NCBI GenBank assembly: GCA_002773855.1 | Contig: PEZY01000012.1 | Location: 233,565-297,564, forward strand | Direction: 5' to 3' | Length of the DNA stretch: 64,000 nucleotides | Origin: Candidatus Buchananbacteria bacterium CG10_big_fil_rev_8_21_14_0_10_33_19 | GTDB lineage: Bacteria > Patescibacteriota > Patescibacteriia > 2-01-FULL-39-33 | Part shown: positions 1-64,000 of the stretch, piece by piece | Numbering within the stretch: position 1 is the first letter of the stretch | Layout: each line of letters opens with the position of its first letter | Made by a program: the position numbers and the translations under genes | The notes under the pieces: model-generated | Told to the model about the DNA's origin: nothing | What the model saw: the letters and a program-made list of their open reading frames with translations, nothing else | Database searches by the model: none

Positions 1-129
1 TTTTTCCAATTACTATGATAATTTTTGGTTCAATTCCAGCTATCGAAGCCCAAACTAGATTAATGTTGGGTGGTAAATATAAATTGGGCTTTTGGGTGAC
101 TGAAAAGAAAACTGAAAAATAAAATATTT

Positions 130-1173
130 ATGTCTAATTTACCAAAAGTTACAATTCAGTTGGTTACTTGGAATAGTCTGAAATATTTGCCATTCACATT
201 AGAGTCTATATTCGCTCAAACTTATAGAGACTTTCAGGTTTTAGTAATTGATAATAATTCTCATGATGGCACAATTGATTATATCAGAAAAAATTATCCC
301 GAAGTGGCAGTTTTTCAAAATAAAAAAAACTTAGGTTTCGCTAAGGCTAATAATCAAGGGATCAGGTTACTACATTCAGCTTATGTTCTTTTTTGTAATA
401 CGGATATTGTATTAGAAAAAAATTGGTTAGAATTAATGATGCAAAATATTGAATCAGATAAGTATAAAGATGTTGGTAGTTTTTGTGGTAAATTACTAAA
501 ACTAAAACCAATTGATAATGAAATTGATCAAACTAGTAAGACTAATATCATTGATTCTTGTGGGCTAGTAATAACTAGAAGTCGCAGAATTACAGAGTTG
601 GGAGCTGGTGAAGAATCAGAAAAGTTTAATACTAATAGGGAAATTTTTGGTTGCTCTGGGGCCCTAGCTATTTATAAACGCGAAACTTTAGATGATTGTC
701 TAATTAAAACCAAGTTTAATTCTAATGGTGAATATTTTGATGAGGATTTTTTTGTCTATAAAGAAGATGTTGATTTAGCTTGGCGGTCTAGATTGTTCGG
801 CTGGAAATCAATGTTGATTGTTGAGGCTGTTGCTTATCATGTTCGCTCGGCTGCTGGTTCAGAACATACGGGCTTAATGGACATTATAAAAAATAGAAAG
901 AAGCAATCTTTTTTTGCGAGATATTATTCTTATCGTAATCATTTATTATTGTTGTTAAAAAATGAAATGTCTAAAAATTTTTTAAATGATTTTTGGCAAA
1001 TTAAATGCTTTGAGATAAAAAAAGCAGTTTATGTTTTGATGTTTGAAATCAGAAGTGTGCAGGCTTGGTGGGAAATTTTAAAAATGTTACCAAGAATATT
1101 GGCCAAAAGAAAAGAAATTATTAGAAAAACTAAAATTAGTTATCAAGATATGGCTAAATTAATACAAAAGTAA
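130..1173 (+). CDS. Glycosyltransferase family 2
   Basis: N-terminal GT-A fold signature (TIQLVTWNSLKYL...VLVIDNNSHDGT, DxD region). Length 347 aa. Confidence 0.75.
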   Translation: MSNLPKVTIQLVTWNSLKYLPFTLESIFAQTYRDFQVLVIDNNSHDGTIDYIRKNYPEVAVFQNKKNLGFAKANNQGIRLLHSAYVLFCNTDIVLEKNWLELMMQNIESDKYKDVGSFCGKLLKLKPIDNEIDQTSKTNIIDSCGLVITRSRRITELGAGEESEKFNTNREIFGCSGALAIYKRETLDDCLIKTKFNSNGEYFDEDFFVYKEDVDLAWRSRLFGWKSMLIVEAVAYHVRSAAGSEHTGLMDIIKNRKKQSFFARYYSYRNHLLLLLKNEMSKNFLNDFWQIKCFEIKKAVYVLMFEIRSVQAWWEILKMLPRILAKRKEIIRKTKISYQDMAKLIQK

Positions 1174-1174
1174 T

Positions 1175-1954
1175 ATGGAAATATCGATTATTATAAATAA
1201 TTATAAAACTAAGGGTCTACTTAAACAGTGTTTGGCCGGTATTTATGCTTATCCACCAAGTGTGAGTTATGAAATTATTGTCGTAGACAATAACTCGCAA
1301 GACGGTTCGGTAGAAATGGTAAAAGATAAATTCCCTCAAGTTAAATTGGTTGCATCTGGTGAAAATTTGGGTCATCATCGGGGTAACAATTTGGGTATTA
1401 AAAATTCTAGTGGTAAATATATTTTAATTTTAAATACTGATATTGCTTTTTTGGATAATTCCATTGATCGAATTTATAATTTTATGGAATCTCATTCCGA
1501 GGCGGCACTGACCGGACCAAAATTAAAAAACCCCGATGGTTCTATTCAGATGTCTTGTATGAGATTTCCTAGTAAATTAGTACCTATTTATCGTCGAACC
1601 TTTTTGGGTAATTTTTCTTTTGCTAAGAAAGAAATAGATCATTATTTAATGAAAGATTTTGATCACATGTCGACCAAAGAAGTGGATTGGATATTAGGTG
1701 CTTGTGTCATGATTAGAAAATCAGCTATTGATAAGGTCGGACCAATGGATGAAAGTTTATTTTTGTACTTTGGCGATATTGCTTGGTGTCGTAAATTTTG
1801 GGAGTTTAATTATAAAGTTTATTATTTTGTGGACGCTAATATCATTCATTATCATAAACGCGAATCCGCTCAGAGTGGTATTTTTTCGTTGGTATTTTGG
1901 ATTCATATTATTGATTGGTTAAGGTATTTAAAAAAATATTCAGTAAAAAACTAA
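1175..1954 (+). CDS. Glycosyltransferase family 2
   Basis: ISIIINNYK...EIIVVDNNSQDGS GT2 signature. Start is 2 nt after the upstream stop (coupled). Confidence 0.75.
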   Translation: MEISIIINNYKTKGLLKQCLAGIYAYPPSVSYEIIVVDNNSQDGSVEMVKDKFPQVKLVASGENLGHHRGNNLGIKNSSGKYILILNTDIAFLDNSIDRIYNFMESHSEAALTGPKLKNPDGSIQMSCMRFPSKLVPIYRRTFLGNFSFAKKEIDHYLMKDFDHMSTKEVDWILGACVMIRKSAIDKVGPMDESLFLYFGDIAWCRKFWEFNYKVYYFVDANIIHYHKRESAQSGIFSLVFWIHIIDWLRYLKKYSVKN

Positions 1955-3897
1955 TGATTGAAAGTTATAATATTATTAACCAGCAGGCTAAATCAATGAA
2001 CAGCCTAAGATTTAAGGTGATAGCAACTATCATCACTGTTTTTTTGATTGGTCTAGTGATTGTTTTTACGCCATTTGTATTTCATGGTATTAGAGCGGCT
2101 AGTTATGTGACAGCGTCCATTTCTGAGGCTAAAATTTTATTAGCCAATGTCGACAATAAAGATTGGCAACAAGCCGTAGAATCATCAGAATCAATTGAGG
2201 CTAATTTGTCAAAACTAAATACTGAGATTTCTGGCTTAGGCTTAATTAGCAAGCTACCAAAATTAAAAAATGATTTTAAGGTTGGCCAGCAGTTTATTGT
2301 AGTGGCTCAGTCGTTGGTTGGTGGTTATGCTGAAACATTTAAAATTTTTGCCACTATCGAACAAGCAGGTTTAACTGTTGATCCTAATATTTTATTAGAA
2401 AATAAAGAGGTGATTAATTTGATTAGTCAAAATAAAACTCAATTAGCTTTAGCCAAAAAACAATTAGAAATAGCTAATGCTAGTTTTTCGGAAATTGATA
2501 CTAATGATTTTTCAGGATTTTTTGCTAGTTATCTGATTCAGGCTCATGATGTGCTAGGTCAGGTGCTTGCCAGCACGAATATTGGCTTGCCAGTTATGGG
2601 TTTGTTACCAGACTTGTTGGGTTATAATGGCGAAAAGCATTATCTACTTATTCTTGAAAACAATATGGAACTGCGGCCAACTGGTGGCTTCATCGGATCA
2701 TACGGTATTATTACTGTCGAGTCTGGTAAGATAAAAAATCTAATTACCGATGATGTTTATAATTTGGATAAATTATCCGAGGGTAAATTATTAGAGTTAG
2801 CACCAGAGCCAATGCTAACATATAACAGACAAAAATATTGGTATATGCGTGATGCTAATTGGTATGCTGGCTGGCCAGATTCAGCTAATAAGATAGTAGA
2901 ATTTTTTCATATTGAAAGACAGAATGCTAATTTGCCTGATCAGCGAATTGATGGGGTGATTGCGATTACACCAGACTTTATTGCCAATCTTTTAGCTGTT
3001 TTAGGGCCTATTAATAGTCATGGTATTGTGTTTTCGGAGAATAATTTTGCGATGGATTTGGAAGAATTTGTGGAAGGTGGTTTTGAAGCTAAAAATATTC
3101 CTTATGATGAGCGCAAATCAATAATTGGTGACTTGTCTAAAATTTTAATTTCTAGAATAGAAAATACCACAGCGGAAAATTTTTCTAAATTATGGCTCGC
3201 TTTCAAAAAGAATATTGATGAAAAAAATATTTTAGTTTATATTTTTGATAATAAATTACAACAGTATTTTTCTGATCAGAATTGGGCCGGAGAAATTAGA
3301 CAAACTAATGGTGATTATTTGATGTTGATTGATAGTAATTTTGCTTCGCTCAAGACTGATGCGGTAATGGAACGATCTATTAAAAGAAGTTTAAGTTTAA
3401 ACGAGGCTGGTGATTTAATGGCGCATTTAGAAATTACTTACAAGCACAATGGTCAGTTTGTTAAGGATTTAATTACCAGATATCGAACTTATGCCAAGGT
3501 TTATGTACCAGCTGGTTCGTGGTTTGAAAGTGGATCAATTAAAGATGAAACTGGTGAGACGGTGCTTAATATGTCTAGTGATTTAACTTATGGCAATGAG
3601 TACAATAAAGCTTATGCCACTTACTTTGTAATTATTGAGCCAGGTAAATCAAAAACTGTAATTTTAAATTATAAATTGCCCAAAAATATTTTGGATCAAT
3701 ATAATCAAGGCACGTATAATTTGTTGGTTCAAAAGCAACCGGGCACCATTGGACATAAACTGGGAATTGATTTAAACTTGAGTAAAGAAATTTCGGCCTA
3801 TAAAGCGGCTATCTTACCCAATTATTATGGTAAAACGTCAATAGGCTGGGAGAGTGATTTGACTGTCGACAGGGAGTATAAAATTAAATTTAATTAG
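1954..3897 (+). CDS. Large membrane-anchored extracytoplasmic protein, possibly DUF4012-like, associated with the GT cluster
   Basis: Single N-terminal TM helix then a ~600-aa soluble domain. The start ATG overlaps the upstream stop (TAATG). The ORF track's longer start at 1915 overlaps the GT2 gene. Family assignment is from memory, not verified. Confidence 0.4.
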   Translation: MIESYNIINQQAKSMNSLRFKVIATIITVFLIGLVIVFTPFVFHGIRAASYVTASISEAKILLANVDNKDWQQAVESSESIEANLSKLNTEISGLGLISKLPKLKNDFKVGQQFIVVAQSLVGGYAETFKIFATIEQAGLTVDPNILLENKEVINLISQNKTQLALAKKQLEIANASFSEIDTNDFSGFFASYLIQAHDVLGQVLASTNIGLPVMGLLPDLLGYNGEKHYLLILENNMELRPTGGFIGSYGIITVESGKIKNLITDDVYNLDKLSEGKLLELAPEPMLTYNRQKYWYMRDANWYAGWPDSANKIVEFFHIERQNANLPDQRIDGVIAITPDFIANLLAVLGPINSHGIVFSENNFAMDLEEFVEGGFEAKNIPYDERKSIIGDLSKILISRIENTTAENFSKLWLAFKKNIDEKNILVYIFDNKLQQYFSDQNWAGEIRQTNGDYLMLIDSNFASLKTDAVMERSIKRSLSLNEAGDLMAHLEITYKHNGQFVKDLITRYRTYAKVYVPAGSWFESGSIKDETGETVLNMSSDLTYGNEYNKAYATYFVIIEPGKSKTVILNYKLPKNILDQYNQGTYNLLVQKQPGTIGHKLGIDLNLSKEISAYKAAILPNYYGKTSIGWESDLTVDREYKIKFN

Positions 3898-3902
3898 TTT
3901 AA

Positions 3903-4910
3903 ATGTTTTTAAAAAGAATTGGAATCGATTTAGGCACGACCAATATTTTGGTGCATGTGCCCAAAAAAGGAGTAGTGATTAATGAGCCATCGGTAGTGGC
4001 TATTTCTAATGTGGATAAAAAAATTATTGCCGTTGGTGCTGAAGCCAAGGAAATGTTGGGACGGACTCCGGACACAATTATTGCTCAGCGACCACTGAAA
4101 GATGGCGTGATTGCTGACTACAAAACAACTGAAGCGATGCTTAGATATTTTATTAACAAAGCCTTGGGTGGTGTGCGAATATTTCGGCCCGAGGTGATGG
4201 TAGCGGTGCCAGCGGGTATTACTTCTACTGAAAGAAGAGCAGTCATTGATGCGACTATTGCCGCTGGTGCTAAAGCCGCTTATATTATTAAAGAACCAAT
4301 TGTGGCGGCTATTGGGGCTAATATTCCCATTGGTAGCGCTTCCGGACATATGATTATTGATATTGGTGGTGGGACTTCGGAAATTGCGGTGATATCACTT
4401 GGTGGCATTGTGTCTTCAACTTCTGTGAGAATTGGTGGTAATAAATTGGATGTAGCTATTACTGAAGGGATTAGAAAAAAATATGGTTTAGCGATTGGTG
4501 AGCGAACCGCCGAACAAGTGAAAATTAATATTGGTTCAGCCCTGTATTTAGAAGAAAAGCTTTATATGGATGTGCGGGGCCGTGATATGATTACTGGATT
4601 GCCAAAAACTATTGCGGTGTCATCTGATGATGTGACGGATTCCATTCAAGCGGAATTAGAAGGTATTAGTAGTGCGGTGAAAAATGTCTTGTATAAAACG
4701 CCACCAGAGCTATCAGCTGATGTCATCGATAAGGGGATTGTCATGTCTGGTGGGACTAGCTTGCTACGAAATATTGATAAAATGGTGTCTTTAAGTACGG
4801 GGGTATCGGCCTATGTAGCCGATGATGCCTTGTATTGTGTAGCTAAAGGTACAGGGATTGCGTTGGATAATTTGGAGAGTTATAAGAGGAGTATTTTGGC
4901 GACGAAGTAA
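3903..4910 (+). CDS. mreB: Rod shape-determining protein, MreB/Mbl actin-like ATPase (paralog 1)
   Basis: [14 protein letters not shown] phosphate-1 motif, DIGGGTSEIAV, GGTSLL, full length 335 aa. Confidence 0.9.
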   Translation: MFLKRIGIDLGTTNILVHVPKKGVVINEPSVVAISNVDKKIIAVGAEAKEMLGRTPDTIIAQRPLKDGVIADYKTTEAMLRYFINKALGGVRIFRPEVMVAVPAGITSTERRAVIDATIAAGAKAAYIIKEPIVAAIGANIPIGSASGHMIIDIGGGTSEIAVISLGGIVSSTSVRIGGNKLDVAITEGIRKKYGLAIGERTAEQVKINIGSALYLEEKLYMDVRGRDMITGLPKTIAVSSDDVTDSIQAELEGISSAVKNVLYKTPPELSADVIDKGIVMSGGTSLLRNIDKMVSLSTGVSAYVADDALYCVAKGTGIALDNLESYKRSILATK

Positions 4911-4990
4911 GTAATTAAAGTCTTGTTGCTTTTATAAATCGTCATTGCGAGGTACGAAGCAATCCCATGTTTATTTTACTAAATCACATT

Positions 4991-5037
4991 GGTACTTTTT
5001 TAGAAAAAGTACCACAAAAATCGCGACAGTAAAAAAT
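4991..5037 (+). repeat. GGTAC-palindrome intergenic repeat, copy 3
   Basis: ggtacttttt-tag-aaaaagtacc hairpin followed by acaaaaatcgcgacagtaaaaaat. Related to the copies at 5831-5878 and 42320-42357. Confidence 0.5.
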
Positions 5038-5245
5038 TTATAATCGAAGCTAAAACTTCGTCCTGCTAATTTTCAAAACTCGAAACTTTTCAATTTGTAA
5101 TTGTCGAAAGTTTCTCAAACATTGAAAATTTTGGGCGTAGACAACGCCCAATCGCTAGGGCTCTCGTTTTATCTTCTCCTTAAATTTTTAAATTGTCGCA
5201 TTTATTTTAAGTAGAATAATATAAATTATTAATTTTTAAATATTA

Positions 5246-5698
5246 ATGCAATTATTTGAGAGAAAATTTAAATGGTTTACTTATGCAGTAATTGGTTTGA
5301 TATATGATATTATCGGTACAATTTTTATTGCATTATTTTATCATCCTACAATAGTATATAGAGGAATGACAGTTGGTAATCTAAATGCCGTATTAGACAA
5401 TCCAGACCGTAGATGGTTGTATTATGGATTGATAACTATAATTTTAGGCTTTGTGTGTTTATTAGTTGATCAATTTATTGATATATATAAAATTAGAAAT
5501 AATATATCTAAATTTTTTTTGATAATTCTATCTTTACCATTGGTATTACTATTGGTACTAGTGTTTTTTGTAATGATACTGGTGTTGTTGTTTTTAATTT
5601 TTAGTGCTCTAATTGCCCATTCTATTTTTTTTATTTGTGTTATAGCAATTTTTAGTATTATATGTTTAGTATACTATTATCATAATCAGGTGTATTAA
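5246..5698 (+). CDS. Hypothetical polytopic membrane protein
   Basis: 150 aa, 4 predicted hydrophobic segments, no recognisable motif. Confidence 0.4.
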   Translation: MQLFERKFKWFTYAVIGLIYDIIGTIFIALFYHPTIVYRGMTVGNLNAVLDNPDRRWLYYGLITIILGFVCLLVDQFIDIYKIRNNISKFFLIILSLPLVLLLVLVFFVMILVLLFLIFSALIAHSIFFICVIAIFSIICLVYYYHNQVY

Positions 5699-5705
5699 TA
5701 ATTTT

Positions 5706-5751
5706 ATTATAAAAAATGCAAACATTAAAAAATATTGTGCCAATTTTATAT
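5706..5751 (+). repeat. 45-bp direct repeat A (ttat..aaaaaatgcaaacattaaaaaatattgtgccaattttatat), copy 1
   Basis: Near-identical copy at 42374-42419. Confidence 0.6.
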
Positions 5752-5830
5752 AAAGCGAGCGTTAAGAAGCCAATATTTTGTCGCTGTTTTGATTATTGGC
5801 TTTAGCGAGCTGATATAAAATTTGGCCATG

Positions 5831-5878
5831 ATTTTTTACGTTTGCGAGCTTTGCGGTACTTTGGCGGCCCAAAGTACC
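5831..5878 (-). repeat. GGTAC-palindrome intergenic repeat, copy 1 (inverted relative to copy 2)
   Basis: ggtactttgg-cggc-ccaaagtacc. The reverse complement of 5831-5878 matches 42320-42357 with few mismatches. Confidence 0.6.
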
Positions 5879-5961
5879 ATAAAAAGAAATAATATTAAAA
5901 ATCCCTAAAATAAGCTAAATCAAACACTTCACACCTAGTCTGAAGTGTTCGCTAAAATCAT

Positions 5962-7071
5962 ATGAAAATCGGTATCGATGCTTCCCGCGCCAATAAACAG
6001 AACAAAACCGGAGTAGAATGGTATTCCTACCATTTAATTCAAGAATTAAAGAAAATCACTCCAGCTGATATTCAGGTTTTGTTGTATACCAATGAAAAAT
6101 TACAGGGTGGTTTAGAAAACTGTCCATCAAATTTTAAAGAAAGAGTTTTAAATTGGCCGCCAAAATATTTATGGACGCAAATTAGATTAGCTCTAGAATT
6201 ATTTTTAAATCCGCCAGATGCTTTGTTTGTCCCGGCTCATACGATTCCATTTTGGCCAATAACTCGTAAAACCAAAGTTTATGTGACAGTACATGATGTG
6301 GGCTTTAAGCGTTATCCAAACTTGTATAAAAAAATTCAATATTACTATCATGATTTAACTATGAAGGTGATTAAGCGACGAGCGGATAAGATAATTACTA
6401 TTTCGGATTTTTCTAAACAAGAAATTATGGATTTATATGGCGTGAAAGCCGAGAAGATCGTAGTGATTTCACTAGGCTATGATCGAGAAAAATATAATCA
6501 AGACGTGGTAGTAAGTCATGATATTTTAACTAAGTATAAAATTACTCAGCCCTATGTGTTGTATGTTGGTCGCCTAGAAAAAAAGAAAAATATCGGCAAT
6601 CTAGTCAAAGCTTTCGCTTATGCCAAAGCGTCTAATCATGACTTAAAATTAGTCTTAGCTGGCAATGCTGGCAATGAATACGAAGTGATAAAAAATATTA
6701 TCGCCGAGCATAAATTAGAAAACGAAATTATATTACCTGGTTATATTGCTGAAGTTGATTTGCCGGCAGTTATCAAAATGGCTGAAGTTTTTATGTTCCC
6801 AACTTTATATGAAGGTTTTGGTCTGCCAATTTTACAAGCGATGGCCGTGGGGACGCCAGTTATTACTTCTGATATCGAGCCACACCGGTCTATCTCAGGT
6901 GGCTGTGCTGTTTTGGTCAATCCAAAGAATTCAAAATATATGGCTCAACAAATTAATAAAATTATTAAAGATTGGGAATTTGCCAGTGATTTGAAATCCG
7001 CTGGCTTAGATCGAGTGCAATCATTTTCTTGGTCTAAAACCGCTCAGGACACTTTGGCAGTGATAAAATAA
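5962..7071 (+). CDS. Glycosyltransferase family 4 (GT-B, RfaG-like)
   Basis: KIGIDASRA... N-terminus and a C-terminal EGFGLP.LQAMA.G.PVI motif typical of GT4. Confidence 0.75.
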   Translation: MKIGIDASRANKQNKTGVEWYSYHLIQELKKITPADIQVLLYTNEKLQGGLENCPSNFKERVLNWPPKYLWTQIRLALELFLNPPDALFVPAHTIPFWPITRKTKVYVTVHDVGFKRYPNLYKKIQYYYHDLTMKVIKRRADKIITISDFSKQEIMDLYGVKAEKIVVISLGYDREKYNQDVVVSHDILTKYKITQPYVLYVGRLEKKKNIGNLVKAFAYAKASNHDLKLVLAGNAGNEYEVIKNIIAEHKLENEIILPGYIAEVDLPAVIKMAEVFMFPTLYEGFGLPILQAMAVGTPVITSDIEPHRSISGGCAVLVNPKNSKYMAQQINKIIKDWEFASDLKSAGLDRVQSFSWSKTAQDTLAVIK

Positions 7072-7162
7072 GCAAAACCAATCAAAGACTAATAGAGTAA
7101 TTTTTAGTCTTTTTATTTTTGATAAATTAAAGTTATAAATAGTTGTCACAAATGGCCTATTT

Positions 7163-8209
7163 ATGTTAAAATTTAAAGTAATGAAAGAGTCAGATACCAA
7201 GCAATTTAATTGGGATGTGTGTGGACATGAGGAAATTGTCCATTTTTTGCAGTCGGCTATTTCTGGTAATAAATTAGCCAATGCTTATCTATTTTCTGGG
7301 CCTAGTCAGTTAGGCAAGCAGGCCGTAGCTTATAAATTAATTGCCTCGCTTTTTTGTCAAAATCAGGAAAAGGCCAAGCCTTGCGGAGTATGTCCGGCTT
7401 GTTTGCAAATTAAAAATAAAATTCATCCTGATTTTTTTATTACCGGTCAGGAAATGAACGAAAAAACGGAAAAGCTAAGCAAGGGTATATTAATTGAACA
7501 GATTAGAAATTTAAAACACAAATTACAACAAGCTACTTTGTTAAATGGTTATAAGGTTGCCCTAATCACCGATGCTCATTTGATGAACTTGAATACGGCT
7601 AATGCTTTGTTGAAAATTTTAGAAGAGCCTACCAAAAATACGGTGATTATATTATTGGTCGATGATGTTTCGGCCTTGCCTCAAACCATTGCCTCACGGT
7701 GTCAGACTTTGCGGTTTTTGCCAGTACCAACTGCTACCATTAAAACCTACTTGGAAGATCAAGGGTCTTTTGAATCTGGATTGGTGGCTAGGCAGGCTCA
7801 TGGTTATCCTGGTATAGCGATTGATTTGGTAAATAACCAAGATTTAATTAAAACCCAAGCAGACAAAGTAGAAACTTTTTTAAAAATTATTGATGCTGAT
7901 TTAAATCAAAGATTAGAACTGGTTGAAAAAGCCGTGAATTGGGAAAAGGATGAATCTATTAATGTGACTTTGCTTAATGATTTGTTTCATAGTTGGCAGT
8001 TAGTTTTGCGAGACGCTCTATTAATTAAAACTGATAATGAATCATTGATAACTAATACTACTCAGTTGGAGGCAATTAAAAGTAACTTTGCGTCTATGAG
8101 TTTTATAAAAATTAAATCAATATTAAATAAAATGGATCAAGTAAGTGGGTATACTTGGTATAATATTAATTCTAAATCAGCCTTAGAAAATCTAATTATA
8201 AATTTATGA
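7163..8209 (+). CDS. holB: DNA polymerase III delta-prime subunit
   Basis: AYLFSGP..LGK degenerate Walker A, CGVCPACLQI zinc module, ~340 aa (too short for DnaX). Confidence 0.75.
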   Translation: MLKFKVMKESDTKQFNWDVCGHEEIVHFLQSAISGNKLANAYLFSGPSQLGKQAVAYKLIASLFCQNQEKAKPCGVCPACLQIKNKIHPDFFITGQEMNEKTEKLSKGILIEQIRNLKHKLQQATLLNGYKVALITDAHLMNLNTANALLKILEEPTKNTVIILLVDDVSALPQTIASRCQTLRFLPVPTATIKTYLEDQGSFESGLVARQAHGYPGIAIDLVNNQDLIKTQADKVETFLKIIDADLNQRLELVEKAVNWEKDESINVTLLNDLFHSWQLVLRDALLIKTDNESLITNTTQLEAIKSNFASMSFIKIKSILNKMDQVSGYTWYNINSKSALENLIINL

Positions 8210-9276
8210 AAACAAATCGCATATTAATTTTTTCTTGTTTAATCGTCATAGCTTTGCTAGTGAGTGGCTGTACGATTAGTATTGGGGGTAATTCTAAAAA
8301 AGTGGTTGATGGTGGGGTTTATAAGTCCATTGACGGCAGTGCTACTTGGAATCAGGTAGCGGTAGTACCAACAGCTAATGGAAAAGTGGCCAGTATTTCC
8401 AATGTCGATATTCGTCGAATGATTTTTGATCCATCAGATTATAACACCATTTATTTATCTACCGAAACAGATGGCGTAGTTTACACTAATAATGGTGGTG
8501 ATAACTGGAACCAATTTAAGCAATTTGTTGGTCAAAAAATCAGATCAATTGGTGTCGATGCCAAGGATAAATGCAATTTGTATGTTTTGTCCGCTAATAA
8601 ACTTTATAAATCTACAGATTGTGGCCGATTTTGGACTGATGTTTATGTTCATCAAAATGCTGATGTAATTTTAACCGATGTTTTGGTGGATTATTTCAAT
8701 AGCTCAATTATTTATATGACCACTAGTGTCGGTGAAGTGTTAAAGAGTACTGATAGTGGCATGGCTTGGGCCACAGTTAACCGCGTAGACCGAGGCGTAT
8801 TTTTGGACTTAGCTATTGATCCCAAGAATAGTCGCATAGTCTATGCCGCGACCGAAAAGCATGGAGTTTATAAGACTATAGATGGCGGCGCAACTTGGGA
8901 GAGCTTGGGCATTGGTTTAAAAGCTTATGCTGGTAGTCAAGAGTATAGGAGCTTAATTATTGATCAGTCGGCTAAAAATAGTTTGATTTTAATCTCAAAA
9001 TTTGGCATGCTAAGGACTCAGGATGGTGGCACTACTTGGGAGGTCATAGAACTATTGCCAGCTTCTAAGAAAACAACTATTTATTCAGCGGCTATAAATC
9101 CTCGTGATAGCCAAGAAATTTATTATGCCACTAGAACAACATTAGTTAAATCTACTGATGGTGGAAAAACTTGGTCGTCACAGGATTTACCTACCACTAG
9201 ATCGGCTAATAAAATTATTATCAATCCAACTAATCCAGATATAGTTTATTTGGGAGCCATGAATGCTAGTAATTAG
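8206..9276 (+). CDS. Lipoprotein with BNR/Ycf48-like beta-propeller repeats
   Basis: Signal peptide plus lipobox (LVSGC). Repeated S/T-x-D-G-G-x-TW motifs. ATGA overlap with the holB stop. Confidence 0.6.
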   Translation: MKTNRILIFSCLIVIALLVSGCTISIGGNSKKVVDGGVYKSIDGSATWNQVAVVPTANGKVASISNVDIRRMIFDPSDYNTIYLSTETDGVVYTNNGGDNWNQFKQFVGQKIRSIGVDAKDKCNLYVLSANKLYKSTDCGRFWTDVYVHQNADVILTDVLVDYFNSSIIYMTTSVGEVLKSTDSGMAWATVNRVDRGVFLDLAIDPKNSRIVYAATEKHGVYKTIDGGATWESLGIGLKAYAGSQEYRSLIIDQSAKNSLILISKFGMLRTQDGGTTWEVIELLPASKKTTIYSAAINPRDSQEIYYATRTTLVKSTDGGKTWSSQDLPTTRSANKIIINPTNPDIVYLGAMNASN

Positions 9277-9301
9277 TAATATTAAATAAAATAAGAAATA
9301 T

Positions 9302-9853
9302 ATGAGTATAATTGATAATCATAAAATTGATTTTGGTAAAGTAATTGATCACTTTGTTAGTGATATCGCTACTTTAAAAACTGGCCGAGCTAATCCGGCA
9401 GTTTTGGATTTACTGAAAGTAGAAGTCTATGGTATTTATACGCCAATTAATCAAGTGGCTTCTATTTCGGTGCCAGAGGCTCGATCAATTATTATTCAAC
9501 CTTGGGATAAAAATGTTATTAATGATATCGACAAGGCTATTAGAGAATCTGATTTGGGACTTAGTTCGGTAAATGAGGGTGATAAGATTAGAATTGTAAT
9601 TCCTCAAATGACTGAAGAATCCAGAAAAGAAATTGTTAAAACTTTAAATAAAAAAATAGAAGAGGCCAGAATTGCTGTGCGTGGTGTACGCGATGAAATT
9701 AAAGATGAAGTTATCGAAGCCGAAAAAAATAAAGAATTCGGTGAGGATGAAAAATATAGTTTAATTGAACAGTTAGACAAAGTGACTAGTGAGTTCAATG
9801 ATAAAATCAAAGAGCTAGGCGAGAAAAAAGAAAAAGAAATAATGACCGTTTAA
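9302..9853 (+). CDS. frr: Ribosome recycling factor
   Basis: 183 aa. Typical RRF N-terminus (IDN..IDF.K..D.F..D...L.TGRA.P..L) and length. Confidence 0.9.
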   Translation: MSIIDNHKIDFGKVIDHFVSDIATLKTGRANPAVLDLLKVEVYGIYTPINQVASISVPEARSIIIQPWDKNVINDIDKAIRESDLGLSSVNEGDKIRIVIPQMTEESRKEIVKTLNKKIEEARIAVRGVRDEIKDEVIEAEKNKEFGEDEKYSLIEQLDKVTSEFNDKIKELGEKKEKEIMTV

Positions 9854-9858
9854 TATAT

Positions 9859-11031
9859 ATGATCACTACCATAATAATATTTTTATTAGTTTTATCAGTA
9901 ATCGTTTTTGTCCATGAGATGGGCCATTTTGTCAGCGCTCGAAAAATGGGCGTGCGAGTCGAGGAATTTGGCTTGGGTATTCCACCACGCATGTTTGGCG
10001 TAAAAAAAGTGGACGGTAAGTTTAAAATGGTTTGGGGCAAAGGAGAATTAGACAAAGATAGCCCGACCGTTTATTCGCTTAATTGGTTTCCAGTTGGTGG
10101 TTTTGTAAAAATAAAAGGGGAGTCTGGTGAAGACGCTCAGTCAGAAGATAGCTTTGCGTATAAACCAGTTTGGCAAAGATCAGTAATGATTTCAGCCGGT
10201 GTTATTATGAATGTAGTATTGTGTATGGTGCTATTATCTATTGGCTTTGGCTTTGGTATGCCAGCCGCTGTAGATAATAATATTAGTGATAAAGCTATCG
10301 TTTCTAATAAGAGTATTCAGGTGATTCAACTACTGCCAGATGGTCAGGCTAAATTGGCTGGCATTGAGGCTGGTGATGTTATTGCTAAGGTTGGTGGTCA
10401 AGAATTTACTACAACATTAGAATTGAATGGATTTTTAGCTGATAAATTAGATCAAGAAGTAGTATTTGAAATTAAAAGAGGTGGTGAGATAATACAAAAA
10501 AATATCACTATTGGTAAATATTCTTTTGAAGGTAAGGAGTCAGTGGGTATTGGCGTGGGTTTGGTGGAAACAGCTATAGTTAAATATCCTTGGTATTTAG
10601 CAATTTACAAAGGAGTAATTGCTACTTTTATTTGGATGTGGGCGATTATTGTGGCTTTTGCGACGGTAATTAAAAATTTAATAGTTGGGGTACCAACTGG
10701 AGTAGAAGTAGCTGGTCCGGTGGGGATTGCAGTTTTAACTGGTCAGGCGGCTAAAATGGGTATAATTTATTTATTACAATTTACCGCTCTGTTGTCTTTA
10801 AATTTAGCGATTATAAATATTTTGCCTTTTCCAGCTTTGGATGGTGGTAGATTATTCTTTTTAATTTTAGAAAAAATTAGAGGCAAGGCTGTAAAACAGG
10901 AGTGGGAGAACGTTATTCATAATGTTGGCTTCCTATTTTTGATGGGCTTGGTATTATTAGTAACATTTGGTGATGTTATAAAATATGGCGGTGGTGTTTT
11001 TGGCGCCATTAAACATTTATTTGGTTTTTAA
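9859..11031 (+). CDS. rseP: RIP zinc metalloprotease RseP (site-2 protease)
   Basis: HEMGHF HExxH in the first TM, central PDZ domain (AGIEAGDVI), C-terminal LDGG motif. Confidence 0.85.
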   Translation: MITTIIIFLLVLSVIVFVHEMGHFVSARKMGVRVEEFGLGIPPRMFGVKKVDGKFKMVWGKGELDKDSPTVYSLNWFPVGGFVKIKGESGEDAQSEDSFAYKPVWQRSVMISAGVIMNVVLCMVLLSIGFGFGMPAAVDNNISDKAIVSNKSIQVIQLLPDGQAKLAGIEAGDVIAKVGGQEFTTTLELNGFLADKLDQEVVFEIKRGGEIIQKNITIGKYSFEGKESVGIGVGLVETAIVKYPWYLAIYKGVIATFIWMWAIIVAFATVIKNLIVGVPTGVEVAGPVGIAVLTGQAAKMGIIYLLQFTALLSLNLAIINILPFPALDGGRLFFLILEKIRGKAVKQEWENVIHNVGFLFLMGLVLLVTFGDVIKYGGGVFGAIKHLFGF

Positions 11032-11102
11032 ATATAGAGTAAAAACTTTTAGAGTAATTGCCTAATTATAATTAAGAATTAGGTTTTATAGTTAATTAAT
11101 TT

Positions 11103-11450
11103 ATGAAAATTCCAGTAGCAGTTAATATAAATCCGGATTTAGTTATGCGACGAAGTGGCTATGGCTTTTTGCGCGATAGACAACATGGCACAGAAAGTTA
11201 TGTCCGTAGATTGGGTAGTGGTTTTTATCCACGGTTTCATGTTTATGTCCAAAATAATAGTATAAATCTTCATTTGGATCAAAAGCAAGCTAGTTATGGT
11301 GGTACTTCGGCTCACAGTGGTGAATATGATGGTGAAGTCGTAGAAAGAGAGGGCGAGAGAATTAAGGTAGTGATGAGTGGTTTAGTTACCTCAGAAAATC
11401 CACCAAAAGCAGAAGAAAAAAAGGGTTTTTGGCAGAGTATTTTGGGTTAA
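11103..11450 (+). CDS. Hypothetical protein
   Basis: 115-aa ORF with no recognisable motif. Confidence 0.3.
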   Translation: MKIPVAVNINPDLVMRRSGYGFLRDRQHGTESYVRRLGSGFYPRFHVYVQNNSINLHLDQKQASYGGTSAHSGEYDGEVVEREGERIKVVMSGLVTSENPPKAEEKKGFWQSILG

Positions 11451-11520
11451 AAATAGCTTTTGACAAAAGACTTAAAAAATGAAAAAATACTGTTAATCAA
11501 TAACTCAATTATCAATAATA

Positions 11521-12746
11521 TGAGGCAATCTAAGCTTTTCACAAAAACTCGAAATACAGCGCCTAAAGACGCTGTTAGTGCATCCCATAAATATTTAATT
11601 CAAGGTGGCTTTGCCGATATGCTAATGGCCGGAGTTTATACTTATTTGCCGTTGGGTTATCGAGTGATTAAAAATATTTCTAATATCATTAGAGAAGAAA
11701 TGGATAAAACCGGTGCTCAAGAAATGTTGATGCCAGCATTGCAACCAAAAGGTATTTGGGATGAAACTGGTAGATGGGAAAGTTTAGAAGAAATTATGTA
11801 TCAGTTTAAAGATCGATCCGGTAAAGATGCTGGACTGGGAGCCACTCATGAGGAAGTAATTTATGATATTGTTAGACGCAATATTAATTCTTATAAAGAT
11901 TTGCCATTTGCCATTTATCAAATCCAAAATAAATTTCGAAATGAGCTGCGAGCTAAAGGCGGATTAATGCGGGGTCGAGAATTTATGATGAAAGATTTAT
12001 ATAGTTTTCATATTTCTCAGGAAGATTTAGATGAGTATTATAATGAAATGATCAATGTGTATAAACGAGTATATGAGCGTTGTGGCTTAGAGGCGAAGGT
12101 GGTAGAGGCTTCTGGTGGTGTGTTTACTAAAAAATATTCTCATGAATTTCAAATCATCGCTGAAGCTGGTGAAGATGATATTATTTATTGTACTAAATGT
12201 GATTTTGCTCAGAATACCGAAATAGCCAAATCAAAAGCTGGTGATGCTTGTCCTAAATGTGGCGAAAATCTAAAACAGGGTAAAAGCATTGAGGCCGGCA
12301 ATATATTCCAGTTTGGTGATCAATATGCCAAGGATATGAACGGTTATGCCAGCAATAAAGACGGCGAGAAAAAACCAATTTTTATGGCAAGTTATGGTAT
12401 TGGTATTAGTCGGCTAGTAGCGACAATTGTCGAAATATACAATGATGATAAAGGAATTATTTGGCCAGAAAGTGTAGCTCCATTTAAAGCTCATTTGATT
12501 TCTTTGAATAAAAACGAAGAAGCTGAGGTTATTTATGATAAATTAGTTAAAGCAGGTGTTGATGTTTTATATGACGATCGTGATTCTTCAGCTGGTGAGA
12601 AATTTTCTGATGCTGATTTACTAGGTATTCCATATCGTTTGGTAATCAGTAAAAAAACTGGAGATCAAATTGAGGTTAAAAAAAGAAATGAAGAAAATTC
12701 AGAGATATTAAGTATTGATGAAGTAATGGGTTTAATTCAAAAATAA
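11521..12746 (+). CDS. proS: Prolyl-tRNA synthetase, short form lacking the INS editing domain
   Basis: MRQSKLFTKT.. class II motifs 2 and 3 and a C-terminal anticodon-binding domain. A Cys4 ribbon (CTKCDF...CPKCG) sits between motifs 2 and 3 where INS normally lies. Start chosen at MRQSK rather than the track's upstream TTG. Confidence 0.85.
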
Positions 12747-12788
12747 TTTTATACGTTTTGTGTTATATGTTATACGATATGAGAATTT

Positions 12789-13826
12789 ATGTTCAAAAAA
12801 CTAACAAGAAAATTCAGTAAGGGTTTAGGTATTGATTTAGGTAGTACCAAAACTATGATCTATCAGCAAGATAGGGGTATTGTAGTTAATGAGTCCTCAA
12901 TAGTGGCAGTCAATAACCGCACCGATCAAATTTTAGCGGTAGGAGATGAAGCTAGAAGAATGATGGGTAAGACGCCACCTCATATTATTGCGACTGCACC
13001 ATTATACCATGGCATTATTTCTGATTTTGAAATTACCGAAAAAATGCTTAAATATTTGATGGATAAAGTGCGAGCCGGTAAGTTTGCTTTTTCGGCTAAA
13101 CCGAGAGTAGTAGTGGGTGTGCCGTTGGATTTAACTGAAGTAGAAAAAAAAGCGGTAGAAGATGTGGTGATGTCAGCTGGTTCTAGTCAGGTTAACTTGG
13201 TAGAGAATATTATGGCAGCGGCTGTGGGAGCTAGAATTCCAATTCAAGATCCGTCTGGTAATATGATTGTTAATTTAGGTGGTGGTCTAACCGAGATTGC
13301 GGTTATATCACTGGATGGTATTGTAAATTGGAAAGTCACCAGAACTGCTGGACTAAGTTTAGATAAGGATATTATTAAATTTGCTCGTGATGAGTTTAAT
13401 TTGGTTTTGGGCGAAATGGTAGCTGAAGATATTAAAAGAAAAATTGGTTCGGCTCTAGAATTAGAAGAACCAATTGAGATGCAAATGCGTGGTCGAGATG
13501 TAATGTCTGGATTGCCAAAAGAATTTGATATTAATGATATGCAAATTAGAGACGCTATGCATAAATCAATTCAACATATTTTAGATACAATTAAGGCGAC
13601 ACTAGAAACCACACCGCCAGAGTTGGTAGCTGATATTTATCAAAAAGGCATTATTTTAACCGGTGGCGTGGCTATGCTTAAAAATATCGATAAATTTATT
13701 GCTCAGGGTATTGAAATACCGGTGCACGTAGCCGACGACCCTCAAACTTGCACGGTTAGAGGCATGGGGGTAATTATTGAGGATGAGGTGTTACTGCAAG
13801 ATATATTGGTGCCATCATCTCAATAG
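12789..13826 (+). CDS. mreB: Rod shape-determining protein MreB (paralog 2, in the mre operon)
   Basis: GIDLGSTKT, NLGGGLTEIAV actin-fold motifs. Followed by mreC and mreD. Confidence 0.9.
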   Translation: MFKKLTRKFSKGLGIDLGSTKTMIYQQDRGIVVNESSIVAVNNRTDQILAVGDEARRMMGKTPPHIIATAPLYHGIISDFEITEKMLKYLMDKVRAGKFAFSAKPRVVVGVPLDLTEVEKKAVEDVVMSAGSSQVNLVENIMAAAVGARIPIQDPSGNMIVNLGGGLTEIAVISLDGIVNWKVTRTAGLSLDKDIIKFARDEFNLVLGEMVAEDIKRKIGSALELEEPIEMQMRGRDVMSGLPKEFDINDMQIRDAMHKSIQHILDTIKATLETTPPELVADIYQKGIILTGGVAMLKNIDKFIAQGIEIPVHVADDPQTCTVRGMGVIIEDEVLLQDILVPSSQ

Positions 13827-13858
13827 ATGCTGTTTTTTAAAAAAATAAAAGTTTAATT

Positions 13859-14653
13859 ATGAACAATTTTTTTAAGTTGATAATTTTTGGCTTGTTGACT
13901 ATTTTTTTATTGGTGATTTTTCATTACATTAATTTATTTAATCCAATTGAGGGTTATATCATTAAATTACTTAGTCCAATTCAAGAGAAAACTTATTCAA
14001 TGGTTTTAGGTGCCAAAGAATTTAAAACTAATTGGATTAATAAAAGAGATTTAATAGAGGAAAATAAGGCTTTAGAGCAGAAATTAAAAGAATTAAAAGT
14101 TGATAGATCAAAAGTTAATAGTTTAGAAAGTGAAAATAAGCTATTGAAAGATGAATTGAGATTTATCAAAGAATCACAATTAAATACCGTAACTGCCAAA
14201 ATTATTACTGGTGTTTCTGATTCACTTTCTAAATCAGTAGTTATTAATCATGGTTCTGATAGTGGCATAGAAAAAGGCATGGCTGTGATATCTGGCGATG
14301 GTATTATGATTGGTAAGATATACGAAGTATATTCAGACCATAGTAAGGTTTTGCTTTTAACCGATAATAAAAGTAGAGTAGCGGCGACTATTCAGAATTT
14401 AGATAAGACCACTGGTTTGGTTGAGGGGCAGTTTGGTTTGAGTTTTTCGATGACCAATATCCCTCAGGATCAAGAGATTAAAGAGGGCGATTTAATCGTA
14501 TCGTCTGGCTTGGAAGGTAAAATTCCCAAAGATCTTCTAATTGCTCAAGTTGATAGTATTAATCAAGTAGAAAGTGAAATTTTTAAGACAGCCTTGCTTA
14601 GTCCGATTGTATCTTTAGATAACTTAAGTTATGTTTTGGTAATTGTGCCTTAA
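13859..14653 (+). CDS. mreC: Rod shape-determining protein MreC
   Basis: N-terminal TM, coiled coil, C-terminal beta domain with G.V..G...G motifs. Position after mreB. Confidence 0.8.
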   Translation: MNNFFKLIIFGLLTIFLLVIFHYINLFNPIEGYIIKLLSPIQEKTYSMVLGAKEFKTNWINKRDLIEENKALEQKLKELKVDRSKVNSLESENKLLKDELRFIKESQLNTVTAKIITGVSDSLSKSVVINHGSDSGIEKGMAVISGDGIMIGKIYEVYSDHSKVLLLTDNKSRVAATIQNLDKTTGLVEGQFGLSFSMTNIPQDQEIKEGDLIVSSGLEGKIPKDLLIAQVDSINQVESEIFKTALLSPIVSLDNLSYVLVIVP

Positions 14654-14658
14654 TTATT

Positions 14659-15180
14659 ATGTGGTATAAAATTTTAATTTCAACAATTATTATTGCTTTG
14701 GTGGCAATATTTCAAATTACTTTGCTGGGTAGTTTTGGCGACTACTTATCTAGCTTTAATTTGCTATTGGCAGTTTTGGTGTTATTATTATTTTTAATAG
14801 ATTTTAAGTGGATAATGTATTTTACGATTACAGCTGGATTAATATTGGATATTTATTCTTCTTTACCATTTGGTATATTTATGGTGTCAATGTTTTTGGC
14901 GATAACAGTGTCTAATTTCTTGCTGCTTAATTTTTTTACTAATAGATCGTTTTACGCAGTAGCTTCGGTGGGCTTGATGGCTATTTTATCATTTAATTGT
15001 GTGTTCTTGGGTGTTTCTGGTTTAACATATGTCTTGGGTGTAAGTGATTTTTATATTGATAAAAATTATTGGTTACGACTTTTATTCCAAATCATAAATA
15101 TATTAATAATTTTGGTTGGTTTGTTTTTTATTATTAATTTATCATCTCGTAGATTCAAACCTAATTTTGTTAGATCATGA
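14659..15180 (+). CDS. mreD: Rod shape-determining protein MreD
   Basis: 173-aa polytopic membrane protein directly after mreC, overlapping the mrdA start. Confidence 0.7.
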   Translation: MWYKILISTIIIALVAIFQITLLGSFGDYLSSFNLLLAVLVLLLFLIDFKWIMYFTITAGLILDIYSSLPFGIFMVSMFLAITVSNFLLLNFFTNRSFYAVASVGLMAILSFNCVFLGVSGLTYVLGVSDFYIDKNYWLRLLFQIINILIILVGLFFIINLSSRRFKPNFVRS

Positions 15181-17090
15181 GTAAAACTAATAAAGATTTT
15201 TTCATTGTTGAGAATATAAATATTGGTCGTAAAAATTCACTTAATTGGGTGGAGGATAGTTTTAATTCTGGTTTAAATGATACTGATAATTTTGGTAATA
15301 AGCAATTTTTGAGTTTAGCGTTAGGAGAAAAAAAATTAAAGTTGTTTTTATTTTTTTTGATGTTTAGTTTGTTGATTTTATTGGGCAAAAGTTTTTATTT
15401 GCAAATAATGAATGGCAACCAGTATTTTTCTTTAGCTGAAAATAATAGAATTAGGACAAAATATATTAAAGCTCAGAGAGGTATTTTTTATGATGCCAGT
15501 GGTGAAGTTCTGGTAAGAAATATTTCTGGTTTCTCTTTATTTATTACGCCATCTGATTTACCTCGAGTGGCTAGCGAGAGAGATGATGTGATTAATAAAA
15601 TTTCTTCGATCATTGGTTTAAGTGGTAAGGAAATAGCTGATAAGTTATCTGATTATAAATATTTTTTTCAGCCAATTACTGTGGAAACTGGTATTGATTA
15701 TCAAAGAGCTATGGCTTTAAAAATTGCTAGTGCTGATTTGCCAGGCGTATCATTGGAAATAGATACTTGGCGTCAGTATTTGGGTGGCGATAGCTTTTCT
15801 CATATTTTAGGCTATGTAGGTAAAATTAATGCCGAAGAGTATGAAGCCAAGAAAGATTCGTATATGTTGAGTGATAATATTGGTAAAATTGGCCTAGAAA
15901 AAACTTATGAAGATTTATTGAAAGGCGAACATGGTAAAAAATTAATTGAAGTAGATGCTTTTGGTCAAGAGAAAAAAGTGATTTCCAGAACGGAATTTAC
16001 TTCAGGCAATGATTTAGTGTTGTCAGTTGATGCAGACTTACAAAGAAAGGTTTATGAGATTTTAGAATCTAAACTACAACGTCAGAAAGCGGCCGTCGTG
16101 ATAATTTCTAATCCCCAAACTGGTGAAATATTGTCTTTAGTTGATTATCCTAATTATGATAATAATCTTTTTGCTCTAGGTATTGATTTTGTTAGCTATA
16201 AGAAGCTATTAGATGATGGACAGAAGCCATTGTTTATGCGTTCTATTTCTGGTGAGTATCCATCTGGCTCGACTGTAAAAATTGTCATTGCCGCCGCCGC
16301 CCTAGAAGAGGAAATAATTACCAAAAATACTTCTATTTTAAGTAATGGTGGTATAAATGTTGGTCAATGGTTTTTTCCCGATTGGAAAGCTGGTGGTCAT
16401 GGTAATACTAATGTGATTAAGGCCATTGCTCAATCTGTGAATACTTATTTTTATTATATTGGTGGTGGCTTTGGAGATTTCAAGGGATTAGGAGTTGAAT
16501 TGTTGGGTAAATATATGAGATTATTTGGTTTGGGAGAAAAATTAGGAATTGATGTGACTGGCGAACGCGATGGTTTTGTGCCAACTCAAGAATGGAAAAA
16601 TAATGTTAAAAATGAACCATGGTATATTGGTGATACTTATCATTTATCTATCGGTCAGGGTGATTTACTGGTAACTCCACTGCAGGTTAATTCTTATACT
16701 AATGTCATAGCTAATGGTGGCAAATTATACAAACCAAAATTAGTTAAAGAAATAGTCTACAATGGTGGCGAAAGAGAAATTGTCATGCCAGAAATTATCA
16801 GACAAGATTTTATCAGTAGCGCTAACATAAATATAGTTAGAGAGGCTATGCGAGAAACTGTTATATCGGGCTCGGCTAGAAGCTTGAATTATTTGCCAGT
16901 GATGGTGGCTGGTAAAACTGGAACGGCTCAGTGGAATAGTAATAAAGAAAACCATGCTTGGTTTACTGGTTTTGCACCCTACAATAATCCTACTTTTAGT
17001 ATTACGGTTTTGGTAGAAGAAGGCGGTGAGGGTAGTTCTATCGCTTCGCCAATTGCTAGGGATATTTTAGCTTATTGGTTTGGCAAATAA
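15177..17090 (+). CDS. mrdA: Penicillin-binding protein 2 (peptidoglycan D,D-transpeptidase)
   Basis: PBP dimerisation domain plus transpeptidase motifs STVK (SGSTVK), SxN and KTGTA. Confidence 0.9.
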   Translation: MSKTNKDFFIVENINIGRKNSLNWVEDSFNSGLNDTDNFGNKQFLSLALGEKKLKLFLFFLMFSLLILLGKSFYLQIMNGNQYFSLAENNRIRTKYIKAQRGIFYDASGEVLVRNISGFSLFITPSDLPRVASERDDVINKISSIIGLSGKEIADKLSDYKYFFQPITVETGIDYQRAMALKIASADLPGVSLEIDTWRQYLGGDSFSHILGYVGKINAEEYEAKKDSYMLSDNIGKIGLEKTYEDLLKGEHGKKLIEVDAFGQEKKVISRTEFTSGNDLVLSVDADLQRKVYEILESKLQRQKAAVVIISNPQTGEILSLVDYPNYDNNLFALGIDFVSYKKLLDDGQKPLFMRSISGEYPSGSTVKIVIAAAALEEEIITKNTSILSNGGINVGQWFFPDWKAGGHGNTNVIKAIAQSVNTYFYYIGGGFGDFKGLGVELLGKYMRLFGLGEKLGIDVTGERDGFVPTQEWKNNVKNEPWYIGDTYHLSIGQGDLLVTPLQVNSYTNVIANGGKLYKPKLVKEIVYNGGEREIVMPEIIRQDFISSANINIVREAMRETVISGSARSLNYLPVMVAGKTGTAQWNSNKENHAWFTGFAPYNNPTFSITVLVEEGGEGSSIASPIARDILAYWFGK

Positions 17091-17175
17091 TCATAGTATT
17101 GACACAATCTATTATAACTTATATACTGTAAACTATATTGATTTTAAAATATATCGAATTAAGAATTTATAAAAC

Positions 17176-17637
17176 ATGAAAGACAACTATATTTCCAAGG
17201 AAGGTTTAGTTAAAACTAAAGAAGAATTGGAAGAATTAAAAAACGTTAAAAGACCAGTAGTTATTGAAAAAATAGCCAGAGCCAGAGAGCAGGGCGATCT
17301 ATCAGAAAATGCTGAATATCATGAAGCTCGAGAAGAGCAGAGTTTTATTGAGGGCAAAATTAAAGAGTTAGAATATGTTATTAAGCATTCAATTGTCATA
17401 AAAAGTGATAAGAAATCGAGCGTGGTTAATATTGGTTCAACGGTTCATGCCACTTGTGATAATGGTATGAAAATAAAATACACTATTGTCGGCCACACTG
17501 AGGCTGATCCAGCTAGTGGCAAGATATCTAACGAGTCACCACTAGGCAAAGCTTTTATTGGTAAGCCCATTGGTCATGAATTCGAACTAAATATTCCAGC
17601 TGGTAAGATAAAATGTAAAATTGATAAAATAGATTAA
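17176..17637 (+). CDS. greA: Transcription elongation factor GreA
   Basis: N-terminal coiled coil (RAREQGDLSENAEYHEAREEQSFIEGKIKELE) plus C-terminal FKBP-like domain. Confidence 0.9.
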   Translation: MKDNYISKEGLVKTKEELEELKNVKRPVVIEKIARAREQGDLSENAEYHEAREEQSFIEGKIKELEYVIKHSIVIKSDKKSSVVNIGSTVHATCDNGMKIKYTIVGHTEADPASGKISNESPLGKAFIGKPIGHEFELNIPAGKIKCKIDKID

Positions 17638-17645
17638 ATATTTAA

Positions 17646-17669
17646 AGCCACTCGAAAGAGTGGTTTTTA
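17646..17669 (+). terminator. Rho-independent terminator after greA
   Basis: ccactc-gaaa-gagtgg followed by ttttt. Confidence 0.7.
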
Positions 17670-17784
17670 GTTTGTCTATTTGATTATCATTGACATTTAG
17701 TATTTATTGTTGTAATTTATTAATTATTGTTTAGTACTTTAAAATTTGCTTTAGAAAATAGTTTAAACAAGCAGGAGAGATGAG

Positions 17785-18501
17785 ATGAAAATTAAAATGA
17801 CCGACCTAGAGGGTTATTTCAAATCTTTGAGTGAAAAGGAATTATCAGAAATTTTAATTAGAGAAATTTCTAGATTAAATCCAAATTTAAATTTTGTTGA
17901 ATATCTTATTTCACTGGGTGCTAATGTAGATAATTCAAAAAATTTTTATCGGCCATCTATTTCACCTCTGTATCAAGCGGCTTCCAGTGGCAATTTGTCG
18001 GTTTTTAAGTTATTACTCGATTCAGGAGCTAATGTTTACGAAGAAATAATGTTTAAAGGGTCGCCACTGCACATCGCAGCAGCATGCGGACATTTGGAAA
18101 TTATTAAATACATATTGTCTTTAGGTGTGGGTGTTGACTATACTAGCTCAATTGCCATAACACCATTACATTTAGCGGCTAAAAATGGTCAATTGAAAGT
18201 GATTGAATTCTTGCTAGATTTTGGTGCCAATATTGATAGTGAATCTACTTATAGAACACCAATACATTGGGCAGTTATTGGTAATCAATTAGCAACAGTT
18301 GAACTCCTCATTTCTCGAGGTGCTAATTTAGATAATATTTATTATGGTAACGATGGTTATGGCGGTAAAGATTTGGATTTAATTGGAGTAGCCTTAACTG
18401 AAAGTTTGGATATTAATATGGGTCATATAGTGACTGCGGAAAGTCGCAGAATTGCTCAAATTATTGAAAAAGCAAAAAAAGCTAGAAAAACAAAAAGCTG
18501 A
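17785..18501 (+). CDS. Ankyrin-repeat protein
   Basis: At least 5 ANK repeats (..TPLH.AA..G......LL..GA..). Confidence 0.8.
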   Translation: MKIKMTDLEGYFKSLSEKELSEILIREISRLNPNLNFVEYLISLGANVDNSKNFYRPSISPLYQAASSGNLSVFKLLLDSGANVYEEIMFKGSPLHIAAACGHLEIIKYILSLGVGVDYTSSIAITPLHLAAKNGQLKVIEFLLDFGANIDSESTYRTPIHWAVIGNQLATVELLISRGANLDNIYYGNDGYGGKDLDLIGVALTESLDINMGHIVTAESRRIAQIIEKAKKARKTKS

Positions 18502-18524
18502 TAATAGATTATCAGCTTTTTTAT
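18492..18524. terminator. Bidirectional terminator between the ankyrin gene and gyrB
   Basis: Perfect 14-bp inverted repeat (aaaaagctgataat-ag-attatcagcttttt) flanked by A and T runs. Confidence 0.7.
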
Positions 18525-18533
18525 TTTACGATT

Positions 18534-20654
<2,121 letters not shown>

Positions 20655-20711
20655 TCAGCAAGTATAATAAGCCTAAATATTGCTAATAAAAAATGCCAAC
20701 ATTGTTGGCAT

Positions 20712-21098
20712 TTAGGTGTATATTTGGATGGCAGCTGGTTCATACCTGGCTACAGTTAATTCAATGAAGCTGTCTTTATCAGTGCGTCTGATAAACCAAC
20801 CACCTCGTCTTAATAGTTTAATTATTTTTTTTCTTTCAATTATTTGGTCTGGTTTTATAGCCACTATAGCCAAGGTCAATGGTTCTGGATTTTCAGGGTT
20901 TATGATGGCTAGGGAAGTACGTTTACTGGTTTCTATGGCTAAAGCCAAGTCAAACATTAAATTAATAAACATTTTAGGCGCTCTGTCTAATTCTAGTAAT
21001 TCAATTTTGGTGACTAGTATGTCAAAGGCACAAGTTAAATCAGCGGGATTAATAATATTATTAGGATCAATTGTTTTGTAGTAGTCTAAATTGCTCAT
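20712..21098 (-). CDS. Hypothetical protein immediately upstream of gyrB
   Basis: 128 aa. A DUF721/DciA-like gene often sits at this position but the family is not verifiable from sequence alone. Confidence 0.35.
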   Translation of the reverse strand: MSNLDYYKTIDPNNIINPADLTCAFDILVTKIELLELDRAPKMFINLMFDLALAIETSKRTSLAIINPENPEPLTLAIVAIKPDQIIERKKIIKLLRRGGWFIRRTDKDSFIELTVARYEPAAIQIYT

Positions 21099-21213
21099 GA
21101 ATTTACTCCCTGGGTTTTTATGAAAAGTACTAATGCTTTTATATTAGTGTACTTGATTAATAATTGTCAATATATTAGTGCTATAAAAGATAAAATTATG
21201 GTATAATAAAAAT

Positions 21214-22065
21214 ATGTTAAATGAAGAAAATAACAATTTTACCGATAAAGAAATTAAATTTAGTTATTGGTATGTAACTCATAAATTACTTTTAAGAAAT
21301 ATTTTTATTATTTTTCTGGGAGTAGTTGGCTTTTTGATTTGGTTTTATGTTGTTTGGCAATTGGTATTTTGGGGACTTAGTTATAGTATTGAGAATAATC
21401 AACTTAGAAAACTGGTTTTTGGTGGTAATTTGGCTTTGTCGGCTATTAATCAATTAAAACCAAAAACATTACAAGTTGGCGATCCAATAGCTTTAATTGG
21501 TGAAGCTAGTAGAAATGATTATTTTGCAGAAATTACCAACAATAATAATGACTGGTTAGCAACCTTTGATTACGTGTTTAATAGTGGTGAATCAGCAATA
21601 GTGTATAAGGGATTTTCATTGCCCTTAGAAAAAAAATATCTAATGAGTCTGGGCATAGCTGACAATGTTTCTGACTTAAATATTACTAATATTAAATGGC
21701 AAAGAGTACCAAATGCTAAAAATATTTATGCAGAAAGATATCAATTTAAGATTGAAAATAATAATTTTATTGCTAGTACTAAGGCAGATGAACCGGGTGT
21801 TTTGAATTTTGATATTGTAAATAATTCCGCTTTTAATTATTGGCAGGTTGGTGTTCAAGTATTTTTGTATAGTGGTGGTAAGGTGGTTTCGGTAAATTAT
21901 TTGATTTTAGAACAGTTAAAGACCGGGGAAAGGCGAAATATTCAATTAAATTGGAATAATAAGTTACCTCGAATTAGTAGTATGGATATTATTCCAGAAG
22001 TTAATGTTTTTGACGCTGATAATATAATGCCTCAATCAGCACCAATTGATTTTCCTATTACTTAG
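21214..22065 (+). CDS. Hypothetical membrane protein
   Basis: 283 aa, two N-terminal TM helices, Asn-rich. Confidence 0.4.
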   Translation: MLNEENNNFTDKEIKFSYWYVTHKLLLRNIFIIFLGVVGFLIWFYVVWQLVFWGLSYSIENNQLRKLVFGGNLALSAINQLKPKTLQVGDPIALIGEASRNDYFAEITNNNNDWLATFDYVFNSGESAIVYKGFSLPLEKKYLMSLGIADNVSDLNITNIKWQRVPNAKNIYAERYQFKIENNNFIASTKADEPGVLNFDIVNNSAFNYWQVGVQVFLYSGGKVVSVNYLILEQLKTGERRNIQLNWNNKLPRISSMDIIPEVNVFDADNIMPQSAPIDFPIT

Positions 22066-22074
22066 TAAGCTGTT

Positions 22075-22935
22075 ATGAAAAAAGTATTATCTATATTTTC
22101 CTTTAAATTATTTTTAATTATTGCTTTATTTTTTTTCTTAGTTTTTATTTATGCTAAATTAGGTTTTAATCATTGGCCCCTGGTAGAAGCTATTGATCGG
22201 CCGGTCTTAGAATCTGGTTGGAGTCAGCCAGTATCAGTGGGGATAAATACCGCTAGTTGGGAAAGTGGAGCCTATATATCTAGTGATGGTAATACTATTT
22301 ATTATTCTTTTTATCCTGGTAATCTAGTAAAAGATAGGGCCGATGGTAAAATTAAAACCGATTTGAATATTTATTATAGTGAAAAGCCTTTTAATAAATC
22401 TAAAGTACATACTCTATCAGAAGCTAAGTGGTTTGAGAACGGGGTAATGGTGGTTGGTAGTGATTTTTATTATGCCTCTGATCGTAATCACTTAGGTATT
22501 AATGACATTTATAAAAATGGTAGTTTGATAATTAATACGCCAAATCAATCTGAAAAAGATCCACATTATTGTGCTACCAGAGATGAATTATATTTTGATG
22601 TTGGGGGCGTAATTTATTATTTAACAGATAATCAGACAGTGGCTCTGACGGCAGCAGTTAATAATGGTGGTCAGAATATTCAGCCATTTTTAACCAAAGA
22701 CTGTGAACAACTTTATTTTGTGTCTAACAGGGGAGATGGTATTCATAAAATATTAAGGTCTAGCAGACTATCTAATAATTTATGGGGCGAGCCAGAACTG
22801 GTAGTGTCTAGTAAATATGGCGTAGAGAGTCCATCGCTCACTGATGATAATAAAACTTTATTTTTTGTTCAGATTTTAAAATCAGCTAAGGACGAATTGA
22901 ATGCGGATATATTGTATGTTATCAGAGAGGAATAA
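22075..22935 (+). CDS. Secreted protein with TolB-like (PD40) beta-propeller repeats
   Basis: N-terminal signal/TM. Repeated D-x-x-LYF/IYY blades (DGNTIYYSF, DELYFDV, CEQLYFVSNRGDG, DNKTLFFV). Confidence 0.4.
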   Translation: MKKVLSIFSFKLFLIIALFFFLVFIYAKLGFNHWPLVEAIDRPVLESGWSQPVSVGINTASWESGAYISSDGNTIYYSFYPGNLVKDRADGKIKTDLNIYYSEKPFNKSKVHTLSEAKWFENGVMVVGSDFYYASDRNHLGINDIYKNGSLIINTPNQSEKDPHYCATRDELYFDVGGVIYYLTDNQTVALTAAVNNGGQNIQPFLTKDCEQLYFVSNRGDGIHKILRSSRLSNNLWGEPELVVSSKYGVESPSLTDDNKTLFFVQILKSAKDELNADILYVIREE

Positions 22936-23098
22936 TTAATTTTAAAGTTAATTATTAAAAAAAGCGTGAATATTTCACACTTTTGTGTTTTGGTTGTTAA
23001 TATTTAAATTTTTTTGACAAAATATACTTTAATTACTATTCTTAATTGATAAATAGTACATTTTAACTAGTTAATCAGGGAAAACAGGAGGTTTGATA

Positions 23099-23365
23099 AT
23101 GGCCGTGGAAAATTGGGTAGCCTTTTATTTTGATGGCAATCAAGCCTGGGGATTTATTAATTCACCACAGGATTGGTTGGATAAGATTATTATTCCTTAT
23201 GAAAGAGAATCTAGCACAGATATGTTGCTAAGGGCTTGTCGAGGACCAAATAACCGGAAGAATGCTCCATTTTTTGGTTTTGTGGTAGAATGTAAGGGTA
23301 TTAGTTTGGGGCAGTGGGCCAAAGAAAATGGTATGAATTTACCATTGACTAGTTCTAAAACATAG
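23099..23365 (+). CDS. Hypothetical small protein
   Basis: Strong SD (AGGAGG) 8 nt upstream of ATG 23099. Terminator downstream. Confidence 0.4.
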   Translation: MAVENWVAFYFDGNQAWGFINSPQDWLDKIIIPYERESSTDMLLRACRGPNNRKNAPFFGFVVECKGISLGQWAKENGMNLPLTSSKT

Positions 23366-23378
23366 ATAAAATATAACT

Positions 23379-23416
23379 TAACCGCTGGATAGTGTAATGC
23401 TACGGCGGTTTTTTGT
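23379..23416 (+). terminator. Rho-independent terminator
   Basis: aaccgc..gcggtt stem followed by tttttt. Confidence 0.6.
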
Positions 23417-23432
23417 TGGTCTAGTAATAGTC

Positions 23433-23461
23433 TTGACAGGATACGATAATGGAGTTATATT
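23433..23461 (+). promoter_or_regulatory. Sigma70-type promoter of the hrcA-grpE-dnaK operon
   Basis: TTGACA, 17-nt spacer, TATATT. Confidence 0.7.
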
Positions 23462-23465
23462 GTAA

Positions 23466-23492
23466 TTAGCACTCTACCTTACTGAGTGCCAA
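23466..23492 (+). promoter_or_regulatory. CIRCE operator (HrcA binding site)
   Basis: TTAGCACTC-N9-GAGTGCCAA, one mismatch from the consensus TTAGCACTC-N9-GAGTGCTAA. Lies between the promoter and hrcA. Confidence 0.85.
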
Positions 23493-23505
23493 ATAAGGTA
23501 GACCA

Positions 23506-24198
23506 ATGAACTCTAATGAAAGACAAAGTAATTTATTAAAAATAGTTATAGAAGAGTATGTGGATTCGGCGAGTCCGGTTGCTTCTAGTCTTATTGTTAG
23601 TAAATACTTTAAAGATCTAAGCTCAGCTACTATCAGAAATGATATGGCCGAATTAGAAAAGCAGGGTTTAATTGCTCAACCGCATACTTCAGCCGGTAGA
23701 ATTCCGACTGTTTCTGGCTACCGTGAATATTTAAATGGTTTATCAACTGGCAATAATCTGACCAAAAGTGAGATGAACAAATTGGCCAGAGTAGAATCAG
23801 AAAATTTAAAAACTAGAACTAAAAATATTGCTAGAATGATTGCCAAAATTTCTGACAGCGCAGTCTTTGTAAGTTTTGGTGAGGATGAATTTTTCTATAC
23901 CGGTATTTCTAATTTGTTTAGTCAGCCAGAGTTTGCAGAAATGGATTATTTACACACCATGTCTGAGGCCATTGATCATATGGATGAAGCTATTAAATTA
24001 ATGTCTGGACAGTTAGAGGTGGGAGAAATTCAAACCTTAATTGGTCAAGATAATCCTTTTGGCTCGGTCACTTCAGTAGTTGTTTCCAAATGTGAAATAG
24101 ATGGTCAGATCAGTTTAATTGGCATCTTAGGCCCTAATCGTATGGATTATCGCAAATGCTTGGGCTTGGTGGAATACTTTAGTAAATTACTTTCATAA
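23506..24198 (+). CDS. hrcA: Heat-inducible transcription repressor HrcA (short form)
   Basis: N-terminal winged helix (RQ..LL..IVEEY....PV.S..L), position upstream of grpE-dnaK with CIRCE. Confidence 0.85.
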   Translation: MNSNERQSNLLKIVIEEYVDSASPVASSLIVSKYFKDLSSATIRNDMAELEKQGLIAQPHTSAGRIPTVSGYREYLNGLSTGNNLTKSEMNKLARVESENLKTRTKNIARMIAKISDSAVFVSFGEDEFFYTGISNLFSQPEFAEMDYLHTMSEAIDHMDEAIKLMSGQLEVGEIQTLIGQDNPFGSVTSVVVSKCEIDGQISLIGILGPNRMDYRKCLGLVEYFSKLLS

Positions 24199-24221
24199 AA
24201 AGAATAATAAAATATATTTAC

Positions 24222-24716
24222 ATGAGCGAAGAAAAAGATTTAGAGGTTGGAGATATTCAATCTCTACATGATGAATTAGAGACTACAAAAATTAAAGCAG
24301 CTGAAAATTTAGCTGGCTGGCAAAGAGCTCAAGCTGATTATGCTAATTTTAAAAAAGAAACCGAAGATAGACGCAAAGACGTAGTAGAATTTGCCAACGC
24401 GGCCTTTATGTCGGAGGTTTTACCGATTTATAATAATTTCAAATTAGCCTTAGGACATATTCCAGAGGATCAGTTGAAATTGGATTGGGTAATTGGCTTG
24501 GAACATATTAAAAAACAATTTCAAGAATTTTTGAAAAAATATAAGATTGAAGAAATAAAAACTGTGGGTGAAAAGTTTAATCATAATTGTCATGAGGCAG
24601 TAGCCCATGAAGATAATGACAAGTACGAAAGTGATATGGTTTTTGCTGAAGTTCAACCGGGCTATACTTTGAATGGTAAAATTTTAATGCCAGCTAAAGT
24701 GAAAGTGAGTAAATAA
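24222..24716 (+). CDS. grpE: Nucleotide exchange factor GrpE
   Basis: Coiled-coil N-terminus (RAQADYANFKKETE) and C-terminal beta domain (GYTLNGKILMPAKV). Confidence 0.9.
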   Translation: MSEEKDLEVGDIQSLHDELETTKIKAAENLAGWQRAQADYANFKKETEDRRKDVVEFANAAFMSEVLPIYNNFKLALGHIPEDQLKLDWVIGLEHIKKQFQEFLKKYKIEEIKTVGEKFNHNCHEAVAHEDNDKYESDMVFAEVQPGYTLNGKILMPAKVKVSK

Positions 24717-24762
24717 AATTATTATAAAGATAATATAAACATAAAAAATAAATTATAAAAAT

Positions 24763-26691
24763 ATGGGAAAGATTTTAGGTATCGACTTAGGTACAACTAA
24801 TAGTGCTATGGCTATTATGGAGGGCGGACAGCCAAAAATTTTAGAGAACAGCGAAGGGGCTAGAACTACACCTTCAATGATTGCAGCAACTAAATCGGGA
24901 GAGAGATTGGTTGGTGTATCGGCTAAAAGACAGGCTGTGACTAATCCGGCCAACACTTTATTTTCTGTTAAAAGATTAATTGGTCGTAAATGGTCTGATG
25001 AGGATGTTCAAAAAGATTTAAAATCTTTGTCTTTTGAGGTTAAAAAATCAGGCGATGGTTTAAAGGTGGTAATGGGTGATAAAGAATACAGTCCTCAGGA
25101 AATTTCAGCGATGGTTTTACAGAAATTAAAAGCTGATGCCGAGGCTAAAACTGGTGAAACAATTACCGAAGCGGTGATCACCGTGCCAGCTTACTTTGAT
25201 GATAGTCAAAGACAGGCCACTAAGGACGCTGGTGAAATTGCTGGCTTGAATGTCAGACGAATTATTAACGAGCCAACTGCGGCGGCTTTAGCCTATGGTT
25301 TTGAAAAGAAAAAAGGTCAACAAATTGCCGTCTATGACTTGGGTGGCGGTACTTTTGATATTTCTATTTTGGATGTAGCGGCTGATACAGTCGAAGTAAA
25401 GTCGACTAATGGTGATACTCATTTAGGCGGTGATGATTTTGATCAGGCGATTATGAATTATATTTTAGATGAATTTAAAAAGCAAGAAGGTGTAGATTTA
25501 TCTAAAGATCAAACATCTTTACAACGAGTCAAAGAAGCAGCGGAAAAAGTAAAAATAGAACTTTCTACTCAAATGGAGTCAGAAATTAATCAACCATTTA
25601 TTACTCAAGGTGCTGATGGTTCACCTAAACATTTAACCATGAGAATTACTAGATCACAGTTGGAAGGTTTGGTAGGTGATTTGGTGGAAAGAACTTTTGA
25701 ACCAGTTAAAAAATCTTTAGCTGATGCTGGTCTATCAACTACTGACATTGAGGAAATTATTTTAGTTGGTGGTATGACCAGAATGCCTTTGGTGCAGAAA
25801 AAAGTTGAAGAATTTTTTGGCAAAAAACCAAATGTCAGTGTTAATCCAGATGAGGTGGTGGCTTTAGGTGCCGCTGTTCAGGCTGGTGTCTTACAAGGTG
25901 ATGTTAAAGATGTGTTACTACTAGATGTTACCCCATTAACTTTGGGTATTGAAACTATGGGCAGTGTTTCTACTCCACTTATCGAAAGAAACACCACTAT
26001 CCCAACATCTAAATCACAAATCTTTTCTACTGCCGCTGATAATCAACCAGGTGTAGAAATTCATGTTTTGCAAGGTGAACGACCAATGGCTTCTGACAAT
26101 AAATCACTGGGTAAATTTATGTTAGATGGTATTCCGCCAGCCCCAAGAGGTGTGCCACAAATTGAAGTAACATTTGATATTGATGCTAATGGTATTTTGA
26201 ATGTTAAGGCGCTAGACAAGGCCTCTGGACGAGAACAAAAAATAACTATTACTGCTTCTAGTGGTTTATCTAAAGAAGAAATTGAAAAAATGAAGAATGA
26301 CGCTGAAGCTCACGCTGATGAAGATAAGGCTAAAAAAGAAGTGATTGATTTAAAAAATCAAGCCGAAAGTTTAATATTTACTACCGAAAAAACTTTAAAA
26401 GATGCTGGTGATAAGGTTGATGCAGAGACTAGAAAATTGGTAATGGATAAAGTAGAAGATCTTAAAAAAGCTAAGGATGGTACTGATAAAGATTTAATCC
26501 AAAAGACTTATGATGCTCTGTCAGAAGAAATTCAAAAAGTAGGTACTAAAATGTATGAGCAACCACCAGCAGCTGGTGGCGAGTCACAAGCTGATAGTTC
26601 AACAGAAAATAAAACTGAAGGTGAAGCTAAAACAGAAGAACCAGTCGAAGGTGAATTTGAGGAAGTAAAAAAAGAAGAAGAGCAAAAATAA
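24763..26691 (+). CDS. dnaK: Chaperone DnaK (Hsp70)
   Basis: [26 protein letters not shown] and substrate-binding domain. 642 aa. Confidence 0.97.
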
Positions 26692-26947
26692 TATTTTTGT
26701 AATCAGCTCCCATTTGGGAGTTGGTATAAGGATGTTAGTTAGACAATAAAAAAGCCACATCTTTCGATATGGCAAAATAATCTATTTTTGATTAGTTTAA
26801 TTTCGATTAGTAATAATTATCAGCAATAGTCCAATTGTAAAGCCTATTATAATGTCTATTTCCCTGTCCTCCATGGTTTGACTAAATCATTTATAACATG
26901 TATAATCAAATTTGTCAATATAATTAATTTTAAAGTAATATAGTAGT

Positions 26948-27247
26948 ATGGAAAATGAACAACAACCAACGGCTAATAATCAACAACAAATTCAAATCAA
27001 AGACGGCTTTGCTGGTGGTGAATATGCCAATGGAATGCAAGTAACCCATACTAAAGAAGAATTTTTAATCACCTTTTTGAATATTATCCCGCCTAGCGGC
27101 CGAGTGACTGGTAAAATAATTTCTAGTCCGGGGCATATCAAGCGAATGATCAGTGCTTTGGCTGATAATTTGAAAAAGTATGAAGAAAAATTTGGACCAG
27201 TAGAAACAGCAGAGAGCCCCAAGGATAAAATTGGTTTTCAAGCTTAG
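26948..27247 (+). CDS. Small hypothetical protein (DUF3467-like?)
   Basis: 99 aa with ..YANG.QV.HT.EEF.I.F.. pattern reminiscent of DUF3467. Family from memory. Confidence 0.4.
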   Translation: MENEQQPTANNQQQIQIKDGFAGGEYANGMQVTHTKEEFLITFLNIIPPSGRVTGKIISSPGHIKRMISALADNLKKYEEKFGPVETAESPKDKIGFQA

Positions 27248-27288
27248 TAGGATTTAAGAGCACATTATAAACAACAGAGGAAATAACC

Positions 27289-27705
27289 ATGGGATTTGTA
27301 CTTAAGCCTGAGCAAATTTTTGGTGACGCTGGTACTTCTTCGAAACACAAGACTTTTAAATTATTAGAATTATCTTTGGCTGAAGCTGATGCTTTTCAAG
27401 ATAATTGGTTAAGTCGAATTAAATTTAATTGCGGTTTAGAGAAGACAGAATTAACCGCTAGAGATTTAATTGTGGGTAGAATTTTTATTGTTATTTATGA
27501 CTCTGGTAAAATTGATCGATTTGAAATTATAAAAAATCGGAAGTTAAAATTTTTTTTGAAAAAAGACGAATATTTGGTTTGTGATTTTACCGGTGATTTA
27601 TTTATTGGTGGTCGTGTTATTTTGGAAGAGTTTAACCCCAGAAAAGAAAGTCGATTGAGAATGCCCAAAGGCAGAATTAAAAGAATAATTTTGATTTATA
27701 ATTAG
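27289..27705 (+). CDS. Hypothetical protein
   Basis: 138 aa, upstream RBS AGAGGAAA. Confidence 0.4.
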   Translation: MGFVLKPEQIFGDAGTSSKHKTFKLLELSLAEADAFQDNWLSRIKFNCGLEKTELTARDLIVGRIFIVIYDSGKIDRFEIIKNRKLKFFLKKDEYLVCDFTGDLFIGGRVILEEFNPRKESRLRMPKGRIKRIILIYN

Positions 27706-27776
27706 AAATTAGATGACACAAATGGGAGTTACAATTGCTCTCATTTTTTATAAAAAATATTGAATAAATATATAAA

Positions 27777-28862
27777 ATGGCAAAAGATTATTACGAAACC
27801 TTGGGAGTTAAAAAAAATGCCTCTCAAGATGAGATTAAAAAAGCTTTTAGAAAATTAGCTCACGAACATCACCCAGACAAAGAGAGTGGCAATAATGATA
27901 AGTTTAAAGAAATAAACGAAGCTTATCAGACTGTTGGTAATGAGCAAAAAAGAAAACAGTATGATCAGTTTGGGGCAGCCGGTGGTGCTGGTGGCGCTAA
28001 CTATCAGGATTTTGCTCGGTCACAGGGCGGTAATCCTTTTGGTGGCTTTTCTCAGGGTGGTGTGAATTTTGATTTTGGTGATATGGGTGATTTGGGTGAT
28101 GTTTTTGGTAGCTTTTTTGGTGGTGGTAGATCTGAAAGTAGACAGGCTCGAGGCGCTGATATTGAAACCGAATTAAATATTTCTTTTGAGGAATCAGTGT
28201 TTGGAGTGGAAAAAGATATTCAGTTGTCCAAAAAAATAACTTGTCATCATTGTCAAGGTAATGGGGCTGAGCCTGGTTCTAAGATTAGTGATTGTGTTAA
28301 TTGTCATGGTACTGGTAAAATATCTTCGGTTCAACAAACAATTTTGGGCGCTTTTCAATCACAGCGCATATGTCCAACTTGCCAAGGTGATGGTAAAAAG
28401 TATGATAAGAAATGTAAGGTGTGTAGTGGGGCTGGTGTAGAATATGGTAGCGAAAAAATGAAGGTAGTGATCCCTGCTGGTATTGAGAACGGTCAGCAGA
28501 TTAGATTATCAGGTAAAGGTGAGGCTAATCCAAAGGGCGTGGCTGGCGATTTGTATATTAATATTCGAGTTGCTAAAAATCCAAAGTTTCAACGAGTGGG
28601 CGATGATATTAAAAGTGATTATCATATTTCTGTTAACCAAGCGATCTTTGGCGATAAGATAGAGGTGGAAACAGTTGACGGCCTAGTGACTCTAAAGATT
28701 CCTGCTGGTACTCAAAGCCATACAACATTTAAATTGGCGGATAAGGGTGTGCCTCATTTGCGGTCGCGGGGCCGCGGTGATCAGTATGTCTTGGTAATTG
28801 TTGATATCCCTAAAAATTTAAATCGCCAGCAAAGAAAGTTGTTAGAAGAAATTAGTATTTAA
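27777..28862 (+). CDS. dnaJ: Chaperone DnaJ
   Basis: J domain (HPD), G/F-rich linker, four CxxCxGxG zinc-finger repeats, C-terminal domains. Confidence 0.95.
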   Translation: MAKDYYETLGVKKNASQDEIKKAFRKLAHEHHPDKESGNNDKFKEINEAYQTVGNEQKRKQYDQFGAAGGAGGANYQDFARSQGGNPFGGFSQGGVNFDFGDMGDLGDVFGSFFGGGRSESRQARGADIETELNISFEESVFGVEKDIQLSKKITCHHCQGNGAEPGSKISDCVNCHGTGKISSVQQTILGAFQSQRICPTCQGDGKKYDKKCKVCSGAGVEYGSEKMKVVIPAGIENGQQIRLSGKGEANPKGVAGDLYINIRVAKNPKFQRVGDDIKSDYHISVNQAIFGDKIEVETVDGLVTLKIPAGTQSHTTFKLADKGVPHLRSRGRGDQYVLVIVDIPKNLNRQQRKLLEEISI

Positions 28863-28864
28863 AT

Positions 28865-29410
28865 ATGTATTTATTAATCCTTTTAATTATTCTGATTATT
28901 ACCATTGTTACTTTGGTAATGATGTTGTCTATTGTTTGGGGGTTAATTGTAACTGGCGGCGTGCCTTTTATTTCGACTAATAAAAAAGATTTTCAGGCGA
29001 TACTAGAGGCGGTTAATTTAAAGCCCAGTGAAACTATTTATGATTTGGGTTGTGGTAAAGCTCATTTGTTAATTTATGCTAACAAGCATTTTAACAGTAA
29101 GGGGATTGGCTATGAGTTAACGCTGTGGCCATATTTGTGGGCAAAATTTAAAATTTATCTAACCAAAGCTAAAGTAAAAGTTTTTAGAACTAATTTTTTT
29201 GGCGCTAATTTGTCTGGAGCGGATGTGGTGTTTTGTTATTTGTTTCCTGAGGTGATGGCGAAATTAGAACCGAAGTTTGAAGCTGAGCTTAAAAGTGGTA
29301 GTCGGGTGGTGTCTTATGGATTTAGGTTACCTAATAAAAAAGTTAACAGGGAAGTGATAACCAATGATGATAATGTAGAGCTGGGAAAAATTTATGTTTA
29401 TGAATATTGA
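28865..29410 (+). CDS. Class I SAM-dependent methyltransferase
   Basis: YDLGCGKAHLL motif I. 181 aa with an N-terminal TM helix. Confidence 0.6.
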   Translation: MYLLILLIILIITIVTLVMMLSIVWGLIVTGGVPFISTNKKDFQAILEAVNLKPSETIYDLGCGKAHLLIYANKHFNSKGIGYELTLWPYLWAKFKIYLTKAKVKVFRTNFFGANLSGADVVFCYLFPEVMAKLEPKFEAELKSGSRVVSYGFRLPNKKVNREVITNDDNVELGKIYVYEY

Positions 29411-29448
29411 TTAAGTGTAAAATTTATTGTAGAGTGGTAATTAAATAT

Positions 29449-29573
29449 GGCCCTATCGTCTAACGGGTCGAGTGAAACGAGACGGGTGGCAATGAGCCAA
29501 GCGAAAAGCGCAGGCGAGATGCCGACGGAAGCGAGCGAGCGCAGCTTCTGGCGCCACCCTGGGGAGGACGTCG
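29449..29573 (+). other. Disrupted partial copy of the tRNA-Glu 5' region with a ~100-nt GC-rich insert
   Basis: 29449-29466 is identical to tRNA nt 1-18. 29565-29573 (aggacgtcg) matches tRNA nt 21-29. The ~62% GC segment between them (29467-29562) is atypical of this genome. Confidence 0.5.
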
Positions 29574-29600
29574 GTTGATTGGTTAAAATAAAATAAATAT

Positions 29601-29672
29601 GGCCCTATCGTCTAACGGTTAGGACGTCGCCTTCTCAAGGCAAAAATCGGGGTTCGATTCCCCGTGGGGCTA
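29601..29672 (+). tRNA. tRNA-Glu (anticodon CTC)
   Basis: Hand-folded cloverleaf: acceptor GGCCCTA/TGGGGCT (two G-U pairs), D-arm GTCTAACGGTTAGGAC, anticodon loop TTCTCAA, T-arm CGGGG-TTCGATT-CCCCG. 72 nt, no encoded CCA, one C-A mismatch in the anticodon stem. Confidence 0.75.
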
Positions 29673-29676
29673 CTAG

Positions 29677-29715
29677 TAAAACAAAAGAGCGAACATAAAG
29701 TTCGCTCTTTTGTTT
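29677..29715. terminator. Perfect 17-bp inverted repeat (bidirectional terminator) after the tRNA
   Basis: aaaacaaaagagcgaac-ataaa-gttcgctcttttgtttt. Confidence 0.7.
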
Positions 29716-29868
29716 TATAAATATCCACTGGGAATCAAACCAGTAGCGAGAGAGCAAGAAGTGAGCGGGAACGCTAACGCCGAAGCGAACGACAAATGAT
29801 GCGACGGCTAATAAAATAAAAAACCGTCTCTATGACACTTGGTAAGTTCATAAAAGACGGAATTAATA

Positions 29869-30381
29869 TTACGGTTTGATAATATTGACTGTATGAGGAA
29901 ATTTGAAAAAGTCTTGATCATTAGGCCAATCTTCAACTTTCATCTCTCCAGATTCCAGCATTTCCATTACAAAATATAATGACGGCAAATAAACGGCTAG
30001 AGCCAAGAAAAGAATGGTGGCTTGAATATGATTATCAATATTATGAGGAGAATACGAGTGGCCACGATCGTCAACTCCAATAGAACAATCATCGCCTTCA
30101 CATTGAAAGTAGGCCCCGCTTTGTAGCCAAATAATTTTGAGGTGTTGTCTGCTATTAGTTATATGAGGCATTGCTACTGATTTAATTTTTTCAAAGATCC
30201 TGACTCTAAATTTTTCGTTGCTAGAAATATGCGGATACCACTTTTGATAATAATTATCCTGCAAGCGTGCGGCGACTAGCCAACCTCTTTCCATTTTGCT
30301 GATAACTGGCAGGTAATCTTCAAATTTGTTAAAAGCATAATTATCAACTATGGCTCGTGATATTGGATTTTTTACCATCAC
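29869..30381 (-). CDS. Hypothetical protein
   Basis: 170 aa, Cys/His-containing. Downstream hairpin plus T-run terminator at ~29817-29860 on the minus strand. Confidence 0.4.
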   Translation of the reverse strand: MMVKNPISRAIVDNYAFNKFEDYLPVISKMERGWLVAARLQDNYYQKWYPHISSNEKFRVRIFEKIKSVAMPHITNSRQHLKIIWLQSGAYFQCEGDDCSIGVDDRGHSYSPHNIDNHIQATILFLALAVYLPSLYFVMEMLESGEMKVEDWPNDQDFFKFPHTVNIIKP

Positions 30382-30571
30382 TTGGTTCTCCTTTTTAAAA
30401 GTGCGAAGTGTTTATGTGTCATTTTAATTAATTGCCATTGTTTTGTCAATTGGGGTTTATTAAATGATCTCAAGCGAAAAATATCTAATTGATTCTATAT
30501 TGTTGGTAATCTCTGCTATAATAAAGAAATATATATTTAAATATATATTTAAATATTAATTTCCTAAAATC

Positions 30572-30745
30572 ATGGCTCGCAGAAAATTAGAAGATAAAAA
30601 TATCAGAAAAATAAATAAATTAGGTGTTAGCTACGCTGTTACAATTCCCATCGAAATCATGCGGGAGTTTAAATGGAAAGAAAAACAAAAAGTGGTAGTT
30701 AAAAAACGAGGTAATAGTCTAATTATTTCTGATTGGAAAAAGTAA
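30572..30745 (+). CDS. Small AbrB/MazE/SpoVT-like (swapped-hairpin) DNA-binding protein, 57 aa, not in the ORF track
   Basis: Translation MARRKLEDKNIRKINKLGVSYAVTIPIEIMREFKWKEKQKVVVKKRGNSLIISDWKK fits the G-x-VTIPxEIR-x-L-G-D-V-I pattern. Stop 1 nt before the rlmH ATG. Confidence 0.5.
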   Translation: MARRKLEDKNIRKINKLGVSYAVTIPIEIMREFKWKEKQKVVVKKRGNSLIISDWKK

Positions 30746-30746
30746 T

Positions 30747-31211
30747 ATGCTTAACATCACACTACTAACGATTGGTAAAATAAAAGATAAATCTATTAAT
30801 GATTTAATTTTAGAATACCTAAAAAGACTTAAACCTTACGCCAAAATAAATATTGAAGAATTAAAATCCGAATCGTTTAAGGTGGATAATAAAAATAAAG
30901 CCAAAGAGGTCGAAGGGGAGAGAATATTAAATTATTTAAAAAAATATCCGGACAGCCAAGTAATTCTTTTAACAGAAAATGGGAAGACTTTTGATTCTGT
31001 AGAATTCTCTGATTTTATAAACAACGAAAACACCCATTTTATTTTTGTCATCGCTGGCTCACTGGGATTTTCCAAAGCGGTAGAAAATAAAATTAAAACT
31101 AGTTTATCGCTCTCTAAAATGACCTTCACCCACGAAATGGCTAGATTGATTTTGTTAGAGCAGATATACCGGGCTATTACTATTCATAAAAAGAAAGAAT
31201 ATCATTATTAA
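30747..31211 (+). CDS. rlmH: 23S rRNA (pseudouridine1915-N3)-methyltransferase RlmH
   Basis: 154 aa SPOUT protein. C-terminal ..AGS.G.S......LS..TF.H...RL.L.EQ.YRA..I pattern. Confidence 0.8.
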   Translation: MLNITLLTIGKIKDKSINDLILEYLKRLKPYAKINIEELKSESFKVDNKNKAKEVEGERILNYLKKYPDSQVILLTENGKTFDSVEFSDFINNENTHFIFVIAGSLGFSKAVENKIKTSLSLSKMTFTHEMARLILLEQIYRAITIHKKKEYHY

Positions 31212-31280
31212 TAGTCAATAAAAAACTAGAAATATTACTTCTAGTTTTTTATTTGTTTCAAATATGTTAAAATAGTTTAT

Positions 31281-32165
31281 ATGGATAAACAATTATTAAT
31301 TTTACCATTTGATCATCGCAGTTCTTTCTCTAAGAATATTTTAGGCATCAGTGGCAAATTAAATTTAAAACAAAAAAAAGAAATTTCCGATCTTAAAAAA
31401 ATAATTTTTGAGGGTTTTTTAACAGTTTATAAAAAATACGACATTAAAGATTATTTTGGTATTTTAGTGGACGAAGAATATGGCCTATCGGTTTTAAAAC
31501 AAGCTAAGAAAAATAAAGCCATTGTCTGTTTGCCAGTAGAAAAGAGCGGCCAAAAAGAATTGAAATTTGAATATGGCAGTGCTTTTGGCTTGCATATCAA
31601 AAAAATTAATCCTGATTATGTTAAGGTATTGGTGCGCTATAATCCACTTAATAAGGAAGTTAATAAAAAGCAATTAGCTCGATTAAAAACTTTAGGAGAT
31701 TTTTGTGCTAAAAATAATTACAAAATTATTTTAGAATTACTGGTGCCACCTACTGAATATGATTTAAAAAAGTCAAAAACTGAAGATAAATATAATAACA
31801 CTTTACGATTAAAAAGATCGGTGGGAGCTATTAAAGAAATTAAAAAATTTTTAGCTGTAGATACTTGGAAGTTAGAATATTTTAGTCAAGCTGGCTGGCG
31901 CAAGATTATTAGAACGGTTGGTAAGAATTCTAAAATAATACTTTTGGGTCGTGGAGAGAATAAAGCAGTGGTTGATGGTTGGATAGAGGATGCCGCTGGA
32001 TTTTCTCAAATAGTTGGCTTTGCTATTGGCCGGACAATATTCTTGGAGGAATTGAAGAAATATCATGCTGGAAAAATTACCAAGAAAACAGCCATTTTAA
32101 AAATTTCAAATAATTTTGATTATTTTGTGAAATTATGGGCCAAGCACAAGGGTTTTGAACTATAA
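31281..32165 (+). CDS. Putative class I aldolase-like protein (DUF2090/LacD-IolC-associated family?)
   Basis: ILPFDHRSSF N-terminal motif resembles DUF2090 proteins. Assignment from memory, unverified. Confidence 0.35.
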   Translation: MDKQLLILPFDHRSSFSKNILGISGKLNLKQKKEISDLKKIIFEGFLTVYKKYDIKDYFGILVDEEYGLSVLKQAKKNKAIVCLPVEKSGQKELKFEYGSAFGLHIKKINPDYVKVLVRYNPLNKEVNKKQLARLKTLGDFCAKNNYKIILELLVPPTEYDLKKSKTEDKYNNTLRLKRSVGAIKEIKKFLAVDTWKLEYFSQAGWRKIIRTVGKNSKIILLGRGENKAVVDGWIEDAAGFSQIVGFAIGRTIFLEELKKYHAGKITKKTAILKISNNFDYFVKLWAKHKGFEL

Positions 32166-32200
32166 ATTTATAAATTAATATCATCGACCAACTGTTTAGA

Positions 32201-33205
32201 TTGGTCGTTTTATTTTTGACAGATATGGCCTCGTATGGTATTTTTTTATCAGCAATAGCACCTTACAACCCAGGAGATGATCCAATGCTCATTCCTAGAA
32301 ATATGCCAATGTCCTTAAGACACAGCCACGGCTTGCAAGAGCCAGGCCGCAGGGATTATGTTAATATTGTTTTAGCAGCATTTAATTCATTTCGGTCAAT
32401 TACTCCAGTTGGTTATTTAAGTACACCCATTACTTCGGGTCAACTTTTGTATCAAGTATTACAGTCATATGGAGTCAAAGATTTAAATGAACTAGTAGCT
32501 ATTGATGAGGATATCTTGATTAGAGAAATTATTACCCCCAACGCTCTTAGTGGAATTGCTTTGGGAGACAAGTTAGCCAGAGATTGGAAAATACCAATAA
32601 TTGTGCCACCAGTATTTGAGTCTGAAAGATGGCGCAAGTATAATCGGGATTGGGAAGAAAAAGATTACATGCATATTTGGTATCAAGTTATTAGAGAAAT
32701 GGTTGGACACATGATAATGCGTAATGGCTGGCATTATTCTAATGGTGGAGTATCAGAGTTTGTGCATGCGGTTCAGCTTCGATTAAGATTATTGCCAGAT
32801 CTTTCTGGATCTAGTAACAACACCTTTCCTAAATATTTACCATTTGATTTGTATTTAGATAGTTTTGCTGAGTTAGAAATTGAATTTCCAGAACTGCCGA
32901 TGATAATTACTGATCAGTATGGAGATATTATTACTATTGAAGCTGGAGTAGAATTAATAACTACAGCTATTATTAATCTCTACAATAGAAAATTTAAGCC
33001 CCAAAAACTTTTAGTAGCTTTGATGCATCTAATGGGTATGATTTATTCGGTTAATTCTCATTTGGAAGATGGTAAATATGAAGTTGCTGGAATTTCTGCT
33101 CCTAATAATTGCTTTAATATGGATAATATTAATAATTATTGGCTAAAGGCTATATCAATATCTGGTGAAAATGACAGAGAAATTTATCAAATCTGTCATA
33201 GTTAA
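32201..33205 (+). CDS. Hypothetical protein
   Basis: 334-aa ORF, no recognisable motif. True start may be an internal Met. Confidence 0.4.
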   Translation: MVVLFLTDMASYGIFLSAIAPYNPGDDPMLIPRNMPMSLRHSHGLQEPGRRDYVNIVLAAFNSFRSITPVGYLSTPITSGQLLYQVLQSYGVKDLNELVAIDEDILIREIITPNALSGIALGDKLARDWKIPIIVPPVFESERWRKYNRDWEEKDYMHIWYQVIREMVGHMIMRNGWHYSNGGVSEFVHAVQLRLRLLPDLSGSSNNTFPKYLPFDLYLDSFAELEIEFPELPMIITDQYGDIITIEAGVELITTAIINLYNRKFKPQKLLVALMHLMGMIYSVNSHLEDGKYEVAGISAPNNCFNMDNINNYWLKAISISGENDREIYQICHS

Positions 33206-33208
33206 TAC

Positions 33209-33238
33209 AACGCTATTTAGATAAATAGCGTTTTTTTA
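33209..33238 (+). terminator. Rho-independent terminator
   Basis: aacgctattt-agat-aaatagcgtt followed by tttttt. Confidence 0.7.
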
Positions 33239-33299
33239 TTTCCATTGCCAAAAAGTGATTATTATGCTATAGTTTAGCTATATTATTAATATAATAACT

Positions 33300-34955
33300 A
33301 TGAAAAAATTGTTAAAAAATAAACTATTTTGGGTAATATCGACAATAGTTATAGTCATTGTGGTGATGATTATTTCCAATATAGTTAATTCAGGTGATAA
33401 GACTGAATATACGACCGAAGATGCTAAGCGTGGAAATTTAACTCAAACTGTAACTGCTTCTGGAGCAGTGGCTTCAGCTAATGAAATCGAACTTAATTTT
33501 AGAAGTCCTGGAAAATTAGTTAAATTACAAGTTAAAGAGGGTGACAAGGTAAAGTCTGGTCAGTTGTTAGCTAGTATTGATTCACTTAGTTTGTCAGCTC
33601 AAGCTGCACAATACAGAGCTAATGTAGATGCGGCTAAAGCTGATTTGGAAAAAATAATTGCTGGTTCTTCTTCGGAGCAAGTAACTGTTTATCAAGAACA
33701 GTATAATAAAGCTCGAAATGATTTAAATACACTTGTCAGTAAACAGGATAATGAGTTAAAAACTCTAAGAGAAAAATCTTTAAACGAAATTAATAATACT
33801 TCTTTTATTATTTCGGTGGCTTTGGATAAAGTTTATAATCATTTATTGAATAATAATAATACTGCTAATTTACAGGTTTCTAATCTTGGTCTTTTAAATA
33901 AAATTGATAGTGATTATTTTGAAATAGTGGCGGGGTTTAATTCTTTAAAAGATAGAATTAACCAAGTTAATTTAGATAAGTCAACAGAAATTATTGTGTC
34001 CGCTTCTAATGACGTTACTGCTTTTTTAGATACTGTTAATTCTTTTTTAGATGATTCATTTAAAGTAGCTGATGCTATAATTATCAATACAACTTATACC
34101 CAAACTAAAAAGGATACTATTAAATCTGATATTACCACTCAACAATCTAGTATTAATTCTTCACTGACATCTATTCAAGCTGCTAAGTCAAATTTGATTA
34201 ATTCCATAAATAGTTATAATTCTTTGGTGCTAGCAGCTGAAAACTCGTTGTCTATTGCTCAGGCTCAGTTGGATTTGACTAAAGCGGGACCAAGAAGTTT
34301 TGAAATCGATGCGGCTAAGGCCAAAGTGGCTCAAGCTCAGGCTCAACTAAATCAGATTTTAGCTAACTTAAATGATTACAGTATTATTGCGCCAATTGAT
34401 GGCACAGTTACTGAGGTTAATTTTAGTTTAGGCGAGCAAACCGATGTTTCAAAACCAGCTATTAAGATGTTAAGCGTTGAACAATTCGAAGTAAAAGTAG
34501 ATATTTCTGAATCTGATATTGCTAAATTGAGCGTTGGTGACGCAGTAGTTATTTCTTTGGATGCCTTTGGTTCTGATCATTTATTCTCTGGTAAGGTGGC
34601 TTTTATTGATCCAGCTCAAACTGCTATTTCTGATGTTATTTATTATAAAACTACGGTTAGTTTAGAATCTAATTCTTGGACCGAAAAAATAAAACCTGGT
34701 ATGAGTGCCGATGTCACTATTACTACAGATATGAAAGAAAATGTAATTTACGTTTCTCAAAGAGGTGTTAAAATCAGAGAAGCTTTACTAGGAGATGTGC
34801 CACAAAAATATGTTGAGGTGTTAATAAATGACAATCAAATCCAGGAAAAAAATGTAGAAACTGGTTTGCGCGCTGATAATGGCTTGGTAGAAGTGATTAG
34901 CGGAGTTGAAGATGGTGATAAAATTATAACTTTCAAAAAAACTATCAATAAATAA
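33300..34955 (+). CDS. HlyD/MacA-family periplasmic adaptor with an unusually long coiled-coil hairpin
   Basis: N-terminal TM. Barrel-sandwich motifs (VKEGDKVKSGQLLASID ... IIAPIDGTVTEVN). ~250-aa alpha-helical insert. Start of an operon with ABC ATPase and FtsX permeases. Confidence 0.8.
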   Translation: MKKLLKNKLFWVISTIVIVIVVMIISNIVNSGDKTEYTTEDAKRGNLTQTVTASGAVASANEIELNFRSPGKLVKLQVKEGDKVKSGQLLASIDSLSLSAQAAQYRANVDAAKADLEKIIAGSSSEQVTVYQEQYNKARNDLNTLVSKQDNELKTLREKSLNEINNTSFIISVALDKVYNHLLNNNNTANLQVSNLGLLNKIDSDYFEIVAGFNSLKDRINQVNLDKSTEIIVSASNDVTAFLDTVNSFLDDSFKVADAIIINTTYTQTKKDTIKSDITTQQSSINSSLTSIQAAKSNLINSINSYNSLVLAAENSLSIAQAQLDLTKAGPRSFEIDAAKAKVAQAQAQLNQILANLNDYSIIAPIDGTVTEVNFSLGEQTDVSKPAIKMLSVEQFEVKVDISESDIAKLSVGDAVVISLDAFGSDHLFSGKVAFIDPAQTAISDVIYYKTTVSLESNSWTEKIKPGMSADVTITTDMKENVIYVSQRGVKIREALLGDVPQKYVEVLINDNQIQEKNVETGLRADNGLVEVISGVEDGDKIITFKKTINK

Positions 34956-35677
34956 TGTCTAAGAATATAATAAAAATTCAGGATTTAAAAAAGGACTATG
35001 TTAATGACGAGATGGTGACATCAGTATTACATGGTTTGAATTTTGCAATTGATCAAGGTGAATTTTTGGCTATTATGGGTCCATCTGGATCTGGCAAGTC
35101 TACCTTAATGCATATTTTGGGTTTTTTAGACACGCCTACTTCTGGTAAATATATTTTTAAAGATCGTGATGTTTCTAATTTAGAAGAGGATGATTTAGCC
35201 AAAATTAGAAACGAAGAAGTAAGTTTTATATTTCAAACATTTAATTTATTACCCAAAACTTCAGTTTATGAAAACGTTAAGTTACCATTGCTTTATAGCG
35301 CTTTAGGTGATCATGACAAGCGAGTTAAAGAGGCGATAGAATCAGTAGGTTTGTCGCATCGAATCAACAATCTTTCTAATCAATTATCTGGCGGTGAAAG
35401 ACAGCGAGTAGCTATTGCCAGAGCTTTGGTTACTAATCCTAGTGTCATATTTGCTGATGAACCAACAGGAAATTTGGATACAAAATCTGGTCAAGCGGTG
35501 ATGGAAATTTTAGAAGAATTAAATAACAATGGCCATACTATTATTTTGGTAACTCATGAACAGTACACTGCTCAGCATGCCGAGCGAATTATAAAAATTA
35601 TAGATGGTAAAATTGTAAGTGATGACAAGGTAGTTGAAAGACGCTCATCAATTAATGGCGATAATTTTATAAAATAA
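34955..35677 (+). CDS. ABC transporter ATP-binding protein (MacB/LolD family)
   Basis: Walker A GPSGSGKST, signature LSGGERQR, Walker B IFADEPTGNLD. Confidence 0.9.
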   Translation: MSKNIIKIQDLKKDYVNDEMVTSVLHGLNFAIDQGEFLAIMGPSGSGKSTLMHILGFLDTPTSGKYIFKDRDVSNLEEDDLAKIRNEEVSFIFQTFNLLPKTSVYENVKLPLLYSALGDHDKRVKEAIESVGLSHRINNLSNQLSGGERQRVAIARALVTNPSVIFADEPTGNLDTKSGQAVMEILEELNNNGHTIILVTHEQYTAQHAERIIKIIDGKIVSDDKVVERRSSINGDNFIK

Positions 35678-35690
35678 AAAAGAGCTATAT

Positions 35691-35858
35691 TTAGCCCTTA
35701 AAGTATTTTTTAATTTTATTAAATAATTGAGGTGTTACTAGTAGAATACAGCCAATTATATAACCTAGAGCCAAAAGTTTTAGCGGTGGGGCAAAAAAGG
35801 CAGTTAGACTAACACCTATTGTTATGCCAGCTCCGATTCTGGTAATTGGATTTATCAT
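35691..35858 (-). CDS. Possible small membrane protein (55 aa), antisense to the transporter operon, not in the track
   Basis: ATG preceded by GGAGGAAGAGTATAA. Translation MINPITRIGAGITIGVSLTAFFAPPLKLLALGYIIGCILLVTPQLFNKIKKYFKG. Confidence 0.3.
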   Translation of the reverse strand: MINPITRIGAGITIGVSLTAFFAPPLKLLALGYIIGCILLVTPQLFNKIKKYFKG

Positions 35859-35934
35859 TTATACTCTTCCTCCGATTTTGAAATGAACTGATAAATTATC
35901 TTATGATTTATTAGTTAAATTTGTCAAATTAATT

Positions 35935-37170
35935 ATGACTTTAATTGATGGCATAAAATTATCTTTTTCTGTATTACGATCTAATAAGATTCGTAGTTTT
36001 TTGACTAGCTTGGGTATTATTATTGGTATTGCAGCGGTTATTATAATTATTTCTGTGGGTGCTGGGGCTCAGAGCTTGATTATTAATCAACTTAATTCGG
36101 TCGGCACTAATTTAGTGGGAGTACTACCTGGAGCTTCTGATGAAAATGGTCCACCAGCCTCGGTTTTTGGCATTGTGGTAACTACTTTAAAATATGAGGA
36201 CGCGGTAGCTATTAAAAAACAAGTGCCCAATGTAGTGGCTGTTAGTTCTTATAATTCCGGGGTATCAACAATTACTTATCAGAGTAATTCAGTAGATGCT
36301 AATTTTAATGGGGTAATGAGTGATTATCTGAATGTAGAAGATACCGAGTTGCTACTAGGTAGATTTTTTACTGCCGAAGAAGAGAATAGTAATGTGCGAG
36401 AGGTGGTTTTGGGCTATGAAGTTTATCAGGATTTGTTTAGTGGCGATGATCCACTGGGTAAAAGAATAAAAATTAAAAAAGAGACTTTTGAAGTTATTGG
36501 AGTGATGAAAGAGCGAGGCACTGCCGGTTTCCAGAGTCAGGATAATATAGTTTTAATTCCGGTGTCTACAGCCCAAAAAATAATGTTGGGTGTAGATTAT
36601 GTTAATTATATTAGAGTTAAAATAAACGATACTAATAATTTAGATCGAGCAACTGAAGATATTAAATTTTTATTAAGAGATAGACATGATATTAGAATTG
36701 ATGGCACTGATGATTTTTCGGTTAGAAATACTAAAGATGCCATTGATACATTACTGACAGTAACCGATGCTCTAAAGTTTTTCTTAGCAGCTATTGCTGC
36801 TATTTCGTTAGTGGTCGGTGGCGTGGGTGTAATGAATATTATGTTAGCAGCTGTCACAGAACGAGTTAGAGAAATTGGTTTAAGAAAAGCGGTAGGAGCT
36901 AGACGATCACATATTATAATTCAATTTGTTTTGGAGACTATGGCTATTACCTTAATTGGCGGTATTATTGGTATTATTTTAGGAGTTATTATATCAGCGG
37001 TTATTGCTTTTGTGGCTAACTATCTGGGTTATAGTTGGGATTTTGTAGTTTCTTTTAGTTCAATATTACTGAGTACTGGTGTGTCGGCTGGCATTGGATT
37101 GATTTTTGGTATTTATCCAGCTCAGAAAGCGGCTAAATTGGATCCGATTGAGGCTTTGAGGTATGAATAA
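35935..37170 (+). CDS. ABC transporter permease, FtsX/MacB family (permease 1)
   Basis: N-terminal TM, large periplasmic domain, C-terminal FtsX four-TM bundle. Confidence 0.85.
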   Translation: MTLIDGIKLSFSVLRSNKIRSFLTSLGIIIGIAAVIIIISVGAGAQSLIINQLNSVGTNLVGVLPGASDENGPPASVFGIVVTTLKYEDAVAIKKQVPNVVAVSSYNSGVSTITYQSNSVDANFNGVMSDYLNVEDTELLLGRFFTAEEENSNVREVVLGYEVYQDLFSGDDPLGKRIKIKKETFEVIGVMKERGTAGFQSQDNIVLIPVSTAQKIMLGVDYVNYIRVKINDTNNLDRATEDIKFLLRDRHDIRIDGTDDFSVRNTKDAIDTLLTVTDALKFFLAAIAAISLVVGGVGVMNIMLAAVTERVREIGLRKAVGARRSHIIIQFVLETMAITLIGGIIGIILGVIISAVIAFVANYLGYSWDFVVSFSSILLSTGVSAGIGLIFGIYPAQKAAKLDPIEALRYE

Positions 37171-37199
37171 AATTCAAAATTTAAAATAGATAAAATTAA

Positions 37200-38450
37200 A
37201 TGGACAATATATTATTACCAATACAATTAGCTTGGAAATCATTGTTTCTTCATAAGGGTCGAACCTTTTTGACGGTTTTGGGTATTATTATTGGTATTTC
37301 AGCGGTAATTATTGTGATGTCAGCCGGCGAGAGTATTAAAGCTTTGGTGTTAGGGGAATTTGAATCATTTGGCTCTGATTATATTCAAATTGAAGTGAAG
37401 GTGCCAACGGCCAAAAAGAATTCAGCCGCTAATGCTGGTGGTATTGCTCAGGGTATTCAAATTACTACCTTAAAAAATAAAGACGCCGAAGATATTGGTA
37501 AATTGGACAGTATTAAAGAAGCTGGTGGTGGCGTGATGGGCCAAAGTGTTGTTTCATATGGCAACGAAAACAAAGTGGTTAATTATATGGGTAGTTCTAG
37601 TTCTATTTTAAATATTATGGGTATTGATGTGGCTATTGGTCAATCGTATACCAATGAAGATGACGATCAATTGGCCAAAGTGGTGGTTTTGGGTTCTAAA
37701 GTAGCGGAAGAATTATTCGGTAATATTGATCCAATTGGTAAAAATGTTAAATTAGGTAAGACTTCTTTCAGAGTGGTGGGCATAGCTAAGGAAAAAGGTC
37801 AGAGTTTAGGTTTTAATTATGATGAAATGGTTTATGTGCCACTACAAACTTCTCAAAAGTTATTATTGGGTATTGATTATTTAATGTTTATTACTACCAA
37901 AGTAACAAATCCGGATAACATGGAAGCGACAGCAGTAGAAATTGAAGATCTACTTAGACAAAATCATGATATTACCAATGCTGATGATGACTTTGCAGTA
38001 ACCACAGCTACCGAGGCCCTAGATATGATTAATACTATTTTTGGTGGTATGACATTACTGCTAGTAGCTATTGCTGGCATATCACTGTTGGTAGGTGGAG
38101 TGGGTATTATGAATATTATGTATGTGTCGGTTACTGAAAGAACATTTGAAATTGGTCTTCGCAAATCCTTGGGAGCCAAAAAGAAACAAATTTTGTGGCA
38201 GTTTTTGTGGGAGGCAATAGTGGTGACTTTATTTGGTGGTATGATTGGAATTGTGGTGGGAGTGATTATGACTTTTTTGATTAGTTTAATAGCTTCACAA
38301 ATTGGCTTTGCCTGGGAATTTATTCTGCCACCGCAAGCTATTATTATCGCTTTTGTATTTTCGACTGTGGTTGGTTTGATATTTGGTTATTATCCGGCTA
38401 GTCGGGCGGCGGTTATGGATCCTATAGTGGCTATTAGATATGAAAAATAA
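37200..38450 (+). CDS. ABC transporter permease, FtsX/MacB family (permease 2)
   Basis: Same architecture as permease 1, a paralog (GVGIMNIM..SVTERT.EIGLRK). Confidence 0.85.
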   Translation: MDNILLPIQLAWKSLFLHKGRTFLTVLGIIIGISAVIIVMSAGESIKALVLGEFESFGSDYIQIEVKVPTAKKNSAANAGGIAQGIQITTLKNKDAEDIGKLDSIKEAGGGVMGQSVVSYGNENKVVNYMGSSSSILNIMGIDVAIGQSYTNEDDDQLAKVVVLGSKVAEELFGNIDPIGKNVKLGKTSFRVVGIAKEKGQSLGFNYDEMVYVPLQTSQKLLLGIDYLMFITTKVTNPDNMEATAVEIEDLLRQNHDITNADDDFAVTTATEALDMINTIFGGMTLLLVAIAGISLLVGGVGIMNIMYVSVTERTFEIGLRKSLGAKKKQILWQFLWEAIVVTLFGGMIGIVVGVIMTFLISLIASQIGFAWEFILPPQAIIIAFVFSTVVGLIFGYYPASRAAVMDPIVAIRYEK

Positions 38451-38522
38451 AGCGCACAGTACAAGTTGAAAGTCTATTAGGGATTGATTTTTCTATTAAC
38501 TTTCAACTTTTAACTCGTTATT

Positions 38523-39653
38523 ATGTTACTTATACGGAATTTGTCAATTTTTAAGCGAATGGATTGGTCATTGCTGGTGACTGTTTTTTTACTGTCCTTA
38601 TTTGGACTAGCAGCTATTTATAGTGTGGCTTTAGGACAAGGCTTGGGTGAATTTTTAAATTTTAAAAAACAGCTACTGTGGTTAACTGTTGGTTTAATTT
38701 CGATGTTGTTTTTTTCTAATATTGATTATCATTATTTACAAAAAATAGGTTGGTTTGGTTATTTTATTAGCTTGGTGCTTTTAATTTTAGTTTTAACGCC
38801 ACTAGGATCAACAATTCGGGGAACTAGAGGTTGGTTTTCTTTGGGATTTTTTAGTTTTCAGCCAGTGGAATTGGCCAAGATTTTTTTAATCGTGATATTG
38901 GCGAATATTTACTGTCATTGTTCTAGAACAATCAATCAGTTTCGTCATTTATTTTTAATTGGTTTTGTAGCGTTGGTACCATTTATTTTGGCAGTAGTTC
39001 AACCTGATTTTGGCTCAGCTATGGTTTTATTTTTTACTTGGTTTATCTCATTTTTTTTAATAACTAAAAATAAATGGCATATAATTTTTGTCATGGTTTC
39101 TTTGGTAGCAATGTTTATTATTGCTTGGTTTTTTGTTTTTCAAACTTACCAGAAAGATCGAATTAATACTTTTCTTAATCCATCACTAGATCCACTAGGC
39201 AGTGGTTATAATGTTAGACAGTCAATTATTGCTGTTGGAGCTGGTCGTTTACTGGGCCGAGGTCTAGGCTTTGGATCGCAGAGTCAATTAAAATTTATAC
39301 CAGAAAGTCAGACTGATTTTATTTTTTCGGTGATTGCTGAAGAATTAGGCTTTATTGGCGTAGCCATGCTTTTAGGTTTCTTTTTGATGTTATTTTATCG
39401 GTTTTATAAAATTGCCTTACTAGCTCCTGATGATTTTGGGATGTTTTTGTCGATACTAGTGGCAATACTAATATTTATTCATGTCTTTATTAATATTGGT
39501 ATGGGTATTGGACTTTTGCCGGTGACTGGAATTTCCTTGCCATTTGTTTCTTATGGTGGAAGTTTTATTGTGGTGATGTTAACCTTGATTGGGATTGTGA
39601 TGAATGTTTATAAATCAGGTTTAATATCTCGTAAGGGTCAAATTGAGATTTGA
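38523..39653 (+). CDS. rodA: SEDS-family peptidoglycan glycosyltransferase RodA/FtsW
   Basis: 10-TM SEDS protein (QPDFGSA.. and SQTDFIFS..EE.GF.G motifs). rodA inferred from the mre/PBP2 content nearby. Confidence 0.8.
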   Translation: MLLIRNLSIFKRMDWSLLVTVFLLSLFGLAAIYSVALGQGLGEFLNFKKQLLWLTVGLISMLFFSNIDYHYLQKIGWFGYFISLVLLILVLTPLGSTIRGTRGWFSLGFFSFQPVELAKIFLIVILANIYCHCSRTINQFRHLFLIGFVALVPFILAVVQPDFGSAMVLFFTWFISFFLITKNKWHIIFVMVSLVAMFIIAWFFVFQTYQKDRINTFLNPSLDPLGSGYNVRQSIIAVGAGRLLGRGLGFGSQSQLKFIPESQTDFIFSVIAEELGFIGVAMLLGFFLMLFYRFYKIALLAPDDFGMFLSILVAILIFIHVFINIGMGIGLLPVTGISLPFVSYGGSFIVVMLTLIGIVMNVYKSGLISRKGQIEI

Positions 39654-39684
39654 TTTTTAAACTGTTATAGCTTACTATAAAAAT

Positions 39685-40035
39685 ATGAAAGATATATTAC
39701 CACCCAACAATAGACCATCTGAGGATGGCCTAAAAATGATTAGTCATTGTCCGGTTTGTCATTATAATAACACGGCTATTGAAGCCAAAGTTTTAGAAGA
39801 GAACGACAATTCTCATTTGGTTTATATAAAGTGCAAGAGATGTCAGTCAGCGGTTTTAGCTTTATTTTCGGCTAATAGCATGGGGGTTAGTTCTGTGGGA
39901 GTGATAACTGATTTTGATAGTTATGAGGTGGCTAAGTTTAGGGACCTGTCTAGAGTTAATAGTGATGATGTTTTAAACATTAAACAGGCTTTGACAGACA
40001 ATGATAATTTTGTTAAATTATTGTCTAGTCTTTAG
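39685..40035 (+). CDS. Hypothetical Cys4 zinc-ribbon protein
   Basis: CPVCHY...CKRCQS. Confidence 0.4.
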   Translation: MKDILPPNNRPSEDGLKMISHCPVCHYNNTAIEAKVLEENDNSHLVYIKCKRCQSAVLALFSANSMGVSSVGVITDFDSYEVAKFRDLSRVNSDDVLNIKQALTDNDNFVKLLSSL

Positions 40036-40072
40036 TTCTTTTAAACTTATAACACAACTAGGGAGAATAGCT

Positions 40073-40432
40073 ATGTCAGACAAAGTTGAAGATTTAGATG
40101 TAGAATTGATAGAATCTGATCGTGCAGTTTTTGATGTTATGGGTCATTTTACAGAGCAAGTTTTTGGTTTGATTAACGACTGTGATCAGGCAGAAAATTT
40201 GTCTGATGATCAAAAAAAACAAATTGCGGCACGAATACCAGAAATATTAGCCTATAAAAATAAACATCAGTTAGATGCCATTAATGCCACTATTAATATT
40301 GAGGCCTTGAAAAAATCTTGCCTTAAATTGATTGCTTCTGTACCAGATGATAATAAAGTAGAGGCTCTGGAATTTTGCAAAGAAATATTTGATTATGATC
40401 CACTTGAGGATAAGCTTAGATTGTGGTTGTAA
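40073..40432 (+). CDS. Hypothetical acidic protein
   Basis: ORF in frame with track ORF 40001..40432. Start chosen at MSDKVEDLD. Confidence 0.35.
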   Translation: MSDKVEDLDVELIESDRAVFDVMGHFTEQVFGLINDCDQAENLSDDQKKQIAARIPEILAYKNKHQLDAINATINIEALKKSCLKLIASVPDDNKVEALEFCKEIFDYDPLEDKLRLWL

Positions 40433-40475
40433 TAAACATGGTATTTAACAGCTCAATGAGCTGTTTTTATTTTAC

Positions 40476-40504
40476 TTGACAATTTGCATTTATTTTGTTA
40501 AATT
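40476..40504 (+). promoter_or_regulatory. Sigma70-like promoter upstream of rplY
   Basis: TTGACA, 17-nt spacer ending attttgt, then TAAATT. Same architecture as the rpsB promoter at 46212. Confidence 0.5.
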
Positions 40505-40537
40505 GAAGAGGTATTAAAAATAAGTAAATATTGAATT

Positions 40538-41176
40538 ATGACTCTTAAATTGAAGGCTAATCTTAGAACATTGGTTGGCAAAAAAGCACAAATAACTAGA
40601 ACAGAAGGTAAAATTCCAGCTGTGGTTTATGGTAGTGGTGTAGAAAACAAAAATCTAGAATTAGATTATAATGCTTTTGATAAGGTATTTAAAGAAGGTG
40701 GTGAAAGTACTATTGTTGATTTAAATATTGGTGATGAAGCGGTAAAAGTGGTTATTTCTGATGTTCAGTATGACCCGGTTAAAGGTGTATACCGACATGT
40801 AGATTTTCATCAAATTAAAATGGACGAAGCAATTACGGCTAATGTGGAATTAACTTTTATTGGTGAACCAAGAACTGTTAAAGAATCTGGCGGTGTATTA
40901 GTTCATAATATTAGTGAAATTGAAATTAAATGTTTACCTAGTGATTTAGTTGGTGGTATTGAAGTGGATGTTTCTAAATTAGATACTTTTGAAGATGTTA
41001 TTACTGTAGCTGATTTGATACTTTCTGATAAGATAGAAATTATTGGTCATGAGCCAACTGACGTAGTAGCTATGGTGTCAAAACCAAGAGCAGAAGAACT
41101 TGAGGCGGTAATAGAACCAGAAACTCCAGTTGTCGAAGATTCTAAAGCTGAAAATAAAGAATCAGCAACAAAATAA
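40538..41176 (+). CDS. rplY: 50S ribosomal protein L25/general stress protein Ctc
   Basis: L25 N-terminal beta-barrel (RT..GK...R..G.IPAVVYG) plus C-terminal acidic extension. Confidence 0.85.
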   Translation: MTLKLKANLRTLVGKKAQITRTEGKIPAVVYGSGVENKNLELDYNAFDKVFKEGGESTIVDLNIGDEAVKVVISDVQYDPVKGVYRHVDFHQIKMDEAITANVELTFIGEPRTVKESGGVLVHNISEIEIKCLPSDLVGGIEVDVSKLDTFEDVITVADLILSDKIEIIGHEPTDVVAMVSKPRAEELEAVIEPETPVVEDSKAENKESATK

Positions 41177-41179
41177 AAG

Positions 41180-42214
41180 ATGACAAAATTGGTTAAGATC
41201 CAATTAGCAATAGCCGTACCACTTGTTTTAGTGGGCGGCTTTTTTGCTTTTTTTACTTATCGTCAATTAACACAAAACATTGGCGGTGATGTGGCGACAG
41301 TAAATGAAGATGGTAAAGAAGTATTTTACAGTAGATTAGATGGCACCATTATAGATCAAAATGAAGAATCTATCTCAGCAGTGGGAGTGATGATTGAAAA
41401 TCATGTTGAAGCTAGACCTCAATCGGGTTTGTCTCAAGCTAAAATCGTTTATGAGGTATTAGTTGAATCTGATATTACTAGATTTTTAGCTATCTATGAT
41501 TTATCAGAAAATTTAGAAAAAATTGGGCCAATTAGATCGGCCAGGCCATATTTTATTGATATTGCTAGTGAATATCAAGCTACTTATGTTCATTCTGGTG
41601 GTAGTCCAGAAGCCTTAAAGCGTTTGAAAACTGACAATTTGGTAATTAATTTAGATGAATTCTTTGGTTACAATACTGGATATTTTTGGCGTGATAATAA
41701 AAGATATGCTCCGCATAATCTCTATACTTCATCAGACTTATTGTTTCAGGCTATGGAGCATTATAATGTTTTTGATTATTCAGATTTTAGGCCTTGGCAG
41801 TTTAAGGATGGGACTGGTGCTTCTGATAATAATTCAGAGATAAAAATAAATTATTCAGAGGCTAGTTCATATCAAGTCATTTGGAAATATTCTGTGGAGT
41901 CTAATCAGTATGAACGTTGGCAGAATAATGTTAGACACATTGATGCTGATGGTAGTATTATTGAGACTGATAATGTGATTGTGCAGTTTGCTAACATTAA
42001 AATATTAGATGAAGTAGGCAGAAAAGATATTAGATTAACTGGCACTAATAAGGCGATTATCTTTCATGATGGGCAATCTATTATCGGATATTATAAAAAG
42101 ATAAATGCCGGATCTCGAACAATATTCTATGATGATAATGACAATGAAATTGAATTAAATCGAGGTAAGATTTGGATTGAAGTAGTGCCGAGCGATTTAG
42201 AGATAGAGTATTAA
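41180..42214 (+). CDS. DUF3048-family (YerB-like) extracytoplasmic protein
   Basis: N-terminal TM/signal. Conserved VYEVLVESDITRFLAIY...IGPIRSARPYF motif typical of DUF3048. Confidence 0.65.
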   Translation: MTKLVKIQLAIAVPLVLVGGFFAFFTYRQLTQNIGGDVATVNEDGKEVFYSRLDGTIIDQNEESISAVGVMIENHVEARPQSGLSQAKIVYEVLVESDITRFLAIYDLSENLEKIGPIRSARPYFIDIASEYQATYVHSGGSPEALKRLKTDNLVINLDEFFGYNTGYFWRDNKRYAPHNLYTSSDLLFQAMEHYNVFDYSDFRPWQFKDGTGASDNNSEIKINYSEASSYQVIWKYSVESNQYERWQNNVRHIDADGSIIETDNVIVQFANIKILDEVGRKDIRLTGTNKAIIFHDGQSIIGYYKKINAGSRTIFYDDNDNEIELNRGKIWIEVVPSDLEIEY

Positions 42215-42319
42215 TTTAATGACATTTATAAAATGAACATAACATGGTATGTTCATTTTTTTTCTTATTACTTTTTGATAATAAAGTCTTTTTGTCCAAC
42301 TTCTTTGGTTTATTGTTAT

Positions 42320-42357
42320 GGTACTTTGGACCGCCAAAGTACCGCAAAGGTCGCAGG
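42320..42357 (+). repeat. GGTAC-palindrome intergenic repeat, copy 2
   Basis: ggtactttgg-accg-ccaaagtacc followed by gcaaaggtcgcagg. Confidence 0.6.
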
Positions 42358-42373
42358 TTTATGAAGATATTAT

Positions 42374-42419
42374 TTATTAAAAAATGCAAACATTAAAAAA
42401 TATTGTGCCAATTTTATAT
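42374..42419 (+). repeat. 45-bp direct repeat A, copy 2
   Basis: Near-identical to 5706-5751. Confidence 0.6.
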
Positions 42420-42443
42420 CAAAGAAAATGTCTAGAGATATCT

Positions 42444-43286
42444 CTAGACATTTTTTATTACCAGTAATCTATCTTTCCCACATAAATCTTTTTTGATAGT
42501 TATTTTAGCTTGAGGAAAGTATGATTTAGTTAAGGCTAAGGTTTTTTTGACATAGGTCGAGCCAATCTCACAAAACAGCCATTGAGGTTTATAATTTAAA
42601 TTGTTTATTTGAATAAATAATTTTTCATAAACGTCTAAGCCGTATTTACCACCGTATAAGGCTTGAGCCGGTTCATATTTAAGTGGGGCGGTGTAAATAT
42701 TTTTTAATTTTTTTTCACCAGTTGGCACGTAAGGTAGGTTGGTTATGATAATGTCTATTTTATCTGTTATGTTTTTAATTAAATCATTTTTAATAAATTT
42801 AATATTTACCTTATTAAGTCTGGCGTTTGTCTGAGACAGTTTAATAGCTGATAGGGAAATATCAGTAGCCATGACATTAAGTTGAGGTAGGTTTTTTTTG
42901 AGAGTAATAGCAATGGCGCCAGAACCAGTACCAATATCAGCAACAGTAATATTTTTATTACCAATTGTTTTGATAAATTCATCAATTAATAATTCAGTTT
43001 CTGGGCGGGGGATTAAGACATTTTTGTTGACTATAAAATCCAAACCGTAAAATTCTTTTTGGCCAACTAGATAGGCTAGGGGCTCGAATTTTTGTCTCCT
43101 AGTGATTGATGATTGGTATTTTTTTGCTTGGCCTTTGGTTATTTTTTTGTCGGGATTGGTAATAATGTATTCTTTGGATTTATTTAAAACATACATCATT
43201 AAAACTTCAGCATCTAGTACGGCTGAAGGTATTTTAGCTTGCTTTAATTTATTAGCACCCTTTCTGGTGATTTCAATAAGTGTCAT
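42444..43286 (-). CDS. prmC: Release factor glutamine N5-methyltransferase PrmC (HemK)
   Basis: VADIGTGSGAIAI SAM motif, NLPY(V) catalytic motif. Downstream of prfA. Confidence 0.85.
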   Translation of the reverse strand: MTLIEITRKGANKLKQAKIPSAVLDAEVLMMYVLNKSKEYIITNPDKKITKGQAKKYQSSITRRQKFEPLAYLVGQKEFYGLDFIVNKNVLIPRPETELLIDEFIKTIGNKNITVADIGTGSGAIAITLKKNLPQLNVMATDISLSAIKLSQTNARLNKVNIKFIKNDLIKNITDKIDIIITNLPYVPTGEKKLKNIYTAPLKYEPAQALYGGKYGLDVYEKLFIQINNLNYKPQWLFCEIGSTYVKKTLALTKSYFPQAKITIKKDLCGKDRLLVIKNV

Positions 43287-43350
43287 GTCTAAGTTTAAGG
43301 TATAAATAGTCTATTTGTTAAATTTTTATTTTAAGGCTGGGGCTATTATC

Positions 43351-44028
43351 TTATAAATAAGTTTTATTTTTCATGTTTTTTCTAGCTCTTTTTACTTGTC
43401 TCATTAGTTTTAATCGATCAGAAAAACCTTGAGTAAAACCATATTTTTTCTCTTTGATTACTTGGTGGAGATTTTTTAAGATTGGATAGCTAACTTTTAA
43501 ATTATGTTTTTTGGCATAATAGTTCATGACAGTTTCAATACCAAAATCTAAGCTGTTTTTGTCTTTCGGTAAACTGTTGAAAAAATCTTTGGTCATAGCT
43601 CTTTCACCGCCGATAGCGTACATGGGATATATTTTTGGTATCAAAGCTCCCAGGCCAAAAACACGATCTCTTAAGCCTACTGACATAGTGTATTTACCAC
43701 TGATGATTGGCTTTAAGACTTGGGTTATGTGTTTGGTTGTAAGATTCTCTAGATCAGCATCAGCAAACATGATTATGTCTCCACTAGCAGCACTGACACC
43801 AGCAATCATAGCGCTGCCTTTACCTTGGGTTTTAGGTCGTTCGATAACTCTTACTTTAAAAGTTTTAGCGATACTAGCGGTATGGTCAATACAGGCATCA
43901 GCAATAACAATTATTTCGTTTACATCTTTGGCTTTTTTTGCTACTGATAAAACAGCTGAAATATTCTCAGCTTCGTTGTGGGCTGGTATTATGAGACTAA
44001 CTTTTTGGATTTTTGGGTGATTAGTCAT
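43351..44028 (-). CDS. Glycosyltransferase family 2 (Dpm1/GtrB-like)
   Basis: VSLIIPAHNEAENI ... FADADL DxD motif. Inserted between prfA and prmC. Confidence 0.7.
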   Translation of the reverse strand: MTNHPKIQKVSLIIPAHNEAENISAVLSVAKKAKDVNEIIVIADACIDHTASIAKTFKVRVIERPKTQGKGSAMIAGVSAASGDIIMFADADLENLTTKHITQVLKPIISGKYTMSVGLRDRVFGLGALIPKIYPMYAIGGERAMTKDFFNSLPKDKNSLDFGIETVMNYYAKKHNLKVSYPILKNLHQVIKEKKYGFTQGFSDRLKLMRQVKRARKNMKNKTYL

Positions 44029-44084
44029 AATAAATAAATTATAACAATTTTAGGTTAACAAAAAAAGAAGTCTCACGACTTCTT

Positions 44085-45149
44085 TTATGATTTTAAAGCT
44101 TCGATATTAGACCTTTCTTTTAAGGCATTAATAATCAAGTTTAAATTGCCATCTAAGACATTGGGAATATTACCAAAATTTTCACCAATTCGGTGGTCGG
44201 TTATTCGATCTTGGGGAAAGTTATAGGTTCTAATTTTTTCACTTCTGTCACCAGTGCCAATTTGAGTTTTTCTAGTATCAGATGAAGTTTTTCTTTTTTC
44301 TTCTTCGATGTTGGCTAAAATTCTGGATCGTAAAACGGTCATAGCCTTCTTTTTATTTTGCAATTGAGATTTTTCATCTTGGCAGGAGACAACAGTATTG
44401 GTTGGAATATGGGTTATTCTAACTGCTGATTTAGTAGTGTTAACTGATTGTCCACCATTACCACCAGCACAAAAAGTATCAATGCGTAAATCATTGGGGT
44501 CAATTTTTAGGTCGACTTCTTCAGCCTCAGGTAGAACCACTACAGTTGTAGTGGAGGTATGGACTCGACCTTTCTTTTCAGTTTCTGGCACTCGTTGAAC
44601 TCGATGAACACCACTTTCATATTTCATGTCACCATACACATCTTTGCCAATTATTTCAAAAATTATTTCTTTAAAACCACCAATACCAATTTGATTGGAC
44701 GATAACAGACTGGTTTTCCAGTTTTGATGTTCAGCAAAACGACTATACATTCTAAATAATTCAGCTGCAAATAAGGCTGATTCATCGCCACCAGCTCCAG
44801 CTCTAATTTCGACAATGACATTTTTTTTGTCATTAGGATCACGCGGAGTTAAGAGGAATTTTATTTCTTTTTCTAAATTAGCTTTTTGATTTTCTAAATC
44901 TATGTTCTCTTCTTCGGATATAGCTTTCATTTCGGCGTCATCTGAATTTTCATCGATCATTTTTTGAGTTTCTAAGATATCAGATATCACTTTGTCTAAT
45001 TTTTTCTTGGCTTGCATTACTTCTTTTAAGTCTTCATACTCTTGAGATATTTCTTTTAATTTTTGAGTATCAGAAACAACAGAACTATCTTGCAATAGTC
45101 TTTCTAGTTCATCAAATCTGGATTGTATTTTAAATAATTTGTCTTGCAT
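44085..45149 (-). CDS. prfA: Peptide chain release factor 1
   Basis: PET (PxT) tripeptide motif, GGQ motif ([11 protein letters not shown]). Confidence 0.9.
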
Positions 45150-45270
45150 TGTATTAACTTGTGATATTTGATTATACCAAAATAGACTGTTTAAATCAAA
45201 GTTTTTATAGTAAAAAAGTCGGGACCAGAGGCCACGACTTGATTGTAAAAGTTATTTTTAATGTTCTTAA

Positions 45271-45603
45271 TTAACAGTCTTTGTAAATTGCTTCGGCCAC
45301 TTCTTGTTTGTCGACAATTGCGGCTGGAAAGACTGGTATGTTATTGATGTTGTTAGTAATGACTTCAGTCTTAGAAGTGCCTTTTGGTTTTTTGAGATCA
45401 GTGGGTATTATAAAGGCAATAATAGTATTATCAGGCAATTTGTAGGCTATTTTGTCTTTTTTTTGGTCAATCAATTTCATGATTTCTAACATCTCAATCT
45501 GTCCATAGTACCAAACTCCGTTGTATTTGGCGCAAATCATCATAACCACTGTTATTTTTTTCCTTTCTAAGGAGCTACGATTTAGACACCTAATTGGTAT
45601 CAC
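45271..45603 (-). CDS. Hypothetical protein
   Basis: 110-aa ORF between rpmE and prfA. Start may be the internal MMICAKY. Confidence 0.35.
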   Translation of the reverse strand: MIPIRCLNRSSLERKKITVVMMICAKYNGVWYYGQIEMLEIMKLIDQKKDKIAYKLPDNTIIAFIIPTDLKKPKGTSKTEVITNNINNIPVFPAAIVDKQEVAEAIYKDC

Positions 45604-45747
45604 TGTCTGATTTTAATATAAAAAAAGAAGATTGTCAAGTGTTGGTTAATTGGCTGCATTGTTTTTATTAGTTATTTAATTTTTAATATTCACAAAAAAA
45701 CTTAGACAGCTGTCTAAGTTTTTATGAGATTTATTATTTTGATTGGT

Positions 45748-46038
45748 CTATATATCTATTTTAGTTTTTTTAGTAGCTTGTTTAGCTTTTTGTTTGGCTT
45801 TCTTTTCGGTCTTTTTGATAGTTATTCCGATTTCTTTGGCTACTTCAACTTTCTTTTTGAATTTGTCTACTCTTCTGGCTGAATCTAATAGCTTTTGTTT
45901 GCCAGTATAAAATGGATGACAAGTAGAACAAATTTCCACAGAAATGTTTTCGCTAGTTGAGCCAACAGTAAAAGTATTGCCACAAGCACAAGTGACTTTA
46001 GCTTCTTTAAAATATTTTGGATGAATGTTTATTTTCAT
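45748..46038 (-). CDS. rpmE: 50S ribosomal protein L31 with a Lys-rich C-terminal extension
   Basis: MKINIHPKY..., CxC...[13 protein letters not shown] zinc ribbon typical of L31. Confidence 0.85.
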
Positions 46039-46211
46039 ATTTTCACTAATTCTTTATATAGTTGTTTATTTACAATAACGCTTTGTACTTTAGCATATTA
46101 TTTAATTTTTGACAAGAGGGTAAATGTCCGTGGCTGTGTACATTTTATAAATCAATGATAAATCGTTAAAAATCACTAATTTTAGTTATTTTAAGATATT
46201 TATCGAAATAT

Positions 46212-46240
46212 TTGACATTTTTCCTATATTTTGTTAAATT
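46212..46240 (+). promoter_or_regulatory. Sigma70-like promoter, long rpsB leader
   Basis: TTGACA, 17-nt spacer, TAAATT. ~310 nt upstream of rpsB. Confidence 0.5.
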
Positions 46241-46553
46241 ATTAAGCGTTATAACTGAGATCGTTACAGAACTATATTTTCTCTAAATTTATCTTTATTT
46301 GGCTGCAACTGTGTCAGACTGGCGTCCAAAGATTTTCGCCGTAGTATTAACTACGGCTCAAACCTTTTGACTGGTCTTCCTGGTTTCGCTCGAAAAATTT
46401 TAAATTTATAATTAAAATATTTTTGTAACCGTCTCTGCTAATTAATTTCTCATACTTTCCGGGGGACAGTTATAACAGCCCCATTAAAATTTCCTTGTTT
46501 TTAGAGCTCTCTAAAAATAAATTGGAAAGTAGAGGCAGAAAGGAAACAAAATT

Positions 46554-47249
46554 ATGAAAATGCCAACGATTTTAGAATTGTTGCAAGCCGGAGTTCATTT
46601 TGGTCACCAAAAAGGACGCTGGCATCCAAAGATGAAAGAGTACATTTTTACCGAACGAGGTGGTGTGCACATCATTGATTTGGAAAAAACTCTAGTGGAA
46701 CTAGAAAAAGCTACTAAATTTGTGAGTAATGTAGCACAAAATGGTGGCGTGGTTTTATTTGTCGGAACTAAAAAACAAGGTCAGCAATTAATTAAAAAAT
46801 ATGCTGATGAAGCTGGTATGCCATATATTATCGAAAGATGGATTGGTGGTTTATTTACCAATTTTAGTAATGTTGGTAAATTGATTAAAAAATATTTAAA
46901 ATTAAAAGAAGAAGTAAAAACTGGTGCCTTAAATAAATACACCAAAAAAGAACAAGTTGATTTCAACAAAGAAATTGAAAGATTACACAAGTTTGTTGGT
47001 GGTTTAGGTGATATGCGAAAAATTCCTGAAGCCGTATTTATTTTAGATGCTAAAAAAGAAAAAACAGCTATTGTGGAAGCCAGAAAAAAAGGTGTACCAG
47101 TAATTGGTTTTTGTGATTCAAATATTAATCCAGAATTGTTTGACTATCCAATTCCTGCCAATGATGATGCTGTTAAATCAATTGATTTAATTCTTGGCTT
47201 GATGTCTAAGGCTATTTTAGAAGGTAAGGCTAAGCAGACCGCTATTTAA
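46554..47249 (+). CDS. rpsB: 30S ribosomal protein S2
   Basis: LLQAGVHFGHQ..RW.PKM motif. 231 aa. Confidence 0.95.
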   Translation: MKMPTILELLQAGVHFGHQKGRWHPKMKEYIFTERGGVHIIDLEKTLVELEKATKFVSNVAQNGGVVLFVGTKKQGQQLIKKYADEAGMPYIIERWIGGLFTNFSNVGKLIKKYLKLKEEVKTGALNKYTKKEQVDFNKEIERLHKFVGGLGDMRKIPEAVFILDAKKEKTAIVEARKKGVPVIGFCDSNINPELFDYPIPANDDAVKSIDLILGLMSKAILEGKAKQTAI

Positions 47250-47280
47250 ATTGTATTTTAAAATAAATAACTTTAAAACT

Positions 47281-48066
47281 ATGGGAATTGATCTTCAAAC
47301 AATTACCCAGCTTAGGAACCAAACTGGGGCTGGTATATCTGATTGTAAAAAAGCTTTAGATGAGTCAAATGGTGACATTGATAAGGCGATAGAGATTCTT
47401 AGAAAAAAAGGTGAAATCAAGGCGGCTAAAAAATCTGACCGAGAAACCAATGAAGGTTTGGTGGCTGTAGCCAGAGATGGTCAAAAAGCAGCAGTTGTGG
47501 TTTTGGCTTGTGAAACTGATTTTGTGTCTAGAAATGAAGATTTTATTGCTACTGCTAGTGATTATGCTAAAAAATTATTAATCACACCAGAGTTTGATTT
47601 TAAAGCTTGGGTGGAAGATAGTATTAAAGCCGAATTAGTGATCAAAATTGGTGAAAATATAAAATTAGCTGACTTCGGTGTAATTGAAGGTGCTGTTCTA
47701 GGGGTTTATATTCACTCTAATAAAAAGACCGGAGCCATTGTCGCTTTGACTGGTGGTAGTGAAGAATTGGCCAATGACATTGCTATGCATATTGTGGCTA
47801 TGTCACCTAAGCATTTAGCTCCAGAGAATGTACCAGCTGAAGAATTAGAAAAAGAAAAGGAAATTTATCGTGAACAAATGAAGAATGAGAATAAGCCTGA
47901 AGAAATTATCGAAAAGATAATTATGGGCAAGGTTAATAAATATTATGAAGACGTTTGTTTATTAAACCAATCATTTATTAAAGATGATTCTAAGAAAATT
48001 TCTGATTTATTAAAAGAAGCTGGTGAAGGAGTAACAATTGGCGCTTTCAAAAAATTCTCAGTTTAA
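47281..48066 (+). CDS. tsf: Elongation factor Ts
   Basis: UBA-like N-terminus (LR..TGAGI.DCKKAL.E..GD...A...LRKKG). Confidence 0.9.
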   Translation: MGIDLQTITQLRNQTGAGISDCKKALDESNGDIDKAIEILRKKGEIKAAKKSDRETNEGLVAVARDGQKAAVVVLACETDFVSRNEDFIATASDYAKKLLITPEFDFKAWVEDSIKAELVIKIGENIKLADFGVIEGAVLGVYIHSNKKTGAIVALTGGSEELANDIAMHIVAMSPKHLAPENVPAEELEKEKEIYREQMKNENKPEEIIEKIIMGKVNKYYEDVCLLNQSFIKDDSKKISDLLKEAGEGVTIGAFKKFSV

Positions 48067-48237
48067 TCTAGTCGCCCCTGTGTAAAAATAAGTCGAATAA
48101 AATTCGACTTATTTTTATTGATACTTTATTTAGAAGATATGTTTAAAAAATAAATAAAACCGTTATACACTCAACGGTTTTTTTAATTGATTATTTTTGT
48201 TATAATTTATTTATAAACATTAACTCCATGCAAAATT

Positions 48238-49245
48238 ATGAAAAGAATAGTTATTAACGGTTTTGGTCGTATTGGTCGAGCGGCTTTTAAGGTGGCTCTA
48301 ACTAAAAAAAATATTAAAGTGGTAGCTATTAATGATCTAACGCCACCAGATATTTTGGCTTATTTATTACAGTATGACACTGCTTATGGCGTTTATAATA
48401 AAAAAGTTCAAGCTACTAGTAGTGGTATAAAAATAGATGGTGTTATTTATCCGGTATTTTCTGACAAAGATCCTAATAATTTACCATGGAAAAAATTAAA
48501 AGTAGATGTAGTTTTAGAGTGTACTGGTTATTTTACTACTTCCGAGGCTGCCAAAGCTCATATCAATGCTGGTGCTAAGCGGGTGATAATTTCTGCCCCA
48601 GCTAAAGATGATACTACTCAAACGCTAGTTTATGGTACAGATTATTCTGAGCAGTGTATTAAGAAGGGTAAATGTGAACCAGTTGTGTCTATGGCTTCTT
48701 GCACTACCAATTGTATTGCTCCAGCGATTCAAGTATTGCAATCGGCTTTTGGTGTTGATAAGGCAATTATGACCACTATTCATGCTTATACCTCAACTCA
48801 AAATTTGGTAGACAGTCCTAGTCAAAAAATAAACCGTACTCGAGCGGCTGCTCAAAATATGATTCCGACTACTACTGGTGCGGCTATCGCTACTACTAAA
48901 GTTGTACCTAGTTTGCAAAATAAGTTTGATGGCATTTCAGTGAGAGTACCAGTGATTTGTGGTTCGTTATCTGATATTACAGTTGTTTTAAAAAAAACTG
49001 TCACCGTTGAAGAAGTTAATAACGCTTTTAAAAAAGCCGCTAAGAGCCCGATGTTTAAGGGGGTGTTGGATGTGAGCGATGATCATCGGGTTTCATCTGA
49101 TTATATTGGTAATCCACATTCTTCGATTATTGATTTGGACTTTACCAAGGTGGTTGGTGGAAATTTGGTCAAAGTTTTGTCGTGGTATGATAATGAATTT
49201 GGTTATTCTAATCGGCTAGTTGAAATGGCTATAAATTTAAAATAA
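48238..49245 (+). CDS. gap: Glyceraldehyde-3-phosphate dehydrogenase (type I)
   Basis: INGFGRIGR Rossmann motif, ASCTTNC catalytic Cys, WYDNE C-terminal motif. Confidence 0.95.
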   Translation: MKRIVINGFGRIGRAAFKVALTKKNIKVVAINDLTPPDILAYLLQYDTAYGVYNKKVQATSSGIKIDGVIYPVFSDKDPNNLPWKKLKVDVVLECTGYFTTSEAAKAHINAGAKRVIISAPAKDDTTQTLVYGTDYSEQCIKKGKCEPVVSMASCTTNCIAPAIQVLQSAFGVDKAIMTTIHAYTSTQNLVDSPSQKINRTRAAAQNMIPTTTGAAIATTKVVPSLQNKFDGISVRVPVICGSLSDITVVLKKTVTVEEVNNAFKKAAKSPMFKGVLDVSDDHRVSSDYIGNPHSSIIDLDFTKVVGGNLVKVLSWYDNEFGYSNRLVEMAINLK

Positions 49246-49257
49246 ATTGATAAAAAA

Positions 49258-49290
49258 ATAACCCACTAGTAATAGTGGGTTTTTTGGTTA
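49258..49290. terminator. Bidirectional terminator between gap and a convergent gene
   Basis: aacccactagtaatagtgggtttttt. Confidence 0.7.
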
Positions 49291-49725
49291 ATTGATAGTT
49301 GGTTTTTCAATATATTCCATAGCTTCATAGTTTAATTCTTGCTCAAAGAAATCCGTTGGTAATTGGTTTAAAAGGCCATCATATAATTGGGACATAGTGG
49401 TAACTATAGTAGATAGCCCCCAGTGGATAGCCGAAAATGGATTATTAAAAATATTTTGGTCGTTAATCACAATACCGTCTAAAAAGGCAAAGAGATCTAC
49501 AGCAAAGTTGGATTCTTTAGGATCGCCACTAATCACAATATTAAAATTTAAATTTATACCAGTAACTTCATTAGCTTGGGCTATGATTTGGTCAATAAAT
49601 TCATTGAGGATTATTAGTTGAAATGGAAAAATTGTGGCTCGATTGTCAATGTGAATTTCGCCTTGAAACCATTTGTTGTTGATTAGTATTGATTGGCAGT
49701 CGGCTTCTTGAGCAATTTTTAACAT
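49288..49725 (-). CDS. Hypothetical acidic protein
   Basis: 145-aa ORF. Shares an (E)xHID motif and similar size with the upstream neighbour. Confidence 0.4.
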   Translation of the reverse strand: MLKIAQEADCQSILINNKWFQGEIHIDNRATIFPFQLIILNEFIDQIIAQANEVTGINLNFNIVISGDPKESNFAVDLFAFLDGIVINDQNIFNNPFSAIHWGLSTIVTTMSQLYDGLLNQLPTDFFEQELNYEAMEYIEKPTIN

Positions 49726-49824
49726 TTAAAGTCTCCCGAGAGTTGCAATGTACTATGTTTGGTATAAATGATTTTTAGCTACTTGTCAATTAAAAAAACC
49801 GCTTAACAATTAAGTTAGCGGTTA

Positions 49825-50292
49825 TTAATCTTCTGGGTCTAATTCGGAATCTTTGAGCATTTCGTTAACGACTTTGCCAATTTCGCTTATGTCTTCATTA
49901 TCGTCTTTATGATAATCTTCATCGTTGTCATTTGGCCGATTATTGATTGATGCTAGTAGATAATTATTACCAATACTAAGATTAAAAAAATCACTTAAAA
50001 CATGGTGAATGGCTATGTAGGCGTTTTCAAAGGTACCACAATAATCATAGTTTTGATTTTTGTTATAAAAATAACCAACTGCATAAAAATCACCATTGGT
50101 TAAGTGTTGGATGTTAATATCGATATGGGTTTCATCTTCGCAATAAAACATCATTCTTTGGAAAAAACTTTCTAACATGTCAATTTGAAAAAAAGTTAGT
50201 TCCATTGGTGATTCAATATAAATCATAGCTGAGCTAGATTTATGGCGAATAATTATCATTATATAATTATCGACATAGTCTATTGTAGCCAT
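49825..50292 (-). CDS. Hypothetical acidic protein with D/E-rich C-terminus
   Basis: 155-aa ORF with an acidic tail. Confidence 0.4.
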   Translation of the reverse strand: MATIDYVDNYIMIIIRHKSSSAMIYIESPMELTFFQIDMLESFFQRMMFYCEDETHIDINIQHLTNGDFYAVGYFYNKNQNYDYCGTFENAYIAIHHVLSDFFNLSIGNNYLLASINNRPNDNDEDYHKDDNEDISEIGKVVNEMLKDSELDPED

Positions 50293-50446
50293 GTCCGGTC
50301 TCCTTCTTGGTTTATAAGGAACAATTTATAGTAATGATATTATTACAAAATAATGATTTTAAATCAAATATTTGACCAGTTGACAAAGGTGATAATAGCG
50401 GTTAAACTTAACTTTGATTGTCTAAAACAATGGAGGATTAAATAAT

Positions 50447-50827
50447 ATGTCTATTGATGAATTAGATTTTGCTCAAGAATTGACATTAAGAATAGCGCCT
50501 AGACAAATATTGTTCTTTTTAAGGGTAGAGAAGCGGGGATTGGAATTTCCTTTACACAATACCTCACTTAAATATCGTCGAGTTTTTTTGGTACCAAATA
50601 TGGTCTTGGCTGTGATTGATGAAACTGATGAACATTTAGTTGTAGAGTGGCATGGGCCAACACTACAGACTGAATATAAAGATCATCAATCTATATCACC
50701 ATATTCTGAAAGTATTTCTTTTGTTATGGATGTGCCAAAAGCTTGTTTGGCGGATAACTCAGTTGTGAGAATTGAGGCGAGTGGAGTGACTAAAATGAAA
50801 AACCATGTTCCAGCTATCTTATATTAG
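50447..50827 (+). CDS. Hypothetical protein
   Basis: 126-aa ORF, RBS GGAGGAT upstream. Confidence 0.4.
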   Translation: MSIDELDFAQELTLRIAPRQILFFLRVEKRGLEFPLHNTSLKYRRVFLVPNMVLAVIDETDEHLVVEWHGPTLQTEYKDHQSISPYSESISFVMDVPKACLADNSVVRIEASGVTKMKNHVPAILY

Positions 50828-50919
50828 ACATTGTGGGAAGATTATTCTTCCCCCTTTTAATTCTTGCAAAATTATTATTTTTTTGATAGATTATAATAGA
50901 TTCTAAGATTTATTCACAA

Positions 50920-52743
50920 ATGAAAGAAAACAAATTTAAAAATTTTTTTACACCCGGTCCACGAGGCAAGCTTCGTTGGTCGGTTTTTGCTATTGCTGTT
51001 TTATTCGTAGCGATGTTATTTGTTAATTTAATCGGTTCAAATAATATAGTGACAAAAGTTTTAGACAATATTTTATCTAAAACTCCAGTAGTTGATAATC
51101 TAAAAATTTGGCCACAAATAGAAGTTAATCAATCAGATGGTACCAAAAACCTTAAGTTTAAAAACATTAGAGACATTGATTTGGTAACTTACGGTTTTCC
51201 TTTCAAATTAGGTTTAGATCTTCGGGGTGGTGCTCATCTAGTGTATGAGGCTGACGTCTCTCAAATTAGTTCCACAGAGCGTTCAAATGCCTTGTCAGGA
51301 GTGCGTGATGTCATTGAGAGAAGAGTTAATGCTTTTGGTGTTTCTGAGCCAATTATCCAAACTAATCAAGTTGGTGATAAATGGCGAGTAATTGTCGAAC
51401 TAGCTGGTGTGACTGATATTAATGAAGCCATTAGATTAATTGGCGAAACTCCACTTTTAGAATTTAAAGAAGAAAATCCTACCGCTAGTCAATTAACTGT
51501 TGATCAACAAGCCGAATTAGATAAATTAAATATTGAAGTTCGTGATAAGGCTCAATCTGTTTTGGATCAAATTTTAGCTGGTGGCGATTTCGCAAAATTG
51601 GCTCAAGAGAATTCTGAAGATGAAGGCAGTAAGGATAATGGTGGTTTTTATACTGGTGTTAAAAAAGGTACTTTTGTTCCAGAATATGAAGAAGTATTGT
51701 TTAACAAGTTAAAATCCGGTGAAGTTTATTCACAATTAGTACAATCTCAATTTGGTTATCATATTATCAAAAAAGAAACAGTTAGCGGTGAAGGTGAAGA
51801 CTTGGCTATTGATACTAGACATATTTTGTTTAAAACAAAAACTGCCACGGATATTGGCGTAGTTCTAGAGCCAGACTGGAAAACCACTACATTGACTGGT
51901 AAACAATTAAAGAGAGCTAGTGTAGAATTAGCTCCAAATTCTGGTGTACCACAGGTGTCTTTAGAGTTTGACAGTGAGGGTGCTGATTTATTTGCAGAAT
52001 TAACCAAGAAGAACGCTGGTAAATTGTTGGCTATATTTTTAGATGGTCAGCCAATTAGCATACCTCGAGTTAATGAACCAATTTTATCTGGTCAAGCAGT
52101 AATCTCTGGAAGTTTTACTCTACAAGATGCTAAATTATTAGCTCAAAGATTAAATGCTGGTGCTCTACCTGTGCCGATTGAATTAATTTCTCAGACTACT
52201 GTGGGTGCGACACTAGGCAATGATTCTGTTCAAAAAAGTTTAGTAGCTGGTTTTTGGGGTTTGATTTTAGTAGCTATCTTTATGATTTTGTATTATAGGT
52301 TGCCGGGTTTGTTAGCAGTAAAGGCTTTGCTCATTTATACAGTAATAATTTTGGCTTTATTTAAATTAATTCCAGTTACTTTAACCTTGGCTGGTATTGC
52401 CGGTTTTATTCTGTCTATTGGTATGGCAGTTGACGCTAATGTTTTGATTTTTGAAAGATTAAAAGAAGAATTGCGAGCTGGTCGTGATTTGACTACGGCT
52501 GTTGAGCAAGGTTTTAGACGAGCTTGGAGCTCTATTCGAGATTCTAATATTTCATCACTGATTACTTGTGCAATTTTGTTTTGGTTTGGCAGTAGCATTA
52601 TTAAGGGTTTTGCTTTGACTCTAGCTATTGGAACTCTTGTTTCGATGTTTTCAGCCATTACCATTACTAGACAGGTCTTAAGATTGATTGCCAAATGGAA
52701 AATAAGCCATGGTGATTGGCTTTATGGAGTCAAAATTAAATAA
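50920..52743 (+). CDS. secD: Protein translocase subunit SecD with an embedded PpiC/parvulin-type PPIase domain
   Basis: SecD motifs GLDLRGGAHLVYEAD, LLEFKEE, C-terminal 6-TM. An inserted ~130-aa segment carries the parvulin signature (FAKLAQENSEDEGSKDNGGF...FGYHIIKKE). Confidence 0.85.
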   Translation: MKENKFKNFFTPGPRGKLRWSVFAIAVLFVAMLFVNLIGSNNIVTKVLDNILSKTPVVDNLKIWPQIEVNQSDGTKNLKFKNIRDIDLVTYGFPFKLGLDLRGGAHLVYEADVSQISSTERSNALSGVRDVIERRVNAFGVSEPIIQTNQVGDKWRVIVELAGVTDINEAIRLIGETPLLEFKEENPTASQLTVDQQAELDKLNIEVRDKAQSVLDQILAGGDFAKLAQENSEDEGSKDNGGFYTGVKKGTFVPEYEEVLFNKLKSGEVYSQLVQSQFGYHIIKKETVSGEGEDLAIDTRHILFKTKTATDIGVVLEPDWKTTTLTGKQLKRASVELAPNSGVPQVSLEFDSEGADLFAELTKKNAGKLLAIFLDGQPISIPRVNEPILSGQAVISGSFTLQDAKLLAQRLNAGALPVPIELISQTTVGATLGNDSVQKSLVAGFWGLILVAIFMILYYRLPGLLAVKALLIYTVIILALFKLIPVTLTLAGIAGFILSIGMAVDANVLIFERLKEELRAGRDLTTAVEQGFRRAWSSIRDSNISSLITCAILFWFGSSIIKGFALTLAIGTLVSMFSAITITRQVLRLIAKWKISHGDWLYGVKIK

Positions 52744-52747
52744 ATTT

Positions 52748-53668
52748 ATGAAATTAAACATAATTCAAAATAGAAAATACTCTTATATCGTGTCTGGCAC
52801 TTTGATCCTGATTAGTATTTTAAGTTTGATCGCCTGGGGTTTGAAACCGGGGATTGATTTTACTGGCGGTAGTCTTATGGAATTAAGTTTTGATGGGACT
52901 AGACCGGATGTTGCAGTTATTGAAGAATCTTTGACTAGTTTGGAATTGGGAGAAATTAAAATTCAACCGTTTGGTGATAATAATAATATTTTAAGATTTA
53001 AAAATGTTGATGAAGATACTCATCAGGTTATACTGGGTAAGCTAAAAGAAACTTTCAATGGCCAAAACGATTCTAGTTTGGCTATTGAAGAGCGTTTTGA
53101 ATCAATTGGTCCAGTTTTAGGTAAGGAATTGCAGGATAAGGCTTGGGTGGCTATTTTTTTAGCTTCAATGATGATAGTGCTTTATATTGCTTATGCTTTT
53201 AGAAAGGTTTCTAAGCCAGTAGAATCTTGGAAGTTTGGTTTGGCAGCGATTGTAGCTTTGATCCATGATATTTTAATTGTAACTGGTTTATTTTCAATTC
53301 TAGGTCATTTTGCTGGCATTGAAGTTGATAGTTTGTTTGTTACTGCTCTATTGACTATTTTAGGTTTCTCGGTTCATGATACAATTGTGGTTTTTGATCG
53401 AACTAGAGAAAATTTATCTAAACATTATAGTTCTAATTTTGAAGAGGTAGTCAACGATAGTATTAATCAAACTATTAGTCGTTCTATTAATACTTCATTA
53501 ACCACTTTGTTAGTTTTGATTACTTTATATTTATTTGGTGGAGCCACTATCTCTAGCTTTATTTTAGCTTTGATTGCCGGTATTACTGTTGGAACATATT
53601 CTTCTATTTTTGTAGCTAGCCCTGTTTTGGTCACTTGGTATTTTTGGGCCAAGAGATTAAAGAGTTAA
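52748..53668 (+). CDS. secF: Protein translocase subunit SecF
   Basis: SecF periplasmic domain plus 6 TM (GIDFTGGSL..). Start set at ATG 52748 after the secD stop. Confidence 0.85.
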   Translation: MKLNIIQNRKYSYIVSGTLILISILSLIAWGLKPGIDFTGGSLMELSFDGTRPDVAVIEESLTSLELGEIKIQPFGDNNNILRFKNVDEDTHQVILGKLKETFNGQNDSSLAIEERFESIGPVLGKELQDKAWVAIFLASMMIVLYIAYAFRKVSKPVESWKFGLAAIVALIHDILIVTGLFSILGHFAGIEVDSLFVTALLTILGFSVHDTIVVFDRTRENLSKHYSSNFEEVVNDSINQTISRSINTSLTTLLVLITLYLFGGATISSFILALIAGITVGTYSSIFVASPVLVTWYFWAKRLKS

Positions 53669-53841
53669 AATTATTTTTTATAGTAAATAAAAAAACCGTC
53701 TTTCTACGTGGAGGGCGGTTTTGTGTTTGATTATTGCCAATTAATAAACATTTGACATACCTCTATTAAATTAATAGATATCAGTTTATTTGCCAATATA
53801 ACTATATTATGTGCTATTATAACATATATTATACACTGTTG

Positions 53842-53870
53842 TTGACAAATAGAACTATTTTTGATATAAT
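53842..53870 (+). promoter_or_regulatory. Consensus sigma70 promoter
   Basis: TTGACA, 17-nt spacer, TATAAT (perfect -35 and -10). Confidence 0.7.
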
Positions 53871-53964
53871 TAAGGGGAAAAGTTAAATAAATCACTTTTT
53901 GGCTCTGTTTAGCCAAAATATATCTTTATCACCATGCAGATGTGAGATTTTAATATTTTTATTT

Positions 53965-55152
53965 ATGTCTATATTAGATCAAGTTAGAAAAACTCAATTT
54001 CAAGATAATATGGCTGGTTTCAATCCTATGGAAACTATCAATATTTTACTTTCACGTTTGACCGACAAGGAAAAAGATGTTGTTAAACGTAGATTCGGTT
54101 TAGAGGCTGATTCTAAACAAACCCTAGAGGAAATTGGTAAACACTATGGTATTACTAGGGAAAGGGTTAGACAAATAGAAAATTTGAGTATCAAAAAATT
54201 AAAAGAACTTCAAGAATTAAAAGATGAAATACTAACTGCCGAAAGAGTAACTGCTCAGTTATTAGAACAATACGGTGGGGTGATGGAAGAAGAGTTTTTC
54301 TTGGAAAATATTTTAAACTATTTAGATACTAGAGATGGCAGTGAAAATGCCTTGTTATTTTTGGCTGATCACATTTTTTCTGATAATATTAATAAGGTTA
54401 AACAAGATAAAGAGTTTAATCATTTATGGCGAATGGATTCTGTGGATACAAATACTTTGAAAGAAGTAATTGGTGAAATGGTGGCATTAATTGAAAATCA
54501 TAATAAACCAATTAAGTTAAAGGATTTATTGGATAATTTTAAAAATTCAGAATACTACTCTAAAAATCGTGAAAAATTCTTGTCAGCTACTACTTTTTTA
54601 GAAGCTACAGAAGAAGATATTGATAAGGTTTTAGAGAGTTATTTAAGAGTTAGTCGTCGTGTAAAATCCAATTTATTTGATGAATGGGGTTTAATTTCTT
54701 GGGGTACAGTACAACCAAAGAAAATAAATGATAAAATCTATATAGTTTTAAAGAAATCTGGTCAACCGTTACATTTTGTGGATATTGCCAAAGCTATTAA
54801 TGAAACTAGATTTGATGAAAAGATTGCCTATCCACCAACAGTTCATAATGAATTAATTTTGGACAATAAATATGTGTTAGTTGGCCGTGGTATTTATGCC
54901 TTAAAAGAGTGGGGCTATGAGCCTGGTAACGTAGCTAATGTGGTAGAACAGTACTTAAAAGACAATGGTCCAAAAACTAAGGATGAAATTATTAACTATG
55001 TTTTGAGTAAGAGAAATGTTAAAAAGTCCACTGTATATTTGTCTTTAATGAATAATGATAATATTCAAAAAAACGATAGCGGTAAATATGTATATATTGA
55101 AAATTCAAATTCTGACGATAGTTCAGCAGTTTTAAACTCAGATAATCAATAA
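53965..55152 (+). CDS. Sigma-70 region 4-like HTH fused to a C-terminal HARE-HTH-like domain
   Basis: LTDKEKDVVKRRFGL....TLEEIGKHYGITRERVRQIENLSIKKLK is a region 4.2-like HTH. No regions 2/3. C-terminal ...LHFVDIAKAINE....TVHNELILDNKYVLVGRGIYALKEWGY resembles HARE-HTH. Start uncertain (53965 or 54011). Confidence 0.55.
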   Translation: MSILDQVRKTQFQDNMAGFNPMETINILLSRLTDKEKDVVKRRFGLEADSKQTLEEIGKHYGITRERVRQIENLSIKKLKELQELKDEILTAERVTAQLLEQYGGVMEEEFFLENILNYLDTRDGSENALLFLADHIFSDNINKVKQDKEFNHLWRMDSVDTNTLKEVIGEMVALIENHNKPIKLKDLLDNFKNSEYYSKNREKFLSATTFLEATEEDIDKVLESYLRVSRRVKSNLFDEWGLISWGTVQPKKINDKIYIVLKKSGQPLHFVDIAKAINETRFDEKIAYPPTVHNELILDNKYVLVGRGIYALKEWGYEPGNVANVVEQYLKDNGPKTKDEIINYVLSKRNVKKSTVYLSLMNNDNIQKNDSGKYVYIENSNSDDSSAVLNSDNQ

Positions 55153-55264
55153 TTTGGTTTCTAATTATCTGTTAATTATATGTAAAAACATAATTAACAG
55201 AAACTAGTAACTAAGTTTCTTCAATTTTAGAAGTAGACTAGTAAGCTCAAAAGGTGACAACTTT

Positions 55265-56725
55265 ATGGGTAAAAATGGTATTAACATAGAAATTGATTTT
55301 TTATCAATTTGGAATACAATCATAGACTTTGGTTCTCAAAATCCAGTTATCATAGCAACTCAGATTTTTCTAGGCGGTGGCTGGGTAGTTTTTTTGTTAC
55401 TTTTTATTTATGGTCTTTATACTGTTTGGTTGGATGGCCGGCAAGCTAGGTTTGCTTCTAAGTGGAAGCATATATTATTGGCTATAGATATACCTAAAAA
55501 TAATATTCAAACTCCTAAGGCAGTAGAGAGTATTTTTATCGCTTTAGCCGGCGCTCAGTCTGGCGGTAATTTGGTTGATTTATATTGGAGTGGAAAAGTA
55601 CAAGAAAGTTTTTCATTTGAAATTGTTAGCTTGGAAGGGTATGTGCAATTTTTGGTTAGAACTCCTGTTCATTTTAGGGATTTGATTGAGGCAGCAGTTT
55701 ATGCCCAGTATCCTGAAGCCGAAATTACGGAAGTTGATGATTATGCTAGTCAATATAGTGATGTTAAATTTCCTAATGATAAGTATAATCTTTGGGGTAC
55801 AGAACTAGTTTTAGCTCGCGATTATCCTTATCCAATCAGGACTTATTCTGATTTTGAACATAAGTTAACTGGTGAATTAATCGATCCAATGGCTGGAGTT
55901 TTGGAAACTCTAACTAGACTTGGTCCAGGAGAGCAAGTTTGGTTGCAATTTGTAATCACACCACAAAAACCGGGTTGGGGCGAGAAAGGTAAAAAGATTT
56001 TAAAAGAAATGAAGGGTGAACCATACACACCACCAGAAACTTTTTCTGATAAAATTATTAAACCAATTAGTTTTATTGGTGATTTAGCTATGGCAGTGAG
56101 CAATGAAATTTTTGGCGCTGATGAAGTAGCCAAGAAAAAGGAAGAGGATCAATGGAAGATGTTTAGGATTTCACCTGGTGAGAGATTGGTTTTTGAGAAT
56201 GTCCAAAGAAAGTTAGCTCAGCATGTCTTTAGATTAAAATTTAGGTTTGTTTATTTTGGTGAAAAGGAAGTTTTTAATAAGGGCAGAGGAGTGGCTTCTA
56301 TAATTTCTGGCTTGCAACAGTTTAATGTGGCTGATTCCAATGGCTTTAAGCCAGGTCCTAGAACTAAAACATCAGCTGATTATTTTAATGTTAATAAACG
56401 AGTAGCTGAGTTGCAAAAGCGAATTTTACGTAACTATATTAAGCGTAACAATTACAATGGTGATGATGTTAGTAATATGATGGTTTGTAGTGAGGAATTA
56501 GCTTCATTGTGGCATTTCCCAGTTATGAGTGTTAAAGCACCAACAGTGGAGAAAATAGGCTCTAAGCGATCTGTGCCGCCATCACGGTTACCTTATGATA
56601 CTGGTCGAGTTCAGCCAAATATACAGTTACCAACACTCGAATCAGTTAACACCGTAGAAAATAAGCCAGAGATCAAAGAATCTAGACCAAAACCAACACC
56701 ACCAGCTAATTTACCAACTGTTTAA
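55265..56725 (+). CDS. Membrane-anchored protein (2 N-terminal TM) with a large soluble domain, partner of the downstream ATPase
   Basis: 486 aa. N-terminal TM helices (VIIATQIFLGGGWVVFLLLFIYGLYTVWL). Pro/Thr-rich C-terminus. 4-nt gap to the next gene. Confidence 0.5.
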   Translation: MGKNGINIEIDFLSIWNTIIDFGSQNPVIIATQIFLGGGWVVFLLLFIYGLYTVWLDGRQARFASKWKHILLAIDIPKNNIQTPKAVESIFIALAGAQSGGNLVDLYWSGKVQESFSFEIVSLEGYVQFLVRTPVHFRDLIEAAVYAQYPEAEITEVDDYASQYSDVKFPNDKYNLWGTELVLARDYPYPIRTYSDFEHKLTGELIDPMAGVLETLTRLGPGEQVWLQFVITPQKPGWGEKGKKILKEMKGEPYTPPETFSDKIIKPISFIGDLAMAVSNEIFGADEVAKKKEEDQWKMFRISPGERLVFENVQRKLAQHVFRLKFRFVYFGEKEVFNKGRGVASIISGLQQFNVADSNGFKPGPRTKTSADYFNVNKRVAELQKRILRNYIKRNNYNGDDVSNMMVCSEELASLWHFPVMSVKAPTVEKIGSKRSVPPSRLPYDTGRVQPNIQLPTLESVNTVENKPEIKESRPKPTPPANLPTV

Positions 56726-56729
56726 AAAA

Positions 56730-58418
56730 ATGAATCAAGAAGAAACTTTGAATGAGATAACTTTGTTTGGCGAAACTAATTTTCGCAATCAAAAAAAGCG
56801 TTTTGGTATTAAACGTGATGACCGAAGACGCCATGTTTATATTATCGGTAAAACTGGTATGGGTAAGACTACTTTATTAGAAAATATGATAATTTCTGAT
56901 ATTGTCAATGGTGATGGTTGTTGCTATGTTGATCCCCATGGTGATACGGCTGAAAAGATATTAGATTTTATTCCTCCTAGCAGAATTAATGATGTTATTT
57001 ATTTTAACCCAGCAGATACCGAATTTCCCATTGCTTTTAATATATTAGAAGCCGTTGATGAAAAAAGTAAGCATTTAATTGCTTCTGGATTAGTTGGCGT
57101 GTTTAAGAAGCAATTTGCTGATAGTTGGGGACCAAGATTAGAATATATTTTGCGTAACGCTATTTTAGCTTTATTGGATTATCCGGGTAGTACTCTATTG
57201 GGTATTATGAGAATTTTAGTTGACAATAGTTATCGTGAGAAGGTGGTTGAAAAAATTACCGATCCAGTAGTTAAATCTTTTTGGGTCAATGAGTATACTA
57301 AATGGAATGATAGAACATTACAAGAGGTAATATCTCCAATTCAAAACAAGGTTGGTCAGTTTTTGTCTAATTTTTTAATTAGGAATATTGTTGGTCAGGT
57401 GAAGTCAACTTTTGATTTGCGCGAAGTTATTGATGGTCGAAAAATATTAATTATGAATTTATCCAAGGGTAGGATTGGCGAGGACACGATGCAACTTTTA
57501 GGTTCGATGATTGTGACTAAACTGTATTTAGCGGCCATGAGTCGCGTTGATATACCAGAGAAAGATCGAAAAGACTTTTATTTGTATGTTGATGAATTTC
57601 AAAATTTTGCTACTGACAGTTTTGCTGATATTTTATCAGAGGCTAGAAAATATCGACTTAATTTGACCATGGCTCACCAATTTATTGAGCAGTTACCAGA
57701 AACCGTTTCGGCTTCAGTGTTTGGTAATGTGGGTACTTTGTTATGTTTTCGAGTTGGCGCAGCCGATGCAGAAAAGCTAGTGAAGGAGTTTACGCCAATA
57801 TTTTTAGAAGAAGATTTAGTTAATTTGCCAGCTTTTAGTATTTATTTAAAGTTAATGATTGATGGTGTTTCATCTGATCCATTTTCGGCTAATACTTTAC
57901 CGCCATTATTTGATGAGTATAGATCAAATAGCACTGAAAGAGTGGTTAAAGTTTCTCGAGAAAGGTATGCTAATCATCGTAAATCCATAGAAGATAAAAT
58001 AAATCGTTGGAGTGGTATGGATTTAAGTGAAAAAATGATAGCCACTAGCGAAGGGCATGTTAATTTTAAGTCAGAAAGAGATAAGCAGATTAAGACACAA
58101 CACAGAACATCAGTAGACAATAAATTTACCAAGCCTAAGCCCAAGGAGGACAAAAAATTAGAAGAAAAATACATTGTAGATTGTTTTTCTTGTGGTAAAA
58201 CTGCCGAAATTAATTTTTTTCCTGATGGCAAGCGTCCAGTTTTTTGTAAAGATTGTTTGGTTAAGAGCCGACAAGATAGGCAAATTAAAAATAACGCAAC
58301 AGACAAAGCGGTGTCACCAAAAATTGCAACAAAAATTTTAGAACAACCACAAGAGGCTGTACAGACTATCAGTTTGGCTGACTTGGGTAAAAGATCGGAG
58401 ACGCCGAATAATAAATAG
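56730..58418 (+). CDS. TrwB/TraD/VirD4-family (type IV coupling protein-like) P-loop ATPase, soluble, with a C-terminal Cys4 zinc ribbon
   Basis: Walker A IIGKTGMGKTT followed by CYVDPHGD (TrwB-like), Walker B YLYVDEFQNF, RKYRLNLTMAHQ arginine/Gln motif. C-terminal CFSCGK...CKDCL. Confidence 0.6.
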   Translation: MNQEETLNEITLFGETNFRNQKKRFGIKRDDRRRHVYIIGKTGMGKTTLLENMIISDIVNGDGCCYVDPHGDTAEKILDFIPPSRINDVIYFNPADTEFPIAFNILEAVDEKSKHLIASGLVGVFKKQFADSWGPRLEYILRNAILALLDYPGSTLLGIMRILVDNSYREKVVEKITDPVVKSFWVNEYTKWNDRTLQEVISPIQNKVGQFLSNFLIRNIVGQVKSTFDLREVIDGRKILIMNLSKGRIGEDTMQLLGSMIVTKLYLAAMSRVDIPEKDRKDFYLYVDEFQNFATDSFADILSEARKYRLNLTMAHQFIEQLPETVSASVFGNVGTLLCFRVGAADAEKLVKEFTPIFLEEDLVNLPAFSIYLKLMIDGVSSDPFSANTLPPLFDEYRSNSTERVVKVSRERYANHRKSIEDKINRWSGMDLSEKMIATSEGHVNFKSERDKQIKTQHRTSVDNKFTKPKPKEDKKLEEKYIVDCFSCGKTAEINFFPDGKRPVFCKDCLVKSRQDRQIKNNATDKAVSPKIATKILEQPQEAVQTISLADLGKRSETPNNK

Positions 58419-58427
58419 CAGTAGCTT

Positions 58428-58976
58428 ATGTGGGAGTTAGTTATTAAATCATTTTACCTTGCTCTGCCGGCTTATTTGGCTAATATGTCGCCGGTTATAT
58501 TTGATAAATTAGGATTATTTAAGTCTTTGGCTCAGCCCATTGATGGTGGTAAAAAAATAGGCACAGAATTTATTTTTGGGAGGTCTAAAACTTGGCGAGG
58601 ATTGCTGTCTGGTGCAATATTTGGTGTAGTAGTGACTTGGATTCAAGCTGGATTATATAGCGTTACTTTTTTTAAAAGCTTGTCGCTAGTAGATTACCCG
58701 CGTCATTTTATTGCTTTTGGTTTGTTGGCAGGCCTGGGGGCTATACTTGGTGATTTAATAAAAAGTTTTTTTAAACGTCGCTTTAATATTAAAAGTGGTA
58801 GTAGTTGGCCAGTATTTGATCAGTTGGATTTTATTGCTGGTTTTTTTATTGCAACTTACTATTTGGTTGGTTTTGATGTGGGTGTTGTTGTAGTTGTTTT
58901 TTTGATTACTTTAATACTACATCCCTTAACTAATCTATTAGCTTACCAGCTGGGCTTTAAAAAAGTTTGGTGGTGA
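58428..58976 (+). CDS. CDP-archaeol synthase-like (CarS/DUF46) CTP-transferase membrane protein
   Basis: LPAYLANMSPVIF...PIDGGKK......GRSKTWRG closely matches the CarS family signature. 182 aa, 5 TM. Confidence 0.55.
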   Translation: MWELVIKSFYLALPAYLANMSPVIFDKLGLFKSLAQPIDGGKKIGTEFIFGRSKTWRGLLSGAIFGVVVTWIQAGLYSVTFFKSLSLVDYPRHFIAFGLLAGLGAILGDLIKSFFKRRFNIKSGSSWPVFDQLDFIAGFFIATYYLVGFDVGVVVVVFLITLILHPLTNLLAYQLGFKKVWW

Positions 58977-59070
58977 GTGCTTATAACGTATACCATAAAA
59001 CACTTAACAAAAAATAATTTAAAAATTTCAATTTTCAAATTTTCATTGCGAAGTAAATTAATAGCAATAT

Positions 59071-59955
59071 ATGTCCAAAGTCCTAGTTATTTTTAATCCC
59101 ACTGCTGGATTGAAAAGTAAAATAGATGTGGAAACAATTATTCGAGATAAATTACAAGACCTGAATTATCAGGTATCTTTATTTTATCTTAATAATCGAT
59201 TTGAGGATGTGATAGGTGAGTTTGATTTTACTGGTTTAGATTTAGTTTTGGCAGTGGGTGGTGATGGTACGGTGAAGGTGGCTACTAGAACAATTATTGA
59301 AAATAATTTACAAGTGCCGCTGGCTATTGTCCCTTATGGCTCGGCTAATGTAATAGCGACAGCGGCTGGCATTCCACTTAATATAAAAAATGCCCTTAAG
59401 TTATTAGATGATACTAATAAAATTTTAAAAATAGATGTTGGCTTGATCAATAAGAAACATTATTTTTTAGTAGGTCTTTCTATTGGTTATATATCTAAGA
59501 TAGTAACAGGTGCTAGTCATCATTTAAAAAATAAATTTGGATTTTTTGGTTATTTATTAGTTTTTGTTTTTAATAAGATAAAGATAAAAAAATTAAAATT
59601 TGAAATTAAAACTAAAAATAAGAGTTTTTGGGTTCGAGGTAATAGTTTGGTAATTTTTAATGCTCTTAATTACTATGGTTTGAAAGTTAAAAAGCAGATT
59701 AGTTTTTCTGATGGCATATTTAATTTATATGTCTTTACTAGTCAGACATTTATATCTTTGGTAGAGGGGTTGTTTTTGATGCTTTTTTTTAATAAACCTC
59801 CTAGATATGTCTTGTCTTTGGATAATAATTATTTTAAGATAATTTTAAAAAAACCCACTAGCTCTTGCCAAATTGATGGGGATTATGTAAAATTGCCTAG
59901 AATAATTGAGGTAGTTTTGTTGCCTCAATCGCTTGATATAATAATTGGTAAATAG
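59071..59955 (+). CDS. Diacylglycerol-kinase catalytic domain lipid kinase (YegS/BmrU-like)
   Basis: KVLVIFNPTAG ... LVLAVGGDGTV DAGK_cat motifs. Confidence 0.75.
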   Translation: MSKVLVIFNPTAGLKSKIDVETIIRDKLQDLNYQVSLFYLNNRFEDVIGEFDFTGLDLVLAVGGDGTVKVATRTIIENNLQVPLAIVPYGSANVIATAAGIPLNIKNALKLLDDTNKILKIDVGLINKKHYFLVGLSIGYISKIVTGASHHLKNKFGFFGYLLVFVFNKIKIKKLKFEIKTKNKSFWVRGNSLVIFNALNYYGLKVKKQISFSDGIFNLYVFTSQTFISLVEGLFLMLFFNKPPRYVLSLDNNYFKIILKKPTSSCQIDGDYVKLPRIIEVVLLPQSLDIIIGK

Positions 59956-61030
59956 TTTAATGCTTAAAAAGAAGAAAAAAAGGGTAGTAATTGGTATGTC
60001 TGGTGGCGTTGATTCAGCAGTGGCCGCTGCTTTGTTGTTAAAACAAGGTTACGATGTCACTGGCGTTTTTATGCAATTTTGGTTCCCCCAAGGGGTGACT
60101 TATGGTGAAAATCGCTGTTGCAGTTTGGAATCTTTTAATCAAGCTAAAGAAGTGGCTGATAACTTAGGTATTAAAATTCACAAATTAAATGTTGGCAAAG
60201 AGTTTAAGGCTAAGATTGTTGATGAATTTATCAGTGATTATGCGGCACTTAAGACTCCTAATCCCTGCGTCTCTTGTAATAAATTTATAAAATTTGATTT
60301 GTTTTTGAAAAAATCTTTAACTTTATTTGATGCTGATTATATTGCCACTGGCCATTATGCTCAGGTTAAAAAAGTTGGTAGAAAGTTTAAACTCTTAAGA
60401 GGCAAAGATGAAAATAAAGATCAGAGCTATTTTCTTTATAATTTAGATCAAAATGCTCTAAAGCATGTGCTTTTCCCTTTAGGTAAATATAACAAGCCAC
60501 AAATTAGAAAAATTGCTAAAAAAATGAATATGGCTATTCATGCTAAAAAAGATAGTCAAGAAATTTGTTTTGTTGGTAAAAGTCACTCTAGTTTTTTGAG
60601 TCGCTATTTAAATTTAAAGCCCGGTAAAATTGTTGATGAAAATGGTAAAGAAATAGGTAAACATAATGGTTTGCAATTATATACAGTTGGTCAAAGAAAG
60701 GGGATTGGCTTAGCTGGTGGACCGTGGTTTGTTACCGGTATTGATAAGACTAGAAATTTATTAATCGTGACCAATGATCCAGAAAAATCTAAAATATTTT
60801 CACCAGCGTTGCAATGTCATAAGTTAAATTGGGTGGCTGGTGAACCGAAGTTTCCTTTTAAATGCCAGGCTCAAATTCGTTACCGGTCTAAACCAGAAAA
60901 ATGTAAAGTGACTAAAGTTAAAGACGAGATATTTGTCGAGTTTATTAAACCACAAAGAGCGGTCGCAGCTGGCCAGTCCATTGTTTTTTATAAGAAGCAA
61001 GAGGTAATTGGCGGTGGTGTCATAAAATAA
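59945..61030 (+). CDS. mnmA: tRNA-specific 2-thiouridylase MnmA
   Basis: PP-loop VVIGMSGGVDSAV and catalytic Cys motifs. 361 aa. Confidence 0.9.
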   Translation: MVNSLMLKKKKKRVVIGMSGGVDSAVAAALLLKQGYDVTGVFMQFWFPQGVTYGENRCCSLESFNQAKEVADNLGIKIHKLNVGKEFKAKIVDEFISDYAALKTPNPCVSCNKFIKFDLFLKKSLTLFDADYIATGHYAQVKKVGRKFKLLRGKDENKDQSYFLYNLDQNALKHVLFPLGKYNKPQIRKIAKKMNMAIHAKKDSQEICFVGKSHSSFLSRYLNLKPGKIVDENGKEIGKHNGLQLYTVGQRKGIGLAGGPWFVTGIDKTRNLLIVTNDPEKSKIFSPALQCHKLNWVAGEPKFPFKCQAQIRYRSKPEKCKVTKVKDEIFVEFIKPQRAVAAGQSIVFYKKQEVIGGGVIK

Positions 61031-61102
61031 ATTAATTGACAAAATCATAACTATTTTGTATAGTATAAAAGTTTATTGTACTTTAACAAAAAGGAGATAA
61101 CA

Positions 61103-61498
61103 GTGAACACAGAAGACACTAGTCAATTAATAGAATGCCCAGTTTGTTTTTCCAAGACAACTATTTCAGCTGATAATTATGGTGATCAATTGGCATTAGC
61201 CAGTCTTAATTGTTTAGATTGTGGTTTTTCATCTTTGGTCAGTAATTTAGAAGATGAGGAGGTTAGCGATAAATTGATTAAATATTATTTAAGATTGTTA
61301 TTAGACAAAATTATTCAAGGTGAAAAAGCTCGACAAATTATTAATAACAATCCGCTTTTCCCTTATAGTCGATCTGATCAATTAGTAGCTTTGATGGAAA
61401 ATGAGGTTATGCCAGCTATAAATAATCCTCACAATAAATCCATTAAACCTTTGAGTGTCGAGGATGTGGCAACCGTTAAAAGAATTTTAAACCTGTAA
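61103..61498 (+). CDS. Hypothetical Cys4 zinc-ribbon protein
   Basis: CPVCF...CLDCG. GTG start 7 nt after AAGGAG (the track's upstream ATG lacks an RBS). Confidence 0.4.
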   Translation: MNTEDTSQLIECPVCFSKTTISADNYGDQLALASLNCLDCGFSSLVSNLEDEEVSDKLIKYYLRLLLDKIIQGEKARQIINNNPLFPYSRSDQLVALMENEVMPAINNPHNKSIKPLSVEDVATVKRILNL

Positions 61499-61520
61499 TT
61501 TTACAACGGAGGAAATAAAA

Positions 61521-62225
61521 TTGAAAGCTTTAATCTCGCTTATTTTATATTTGCTTTGTGTCGTGACTTTTGTGATTTGTGCTGCAATTTATATTCCTTT
61601 AATTATTTTTTGGGGGCCAGCTAAGGCAGTGTGGTTTCGCCGTTTTTATGGGTGGATTATAATTAAAATGACTTTTAGTCGTTTGATTATTAATAATCAG
61701 CCTTTGGCTAATTCTGGTCCATTTTTATTTGTTCCCAATCATGAATCGTTATTCGATATTTTTATGATCGCAGCGGCTATTCCACAGCACTTTTCGGCCA
61801 TTGCTAAAAAAGAACTTTTTTCGGTGCCGTTATTTGGTTTTATTATTAAAAAAATGGATATCGTTTCTATTGATCGTAAAAATCATGTCAATTCTATGTC
61901 TGGCCTAAATCAGGCGGTTGAAAAGTTGAAAAATGGCACTTCGGTGATTATCTTTCCAGAAGGCACTAGAAGTCGTGATGGTCAGATTGGCGTTTTTAAA
62001 AAAGGCGCCTTTAAACTGGCATTGGATGCTAAGGTTACTATTGTGCCGGTTGGCATAAGTGGCGCTTATGAGGCTCAGCCAGCCAATACTTGGTTAATCT
62101 ATCCTGGCTCTGTTATTGTTAATTTTGGTAGCCCCATTGGTTATCAGGATTATCATCATTTAAGCATTAGTGAGTTATCCGATTTAATTAAACAACAAAT
62201 TATTAAATTATCAAGCAATCCCTAG
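61521..62225 (+). CDS. plsC: 1-acyl-sn-glycerol-3-phosphate acyltransferase
   Basis: NHESLFD (HX4D) and FPEGTRS motifs. TTG start 8 nt after GGAGG. Confidence 0.85.
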   Translation: MKALISLILYLLCVVTFVICAAIYIPLIIFWGPAKAVWFRRFYGWIIIKMTFSRLIINNQPLANSGPFLFVPNHESLFDIFMIAAAIPQHFSAIAKKELFSVPLFGFIIKKMDIVSIDRKNHVNSMSGLNQAVEKLKNGTSVIIFPEGTRSRDGQIGVFKKGAFKLALDAKVTIVPVGISGAYEAQPANTWLIYPGSVIVNFGSPIGYQDYHHLSISELSDLIKQQIIKLSSNP

Positions 62226-62293
62226 GGATTGCTTTTTTCTTGAAAAAAAAGCTTTTTTACAGTAAAATTAAACCAGTTAAAAAATATCTTTAT

Positions 62294-64000
62294 TATGACT
62301 ACTAAAGAATTAAAAGAAAAATATCTTAGTTTTTTCCAAAAACATGATCATCAATTAATTATTGGTTCATCTCTAAAACCAGAGAATGACCCAACTGTTT
62401 TGTTTACTACTGCTGGTATGCACCCGCTAGTACCATATCTTTTAGGTGAAAAGCACCCTAGTGGTCAGCGTTTAACTGATATTCAAAAATGCATTAGAAC
62501 CGGTGATATTGATGAAGTGGGTGACGATTGGCATTTAACTTTTTTTGAGATGTTAGGCAATTGGTCACTAGGTGATTATTTCAAAAAAGAGGCTATTACG
62601 ATGAGTTTTCAATTTTTGACCCAAGAGCTTAATATTCCAGTTACTAAATTAGCTTTTACTTGTTTTGAAGGTGATGAAGAACACAATATTCCTAAAGATG
62701 AAGAGTCAGCCGAAATTTGGCAATCTTTGGGAGTTTCGTCATTAAGAATTAGTTTTTTAGGCAAAGAAGATAATTGGTGGGGGCCAGCTGGCCAAACCGG
62801 TCCTTGTGGTCCAGACACGGAAATGTTTTATTGGGTTGGGAGTGAGCCAGTACCAGAGAAATTTGATCCTAGTAATAAAAACTGGGTAGAAATTTGGAAT
62901 GATGTTTTTATGCAATACAATAAAACAGCTGATGGTAAATATCAGGAACTAGATAAAAAAAATGTGGATACTGGTATGGGTCTGGAGAGAACAGTGGCTG
63001 TTTTGAGTGGAATGAGTAGTGTTTATGAGATTGAACCACTGTCCACTATAGTTTTACAAGTTACTTCTTTGGTGTCAGATTTAGAATTGGCGCCAGAATT
63101 TTCTAGTAGCATTGATTTGACTGACCAAGCTGGTGTTGATGTAGAAAAATCTATTAGAATAATTGCCGATCACTTGCGAGCCGCGACTTTCATTTTAGCT
63201 GAAAATATAGAGCCATCAAATGTGGAGCAGGGTTATGTTTTGCGACGCTTAATTAGACGAGCTATTCGTCATGGTAAGAAGATAGGTATTGAGGATAACT
63301 TCACAAGTAAAGTAGTGGAAGTGGTAATTGATAAAATGGGTGGTTTTTACAAAGAACTCAGGACTCATCGAGATTTTATTACTGAACAAATAGCCAAAGA
63401 AGAAGAGAAGTTTAATAATACTTTAGAAAAAGGTTTAAAAGAATTTGCTAAATTAGGCAAAGATAAAAAAATAAGTGGACAAGAAATATTTAAATTATTT
63501 ACTACCTATGGCTTTCCTTATGAGATGACTGTTGAATTAGCTTTAGAAAATGGTTTAGAGGTTGATATGGAGGCTTATGAAAAAGAGTTTATAAAGCATC
63601 AGGAGCTATCTAGAACCGCCAGTGCTGGTAAGTTTAAAGGGGGATTGGCTGATCAGTCTGTCGAGACCACTAGATTGCACACCGCTGCTCATTTAATGTT
63701 GGCAGCGTTGCGACAGGTTTTGGGAGATCATGTAAATCAAAAAGGATCTAATATTACCGCCGATAGATTGCGTTATGATTTTTCTCATCCAGAAAAATTA
63801 ACCGATGATCAAAAACAACAAGTCGAGGATTTAGTTAATGAACAAATTGGCAAAAAAGCACCAGTAACAATTAAAGAAATGACTGTAGAAGAGGCTAAAG
63901 AGAGTGGGGCTATTGGTGTTTTTGGGGATAAGTATGGGGAAAAAGTAAAGGTTTACACTATGGGTGATTTTTCTAAAGAAATTTGTGGTGGTCCTCATGT
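62294..64000 (+). CDS. alaS: Alanyl-tRNA synthetase (5' partial, continues past the window end)
   Basis: Read directly from sequence (not in the track): MTTKELKEKYLSFFQKHDHQLI..., FTTAGM, DTGMGLERTVAVL, HTAAHLMLAALRQVLG. Confidence 0.9.

Follow-up and report, generated by a model that had tools for sequence, protein, structure and literature searches.

The window, by which we mean the whole 64,000-nucleotide stretch analysed (G+C ~33%), holds three GGTAC...GTACC hairpins, here called copies A, B and C, all of them intergenic. By exact protein look-up, the window is assigned to a candidate-phyla-radiation bacterium that goes under the name of Candidatus Falkowbacteria or Buchananbacteria. Copy A lies 80 nt after mreB (3903–4910), copy B precedes a glycosyltransferase gene (5962–7071) by 84 nt, and copy C falls between convergent genes, with canonical terminators on its two sides (42234–42265 and 42425–42454). 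Searching with GGTACTTTGGNNCGCCAAAGTACC at up to 3 mismatches matched 5855–5878 and 42320–42343, and the same search of 100 shuffles gave 0 matches. The loop of copy A differs from that of B and C; it was picked up by a relaxed structural scan, which returned only A, B and C across the 64 kb, plus a weak candidate at 57654 on the minus strand. An earlier note on this DNA had described these hairpins as a dispersed intergenic family. They are present at 4991–5013, 5855–5878 and 42320–42343, are not expected by chance, and are confirmed as dispersed and intergenic throughout.

The surroundings hold further features. An open reading frame of 150 aa (5246–5698, plus strand), hydrophobic and membrane-like, lies exactly between A and B. 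A Pfam search with it found no family, and a related organism's contig (L051) carries an A-like/B-like pair with the reading frame absent; the frame may have been inserted, or may encode a small membrane protein specific to the lineage. A second type of repeat hairpin, CGTCATTGCGAGG-N-CGAAGCAATC, occupies 4940–4966, 25 nt from copy A. Its variants GTCATTCTGAACGAAGTGAAGAATC and GTCATCTCGAGGGGGTTCACCCCGAGAGATC adjoin structured elements in many loci, and besides the window the type occurs in L029, L052, L057, L019, L002, L005, L006 and L114. Two MreB paralogues lie in the window (3903–4910 and the region of 13422–13520; repeat family D1, 71% identity over 99 nt), the second mreB being followed by mreC on the source contig. 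A diversity-generating retroelement (bAvd plus reverse transcriptase; L032, 3178–4562) lies ~5–6 kb upstream of window position 1, and a relaxed scan of the 10 kb containing it did not find the hairpin module.

Anatomy of the three copies

The hairpins are the ends of larger elements. We list the parts on the strand that we favour.

Element A, span 4991–5199
4991–5013, minus: end hairpin GGTACTTTTTTAGAAAAAGTACC, GGTAC-T6-AG-A5-GTACC, with a 10-bp stem
5014–5022, minus: linker, AC plus A5 on the plus strand and UUUUU-GU on the minus strand
5023–5199, minus: body, closing helix 5023–5040 / 5181–5199
~5067–5076 / 5122–5130: inner helix enclosing AACTC (5077–5081), a hairpin and TCAAACA (5115–5121)
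5045–5062 and 5131–5151: further hairpins

Element B, span 5718–5878
5718–5845, plus: body, closing helix 5718–5751 / 5813–5845 around a hairpin with two flanking GCGAGC motifs
5846–5878, plus: end module, GAGC, TTT, GC and then the hairpin
5855–5878, plus: end hairpin, inverted relative to that of A, GGTACTTTGG-CGGC-CCAAAGTACC

Copy C
42320–42343, minus: end hairpin, loop GACC
42320–42357, minus: end module, linker GC plus AAA plus G, then GGTC (42349–42352), complementary to the loop GACC
42369–42422, minus: closing-helix remnant, a B-type strand, 42379–42419 being identical to 5711–5751

The direct repeat described in the earlier note is exact over 41 nt (5711–5751 and 42379–42419; 0 expected by chance) and extends to 54 nt at 91% identity (5701–5754 / 42369–42422; repeat family D11). 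The claim that this 45-bp sequence is unrelated to the hairpins did not hold up: 5718–5751 pairs with 5813–5845, and in the predicted fold the repeat is one strand of the closing helix of copy B. Copy C, from which the partner strand and the body are absent, is a partial B-like copy lying between two canonical terminators. Repeat and hairpin appear flipped there because 42379–42419 is the hairpin-proximal helix strand of this partial copy.

Elements A and B are mutually inverted yet of different body types, and on both strands they fold far more strongly than shuffles (z −5.7 to −8.7). For A, the MFE is −67.5 on the strand read in the earlier note (the first-read strand below) and −65.1 on the opposite strand, its two folds having z values between −5.7 and −8.7; for B it is −59.3 on the plus strand and −53.6 on the minus strand, with z ~ −6. 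The linker run of A is as long as the series of five U-A pairs in its stem, and B has three T in the linker and three U-A pairs in the stem. Loop pairing is absent from the class of A (loop TAG) and weak in B, where it occurs only on the first-read strand and includes one G.U. Homologues of A show compensatory changes in the body (L058, L051, L135, L057 and L029), and its hairpin is identical in L051, L058, L135 and L044 and near-identical in Saccharibacteria L025, with a loop one T longer. L051 also carries a B-like homologue.

Rules kept across lineages

We searched for the module elsewhere, using the pattern GGTACTTT-N8-AAAGTACC-RCAAA for species genomes and a looser scan for metagenomes. 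These collection scans yielded 31 and at least 114 loci, respectively, and demanded GGTAC, so that locus counts and taxon spread are biased. The 31 loci fall in Gastranaerophilales/Melainabacteria (many copies, often at contig ends), Saccharibacteria and other Patescibacteria, as well as one Parapedobacter isolate and MAGs labelled Muribaculaceae or Gammaproteobacteria. The looser scan gave 0 matches in 2.9 million viral contigs, and the plasmids and phages searched gave none. In the Parapedobacter isolate (sp. DT-150, L001 4960–5423, minus strand) a G+C-rich region of ~450 nt follows the hairpin and ends in GCGATCAAAAGTATC, which is able to pair with the 5' strand and loop of the hairpin; this locus may be a much larger family member or a case of alternative long-range pairing.

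Described on the first-read strand, the order of parts is hairpin, linker, loop-complementary segment, closing helix and body. The stem has 8–14 bp, its upper part being a pyrimidine run paired to a purine run, and its lower 4–6 bp vary with compensation (GGTAC, GATAC, GTTAC, GCCAC, GTCAC, GCTCC and others). One or two nucleotides past the stem, the stem's purine run is repeated in mirror image. The A-runs of linker and stem are equal in length in 75 of 106 distinct modules (r = 0.77). Where G residues interrupt the run asymmetrically, their positions too are mirrored, in six or more lineages and in stretches of as much as 10–11 nt. Examples are AAGAAA against AAAGAA in L072/L104, AAAGAA against AAGAAA in L080, and L066; the mirrored stretch reaches 10–11 nt in L149 and 11 nt in L051. 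Lower stem and linker together come to ~7 nt, as 5+2, 6+1 or 4+3, in 88 of 165 modules.

The 4–8 nt that follow can pair with the hairpin loop, and this complementarity is kept through many compensatory changes. The best Watson-Crick helix between loop and tail averages 3.69 bp, compared with 2.72 ± 0.08 when tails were permuted among sequences (1000 permutations, maximum 2.99; z ~11). Many distinct helices of at least 5 bp occur, among them CTTGACC/GGTCAAG, GTGCTC/GAGCAC and GGCAG/CTGCC. Pairing of the loop with a flanking strand, as in an H-type pseudoknot, is thus predicted from the sequences for the family outside the class of copy A, and weakly for copy B. A long-range closing helix encloses the body, the core of which in many lineages is AACUC-hairpin-UCARACA inside a freely covarying helix. 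Internal helices covary across phyla; the formal per-pair counts cover the inner helices and the hairpin only, the closing helix being misaligned by MAFFT.

The earlier note had seen in part of this a conserved tail. Conserved it is, but it is no mere tail, consisting of the mirrored linker, the loop-complementary segment and a strand of the long helix. The mirrored linker, the loop–tail pairing and the body, which brings elements to 130–230 nt, had gone unremarked. The hairpins and the 45-bp repeat together represent one widespread and so far uncatalogued family of folded small elements, and the window copies very probably belong to this one conserved structured family. Searching all 4227 Rfam families at the gathering threshold (including SAM-II, SAM-V, preQ1-I/II/III, pistol, HEARO, IS605-orfB, group I/II introns, 6S, SRP and RNase P) matched tRNAs alone in the window and 16 loci, and E-value searches of three element regions returned miRNA, snoRNA and DicF matches at chance level and nothing else. 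No account of the element turned up in the literature, whether searched by sequence or by topic.

Strand and proposed fold

The mirror rule is compatible with a triple helix on either strand. On the first-read strand a purine third strand would run antiparallel to the purine strand of the stem; on the opposite strand a pyrimidine third strand would run parallel to it, with U for each A-U pair and C for each G-C pair. We think it probable that the opposite strand, with the module at the 3' end, is the right one. Its U.A-U and C+.G-C triples are known in natural RNAs (PMC7583470), which argues in its favour. So does the core, where the core motif and the UC/UC variants in the inner hairpin become tandem G.A pairs on the opposite strand and are tandem U.C mismatches on the first-read strand. 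In H-type pseudoknots, 1–2 nt can cross the deep groove over 5–6 bp, but not the shallow groove. The ~7 nt of lower stem plus linker fit the deep-groove crossing, and a 1–2-nt linker on the first-read strand would be unable to span 5 bp of shallow groove. The opposite strand is also favoured by −10-like boxes that precede the closing helix by 6–8 nt in three elements from Saccharibacteria (L025) and by a palindromic TTATTATAATAA between a divergent pair in L051. Moreover, the hairpin end is often separated from an adjacent coding region by 4–50 nt, or comes immediately behind that region's terminator; this tolerance again points to the opposite strand, since a promoter for the first-read strand would have no room there. 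Copy B and the Gastranaerophilales group have better folds on the opposite strand.

Several comparisons were neutral. Counts of G.U against A.C in the pseudoknot and two inner helices were balanced and did not separate the strands, RNAalifold on both strands gave a mixed outcome by group, and the density of terminators, compared for both sides and both strands, did not fix the strand. Sigma-70 promoter scans of the window, which is AT-rich DNA, gave matches no commoner than in shuffles.

Read on the first-read strand, the same family would have a 5'-terminal hairpin, a minor-groove A-rich linker and a loop–tail pseudoknot, in a layout like that of preQ1-I; the body would come next, the closing helix and a U-rich run would end the RNA, and A and B would be convergent genes. 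Downstream of their closing helices, A and B do have U-rich runs, and downstream of C stands a canonical terminator. Pairs that converge on this strand across very short spacers recur (the window, L051, L080, L114, L025 and L063). One closing helix (L058) contains G.U only on this strand, which also gives copy A its slightly stronger fold and is required by the pseudoknot of copy B. We nevertheless hold this reading to be unlikely, in view of the groove geometry, the missing promoter space and the U.C mismatches described above. It would also need a purine third strand, which, as Semerad and Maher reportedly found in 1994, is not known to form an RNA triplex.

We therefore return to the opposite strand and propose, with a probability of roughly 0.6 for the statement as a whole, strand included, that the family is one of structured small RNAs with a 3' triple-helix pseudoknot. 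A and B would be complete members and C a partial one, the elements (~130–230 nt) most likely being independently transcribed non-coding RNAs read on the minus strand for A, the plus strand for B and the minus strand for C, the reverse of the first reading. Each RNA would run from the 5' strand of the closing helix through the body and the 3' strand of that helix to a 3'-terminal module, and the internal loop of the body would read UGUYUGA-hairpin-GAGUU, giving tandem G.A. The module would be X'(4–8 nt)-U(n)-G-N-[NNUAC-U(n)-loop-A(n)-GUANN]. In it, X' would pair with the hairpin loop, the U run would occupy the stem's major groove, oriented parallel to the A run and forming U.A-U and C+.G-C triples, and the purine strand would form the 3' terminus. 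It is this predicted terminal position that leads us to a tentative guess, made by analogy with the MALAT1/ENE triple helix, that the module may bury the 3' end and shield a stable RNA from 3'-exonucleases.

Similar known structures and rival identities

The predicted topology on the favoured strand, X'-U(n)-G-N-[stem 5'-loop-stem 3'], is by analogy that of the telomerase RNA pseudoknot, SAM-II/V and preQ1-II. In telomerase RNA (vertebrate P2b–P3 and the ciliate and yeast equivalents), as proposed here, a U-rich loop 1 and a short linker meet the major groove of stem 2, whose distal 5–6 bp are crossed by 2–3 nt. All of these H-type pseudoknots contain major-groove triplexes (PMC7583470; PMC13541005), and telomerase loop 1 forms U.A-U triples with the junction-proximal A-U pairs of stem 2 (PMC7583470). 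Unlike telomerase RNA, the element is bacterial, with no evident reverse transcriptase or template, lacks the A-rich loop 3, and has as its stem 2 a simple 10–14-bp hairpin at the element end; it has up to 10–11 mirrored positions, compared with ~3–5 triples in telomerase RNA. In SAM-II, SAM-V and preQ1-II the nucleotides of the ligand pocket are conserved, the riboswitch belongs to the 5' leader of particular genes, and canonical triples number only ~2, whereas here the sequence is free, the mirror rule alone is kept, gene context is random and the Rfam models are unmatched. The ENE/MALAT1-type 3'-end triple helix resembles the proposed module in that two U strands, one Watson-Crick and one Hoogsteen, clamp an A-rich 3' segment, and in 3'-end protection, which for our module is a guess. 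It is eukaryotic and viral, however, and both of its U-rich strands belong to the internal loop of a stem, with no pseudoknot loop contributing. RNA triplex reviews give no bacterial example of this type (PMC7583470, PMC13541005).

Placement after stop codons, together with the ligand binding of SAM-II/V and preQ1-II, which are H-type triplex pseudoknots, could suggest that neighbouring genes are controlled by terminators, attenuators or a SAM-II-like riboswitch. We give this idea almost no weight. On both strands the T-rich side of the stem is 5' and the A-rich side 3', and the hairpin has no U-tract behind it, which rejects an intrinsic (Rho-independent) terminator; the earlier note was right that these are not classical terminators, and separate canonical ones stand beside copy C. 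Its terminator- or attenuator-like family is unsupported on the same ground and on two others: element orientation relative to flanking genes is random, and the neighbouring genes are unrelated. A gene start lies within 130 nt of the element in only 24 of 138 cases, overlap with the ribosome-binding site is inconsistent, and the module, which has no Rfam match, keeps structure and not nucleotides. A riboswitch in the 5' leader of related genes is likewise unsupported by position, gene context or orientation. CRISPR repeats, attC sites, LexA and BirA operators, and also tRNA-like minihelices, SRP, 5S, 6S, omega and bridge RNAs, were rejected for an absent associated protein, a misfitting motif or a negative Rfam search.

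A mobile repeat acting as DNA, whether a MITE, a REP, a PATE-like element or a recombination site folding as single-stranded DNA, would account for other features. Like REP/BIME, MITE and IS200/IS605-derived palindromes, the elements are dispersed, intergenic and palindromic, and one Gastranaerophilales MAG has at least 10 near-identical copies, which break contigs and are often at contig ends. Truncated copies always retain the hairpin end (L014, L039, L057 and window copy C), a 41-nt stretch is 100% identical between two window loci, and DNA permits both triplex motifs. Against this stands the clustering of neighbouring proteins at 141 loci, which revealed no recurrent family and no transposase or integrase; no RAYT or TnpA partner was seen near the elements, and viral contigs, plasmids and phages had no matches. 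The three window copies diverge strongly in sequence within 64 kb yet keep their structure, which speaks against REP/REPIN; the REP/MITE behaviour suggested earlier is not supported in this genome. A pseudoknot, a mirror repeat and a covarying body of 100–200 nt further set the elements apart from these palindromes, as transposon terminal repeats do not require the cross-phylum covariation of internal helices found here. We judge a DNA-level mobile repeat very unlikely. From the earlier two-motif reading, the idea of two separate motifs falls, and its small-RNA option remains and fits the triple-helix pseudoknot RNA that we prefer.

The copy patterns can also be viewed with such an RNA in mind. 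On the 1061-bp contig L057, three modules stand in tandem (GTCAC.., GGTAC.. and GTTAC..), ~150 nt before and after the GGTAC hairpin, and a full body is attached to the last one only, so that the other two have the look of remnants that piled up at the hairpin end. Retention of the hairpin end could reflect decay, paralogue recombination or copying from that end. Taken together, truncated copies with the hairpin end, tandem remnants and the copy burst would point to reverse-transcriptase-dependent, SINE-like mobility. The broadest version, in which small RNAs of several phyla (Patescibacteria, Melainabacteria and some Bacteroidota) are 3'-capped by a telomerase/ENE-like triple-helix pseudoknot and copied from the 3' end in SINE-like fashion, strikes us as doubtful. 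To our knowledge, bacterial RNA triple helices are so far limited to riboswitch pockets and group II introns. If true, the 3'-cap reading would provide the first 3'-terminal RNA triple helix in bacteria.

Should the finding be wrong, the window has just a small family of intergenic repeats, unusually structured. Otherwise, a sequence-free module following a mirror rule, with up to ~10 triples at more than 100 loci in several phyla, would constitute a natural triplex that is new and easy to test. Its rule of hairpin, mirrored run and loop complement is usable as a search descriptor, and the module would offer a way into the almost unknown repertoire of non-coding RNAs in candidate-phyla-radiation bacteria.

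Follow-up and report, generated by a model that had tools for sequence, protein, structure and literature searches.

The rtT RNA of the E. coli tyrT operon (178-bp repeats, Rfam RF00391) is a small RNA released from a tRNA precursor, in which it follows the tRNA and contains copies of that tRNA's 3' end. In AT-rich bacterial genomes, the GC-IGR approach of the Breaker laboratory reportedly yields GC-rich intergenic candidates for structured RNAs. Archaeal bulge-helix-bulge (BHB) introns and split tRNAs depend on the splicing endonuclease, and both exons or halves are needed for a functional tRNA. Non-canonical BHB introns of archaeal tRNAs have been described (e.g. PMC3241643). The group I introns found in tRNA genes of Patescibacteria are self-splicing, reside in the anticodon loop (e.g. 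at position 35/36), and are flanked by full exons (PMC13011429). Among the genomic islands catalogued by Islander, 159 of 3919 have displaced a 5' fragment of the target tRNA gene, and the crossovers are located at the anticodon loop, the T-loop, or the T/acceptor junction (PMC4383910).

The locus described here lies in a 64,000-nucleotide stretch of DNA that was analysed as a whole (the window), with a mean GC content of 33.5% (0.335, sd 0.07). A single tRNA gene, encoding tRNA-Glu(CTC), was identified in the window by ARAGORN and Rfam, and this tRNA was the only Rfam match at the gathering threshold. As stated in the preliminary description, the first 18 nt of the gene recur 152 nt upstream: the 18-mer GGCCCTATCGTCTAACGG (tRNA nt 1–18) is present exactly at 29449–29466 and 29601–29618 and is found nowhere else in the 64 kb with up to two mismatches (0 expected from 100 shuffles). 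The direct repeat proved to be longer than first noted, covering 28 nt with 27 matches (the second copy at 29591–29618) and including 10 nt of the 5' flank. The GC-rich interruption, the 9-nt match, and the truncation that had also been described were all confirmed. The insert (29467–29564) is 98 nt long, has a GC content of 65%, lies between the 28-nt and 9-nt repeats, and is the GC maximum among the 80-nt stretches of the window (0.69). It is followed by AGGACGTCG, which is identical to tRNA nt 21–29 at 29621–29629 in 9 of 9 positions, so that the insertion point in the partial copy is between tRNA nt 18 and 21, i.e. in the D-loop. The partial copy stops at tRNA nt 29, no 3' exon follows it, and an uninterrupted tRNA gene is located downstream after a gap of 27 nt. 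The features of the locus, including the conserved core of the insert (element E), are listed in Table 1. The Rfam alignment of the intact tRNA contains a C.A mismatch in the anticodon stem, and the acceptor stems of tRNA-Glu(CTC) vary strongly among close relatives (GGCCCTA, GGTCCCA, and GCCGCCA).

Table 1. Features of the tRNA-Glu(CTC) locus (positions are those of the window)
Feature	Position	Strand	Basis
Ancestral 5' flank and putative promoter region of tRNA-Glu, now located before the partial copy	29411–29448	+	Flank alignment (promoter function presumed)
Direct-repeat copy 1: 10 nt of flank and tRNA nt 1–18 (acceptor 5' strand, D-stem 5' strand, D-loop to GG)	29439–29466	+	27/28 repeat
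Element E, conserved GC-rich structured core (~96 nt), followed by GG at 29563–29564	29467–29562	+	Covariance model, 113 bits
P1 hairpin, GUCGAGU-GAA-ACGAGAC	29467–29483	+	Perfect 7-bp hairpin in L025 (GUCGCCC-GAA-GGGCGAC)
P2 5' strand, GGGUGGC, pairing with 29553–29559	29484–29490	+	Five-copy alignment
P5 hairpin: stem 29524–29532/29544–29552, conserved 11-nt loop GAGCGAGCGCA at 29533–29543	29524–29552	+	Five-copy alignment
P2 3' strand, GCCACCC, abutting P5	29553–29559	+	Covariance model, five-copy alignment
Copy of tRNA nt 21–29 (D-stem 3' strand, start of anticodon stem)	29565–29573	+	9/9 repeat of 29621–29629
AT-rich spacer S, GTTGATTGGTTAAAATAAAATAAATAT; possible second promoter or RNase P leader (function presumed)	29574–29600	+	Similar spacers at the same place in L012 and L025
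Intact tRNA-Glu(CTC); CCA not encoded	29601–29673	+	ARAGORN; Rfam RF00005, 55.5 bits
Terminator-like hairpin, AAAAGAGCGAAC-ATAAA-GTTCGCTCTTTT, with T-rich tail	29683–29717	+	Sequence reading; inverted repeat I1
Degenerate second copy of E, downstream type, beginning CCACTGGGAATCAAACC	29725–29792	+	Inverted repeat I2; 65-nt local alignment to the L015 element, z = 6.6

The locus resembles each of the systems mentioned above in part. Going by its general description, rtT appears to be the closest functional analogue, as a small RNA in a tRNA transcription unit that is accompanied by partial tRNA copies; unlike rtT, E of the window lies upstream of the tRNA within a copy of its 5' end, has no Rfam match, and belongs to another phylum. 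Like the GC-IGR candidates, E is a GC-rich island in AT-rich intergenic DNA that exhibits covariation, and Rfam 15 contains no matching family. An insertion at a non-standard position, including the D-arm, and tRNA pieces in very small genomes are shared with the archaeal BHB introns and split tRNAs, but here the intact tRNA is encoded apart, and the fragment, having no 3' half of its own, cannot be assembled into a full cloverleaf. The group I introns of Patescibacteria are, like E, structured RNAs that interrupt tRNA sequences in the same phylum; E, however, is only 96–98 nt long (the introns are ~200 nt or more), interrupts the D-loop of a truncated tRNA copy, and is not recognised by any intron model. 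The intron-like insertion that had been proposed as one possible explanation is thus not tenable, the copy having no 3' exon and the tRNA itself being uninterrupted. With the Islander islands, the locus shares a direct-repeat partial tRNA next to a regenerated intact copy, with the side and orientation expected of an island, and a position at a recombination hot spot, and the ends of the fragments at nt 29–32 agree with the anticodon crossovers of these islands. Unlike in the islands, there is no island body and no integrase among the neighbouring genes of any locus, the repeats are only 152 nt apart, the fragment is non-contiguous (98 nt between nt 18 and 21), and the D-loop is not a known crossover sublocation. 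Unlike MITE or REP sequences, E shows no multi-copy dispersal, the window containing one canonical and one degenerate copy at the same locus. In the literature, we found no report of a structured-RNA motif nested in a tRNA 5' fragment.

The gene order DnaK, DUF3467, DnaJ, methyltransferase, and tRNA-Glu is conserved, so that orthologous loci could be gathered. The gene upstream of the element in the window encodes a class I methyltransferase (Pfam and PHROGs), and no recombinase was found among the neighbours. By this methyltransferase, the organism falls within the Patescibacteria (Ca. Falkowbacteria according to the source, with Ca. Buchananbacteria as relatives). The same layout, namely flank, tRNA nt 1–18/19, E, nt 21–29/32, AT-rich spacer, and intact tRNA, recurs at three places (loci L012 and L025, and L011 with its truncated contig). 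L012 belongs to a different species (75% methyltransferase identity) and contains E upstream of tRNA-Glu(CTC) in the order 5' tRNA-like piece, E, copy of nt 20–29, AT-rich spacer, and intact tRNA, with an additional GC-rich hairpin at nt 12/13. In L025, from a Patescibacteria MAG (same contig as L027), E resides inside a 5' copy of tRNA-Thr(GGT) upstream of the intact gene, which heads the tRNA cluster Thr-Tyr-Thr-Trp. The arms of this copy are Thr-specific (nt 1–19, 19/19; nt 21–32, 12/12), the AT-rich spacer is similar, and the locus has no genes in common with that of the window. In L011 (81% methyltransferase identity), the contig breaks off within the upstream copy; assemblers and tRNA finders ignore such sites or break at them, and such elements are therefore probably under-reported. 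E homologues were also found downstream of tRNA-Glu in L015 and L068, on the tRNA strand and past a terminator.

Three orthologous loci (L013, L032, and L036) contain a plain tRNA with no trace of E or of a partial copy, and the upstream partial copy is absent from L029 and L068. The comparison of orthologous loci that had been suggested as a check on a local artefact therefore gave a mixed picture, with a single plain tRNA in L013, L032, and L036 and the same architecture in L012, L011, and L025. The presence and absence of E among relatives points to its gain and loss, and since E is polymorphic among orthologous loci, an artefact does not account for this distribution. Upstream 5' copies of tRNA-Glu with other, shorter GC-rich inserts are present in L033 (3054–3146) and L069 (1921–1993). 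In L033 and L012 (3084–3139), the D-stem 5' strand is followed by related hairpins, GCCCGCC...GGGCGGG and CCTGCCTCG...CGAGGCGGG, respectively, and the 35-nt insert of L069 may be a heavily deleted E. Downstream of tRNA-Glu in L036, an E-less relative, the segment GTTGATTGGAAAAAATAAAA (3283–3303) matches the window spacer (29574–29593) at 18 of 20 positions; this could be a chance match in AT-rich DNA or a trace of the cassette.

A covariance model trained on the three upstream-type copies (window, L012, and L025) and searched over 120 kb of collected sequence detected exactly five copies of E, i.e. the three training copies and the downstream-type copies of L015 (E = 1e-5) and L068 (E = 1.4e-4), with no further copy elsewhere in the window. 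Purifying selection acts on E, which is better conserved than the adjoining tRNA: between the window and L012, E is identical at 85 of 96 positions (88.5%) and the tRNA at 56 of 73 (77%), while coding DNA is ~71% identical and four-fold sites are saturated (23–29%). The E copies of the window and of the tRNA-Thr locus share 81 of 98 positions. Because the genomes of Patescibacteria are minimal and this non-coding GC-rich element is nevertheless kept better than the adjoining tRNA, E likely does something.

Helices P2 and P5 are maintained by compensatory changes. In the five copies, 97% of the cells of the closing helix P2 are paired (the L015 version being GGGUUGG/CCAACCC). P5 exhibits compensatory double changes in 6 of 11 pairs, with 96% of cells paired; its stem is wholly different in L068 (AGCCAAUCC/GGAUUGGCU), with the loop (consensus GAGCKRGCGYA) being kept. 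Over all helices, 91.4% of cells are paired (79.4 ± 1.8 in shuffles), and 11 pairs are changed on both sides (2.9 ± 1.5 in shuffles; 0–3 in slid controls), values reached in 0 of 500 shuffles, although these counts come from five sequences and from an alignment that was fitted to the model and is thus biased toward the structure. P1 shows double changes in 4 of 7 pairs, yet no more than 72% of its cells pair, and the downstream-type copies lack it. Support for P1 and for the central region (P3/P4) is poor, and both vary between the upstream and downstream types. The data favour the tRNA-sense strand: six G.U cells fit this strand only, and the predicted fold is more stable in the sense than in the antisense direction in all five copies (sense z from -1.6 to -4.9). 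E of the window alone folds with z = -2.3, and the window sequence with flanks folds no better than shuffles (z = -0.7).

The Rfam/Infernal scan that had been proposed for identifying the insert gave no match, as nothing in Rfam 15 overlapped E with cmscan at E ≤ 10 (29300–29900 of the window, and likewise the L025 and L029 copies). Several known elements were considered and rejected, with their defining motifs absent by eye and in the Rfam scan: k-turn/k-junction, group II domain V, SRP, tmRNA, hammerhead, and twister, as well as IS200/IS605 ends, omega-RNA, IS110 bridge RNA, and integron attC. A helix between the D-loop and the spacer was also checked by eye as a conserved feature and was found not to be conserved. 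In 185,579 species genomes, a strict pattern scan, which would miss divergent copies of E, gave true matches in two only, at one locus each (L025 and L026, the latter being the L012 locus), and one further match was due to chance in GC-rich coding DNA. A pattern scan of metagenomes returned the L025 contig again and one chance match, also in GC-rich coding DNA. No true match to E was found in the viral, phage, and plasmid collections (five IMG/VR pattern scans, INPHARED blastn, and PLSDB blastn); what the viral scans did return was due to chance in GC-rich coding DNA. E appears to be a rare conserved structured RNA element that is supported by covariation, has no known family, and is more than a decayed duplicate.

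A 43-aa ORF (29447–29578) spans E and has been called as a gene in two metagenome annotations. In a search against 5.8 billion proteins, however, its only match was itself, and the reading frame is not kept across the E copies, whose lengths vary by 2–15 nt; because of these indels and the lack of a homologue, E is considered not to be coding, and a small protein gene was rejected. The 458-nt intergenic region is 100% identical in nine independent assemblies (JGI, ENA, and Logan), and a tenth differs by 1 nt, which falls in the tRNA. An assembly artefact is excluded by this agreement across ten independent assemblies. Apart from the ORF and its gene calls, little would suggest a small protein gene, a neutral decaying tRNA pseudogene, or an artefact, readings that are contradicted by the agreement of the assemblies, by the frame breaks, and by the conservation of E well above that of neutral sites, and that we regard as scarcely credible.

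The acceptor, D-loop, and anticodon-stem sequences of tRNA-Glu differ between the window and L012, and in each case the arms that flank E match the tRNA of the same genome (18/18 and 9/9 in the window; 11/12, 6/6, and 9/10 in L012). The duplicated D-stem strands can be paired around E in the window (GUCU...AGGAC), L012 (GUCC...GGAC), and L025 (GCUC...GAGC); in the window, 29565–29573 and 29458–29461 can re-form the D-stem. The idea of a decayed tRNA copy, as put forward in the preliminary description, does not fit these data, because the copy is truncated, yet its remainder is identical to the resident tRNA, and the copies of other species track their own tRNA. We know of no mechanism that preserves the identity of arms of 18 and 9 nt with the resident tRNA. 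Tracts of 18 and 9 nt that are split by non-homologous DNA seem unlikely to be matched by gene conversion. Two options remain: either the arms are re-created upon each insertion, as by a target-copying mobile cassette, or their matching is selected (mimicry).

The first option corresponds to a selfish non-autonomous mobile cassette, consisting of E and the spacer, that would be mobilised in trans and enter the D-loop region of tRNA genes. The target would be regenerated by a promoter and a new tRNA 5' end supplied by the cassette, and the structure would serve mobility (as RNA or ssDNA) rather than the host. The occurrence of E at various tRNAs and positions with context-specific arms, its patchy distribution among close relatives, the decayed second copy in the window, and the similarity of the spacers at the Glu and Thr loci are consistent with such a cassette, as is the nature of the tRNA-Glu locus as a recombination hot spot (a displaced 3' half in L068 and a small island in the window). 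However, no integrase, transposase, reverse transcriptase, or endonuclease gene adjoins any of the five copies of E, no representative genome contains more than one canonical copy, the strict pattern occurs in so few of the species genomes, and the IMG/VR, phage, and plasmid collections contain no match. The only possible terminal inverted repeats are the 7-bp strands of P2, and the junctions (..GG/GTCG...CCCYGG..) in the window, L012, and L025 show no consistent target-site duplication. Moreover, we know of no element that rebuilds two separate target-derived arms. A selfish cassette is judged unlikely, although it deserves to be weighed. A broader version, in which E and the spacer represent a new mobile RNA cassette of tRNA genes that contains no protein gene, including a variant in which mimicry of the tRNA arms controls tRNA maturation, appears rather improbable; such a cassette would insert at the D-loop, a sublocation at which attachment is not known, would capture the resident promoter for its own expression, and would restore its target with a substitute promoter and a newly copied tRNA 5' end, which would account for the constant match of the arms to the resident tRNA. 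If E is mobile, it would represent an unrecognised way of targeting and repairing tRNA genes through a D-loop site with no adjacent recombinase, and would bear on the origin of tRNA genes in pieces in ultra-small genomes.

Alternatively, the locus may be the scar of an integrase-type island. The upstream fragment would be a displaced 5' fragment produced by a crossover near the anticodon stem, the island would have supplied the spacer and the new 5' half of the tRNA gene before its body was deleted, and E would be an unrelated later insertion or residual island DNA. Upstream 5' fragments are a known minority among islands with anticodon-centred crossovers, the copies stop at nt 29–32 in both the Glu and Thr loci, and the upstream partial copies of L033 and L069 hold different inserts, all of which are compatible with such a scar. 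However, E is located inside the fragment itself (nt 18/21) rather than in the gap before the regenerated gene, this gap is only 27 nt long, and no integrase is present nearby. Purifying selection on E, exceeding that on the tRNA, is not expected of residual island DNA, and the same internal position of E at two tRNAs would require two independent, identical secondary events. We give an island scar as an account of the whole locus little credence; the remnant integration site that had been considered earlier is possible for the 5' fragment only and fails to explain E inside it.

Our preferred reading, which is tentative but may well be correct, is that E is an undescribed structured RNA that is encoded in the tRNA leader, made under the control of the tRNA promoter, and freed by RNase P cleavage. 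Of the three options offered by the preliminary description, a structured small RNA co-transcribed with the tRNA is best supported, given the conservation, covariation, and strand preference, with transcription being presumed; the architecture of the locus and its recurrence also argue for this reading. In the window and L012, the sequence preceding the partial copy aligns with that immediately preceding the intact tRNA in L013, L029, and L032, which are E-less; the ancestral promoter region has thus come to lie before the partial copy and E. The ancestral tRNA promoter would thus read the duplicate and E first, followed by the 27-nt AU-rich spacer and the intact tRNA, and the predicted primary transcript would comprise the partial copy, E, nt 21–29, the spacer, and the tRNA. 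Because RNase P is established in removing tRNA leaders, its cut at +1 of the intact tRNA would be expected to free a leader RNA of ~150 nt. In this RNA, the 7-bp helix P2 of E would close the element, and the duplicated D-stem would act as a clamp around it. E and the spacer would form a relocatable cassette that is found at tRNA-Glu and tRNA-Thr, upstream or downstream, with arms that equal the resident tRNA in the three upstream copies. A sigma-70 scan gave no promoter match at 29411–29448 or in the spacer, and the same scan tool missed even the obvious terminator at 29683–29717, which makes it unreliable here. Inspection of 29449–29600 by eye revealed no GC-rich hairpin followed by a T-run. 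Because E is absent from several close relatives, an essential host RNA, which would not be lost this easily, is disfavoured. If expressed, E would be a new family among the few small RNAs embedded in tRNA operons, and tRNA promoters and RNase P would be involved in making another RNA.

The leader could also act in cis, with the duplicated acceptor and D-arm strands competing with the 5' half of the tRNA for its 3' half and E, as a sensor or a domain that binds a protein, deciding this competition and thereby controlling tRNA maturation. The arms match the resident tRNA in three lineages despite differing tRNAs, and, for the window, L012, L025, and L069, the 3' strand of the tRNA is paired with the upstream acceptor strand in the predicted minimum-energy fold of the precursor. 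The gain in pairing energy (-6.3, -2.9, and -6.7 kcal/mol), however, is within ~1 sd of that of shuffled leaders; because it is no better than that of shuffled leaders, the idea of a leader built to trap the tRNA is unsupported and was rejected. In addition, the downstream-type copies (L015 and L068) cannot work in this manner, and no match implies a ligand or a protein. A cis-acting leader is regarded as improbable, and the released leader RNA remains the preferred reading, with the selfish cassette, the island scar, and the cis-acting leader as its competitors.

The degenerate second copy of E is located past the tRNA terminator of the window and can form its own hairpin (ACTGG...CCAGT). It contains neither P5 nor the P2 3' strand and was missed by the covariance model. 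Its first segment, CCACTGGGAATCAAACC, is complementary to the tRNA T-arm (29651–29667) at 15 of 17 positions, forming inverted repeat I2. The downstream-type copies of L015, L068, and L029 start in common with GGGAATCGAAC, of which 11–13 nt are complementary to a T-arm, namely that of a different tRNA-Glu allele type in L015 and L068 and that of the resident tRNA otherwise. Judging from its sequence, this segment could represent a T-arm in antisense orientation or what is left of a D-arm after the loss of 3 nt. The degenerate copy is part of a region of ~1 kb between the tRNA and rlmH in the window (29720–30745) that is missing from L012 and looks like a small island at the 3' side of the tRNA. 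This region also contains a 170-aa ORF (29869–30381, minus strand), with no family match in Pfam or PHROGs, and a 57-aa MazE/AbrB-like ORF (30572–30745).

In L068, a GC-rich palindromic repeat-like sequence (CGTCATTGCGAGGGACGAAGCAATC...; 2885–2960), which the window does not contain, is present in the spacer between the methyltransferase gene and the tRNA. The same locus carries, 27 nt downstream of its resident GGTCCC-type tRNA-Glu, the displaced 3' half (3140–3172; anticodon-stem 3' strand to discriminator) of a GCCGCC-type tRNA-Glu, which suggests that the whole tRNA allele has been replaced at this locus. In L029, a long divergent E-like stretch (3215–3400), missed by the covariance model, is located downstream of the tRNA, starting with CAGGGAATCGAAC and ending with ATTCCCTGTGGCGG (tRNA nt 58–72). 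It contains a GGGCA/UGCCC closing helix followed by AGGACA (tRNA nt 21–26) and a hairpin with a GGAA tetraloop, and may be what remains of a tRNA-like gene of full length that had E inserted in its D-loop.

What the first reader, a model, noticed from the sequence alone, without database searches (positions are those of the whole stretch)
55265..58418. Split, pilus-less coupling-protein-like module: membrane protein plus a soluble TrwB/VirD4-family ATPase with a zinc ribbon
The 562-aa protein has the hallmarks of type IV coupling proteins: Walker A GKTGMGKTT, a CYVDPHGD box, DEFQNF Walker B, and an R...HQ motif. Unlike canonical T4CPs it has no N-terminal TM helices and ends in a Cys4 zinc ribbon. 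The gene 4 nt upstream encodes a 486-aa protein with two N-terminal TM helices that could supply the membrane anchor in trans. No relaxase, VirB4 or other T4SS/conjugation genes are in the window; the neighbours are secDF and lipid genes. This looks like a chromosomal, possibly housekeeping DNA- or protein-translocating ATPase module rather than a mobile element.
Basis: partly seen in the sequence, partly recalled or inferred. Interest (0 to 1): 0.72.

Follow-up and report, generated by a model that had tools for sequence, protein, structure and literature searches.

The report
Split type IV coupling-protein ATPase pair
Two adjacent core-genome genes of a Patescibacteria (CPR) bacterium encode the two halves of a conjugation-type "coupling protein" motor that is a single protein in related bacteria: a membrane-anchored domain folded like the front half of VirB4, and a soluble TrwB/VirD4-like ATPase with a zinc ribbon. 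What it transports is still unknown.

The parts
53842..53870 (+). Perfect sigma-70-type promoter match (TTGACA-17-TATAAT with TG), possibly the start of the transcription unit
   Evidence: 12/12 match. It follows a terminator-like hairpin at 53692-53722 after secF. The only terminator-like site on + between 53918 and 59159 is a weak one at 55453-55470, inside the DUF8128 coding sequence. This is a consensus scan only.
53965..55152 (+). Sigma70 region-4 + HARE-HTH protein, a conserved upstream neighbour
   Evidence: Pfam Sigma70_r4 5.8e-15, with a weak HARE-HTH hit. Gene callers start it at 53965. It lies directly upstream of DUF8128 in 38/80 species loci. S. epibionticum SEML1_0294 has the same domains, is essential, and sits upstream of SEML1_0293.
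55265..56725 (+). Membrane subunit: a DUF8128 protein (486 aa), consisting of one TM helix, a VirB4-N-terminal-domain-like cytoplasmic domain, a linker and a docking tail
55343..55441 (+). Single hydrophobic TM segment (aa ~27-59)
   Evidence: the only Kyte-Doolittle windows above 1.4. Flank charges are -2 (N side) and +3 (C side), giving N-out/C-in. The AF2 helix spans 27-65.
56492..56596 (+). Conserved end of the DUF8128 domain: EELASLWHFP (aa 410-419) through GSKRSVPPSRLPY (aa 432-444)
   Evidence: E411, L412, A413, H417, F418, P419, K424, P439, L442 and P443 are invariant in A1. The same motif precedes the ATPase half in fused homologues.
56699..56722 (+). C-terminal tail PPANLPTV (aa 479-486), the proposed docking peptide for the ATPase
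   Evidence: A P-x-[N/D/G]-[L/I/P]-P motif (typically PPxNLP) lies within the last 14 residues of the DUF8128 ORF in 66 of 80 species loci. In fused proteins PPANLP lies immediately before the ATPase N-terminus.
56730..58418 (+). Soluble T4CP-family (TrwB/VirD4-like) ATPase with a C-terminal zinc ribbon (562 aa)
   Evidence: Searches give the family scores. PDB sequence hits are DotL and TrwB at ~1e-7. The AF2 model (pLDDT 66.2) gives Foldseek hits to TrwB at 7.8e-10, DotL at 1.4e-9, HerA at 7.8e-8 and Cag-beta at 5e-7. Identity is 60-90% across many Patescibacteria.
56847..56873 (+). Walker A GKTGMGKTT
   Evidence: invariant G40, K41, G43, G45, K46 and T48 in A2.
57060..57392 (+). Helical insertion between Walker A and Walker B (aa ~111-221), the counterpart of the T4CP all-alpha domain
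   Evidence: The AF2 secondary structure shows helices 111-221. The TrwB_AAD_bind match spans aa 30-349.
57579..57680 (+). Walker B YLYVDEFQNF and the ARKYRLNLTMAHQ motif
   Evidence: invariant in A2.
58020..58181 (+). Variable, highly charged linker (aa 431-484)
   Evidence: aa 431-480 hold 13 K+R and 10 D+E residues. The segment is variable in length and sequence in A2 and has pLDDT below 50.
58182..58256 (+). CxxC-x17-CxxC treble-clef zinc ribbon
   Evidence: zf_Tbcl_2 and TIGR04272 both score above cut-off. The four Cys are invariant in A2. The ribbon is present in 39 of 45 complete adjacent ATPase ORFs. The domain binds zinc in Methanosarcina small proteins (PMC12704099).

Best explanation
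The two genes encode one machine in two pieces. It is a split form of the single-chain 'DUF8128-T4CP' proteins, a form in which Patescibacteria widely carry type IV coupling proteins.

Subunit 1 (486 aa) is tethered to the membrane by one N-out/C-in TM helix. It places a VirB4-N-terminal-domain-like module in the cytoplasm. A flexible Pro-rich linker ends in the tail PPANLPTV.

Subunit 2 (562 aa) is a TrwB/VirD4-type RecA-fold NTPase with an all-alpha insertion. By homology it should assemble into a ring, probably a hexamer, and hydrolyse ATP.

In the fused relatives PPxNLP sits directly before the ATPase N-terminal beta-strands. I therefore infer that the tail docks there and holds the ATPase at the membrane. 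The assembled protomer would have VirB3/VirB4-like geometry (TM, N-terminal domain, ATPase) with a coupling-protein-type motor. Translation of the two genes is probably coupled, given the 4-nt gap.

The ATPase carries a charged flexible arm ending in a zinc ribbon. I propose this is the substrate or adaptor recognition module, most likely for nucleic acid or nucleoprotein. It would play the role that C-terminal extensions play in TraD and DotL.

The module would then act as an ATP-driven substrate receptor and translocation motor at the cytoplasmic membrane. Whether it hands substrates to the T4SS that most Patescibacteria encode elsewhere, or works alone, is unresolved. I put this at roughly even odds.

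Shown here: family membership, the fold match, split-versus-fused collinearity, tail conservation, and core-genome synteny. Inferred: the complex itself, ring formation, ATPase activity, the role of the zinc ribbon, and the substrate.
For: - T4CP family scores are above the curated cut-offs. The best structural matches are TrwB, DotL and Cag-beta.
- Both window proteins align collinearly to single chains. DUF aa 27-443 aligns to P0421 aa 2-381 (29%, 3e-46). ATPase aa 8-430 aligns to P0421 aa 389-809 (57%, 4e-172).
- 108 of 120 gp156 homologues contain both halves in order. Precomputed Pfam shows PF26449 plus PF10412 in the same proteins. PHROG 5156 is hit by both window proteins at consecutive profile positions. 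hhalign of the DUF8128 profile against phage G gp156 aa 29-323 gives 97.2% probability.
- In 51 of 80 species-level loci the ATPase lies directly downstream on the same strand, and half of the gaps are 9 nt or less.
- The PPxNLP-type tail is at the C-terminal end of the membrane subunit in 66 of 80 loci and forms the inter-domain junction in fused forms.
- Fused paralogues sit beside PrgI/TraC-like/VirB4/pilin clusters in four genomes.
- The same zinc-ribbon type occurs twice in a stand-alone RGG-rich protein (L079), which is weak support for nucleic-acid binding.
Against: - There is no direct evidence that the two proteins bind each other.
- In 21 of 72 loci that could be evaluated, the ATPase is not within ~6 kb of the DUF8128 gene, so the linkage is strong but not obligatory.
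- DUF8128 shows no sequence-level similarity to VirB4, to the Patescibacterial VirB4, or to the small gene upstream of it. The link to VirB4 rests on one AF2 model (pLDDT 73.6) with low global TM-scores (~0.3) and high rmsd, which fits a change in domain orientation.
- The ATPase model is only moderate (pLDDT 66).
- No T4SS, relaxase or obvious substrate gene lies nearby.
- The probable orthologue in S. epibionticum is dispensable, so the function is conditional at least there.
- The substrate assignment is analogy only.
Confidence: 0.6

Rival explanations
1. This is the first reader's view in its strict form: a T4SS-independent, housekeeping DNA or protein translocase. It would act on its own at the membrane, for example in DNA uptake or export, or in nucleic-acid scavenging from the host, with no secretion channel partner.
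For: - It has its own TM anchor, whereas the T4SS-adjacent paralogues lack one.
- Core-genome synteny with secDF and a sigma-like gene is conserved down to ~35% DUF8128 identity.
- VirD4-type homologues occur in 2,918 of 3,035 Patescibacteria genomes, but VirB4 in only 2,417, and only 148 of 5,713 homologues lie near virB4. The authors raise exaptation (PMC12102498).
- The ATPase core is very highly conserved, at 60-90% identity.
Against: - 'Housekeeping' conflicts with the Tn-seq call (NE at all time points) for the probable orthologue SEML1_0293.
- No characterised T4CP works without a channel.
- A single TM helix per subunit is unlikely to form a DNA pore by itself.
- Saccharibacteria keep a canonical, essential FtsK, so there is no vacant DNA-pump role.
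- The VirB4-NTD-like domain suggests docking to T4SS inner-membrane parts.
Confidence: 0.3
2. A protein-export accessory linked to SecDF. The ATPase would deliver or unfold particular proteins at the membrane next to the Sec machinery.
For: secD-secF lies directly upstream on the same strand in 42 of 80 loci, and next to a fused orthologue-like gene, in convergent orientation, in L087. Some T4CPs, such as DotL and VirD4, do handle protein substrates (established knowledge).
Against: - Synteny alone is weak. The sigma-like gene and a terminator-like hairpin followed by a consensus promoter separate secF from the pair in the window.
- Many loci have the pair without secDF (L002).
- There is no known precedent.
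Confidence: 0.05
3. A component of an anti-phage defence system (a HerA/mad8-like ATPase with a membrane effector).
For: PADLOC mad8 hits at 1e-20 and there are weak HerA hits. HerA structures appear among the Foldseek hits.
Against: - No other MADS or defence genes are nearby.
- The gene is present with conserved core synteny across many species, rather than patchily in islands.
- The DUF8128 protein has no PADLOC hit.
- T4CP models score higher than HerA models.
Confidence: 0.03
4. A remnant of an integrated conjugative element or prophage, given that phage G and SPO1-like phages carry homologues.
For: Homologues occur in jumbo Bacillus phages (phage G gp156, next to a VirB4-like gp155). The family as a whole is conjugation-derived.
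Against: - GC content is 0.30-0.39 across the whole window and 0.32-0.35 across the pair, with no local deviation there.
- No integrase, transposase, relaxase or att-like features were found among the ORFs scanned.
- The flanks are housekeeping genes.
- The same locus is found in at least 23 contigs from several samples, and the synteny holds across classes.
- No viral-contig relatives of DUF8128 were found.
Confidence: 0.02

Closest known systems
VirD4/TrwB/TraD-type type IV coupling proteins (TrwB of R388, PDB 1e9r/1e9s; DotL; Cag-beta)
   Same: RecA-fold NBD with Walker A and B motifs, a helical insertion between them, and a TraG-D_C region. It passes the Pfam TrwB_AAD_bind, T4SS-DNA_transf and TraG-D_C cut-offs, and these are its best structural matches. 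A variable C-terminal extension is plausibly used for substrate or adaptor binding.
   Different: The ATPase chain has no N-terminal two-helix TMD. It is not linked to a T4SS or relaxase. It carries a C-terminal CxxC-x17-CxxC zinc ribbon. It is paired (or, in relatives, fused) with a ~370-aa VirB4-NTD-like domain that canonical T4CPs lack. Identity to TrwB in structural alignment is only ~17-20%.
VirB4/TrwK (PDB 7o42, 8rtb), together with VirB3 and VirB3-VirB4 fusions
   Different: No sequence similarity is detectable. The ATPase half is T4CP-like, not VirB4-like: there is no AAA_10, P-loop_TraG or CagE_TrbE_VirB hit, and TIGR00929 scores 24.7 bits against a cut-off of 643. Patescibacterial T4SS loci carry their own VirB4 as well as a DUF8128-T4CP.
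Single-chain DUF8128-T4CP proteins of Patescibacteria (for example P0483, P0442, P0488 and P0492 beside T4SS clusters; P0427, P0448, P0417 and P0421 in core contexts; S. epibionticum SEML1_0142 and SEML1_0293)
   Same: They are homologous over both halves: 50-59% identity in the ATPase for the closest forms (32-59% across all Patescibacterial forms listed) and 23-30% in DUF8128. They share the PPxNLP junction and the conserved ATPase N-terminus.
   Different: In the window the protein is split into two genes at the junction. The split form carries the zinc ribbon (all 120 listed split-type ATPases except two partial sequences have PF23477, against one of 120 listed gp156 homologues, itself a split-type ATPase). 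T4SS-adjacent forms lack the TM helix.
TMD-less T4CP plus a membrane partner in Gram-positive plasmids (pIP501 TraJ with TraI; also R27 TraG-TraJ pairs)
   Same: The concept is the same: a soluble coupling ATPase brought to the membrane by a separately encoded membrane protein from the adjacent gene (review PMC7434980).
   Different: Those partners are small membrane proteins without a VirB4-NTD-like domain. They are plasmid-borne and embedded in tra operons. Homology to DUF8128 was not tested and none is expected.
Bacillus phage G gp156 and PHROG 5156
   Same: A fused DUF8128-like plus T4CP-like ATPase (825 aa); both window proteins hit the same PHROG profile in order.
   Different: It has no TM helix and no zinc ribbon, shares ~30% ATPase identity, is encoded by a phage, and lies next to a VirB4-like gp155. 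Its function is unknown.

Membership tests
Type IV coupling protein (VirD4/TrwB/TraD; Pfam PF10412, PF02534, PF12696) | Sequence match to the family HMMs above the curated thresholds | tested here: met
   TrwB_AAD_bind 46.1 bits (cut-off 20.5), T4SS-DNA_transf 30.5 (20.1), TraG-D_C 23.7 (22). The equivalog-level NCBIfam models (TraD, CD1115, CedD) are far below their cut-offs, so it belongs to the superfamily and not to any named subfamily.
Type IV coupling protein (VirD4/TrwB/TraD; Pfam PF10412, PF02534, PF12696) | P-loop NBD with Walker A and B motifs and an all-alpha domain inserted between them; TrwB-like fold | tested here: met
   The motifs were located. The AF2 model has helices at aa 111-221 between the Walker motifs. 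Foldseek top hits are TrwB at 7.8e-10 and DotL at 1.4e-9, ahead of HerA. Model confidence is moderate (pLDDT 66).
Type IV coupling protein (VirD4/TrwB/TraD; Pfam PF10412, PF02534, PF12696) | N-terminal transmembrane domain on the same polypeptide | tested here: not met
   The ATPase has no hydrophobic segment (maximum Kyte-Doolittle 1.41). A single TM helix is supplied by the upstream DUF8128 protein. TMD-less T4CPs are a recognised subgroup.
Type IV coupling protein (VirD4/TrwB/TraD; Pfam PF10412, PF02534, PF12696) | Genetic linkage to a T4SS (virB4) and/or a relaxase | tested here: not met
   None was found among the 45 larger ORFs of the 64-kb window that were scanned. The rest of the genome could not be examined. 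Paralogues in other genomes are linked to T4SS clusters.
Type IV coupling protein (VirD4/TrwB/TraD; Pfam PF10412, PF02534, PF12696) | Hexameric, DNA-stimulated ATPase that recruits substrates to a T4SS | not testable with these tools
   This requires biochemistry and genetics.
VirB4 (TrwK/TraC/CagE) | VirB4-type N-terminal domain fold | tested here: met
   [not shown]
VirB4 (TrwK/TraC/CagE) | VirB4-type ATPase domain (AAA_10, P-loop_TraG, CagE_TrbE_VirB, TIGR00929) | tested here: not met
   There are no AAA_10, P-loop_TraG or CagE_TrbE_VirB hits. TIGR00929 scores 24.7 bits against a cut-off of 643, on the P-loop only. hhalign against a Patescibacterial VirB4 gives 6.9% probability. No VirB4 appears in the top 50 Foldseek hits of the ATPase.
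Pfam DUF8128 (PF26449) | Match to PF26449 | tested here: met
   The precomputed Pfam annotation of the identical protein P0001 and of the called gene gives PF26449. The local Pfam copy returned no hit at all, apparently because it lacks the model. The family has 3,144 50%-identity clusters at E<=1e-3.
HerA / FtsK-SpoIIIE translocases | Match to DUF87/HerA or FtsK_SpoIIIE HMMs above cut-off; HAS-barrel or FtsK alpha/gamma domains | tested here: not met
   DUF87 scores 19 bits (cut-off 23.2) and FtsK_SpoIIIE 15.7 (24), on the P-loop region only. HerA structures rank below TrwB and DotL.
MADS defence system (mad8) | A mad8-like ATPase within an eight-gene mad operon | tested here: not met
   The PADLOC mad8 hit is 1e-20, but no other mad or defence genes are nearby and the context is core genome.

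The most novel reading that the evidence does not exclude
DUF8128-T4CP proteins may be a third, previously unrecognised lineage of the VirB4/VirD4 ATPase superfamily that keeps a VirB4-type N-terminal domain on a VirD4-type motor, in effect a 'missing link' between the two. On this reading the split, TM-anchored, zinc-ribbon form in the window is an exapted, T4SS-independent nucleic-acid translocase of the Patescibacterial core genome. It might, for example, import or export DNA or RNA at the epibiont-host interface.
Probability: 0.2. Interest if true: 0.8.

Novelty: new variant of a known kind. Interest (0 to 1): 0.55.

Why it matters
Patescibacteria are a large share of bacterial diversity and live as epibionts with tiny genomes. 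Their T4SS is the first shown to be essential for growth (Wang 2023). Nearly every genome also carries about two 'orphan' VirD4-like genes whose role is unknown (PMC12102498).

This analysis gives those orphans a defined anatomy:
- a VirB4-N-terminal-domain-like module (Pfam DUF8128) joined to a coupling-protein motor;
- existing either fused or split at a conserved PPxNLP junction;
- with at least three contexts: T4SS-adjacent without a TM helix; TM-anchored with an essential Saccharibacteria member; and linked to a sigma-like gene with a dispensable Saccharibacteria member.

That yields concrete, testable hypotheses: tail-to-ATPase docking, the zinc ribbon as cargo selector, and dependence on VirB4. 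It also bears on how VirB4 and VirD4 diverged. If the split form works without a T4SS, it would be a new kind of membrane-tethered nucleic-acid motor in a lineage that must scavenge nucleotides from hosts.

Tried and rejected
1. HerA, FtsK or VirB4 identity of the ATPase. Rejected on HMM scores and structural ranking.
2. ICE, prophage or defence-island context. Rejected after a Pfam scan of 45 window ORFs, the composition profile and cross-species synteny. PADLOC gives only a generic mad8/HerA ATPase hit.
3. Programmed +1 frameshift or slippage across the A-rich 4-nt junction (GTT TAA AAAA ATG) to make a fused protein. Rejected because gap lengths vary from -14 to +267 nt and the frame offsets are spread over all three frames (22/20/11) in 53 pairs.
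4. FtsK replacement. Not needed, because S. epibionticum keeps a canonical, essential FtsK.
5. Sequence-level link of DUF8128 to VirB4, the gene directly upstream of a Patescibacterial VirB4 (the position held by TraC-like PF26593 in related loci), phage G gp155, or any PDB chain. No signal was found.
6. DUF8128 relatives in IMG/VR viral contigs. None were found.
7. A Foldseek search of afdb50 was unavailable.
8. A literature search for 'DUF8128' returned no papers. The CxxC-x17-CxxC literature shows only zinc binding.
9. Other zinc ribbons of this type in the window. There are none.


Full report
**Observation**

The two ORFs are exactly as described: 55265-56725 (+, 486 aa) and 56730-58418 (+, 562 aa). 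They are separated by TAA-AAAA-ATG.

The 562-aa protein carries these motifs:
- GKTGMGKTT, aa 40-48
- CYVDPHGD, aa 65-72
- YLYVDEFQNF, aa 284-293
- ARKYRLNLTMAHQ, aa 305-317
- CFSCGKTAEINFFPDGKRPVFCKDC, aa 485-509

It passes the curated Pfam cut-offs for TrwB_AAD_bind (46.1 against 20.5 bits), T4SS-DNA_transf, TraG-D_C and the treble-clef finger zf_Tbcl_2, and for TIGR04272, the CxxC-x17-CxxC domain. HerA (DUF87) and FtsK models score below their cut-offs and match only the P-loop. The protein has no hydrophobic segment.

One detail of the observation needs correcting. The 486-aa protein has a single ~30-residue hydrophobic stretch (aa 27-59), modelled as one helix. The flanking charges predict an N-out/C-in topology, so its large domain is cytoplasmic.

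**Source and context**

Both proteins are 100% identical to proteins of a Candidatus Falkowbacteria MAG (Patescibacteria/CPR; GW933_01540). They recur on contigs of up to 565 kb in many samples.

GC content is ~0.30-0.39 throughout the window, and nearly all genes are on the + strand. A Pfam scan of 45 window ORFs found almost only core functions: MreB x2, MreC, PBP2, RodA, GyrB, DnaK/DnaJ/GrpE/HrcA, ProRS, HolB, RseP, RRF, RF1/PrmC, EF-Ts, S2, L25, GAPDH, a MacB ABC system, SecD/SecF, PlsC and MnmA. No T4SS, relaxase, integrase or transposase was found. The refutation condition 'inside an ICE' is therefore not met.

**The ATPase**

PDB sequence search finds only DotL and TrwB, at ~1e-7. An AF2 model (pLDDT 66.2) shows a RecA-type core with a helical insertion at aa 111-221, then a disordered charged linker, a small beta/alpha zinc ribbon (pLDDT ~80) and a disordered tail.

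Foldseek against the PDB ranks TrwB (7.8e-10) and DotL (1.4e-9) first, then HerA (7.8e-8) and Cag-beta (5e-7). No VirB4 or FtsK chain appears in the top 50. The second refutation condition, 'better match to HerA/FtsK/VirB4', is also not met.

The core (aa 1-430) is 60-90% identical across many Patescibacteria, with long invariant runs.

**The membrane partner**

The partner is Pfam DUF8128 (PF26449) according to the precomputed annotation. The local Pfam copy has no matching model. No paper mentions the family. A profile search of 1.84 billion representatives finds 3,144 clusters at E<=1e-3.

DUF8128 has no P-loop, and no other P-loop ATPase appears in either list. The match must therefore be to the VirB4 N-terminal, non-ATPase domain. 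This is an inference: the tools do not report the aligned ranges.

No sequence-level similarity was detectable to any PDB chain, to phage G gp155, to a Patescibacterial VirB4, or to the small gene upstream of it.

**The two genes are one unit**

1. Both window proteins hit one PHROG profile (phrog_5156, 824 positions) at consecutive positions: DUF8128 at 74-288 and the ATPase at 402-813.
2. Bacillus phage G gp156 (825 aa) contains both halves. hhalign of the DUF8128 profile against gp156 aa 29-323 gives 97.2% probability. tblastn of the ATPase against its C-terminal half gives 30% identity.
3. A search with gp156 returns more than 90 Patescibacterial proteins of 725-1,140 aa, nearly all annotated with PF26449 and most also with PF10412. 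They come from Berkel-, Falkow-, Gottesman- and Saccharibacteria, among others.
4. In 108 of 120 of these, both window proteins align in order. For example, DUF aa 27-443 aligns to P0421 aa 2-381 (29%, 3e-46), and ATPase aa 8-430 aligns to P0421 aa 389-809 (57%, 4e-172).
5. In a scan of GTDB species genomes, 550 pattern-matched stretches encode a relative (cap reached). Of the best 80 loci, all Patescibacteria, 51 have the ATPase directly downstream on the same strand. Twenty-one loci with at least 1.5 kb of downstream DNA do not.
6. Half of the gaps are 9 nt or less, and the frame offsets are spread over all three frames. The split is therefore genuine and not a programmed frameshift.

**The junction**

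In fused proteins the DUF8128 domain ends ...EELAS(I/L)(F/W)H(F/L/P)P...GSK(K/R)xEPPANLP. It is followed within ~12-22 residues by the conserved ATPase N-terminus ...(I/L)T(V/I)F(A/G)xT(D/N)(Y/F)R...FGIKxxDRRxH...GKTGxGKS.

In the window protein, the tail PPANLPTV lies at the extreme C-terminus after a variable linker. A P-x-[N/D/G]-[L/I/P]-P motif (typically PPxNLP) lies within the last 14 residues of the DUF8128 ORF in 66 of 80 loci. I infer that this tail docks onto the ATPase N-terminal region and so preserves the fused geometry.

The zinc ribbon correlates with the split form. All 120 listed split-type ATPases except two partial sequences have PF23477, and 39 of 45 complete adjacent ORFs have the Cys4 pattern. 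Only 1 of the 120 listed gp156 homologues has it, and that one is itself a split-type ATPase without a DUF8128 half.

**Paralogue classes and published data**

- Fused forms without a TM helix (P0483, P0488 and P0442, ~728 aa) and the 918-aa P0492 (TM status not checked) lie divergently next to PrgI/VirB3-like, TraC-like (PF26593), VirB4, Peptidase_M23 and T4SS-pilin genes, in three of the four cases near dnaN. These are presumably the real T4SS coupling proteins.
- Fused forms with a TM helix lie in housekeeping contexts (P0427 next to dnaX; P0448). P0475, another fused form (TM status not checked individually), also lies in a housekeeping context.
- P0448 shares gene order (Mg-chelatase-like, small ORFs, the gene itself, two reverse-strand genes, gyrB) with S. 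epibionticum SEML1_0142. That protein is 1,019 aa, essential at all Tn-seq time points, and preceded by an essential small ORF.
- SEML1_0293 (921 aa, PF10412 at aa 402-719) is non-essential. It lies directly downstream of SEML1_0294, a Sigma70_r4 + HARE-HTH protein. This is the same arrangement as in the window and in 38 of 80 loci, so I regard SEML1_0293 as the probable orthologue.
- Quinonero-Coronel et al. (PMC12102498) counted 5,713 VirD4-type homologues in 2,918 of 3,035 Patescibacteria genomes, only 148 of them near virB4. VirB4 is present in 2,417 genomes. They raised possible exaptation but did not describe the domain architecture.

**Mechanism**

The best-supported reading is a two-subunit, membrane-tethered T4CP-type motor. 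The anatomy rests on tool results: the TM helix, the VirB4-NTD-like domain, the PPxNLP tail, the TrwB-like ATPase, the flexible charged arm and the zinc ribbon.

Ring formation, ATP hydrolysis, tail docking and the cargo-selecting role of the zinc ribbon are inferences from family knowledge (TrwB hexamers; TraD and DotL C-terminal adaptor tails). One weak extra clue is that the same ribbon occurs twice in a stand-alone RGG-rich protein (L079). The domain binds zinc in archaeal small proteins (PMC12704099).

Whether the motor feeds the T4SS encoded elsewhere or acts alone is open. Four points favour independence:
- it has its own TM anchor;
- its core synteny is conserved (secDF in 42/80 loci, the sigma-like gene in 38/80);
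- T4CP homologues are more widespread than VirB4;
- the orthologue is dispensable whereas the T4SS is essential.

Three points favour a T4SS link:
- family precedent;
- 50-54% identity to the T4SS-adjacent paralogues;
- an N-terminal domain of the kind that docks VirB4 to VirB3 and the inner-membrane complex.

**Transcription**

A perfect sigma-70 consensus promoter (53842-53870) follows a terminator-like hairpin after secF. Apart from one weak terminator-like site at 55453-55470, inside the DUF8128 coding sequence, no terminator-like site lies on the + strand until ~59159. The sigma-like gene, the pair and the CarS-like gene may therefore be co-transcribed. This rests on a consensus scan only.

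**Verdict**

Three further conclusions follow:
1. The partner is a VirB4-NTD-like DUF8128 protein.
2. The pair is the split version of a fused architecture that is widespread in Patescibacteria and includes T4SS-linked members.
3. 'Housekeeping' and 'T4SS-independent' remain unproven.

The genes are already annotated in public records, and orphan T4CPs in this phylum have been noted in print. This is therefore a new variant of a known kind, not a new system. The domain architecture, the junction-tail logic and the paralogue classes appear to be undescribed.

Noticed in passing
window 53692-53722 and 53842-53870: A terminator-like hairpin after secF is followed by a perfect sigma-70 consensus promoter (TTGACA-17-TATAAT with an extended TG). 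This is unusually clean for an AT-rich CPR genome. It may drive the sigma-like gene, the DUF8128 gene, the ATPase and the CarS-like gene as one unit.
   Followed up: partly
window 53965-55152: A protein with Sigma70 region 4 near the N-terminus and a HARE-HTH further on, but no sigma region 2. It lies directly upstream of DUF8128 in 38 of 80 species loci. The S. epibionticum counterpart SEML1_0294 (annotated RpoS) is essential in Tn-seq. Its role, and the reason for its linkage to the T4CP-like genes, are unknown.
   Followed up: partly
window 58428-58976: A CarS-like (CDP-archaeol synthase family, PF01864, 3.3e-37) membrane protein starts 9 nt after the ATPase stop codon in a bacterial genome, followed by a DAGK-type lipid kinase. 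An archaeal-type lipid enzyme family in a CPR bacterium may merit its own look.
   Followed up: no
window 56720-56732: The junction GTT TAA AAAA ATG places the ATPase in the +1 frame across an A-rich run, so a +1 shift at the stop would recreate the fused protein. Gaps and frame offsets in 53 homologous pairs are not conserved, so this is probably coincidental.
   Followed up: yes
L088/L089 3264-6872, L093 3866-7927, L094 2301-5366: In three of the four T4SS loci examined (L093, L094 and the P0488 locus, which has no DNA on record), a separate ~220-aa TraC-like (PF26593) protein is encoded just upstream of VirB4. In L089 the corresponding 221-aa gene has no Pfam hit on record. It may correspond to the 'TrsD' that the literature describes as related to the VirB4 N-terminal part, which would parallel the DUF8128/ATPase split in the window. 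That equivalence was not tested.
   Followed up: partly
L003 2196-6338 (Bacillus phage G gp155-gp156): Jumbo phage G encodes a VirB4-like ATPase (gp155: P-loop_TraG, AAA_10, weak CagE_TrbE_VirB) immediately upstream of the fused DUF8128-T4CP gp156. SPO1-like phages and others carry related ATPases. Their function in phages is unknown.
   Followed up: partly
L087 3556-9784: Two fused DUF8128-type genes (831 and 927 aa) lie in tandem, each preceded by a small ORF (107 and 178 aa), convergent with secF-secD. Small ORFs also precede P0427, P0448 and the essential SEML1_0142 (SEML1_0141, itself essential). This suggests a conserved small partner protein.
   Followed up: no
L079, + strand ORF starting near 8988: A stand-alone ~210-aa protein with two CxxC-x17-CxxC ribbons embedded in RGG/Gly-Arg-rich low-complexity sequence. 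This hints that this ribbon type is used for nucleic-acid binding in Patescibacteria.
   Followed up: no
[not shown]
   Followed up: no
L010, L013, L015, L018, L023-L026, L075 and others: Many records titled 'uncultured Gammaproteobacteria bacterium' (binchicken co-assemblies) carry this Patescibacteria-type locus, and one is a 931-kb complete chromosome. The organism names in these records look like placeholders or mislabels.
   Followed up: no
window 17785-18501; 3903-4910 and 12789-13826; 1915-3897: An ankyrin-repeat protein (238 aa), two MreB paralogues and a 660-aa DUF4012 protein lie in an otherwise minimal core region.
   Followed up: no

Follow-up and report, generated by a model that had tools for sequence, protein, structure and literature searches.

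CPR bacteria reportedly make no lipids de novo (PMC7242380), and a block of five genes in a genome of this group raises the question of which enzymes could turn diacylglycerol into an activated lipid there, and whether a homolog of archaeal CDP-archaeol synthase (CarS) might do the work of CdsA. The block lies near the end of the window, by which we mean the whole 64,000-nucleotide stretch of Candidatus Buchananbacteria contig PEZY01000012.1 that was analysed; its source is a tiny, probably host-dependent member of the CPR/Patescibacteria. We propose that the CarS-family protein and the lipid kinase encoded beside it probably let this bacterium rebuild phospholipids from diacylglycerol that it does not make itself.

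Gene content of the block

A preliminary description of the locus had listed five ORFs, and we recovered them in the same order, all on the forward strand and at the same coordinates:

58428..58976, + strand: predicted CarS-family integral-membrane CTP:lipid-phosphate cytidylyltransferase (182 aa, 5 predicted TM helices)
59071..59955, + strand: soluble DAGK_cat lipid kinase of a CPR-specific subfamily (294 aa, no TM segment)
59960..61030 (alternative start 59945), + strand: mnmA, tRNA 2-thiouridine synthase (NF001138, 431.9 bits)
61076..61498, + strand: zinc-ribbon ORF (140 aa; CPVC at aa 21-24, CLDC at aa 46-49)
61521..62225, + strand: PlsC-type 1-acyl-sn-glycerol-3-phosphate acyltransferase (234 aa, N-terminal TM anchor)

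An identical CarS protein with the same neighbours is present in NCBI, JGI, ENA and Logan assemblies, on contigs of up to 565 kb, and the profile scores put the predicted family memberships of the block proteins far beyond chance. The mnmA gene is an interposed housekeeping gene outside the lipid module, and its position after the kinase in window-type loci is backbone synteny. For the zinc-ribbon ORF, no Pfam or NCBIfam profile scored above cutoff and there is no evidence for a lipid role; a single homolog was found in 80 loci, and close relatives carry an ORF of 131-132 aa at this position. The strongest promoter-like match in the block (61036-61064) lies immediately 5′ of this ORF.

PlsC itself was readily assigned (TIGR00530, 123.8 bits against a cutoff of 102.95; PF01553, 117.5 bits; T. 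maritima PlsC 5KYM, E 1.6e-28), with the HX4D motif (NHESLFD) at aa 73-79 and FPEGTR at aa 145-150. A conserved partnership with CarS did not hold up, because plsC accompanies CarS only in closer relatives, inside a kinase-MnmA-PlsC-AlaRS backbone, and is absent from most CarS loci. It recurs with the kinase in locus L018 and on contigs P0134 and P0179, and its vicinity to CarS is lineage-level synteny only.

The CarS-family protein and the kinase

The earlier assignment of the 182-aa protein to CarS is borne out by an end-to-end match to PF01864 (CarS-like; 1-175 of 175, 128.6 bits, cutoff 22) and by a score of 157.9 bits, above the cutoff of 148, for the NCBIfam equivalog NF003114, which denotes CDP-2,3-bis-(O-geranylgeranyl)-sn-glycerol synthase (CDP-archaeol synthase); the match to the CdsA family PF01148 is only partial (aa 53-126). 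The sole sequence match in the PDB is CarS of Aeropyrum pernix (ApCarS, 5GUF; E 2.3e-14), to which the AF2 model (pLDDT 91.4) also aligns in Foldseek (TM 0.72/0.82). The string PIDGGKK...GRSKTWRG, pointed out before, is present at aa 37-58, and the motifs SKTWRG (aa 53-58, nt 58584-58601), GDLIKSFFKRR (aa 108-118, nt 58749-58781) and FDQLDF (aa 130-135, nt 58815-58832) align with GKTWQG, GDLTESMFKR and DRID of E. coli CdsA (hhalign probability 94.5%). Fifteen residues (P14, A15, N19, P22, G51, K54, G58, G108, D109, S113, K116, R117, D131, Q132 and D134) are invariant over 81 CPR, DPANN and ApCarS sequences. All CarS/CdsA catalytic residues are intact and, judged by its sequence, the protein is a bona fide, full-length CarS-family CTP-transferase.

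The kinase scored 74.7 bits for PF00781 (DAGK_cat) and 84.5 bits for the YegS/BmrU family TIGR00147, under the cutoff of 118.65, and carries GGDGT at aa 63-67 (nt 59257-59271). Over its full length, the AF2 model (pLDDT 86) superimposes on 4WER (E. faecalis), 3T5P (B. anthracis), DgkB 2QV7 (S. aureus) and YegS 2P1R with TM 0.73-0.80, compared with about 0.55 at most for NAD kinases. Among its homologs there is a step in score between 283 bits (46% identity) and 102 bits (29%), and PF19279 (YegS_C) gives no match to the CPR kinases; the kinase belongs to a discrete, CPR-only subfamily with the DgkB/YegS fold.

Conservation of the CarS-kinase pair

The kinase gene directly follows CarS on the same strand at 17 of 43 bacterial-context loci and at none of 36 archaeal ones. 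The two genes overlap or are at most 10 nt apart at 13 of the 17 paired loci, which span CarS identities to the window protein from 68% down to about 41% and two unrelated flanking contexts, and 12 long contigs, matched by identical size, contain homologs of both. Many CPR genomes have conserved CarS and the kinase as a closely spaced pair.

At eight loci the pair is extended to CarS-kinase-(PgpA)-PgsA-like transferase, with PgpA in four of them, and for the PgsA-like proteins the top match is bacterial pgsA (81-92 bits). Such cassettes are predicted by a route from diacylglycerol over phosphatidate and CDP-diacylglycerol to phosphatidylglycerol. A CDP-alcohol phosphatidyltransferase, an enzyme that uses up CDP-lipids, shares the locus with CarS in 49 of 79 cases; neither this enzyme nor PgpA turned up in 84 kb of the present genome, and the 20-kb loci of relatives of the window type had none either.

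Relation to archaeal CarS

The presence of an archaeal-family enzyme in a bacterium is notable, as had been remarked, though not rare, and it has been annotated before: the NCBI name of the protein is already 'CDP-archaeol synthase', and relatives occur in at least 554 species-level genomes, many of them CPR. The CarS and kinase genes are real and widespread in CPR bacteria, and their substrate is a prediction. Outside CPR, the nearest CarS relatives (40-46% identity) come from DPANN archaea (Woesearchaeota/Nanoarchaeota MAGs). CPR and DPANN-archaeal sequences are interleaved in the tree, and neither bacterial nor archaeal CarS is separately monophyletic in any of 200 bootstraps. Because the CPR clade of the window protein is set apart from the DPANN-archaeal one at only three alignment positions, the CarS sequence gives no sign of re-tooling for acyl chains.

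These relationships, together with the NF003114 score, are what a genuine CDP-archaeol-type synthase would display. In such a reading the cell would obtain isoprenoid ether lipids (archaeol, archaetidic acid) from archaea that live nearby or serve as hosts, and archaeol would be phosphorylated by the kinase and then activated by CarS; alternatively, the enzyme would be promiscuous for both lipid types. Characterised CarS enzymes strongly favour the unsaturated isoprenoid lipid DGGGP over phosphatidate, discriminating by hydrocarbon chain and not by bond type (ether or ester) or stereochemistry of the backbone, and the A. fulgidus enzyme failed to rescue a cdsA mutant of E. coli (reviewed in PMC9385802); use of phosphatidate by the window protein would run against this preference. 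Some Patescibacteria, moreover, live as obligate parasites on methanogenic archaea (PMC12281837, PMC10936435). The gene neighbourhoods speak for an acyl substrate instead: the partners (kinase, PgpA and pgsA-like) belong to bacterial types and are confined to bacterial-context loci, a PlsC lysophosphatidate acyltransferase lies nearby, and inspection of the bacterial loci revealed no GGGPS or UbiA-type DGGGPS beside CarS. The intact polar lipids of a CPR-dominated size fraction, many of them lysolipids, were likewise all acylglycerols (PMC7242380). We consider an archaeol-directed or promiscuous enzyme unlikely.

Other lipid genes in the window

No canonical cdsA, pgsA, pssA, plsX/Y or fab gene was found in the 64-kb window plus 10 kb on each side, and no canonical CdsA in 1.34 Mb of DNA fetched around CarS genes. 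We also inspected the slot that in the E. coli K-12 annotation reads frr-dxr-ispU-cdsA-rseP, which in the window is represented by:

9302..12746, + strand: frr - rseP - 115-aa ORF - proS (NCBIfam profiles: frr TIGR00496, 184 bits; RseP TIGR00054, 232 bits; ProRS TIGR00409, 484 bits)

The genes dxr, uppS and cdsA are all absent from this slot. MreB, MreC, PBP2 and RodA are encoded in the window, which indicates that the cell makes peptidoglycan. Because uppS is missing from the slot and peptidoglycan is nevertheless made, empty slots are no proof of loss from the genome.

This bears on a reading in which the block reflects inherited gene order only, a canonical CdsA is encoded elsewhere and the CarS-like protein serves a secondary purpose, such as a minor lipid or a CTP-dependent reaction of the polyprenol/dolichol-kinase type found in the same superfamily. 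The search for cdsA covered about 84 kb, and the genome measures at least 565 kb. Nearly all genes of the window are co-directional, and because the genome is such a long array, adjacency alone is cheap and weak evidence. Kinase-MnmA-PlsC-AlaRS is plain backbone synteny, and the kinase gene is often found away from CarS (of four homologs taken from contigs other than the CarS-matching ones, three had no CarS within 6 kb). Nevertheless, a pair that overlaps or stays 1-10 nt apart in unrelated contexts and at low identity is hard to ascribe to gene order, the accompanying CDP-alcohol phosphatidyltransferases point to a CDP-lipid synthase and not to a polyprenol kinase, and the catalytic residues are retained. 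We regard mere inherited gene order with a side role for the CarS-like protein as quite improbable.

Proposed function

The idea that the block forms a lipid module stands for the CarS family, for the CarS-kinase pair and for the lack of cdsA in 84 kb, and falls for a conserved partnership with PlsC. CarS and the adjoining kinase would constitute a two-step re-activation module. In the first step, the soluble kinase would transfer phosphate from ATP to a membrane diradylglycerol. Diacylglycerol is its most likely substrate, with monoacylglycerol as a possible additional one, and the product would be phosphatidate, or lyso-phosphatidate that PlsC could acylate. In the second step, the five-helix CarS enzyme, with the same Asp/Lys/Arg core as CdsA, would move CMP from CTP onto the lipid phosphate to form CDP-diacylglycerol. 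The head groups would then be attached by PgsA-like CDP-alcohol phosphatidyltransferases, whose genes share the operon in other CPR lineages and presumably lie elsewhere in the present genome. We give an even chance to the reading in which phosphatidate comes from the kinase and CDP-diacylglycerol from CarS in place of CdsA; we infer the acyl, bacterial-type substrate and the replacement of CdsA, as well as the origin of the diacylglycerol, whether scavenged from the host or recycled internally.

The same enzymology could serve internal recycling, with diacylglycerol that is released by glycerol-phosphate donation from phosphatidylglycerol to lipoteichoic-acid-type polymers or by glycolipid turnover being returned to phosphatidate. 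The kinase has the fold of DgkB, and a parallel exists in Bacillus, where DgkB, in the passage of PMC11188291 that cites Jerga et al. 2007, recycles diacylglycerol for lipoteichoic acid (LTA) production. At many CPR loci, GT4 genes with weak likeness to LTA-anchor or diacylglycerol glucosyltransferases flank CarS or the kinase, and one GT4 gene lies in the window:

5962..7071, + strand: GT4 glycosyltransferase (tblastn E down to 6.5e-80)

Its product is about 40% identical to the GT4 encoded directly 5′ of CarS in GT4-CarS-kinase-(PgpA)-PgsA cassettes of other CPR lineages; GT4 genes also lie 5′ of the kinase on contigs P0179, P0190 and P0217. With NCBIfam scores of 73.8 bits (LTA-anchor) and 62.1 bits (diacylglycerol glucosyltransferases), both far under the cutoffs, it is a possible diacylglycerol-glycolipid enzyme whose link to the pair is speculative. 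No LTA synthase was identified here, and CPR are reported to be without fatty-acid and complete phospholipid synthesis (PMC7242380, PMC11665869), so that the lipid must ultimately be external. Although recycling and salvage can coexist, recycling as the best explanation seems doubtful to us.

Comparison with known systems

Like ApCarS, the window protein belongs to the same family above cutoffs and shares its length, five-helix fold and invariant residues; it differs in being bacterial and only about 27-36% identical. ApCarS and CarS of Archaeoglobus fulgidus (AfCarS) use DGGGP (PMC9385802), whereas phosphatidate is the substrate predicted for the window protein. Unlike archaeal CarS, it is encoded beside a bacterial-type DAGK_cat kinase, to which relatives add PgpA and PgsA-like genes, and no archaeal ether-lipid genes were seen nearby. 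DPANN CarS genes resemble it in adjoining CDP-alcohol phosphatidyltransferases (25 of 36 archaeal loci) and in belonging to ultra-small, presumably lipid-scavenging hosts, but none of the 36 loci has a DAGK-like kinase or PgpA, and they have conserved neighbours of their own (a 155-aa membrane protein, RpiB, and fused PgsA-like and PssA-like transferases).

The PlsC protein is an ordinary TIGR00530 member that shares both motifs and the N-terminal membrane anchor with T. maritima PlsC; organisms of this kind are reported to be without ACP-dependent synthesis (PMC7242380), which raises the question of its acyl donor. The kinase shares DAGK_cat with GGDGT, the two-domain fold and a full-length superposition with DgkB/YegS/BmrU (S. 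aureus 2QV7, E. coli 2BON). It is set apart by an identity of at most 29% to the nearest generic member, by its operon link to CarS, by falling under the TIGR00147 cutoff and by a C-terminal domain that PF19279 misses.

CdsA (E. coli b0175; TmCdsA 4Q2E/4Q2G) lies further from the window protein than ApCarS does, with 25 bits for NF008635 against a cutoff of 385 and a Foldseek TMq of 0.51 (E 2.8) to TmCdsA. The window protein is without the N-terminal and dimerisation domains of CdsA (182 versus about 270-285 aa, 5 versus 9 helices) and is encoded outside the frr-uppS-cdsA-rseP slot. Both nevertheless belong to one superfamily, with K-T-W-x-G, G-D-L-x-x-S-x-x-K-R and D-x-x-D aligned, and the reaction that we propose is the same, to be followed functionally by PgsA and PgpA, such that in the window's lineage an enzyme of an archaeal family would take CdsA's usual job.

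Results

The block and its host contig

The five open reading frames of the block, all on the + strand, were recovered at the coordinates assigned to them in the preliminary description.

Genes of the block (window coordinates)
58428-58976, + strand: CarS-like protein, 182 aa, with PF01864 and NF003114 matches
59071-59955, + strand: DAGK_cat lipid kinase, 294 aa, with a PF00781 match
59960-61030, + strand: MnmA
61076-61498, + strand: zinc-ribbon ORF, 140 aa, carrying two CxxC pairs, no match to any family
61521-62225, + strand: PlsC-type acyltransferase, above the TIGR00530 cutoff

The same CarS protein, 100% identical and with unchanged neighbours, is present on contigs of up to 565 kb in JGI, ENA and Logan assemblies. 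NCBI lists the identical protein under the product name 'CDP-2,3-bis-(O-geranylgeranyl)-sn-glycerol synthase', with Candidatus Falkowbacteria bacterium as the host entry. Because the window and its contig carry bacterial genes for a sigma-70 region 4 protein, MreB/MreC/PBP2/RodA, SecDF, RseP, DnaK/DnaJ/GrpE and ribosomal proteins, the host is a bacterial (CPR/Patescibacteria) chromosome and not a mis-binned archaeal fragment. The window has a G+C content of ~33%, nearly all of its genes run co-directionally on the + strand, and its 2-kb bins all show a GC skew above zero. It lies on one replichore with a strong strand bias, which makes adjacency weaker as evidence for an operon. A promoter and terminator scan gave counts no higher than the shuffled expectation. 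Just upstream of the window, on a 333-kb JGI contig (locus L088, 6951-8335), a bAvd accessory protein is encoded beside a reverse transcriptase, an arrangement that looks like a diversity-generating retroelement.

The CarS-like protein

The preliminary description had taken the 182-aa protein to be CarS-like, and profile searches bear this out: PF01864 matched with 128.6 bits (cutoff 22) over profile positions 1-175 of 175, and the CDP-archaeol synthase equivalog NF003114 matched with 157.9 bits (cutoff 148). The match to the CdsA family PF01148 was partial (aa 53-126 on profile positions 169-236 of 264), and the CdsA model NF008635 scored 25.4 bits, below its cutoff of 385. The sole relative of solved structure found by sequence was Aeropyrum pernix CarS (ApCarS, 5GUF; E 2.3e-14, full length). 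An AlphaFold (AF2) model computed with 27 homologs (pLDDT 91.4, pTM 0.87) predicts a five-TM-helix fold that lacks the N-terminal and dimerisation domains of CdsA and is superposable on ApCarS. In Foldseek, 5GUF was the sole match at E <= 0.001 (E 1.8e-5, TM 0.72/0.82, rmsd 2.6), and Thermotoga maritima CdsA (4Q2G) reached a TMq of 0.51 with E 2.8.

The cytoplasmic-loop motifs of CarS (K-T-x-x-G; G-D-x-x-x-S-x-x-K-R; D-Q-x-D) are present, in the segments SKTWRG (aa 53-58), GDLIKSFFKRR (aa 108-118) and FDQLDF (aa 130-135). Fifteen residues (P14, A15, N19, P22, G51, K54, G58, G108, D109, S113, K116, R117, D131, Q132 and D134) are invariant in 81 sequences from CPR, DPANN archaea and ApCarS. When the CarS profile was compared with Escherichia coli CdsA using hhalign (probability 94.5%), GKTWQG, GDLTESMFKR and DRID of CdsA aligned with K54-T-W-x-G58, G108-D109...K116-R117 and D131-x-x-D134 of CarS, respectively. 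Because of the family match, the predicted fold, the invariant residues and this motif alignment, we place the protein in the CarS branch of the CTP-transferase superfamily as an intact member.

The lipid kinase and PlsC

The kinase matched PF00781 (DAGK_cat) with 74.7 bits (cutoff 23.6), and all of 32 aligned sequences share its GGDG nucleotide-binding motif (GGDGT, aa 63-67) without variation. With TIGR00147 (YegS/BmrU) it scored 84.5 bits, below the cutoff of 118.65, and all equivalog models stayed far below their cutoffs. Its model (pLDDT 86) gave Foldseek TM values of 0.73-0.80 over ~300 aligned columns to 4WER, 3T5P, 2QV7 and 2P1R; the predicted two-domain fold as a whole, including the C-terminal beta-sandwich, matches soluble bacterial diacylglycerol kinases, YegS and sphingosine kinase. 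We rejected an assignment as NAD kinase, for which PF01513 scored 21.3 (cutoff 25.5) and the TM was ~0.55, versus ~0.78 for lipid kinases.

Homolog scores for the kinase drop sharply from 283 bits (46% identity) to 102 bits (29%), and the close homologs with a named source are all from Patescibacteria (Falkowbacteria, Buchananbacteria) or unclassified bacteria. PF19279 (YegS_C) was not detected in these CPR kinases and is present in their generic relatives. The kinase thus represents a discrete, divergent CPR-specific subfamily. Substrates of the DgkB/YegS/BmrU family also include monoacylglycerol, sphingosine, ceramide and phosphatidylglycerol.

PlsC scored 123.8 bits with TIGR00530 (cutoff 102.95), carries the HX4D motif as NHESLFD (aa 73-79) and the (F)PEGTR motif as FPEGTR (aa 145-150), and has T. 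maritima PlsC (5KYM, E 1.6e-28) as its closest match.

Conserved gene neighbourhoods of CarS

In a scan of one genome per species, the CarS protein had at least 554 relatives, and we analysed the best 80 loci by our own ORF calling and clustering, with cluster identities confirmed using Pfam and NCBIfam. The kinase gene immediately follows CarS on the same strand in 17 of the 43 loci with a bacterial context and in none of the 36 with an archaeal context. For 13 of the 17 adjacent pairs, the genes overlap or are separated by no more than 10 nt; in the window itself the gap is 95 nt. Across the paired loci, CarS identity to the window protein falls from 68% to ~41%, and the pair occurs in two unrelated flanking settings:

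Setting 1 (window type): sigma/HARE-HTH - DUF8128 - VirD4-like - CarS - kinase - MnmA
Setting 2 (compact cassette): GT4 - CarS - kinase - PgpA - CDP-alcohol phosphatidyltransferase - DUF488

The compact cassette is complete at four fetched loci (L025, L026, L048 from Komeilibacteria, and L067) and shorter, without PgpA or GT4, at five others (L014, L024, L032, L044 and L056). In addition, 12 long contigs were judged, from identical lengths of the contigs, to carry homologs of both genes; in L012 and L013, which are among these contigs, the two are non-adjacent.

The gene most often found near CarS encodes a CDP-alcohol phosphatidyltransferase (PF01066); it is present at 49 of 79 loci in bacterial and archaeal contexts alike and nearly always within four genes. 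For the CPR members the highest scores, 81-92 bits, were obtained with bacterial pgsA and stay under the equivalog cutoff. As CarS adjoins such phosphatidyltransferases, a function as CTP-dependent polyprenol kinase is disfavoured.

The preliminary description had read the block as a possible lipid-salvage route comprising CarS, the kinase and PlsC. The link between CarS and the kinase was strengthened by the pairing at 17 of 43 loci, and PlsC has to be downgraded. Of the 80 loci, L018 alone has it near CarS. In an independent sample anchored on kinase homologs, one relative keeps the window order CarS-kinase-MnmA-x-PlsC-AlaRS, another has kinase-MnmA-PlsC-AlaRS without CarS, and in two the kinase sits 3' of GT4 glycosyltransferases and CarS is absent within 6 kb. 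The presence of PlsC thus reflects backbone synteny in part of the lineage, confined to the closer relatives, and PlsC was rejected as a conserved member of the module. The zinc-ribbon ORF, which showed neither conservation nor a family match, was rejected likewise.

Several further features of these neighbourhoods were observed. At 53899-58418 the window encodes a conserved triad: a sigma-70-region-4/HARE-HTH protein, a protein with DUF8128, and a coupling ATPase of VirD4/TraD-like type whose C-terminus bears a CxxC-x17-CxxC zinc finger. VirD4-like/DUF8128 genes occur near CarS in 14 bacterial loci among the 80 analysed, and the complete triad is immediately 5' of CarS in ~7-8 of these and on P0134, a contig of the kinase-anchored sample. 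GT4 glycosyltransferases that weakly resemble diacylglycerol glucosyltransferases and LTA-anchor glycosyltransferases are located directly 5' of CarS or the kinase in several CPR lineages (L025/L048-type loci and L089-L091); the GT4 homolog of the window (5962-7071) is 52 kb from CarS. At the Saccharibacteria-labelled locus L070 (8593-9990), a PHP-type phosphatase domain and a CDP-alcohol phosphatidyltransferase resembling (archaetidyl)inositol-phosphate synthase form one fusion protein, encoded directly 5' of CarS, which suggests a route from CDP-lipid to inositol lipid in that lineage. On a 3.57-Mb Acidobacteriota contig (L039), a CarS homolog (10001-10525) has a CDP-alcohol phosphatidyltransferase two genes upstream; because this is a large non-CPR contig, the CarS family is not confined to CPR among bacteria.

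The usual position of cdsA is empty

In the 84 kb made up of the window plus its two 10-kb flanks, we found no cdsA, pgsA, pssA, pgpA, plsX/Y or fab genes. At 9302-12746 the window has the ancient bacterial gene order frr - rseP - (115 aa) - proS. Compared with the order frr-dxr-uppS(ispU)-cdsA-rseP of E. coli, dxr, uppS and cdsA are missing between frr and rseP, so the usual position of cdsA is empty. Because uppS, which must be located elsewhere in the genome, is absent from the same slot, the empty position is no proof of a genome-wide absence of cdsA. We also probed the 1.34 Mb fetched around CarS genes, each locus being ~2-3% of its genome, with E. coli CdsA and the PROSITE CdsA signature; no CdsA was found, and only the CarS genes matched, weakly. 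With such coverage this negative is weak evidence, and like the 84-kb result it does not prove that the genome lacks cdsA. A profile search for the PgsA of this genome yielded, among 8,000 candidates scored, no match on a contig of 565,490 or 333,660 bp.

Relationship to archaeal CarS

Among the best 80 loci, the closest non-CPR relatives are Woesearchaeota/Nanoarchaeota (DPANN) proteins with 40-46% identity. In bootstrapped neighbour-joining trees, a simple method applied here to a short protein and to a sample biased towards the best matches, neither the bacterial nor the archaeal sequences were monophyletic in any of 200 replicates, every replicate contained five or more separate clades of purely bacterial sequences, and the window's own clade was weakly resolved (35/200). 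The domain labels derive from record titles and gene context; among the MAG titles, some seem to be placeholders. The window clade (CPR) and the DPANN clade are distinguished by only three alignment positions; substrate specificity is therefore not inferable from sequence.

For 'binchicken'/co-assembly MAG loci (L008-L010, L017, L019, L024-L028, L036, L038 and others), record titles conflict with gene context and the CarS tree: 'uncultured Gammaproteobacteria' groups with Patescibacteria and 'uncultured Methanosarcinales' with Woesearchaeota. These titles appear to be placeholder labels.

None of the archaeal ether-lipid genes (G1P dehydrogenase, GGGPS, DGGGPS) was found in the 84 kb of this bacterial host, and none was seen beside CarS in the bacterial loci when representative neighbours were inspected by eye. 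At five Woesearchaeota-type loci (L052, L055, L059, L072 and L078), a 184-aa PlsC-like acyltransferase (PF01553, 67 bits) is encoded one or two genes upstream of CarS, which places an acyltransferase among archaeal lipid genes; fused PgsA-like and PssA-like CDP-alcohol phosphatidyltransferases are also found beside CarS there.

Discussion

The kinase, PgpA and PgsA-like genes in the operons of relatives give contextual support to a role of CarS as the enzyme that would convert phosphatidate and CTP to CDP-diacylglycerol. In such a pathway, the kinase would phosphorylate diacylglycerol, and possibly also monoacylglycerol, to phosphatidate or lyso-phosphatidate, the latter of which PlsC could acylate. 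CarS would then transfer CMP from CTP onto the lipid phosphate, and PgsA-like and PgpA enzymes would convert the resulting CDP-activated lipid to phosphatidylglycerol. The analysis itself establishes the protein families, their folds and motifs, the operon-like pairing and the cassettes; the acyl nature of the substrate, a replacement of CdsA and the origin of the diacylglycerol are inferred.

The main counter-evidence to an acyl substrate is biochemical: characterised CarS enzymes strongly prefer the unsaturated isoprenoid substrate DGGGP (unsaturated archaetidic acid) over acyl phosphatidate, and the CarS of Archaeoglobus fulgidus failed to complement an E. coli cdsA mutant (PMC9385802). In favour of acyl phosphatidate, a CPR-dominated size fraction contained acylglycerols as its only lipids, and lysolipids made up 31% of these (PMC7242380).

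Lipid scavenging by CPR as a general idea has already been published, lipidomics having suggested that CPR take lipids, including lysolipids, from their neighbours (PMC7242380). The acquisition and processing of membrane lipids by Patescibacteria is an acknowledged gap, and a 2024 perspective stated that no mechanism for either had been identified (PMC11665869). In the open-access full-text literature, we found no description of CarS in CPR, of its pairing with the kinase or of its DPANN affinity. The gene itself has already been annotated by automatic rule; it represents a known enzyme family in an unexpected host and operon setting, for which a changed role is plausible. The conserved CarS-kinase module, with PgpA and PgsA-like genes in some lineages, provides a concrete, clonable candidate for the step after uptake.

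We tentatively propose, with less than even confidence, that CarS has been exchanged repeatedly between DPANN and CPR and is the sole CDP-lipid synthase in many CPR lineages, where it would have displaced CdsA. In an operon with the DgkB-like kinase specific to CPR, joined by PgpA and PgsA in some lineages, it would constitute the first defined pathway by which Patescibacteria convert scavenged diacylglycerol or lysolipid into phospholipids of their own, and a natural case of a core lipid enzyme crossing the archaeal/bacterial lipid divide.

If the CarS-type enzyme uses acyl-phosphatidate, this would be a natural non-orthologous replacement of CdsA, an 'archaeal marker' enzyme would prove not to be bound to isoprenoid ether lipids, a point relevant to lipid-divide arguments, and gene flow between CPR and DPANN, both ultra-small symbiont radiations, would be indicated. 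In bacterial genomes, the automatically assigned name 'CDP-2,3-bis-(O-geranylgeranyl)-sn-glycerol synthase' may be wrong. PF01864 is among the archaeal marker genes used for genome-quality estimates (PMC10134863); as hundreds of CPR species carry it, completeness and contamination estimates could be biased, and domain calls for mixed CPR/DPANN bins affected.

Compared with CdsA, the CarS-like protein has the catalytic C-terminal core (K-T-W-x-G, G-D-L...K-R and D-R-x-D in CdsA) in common but lacks the remaining architecture of that enzyme, which comprises ~260-290 aa and nine helices in N-, middle- and C-domains.
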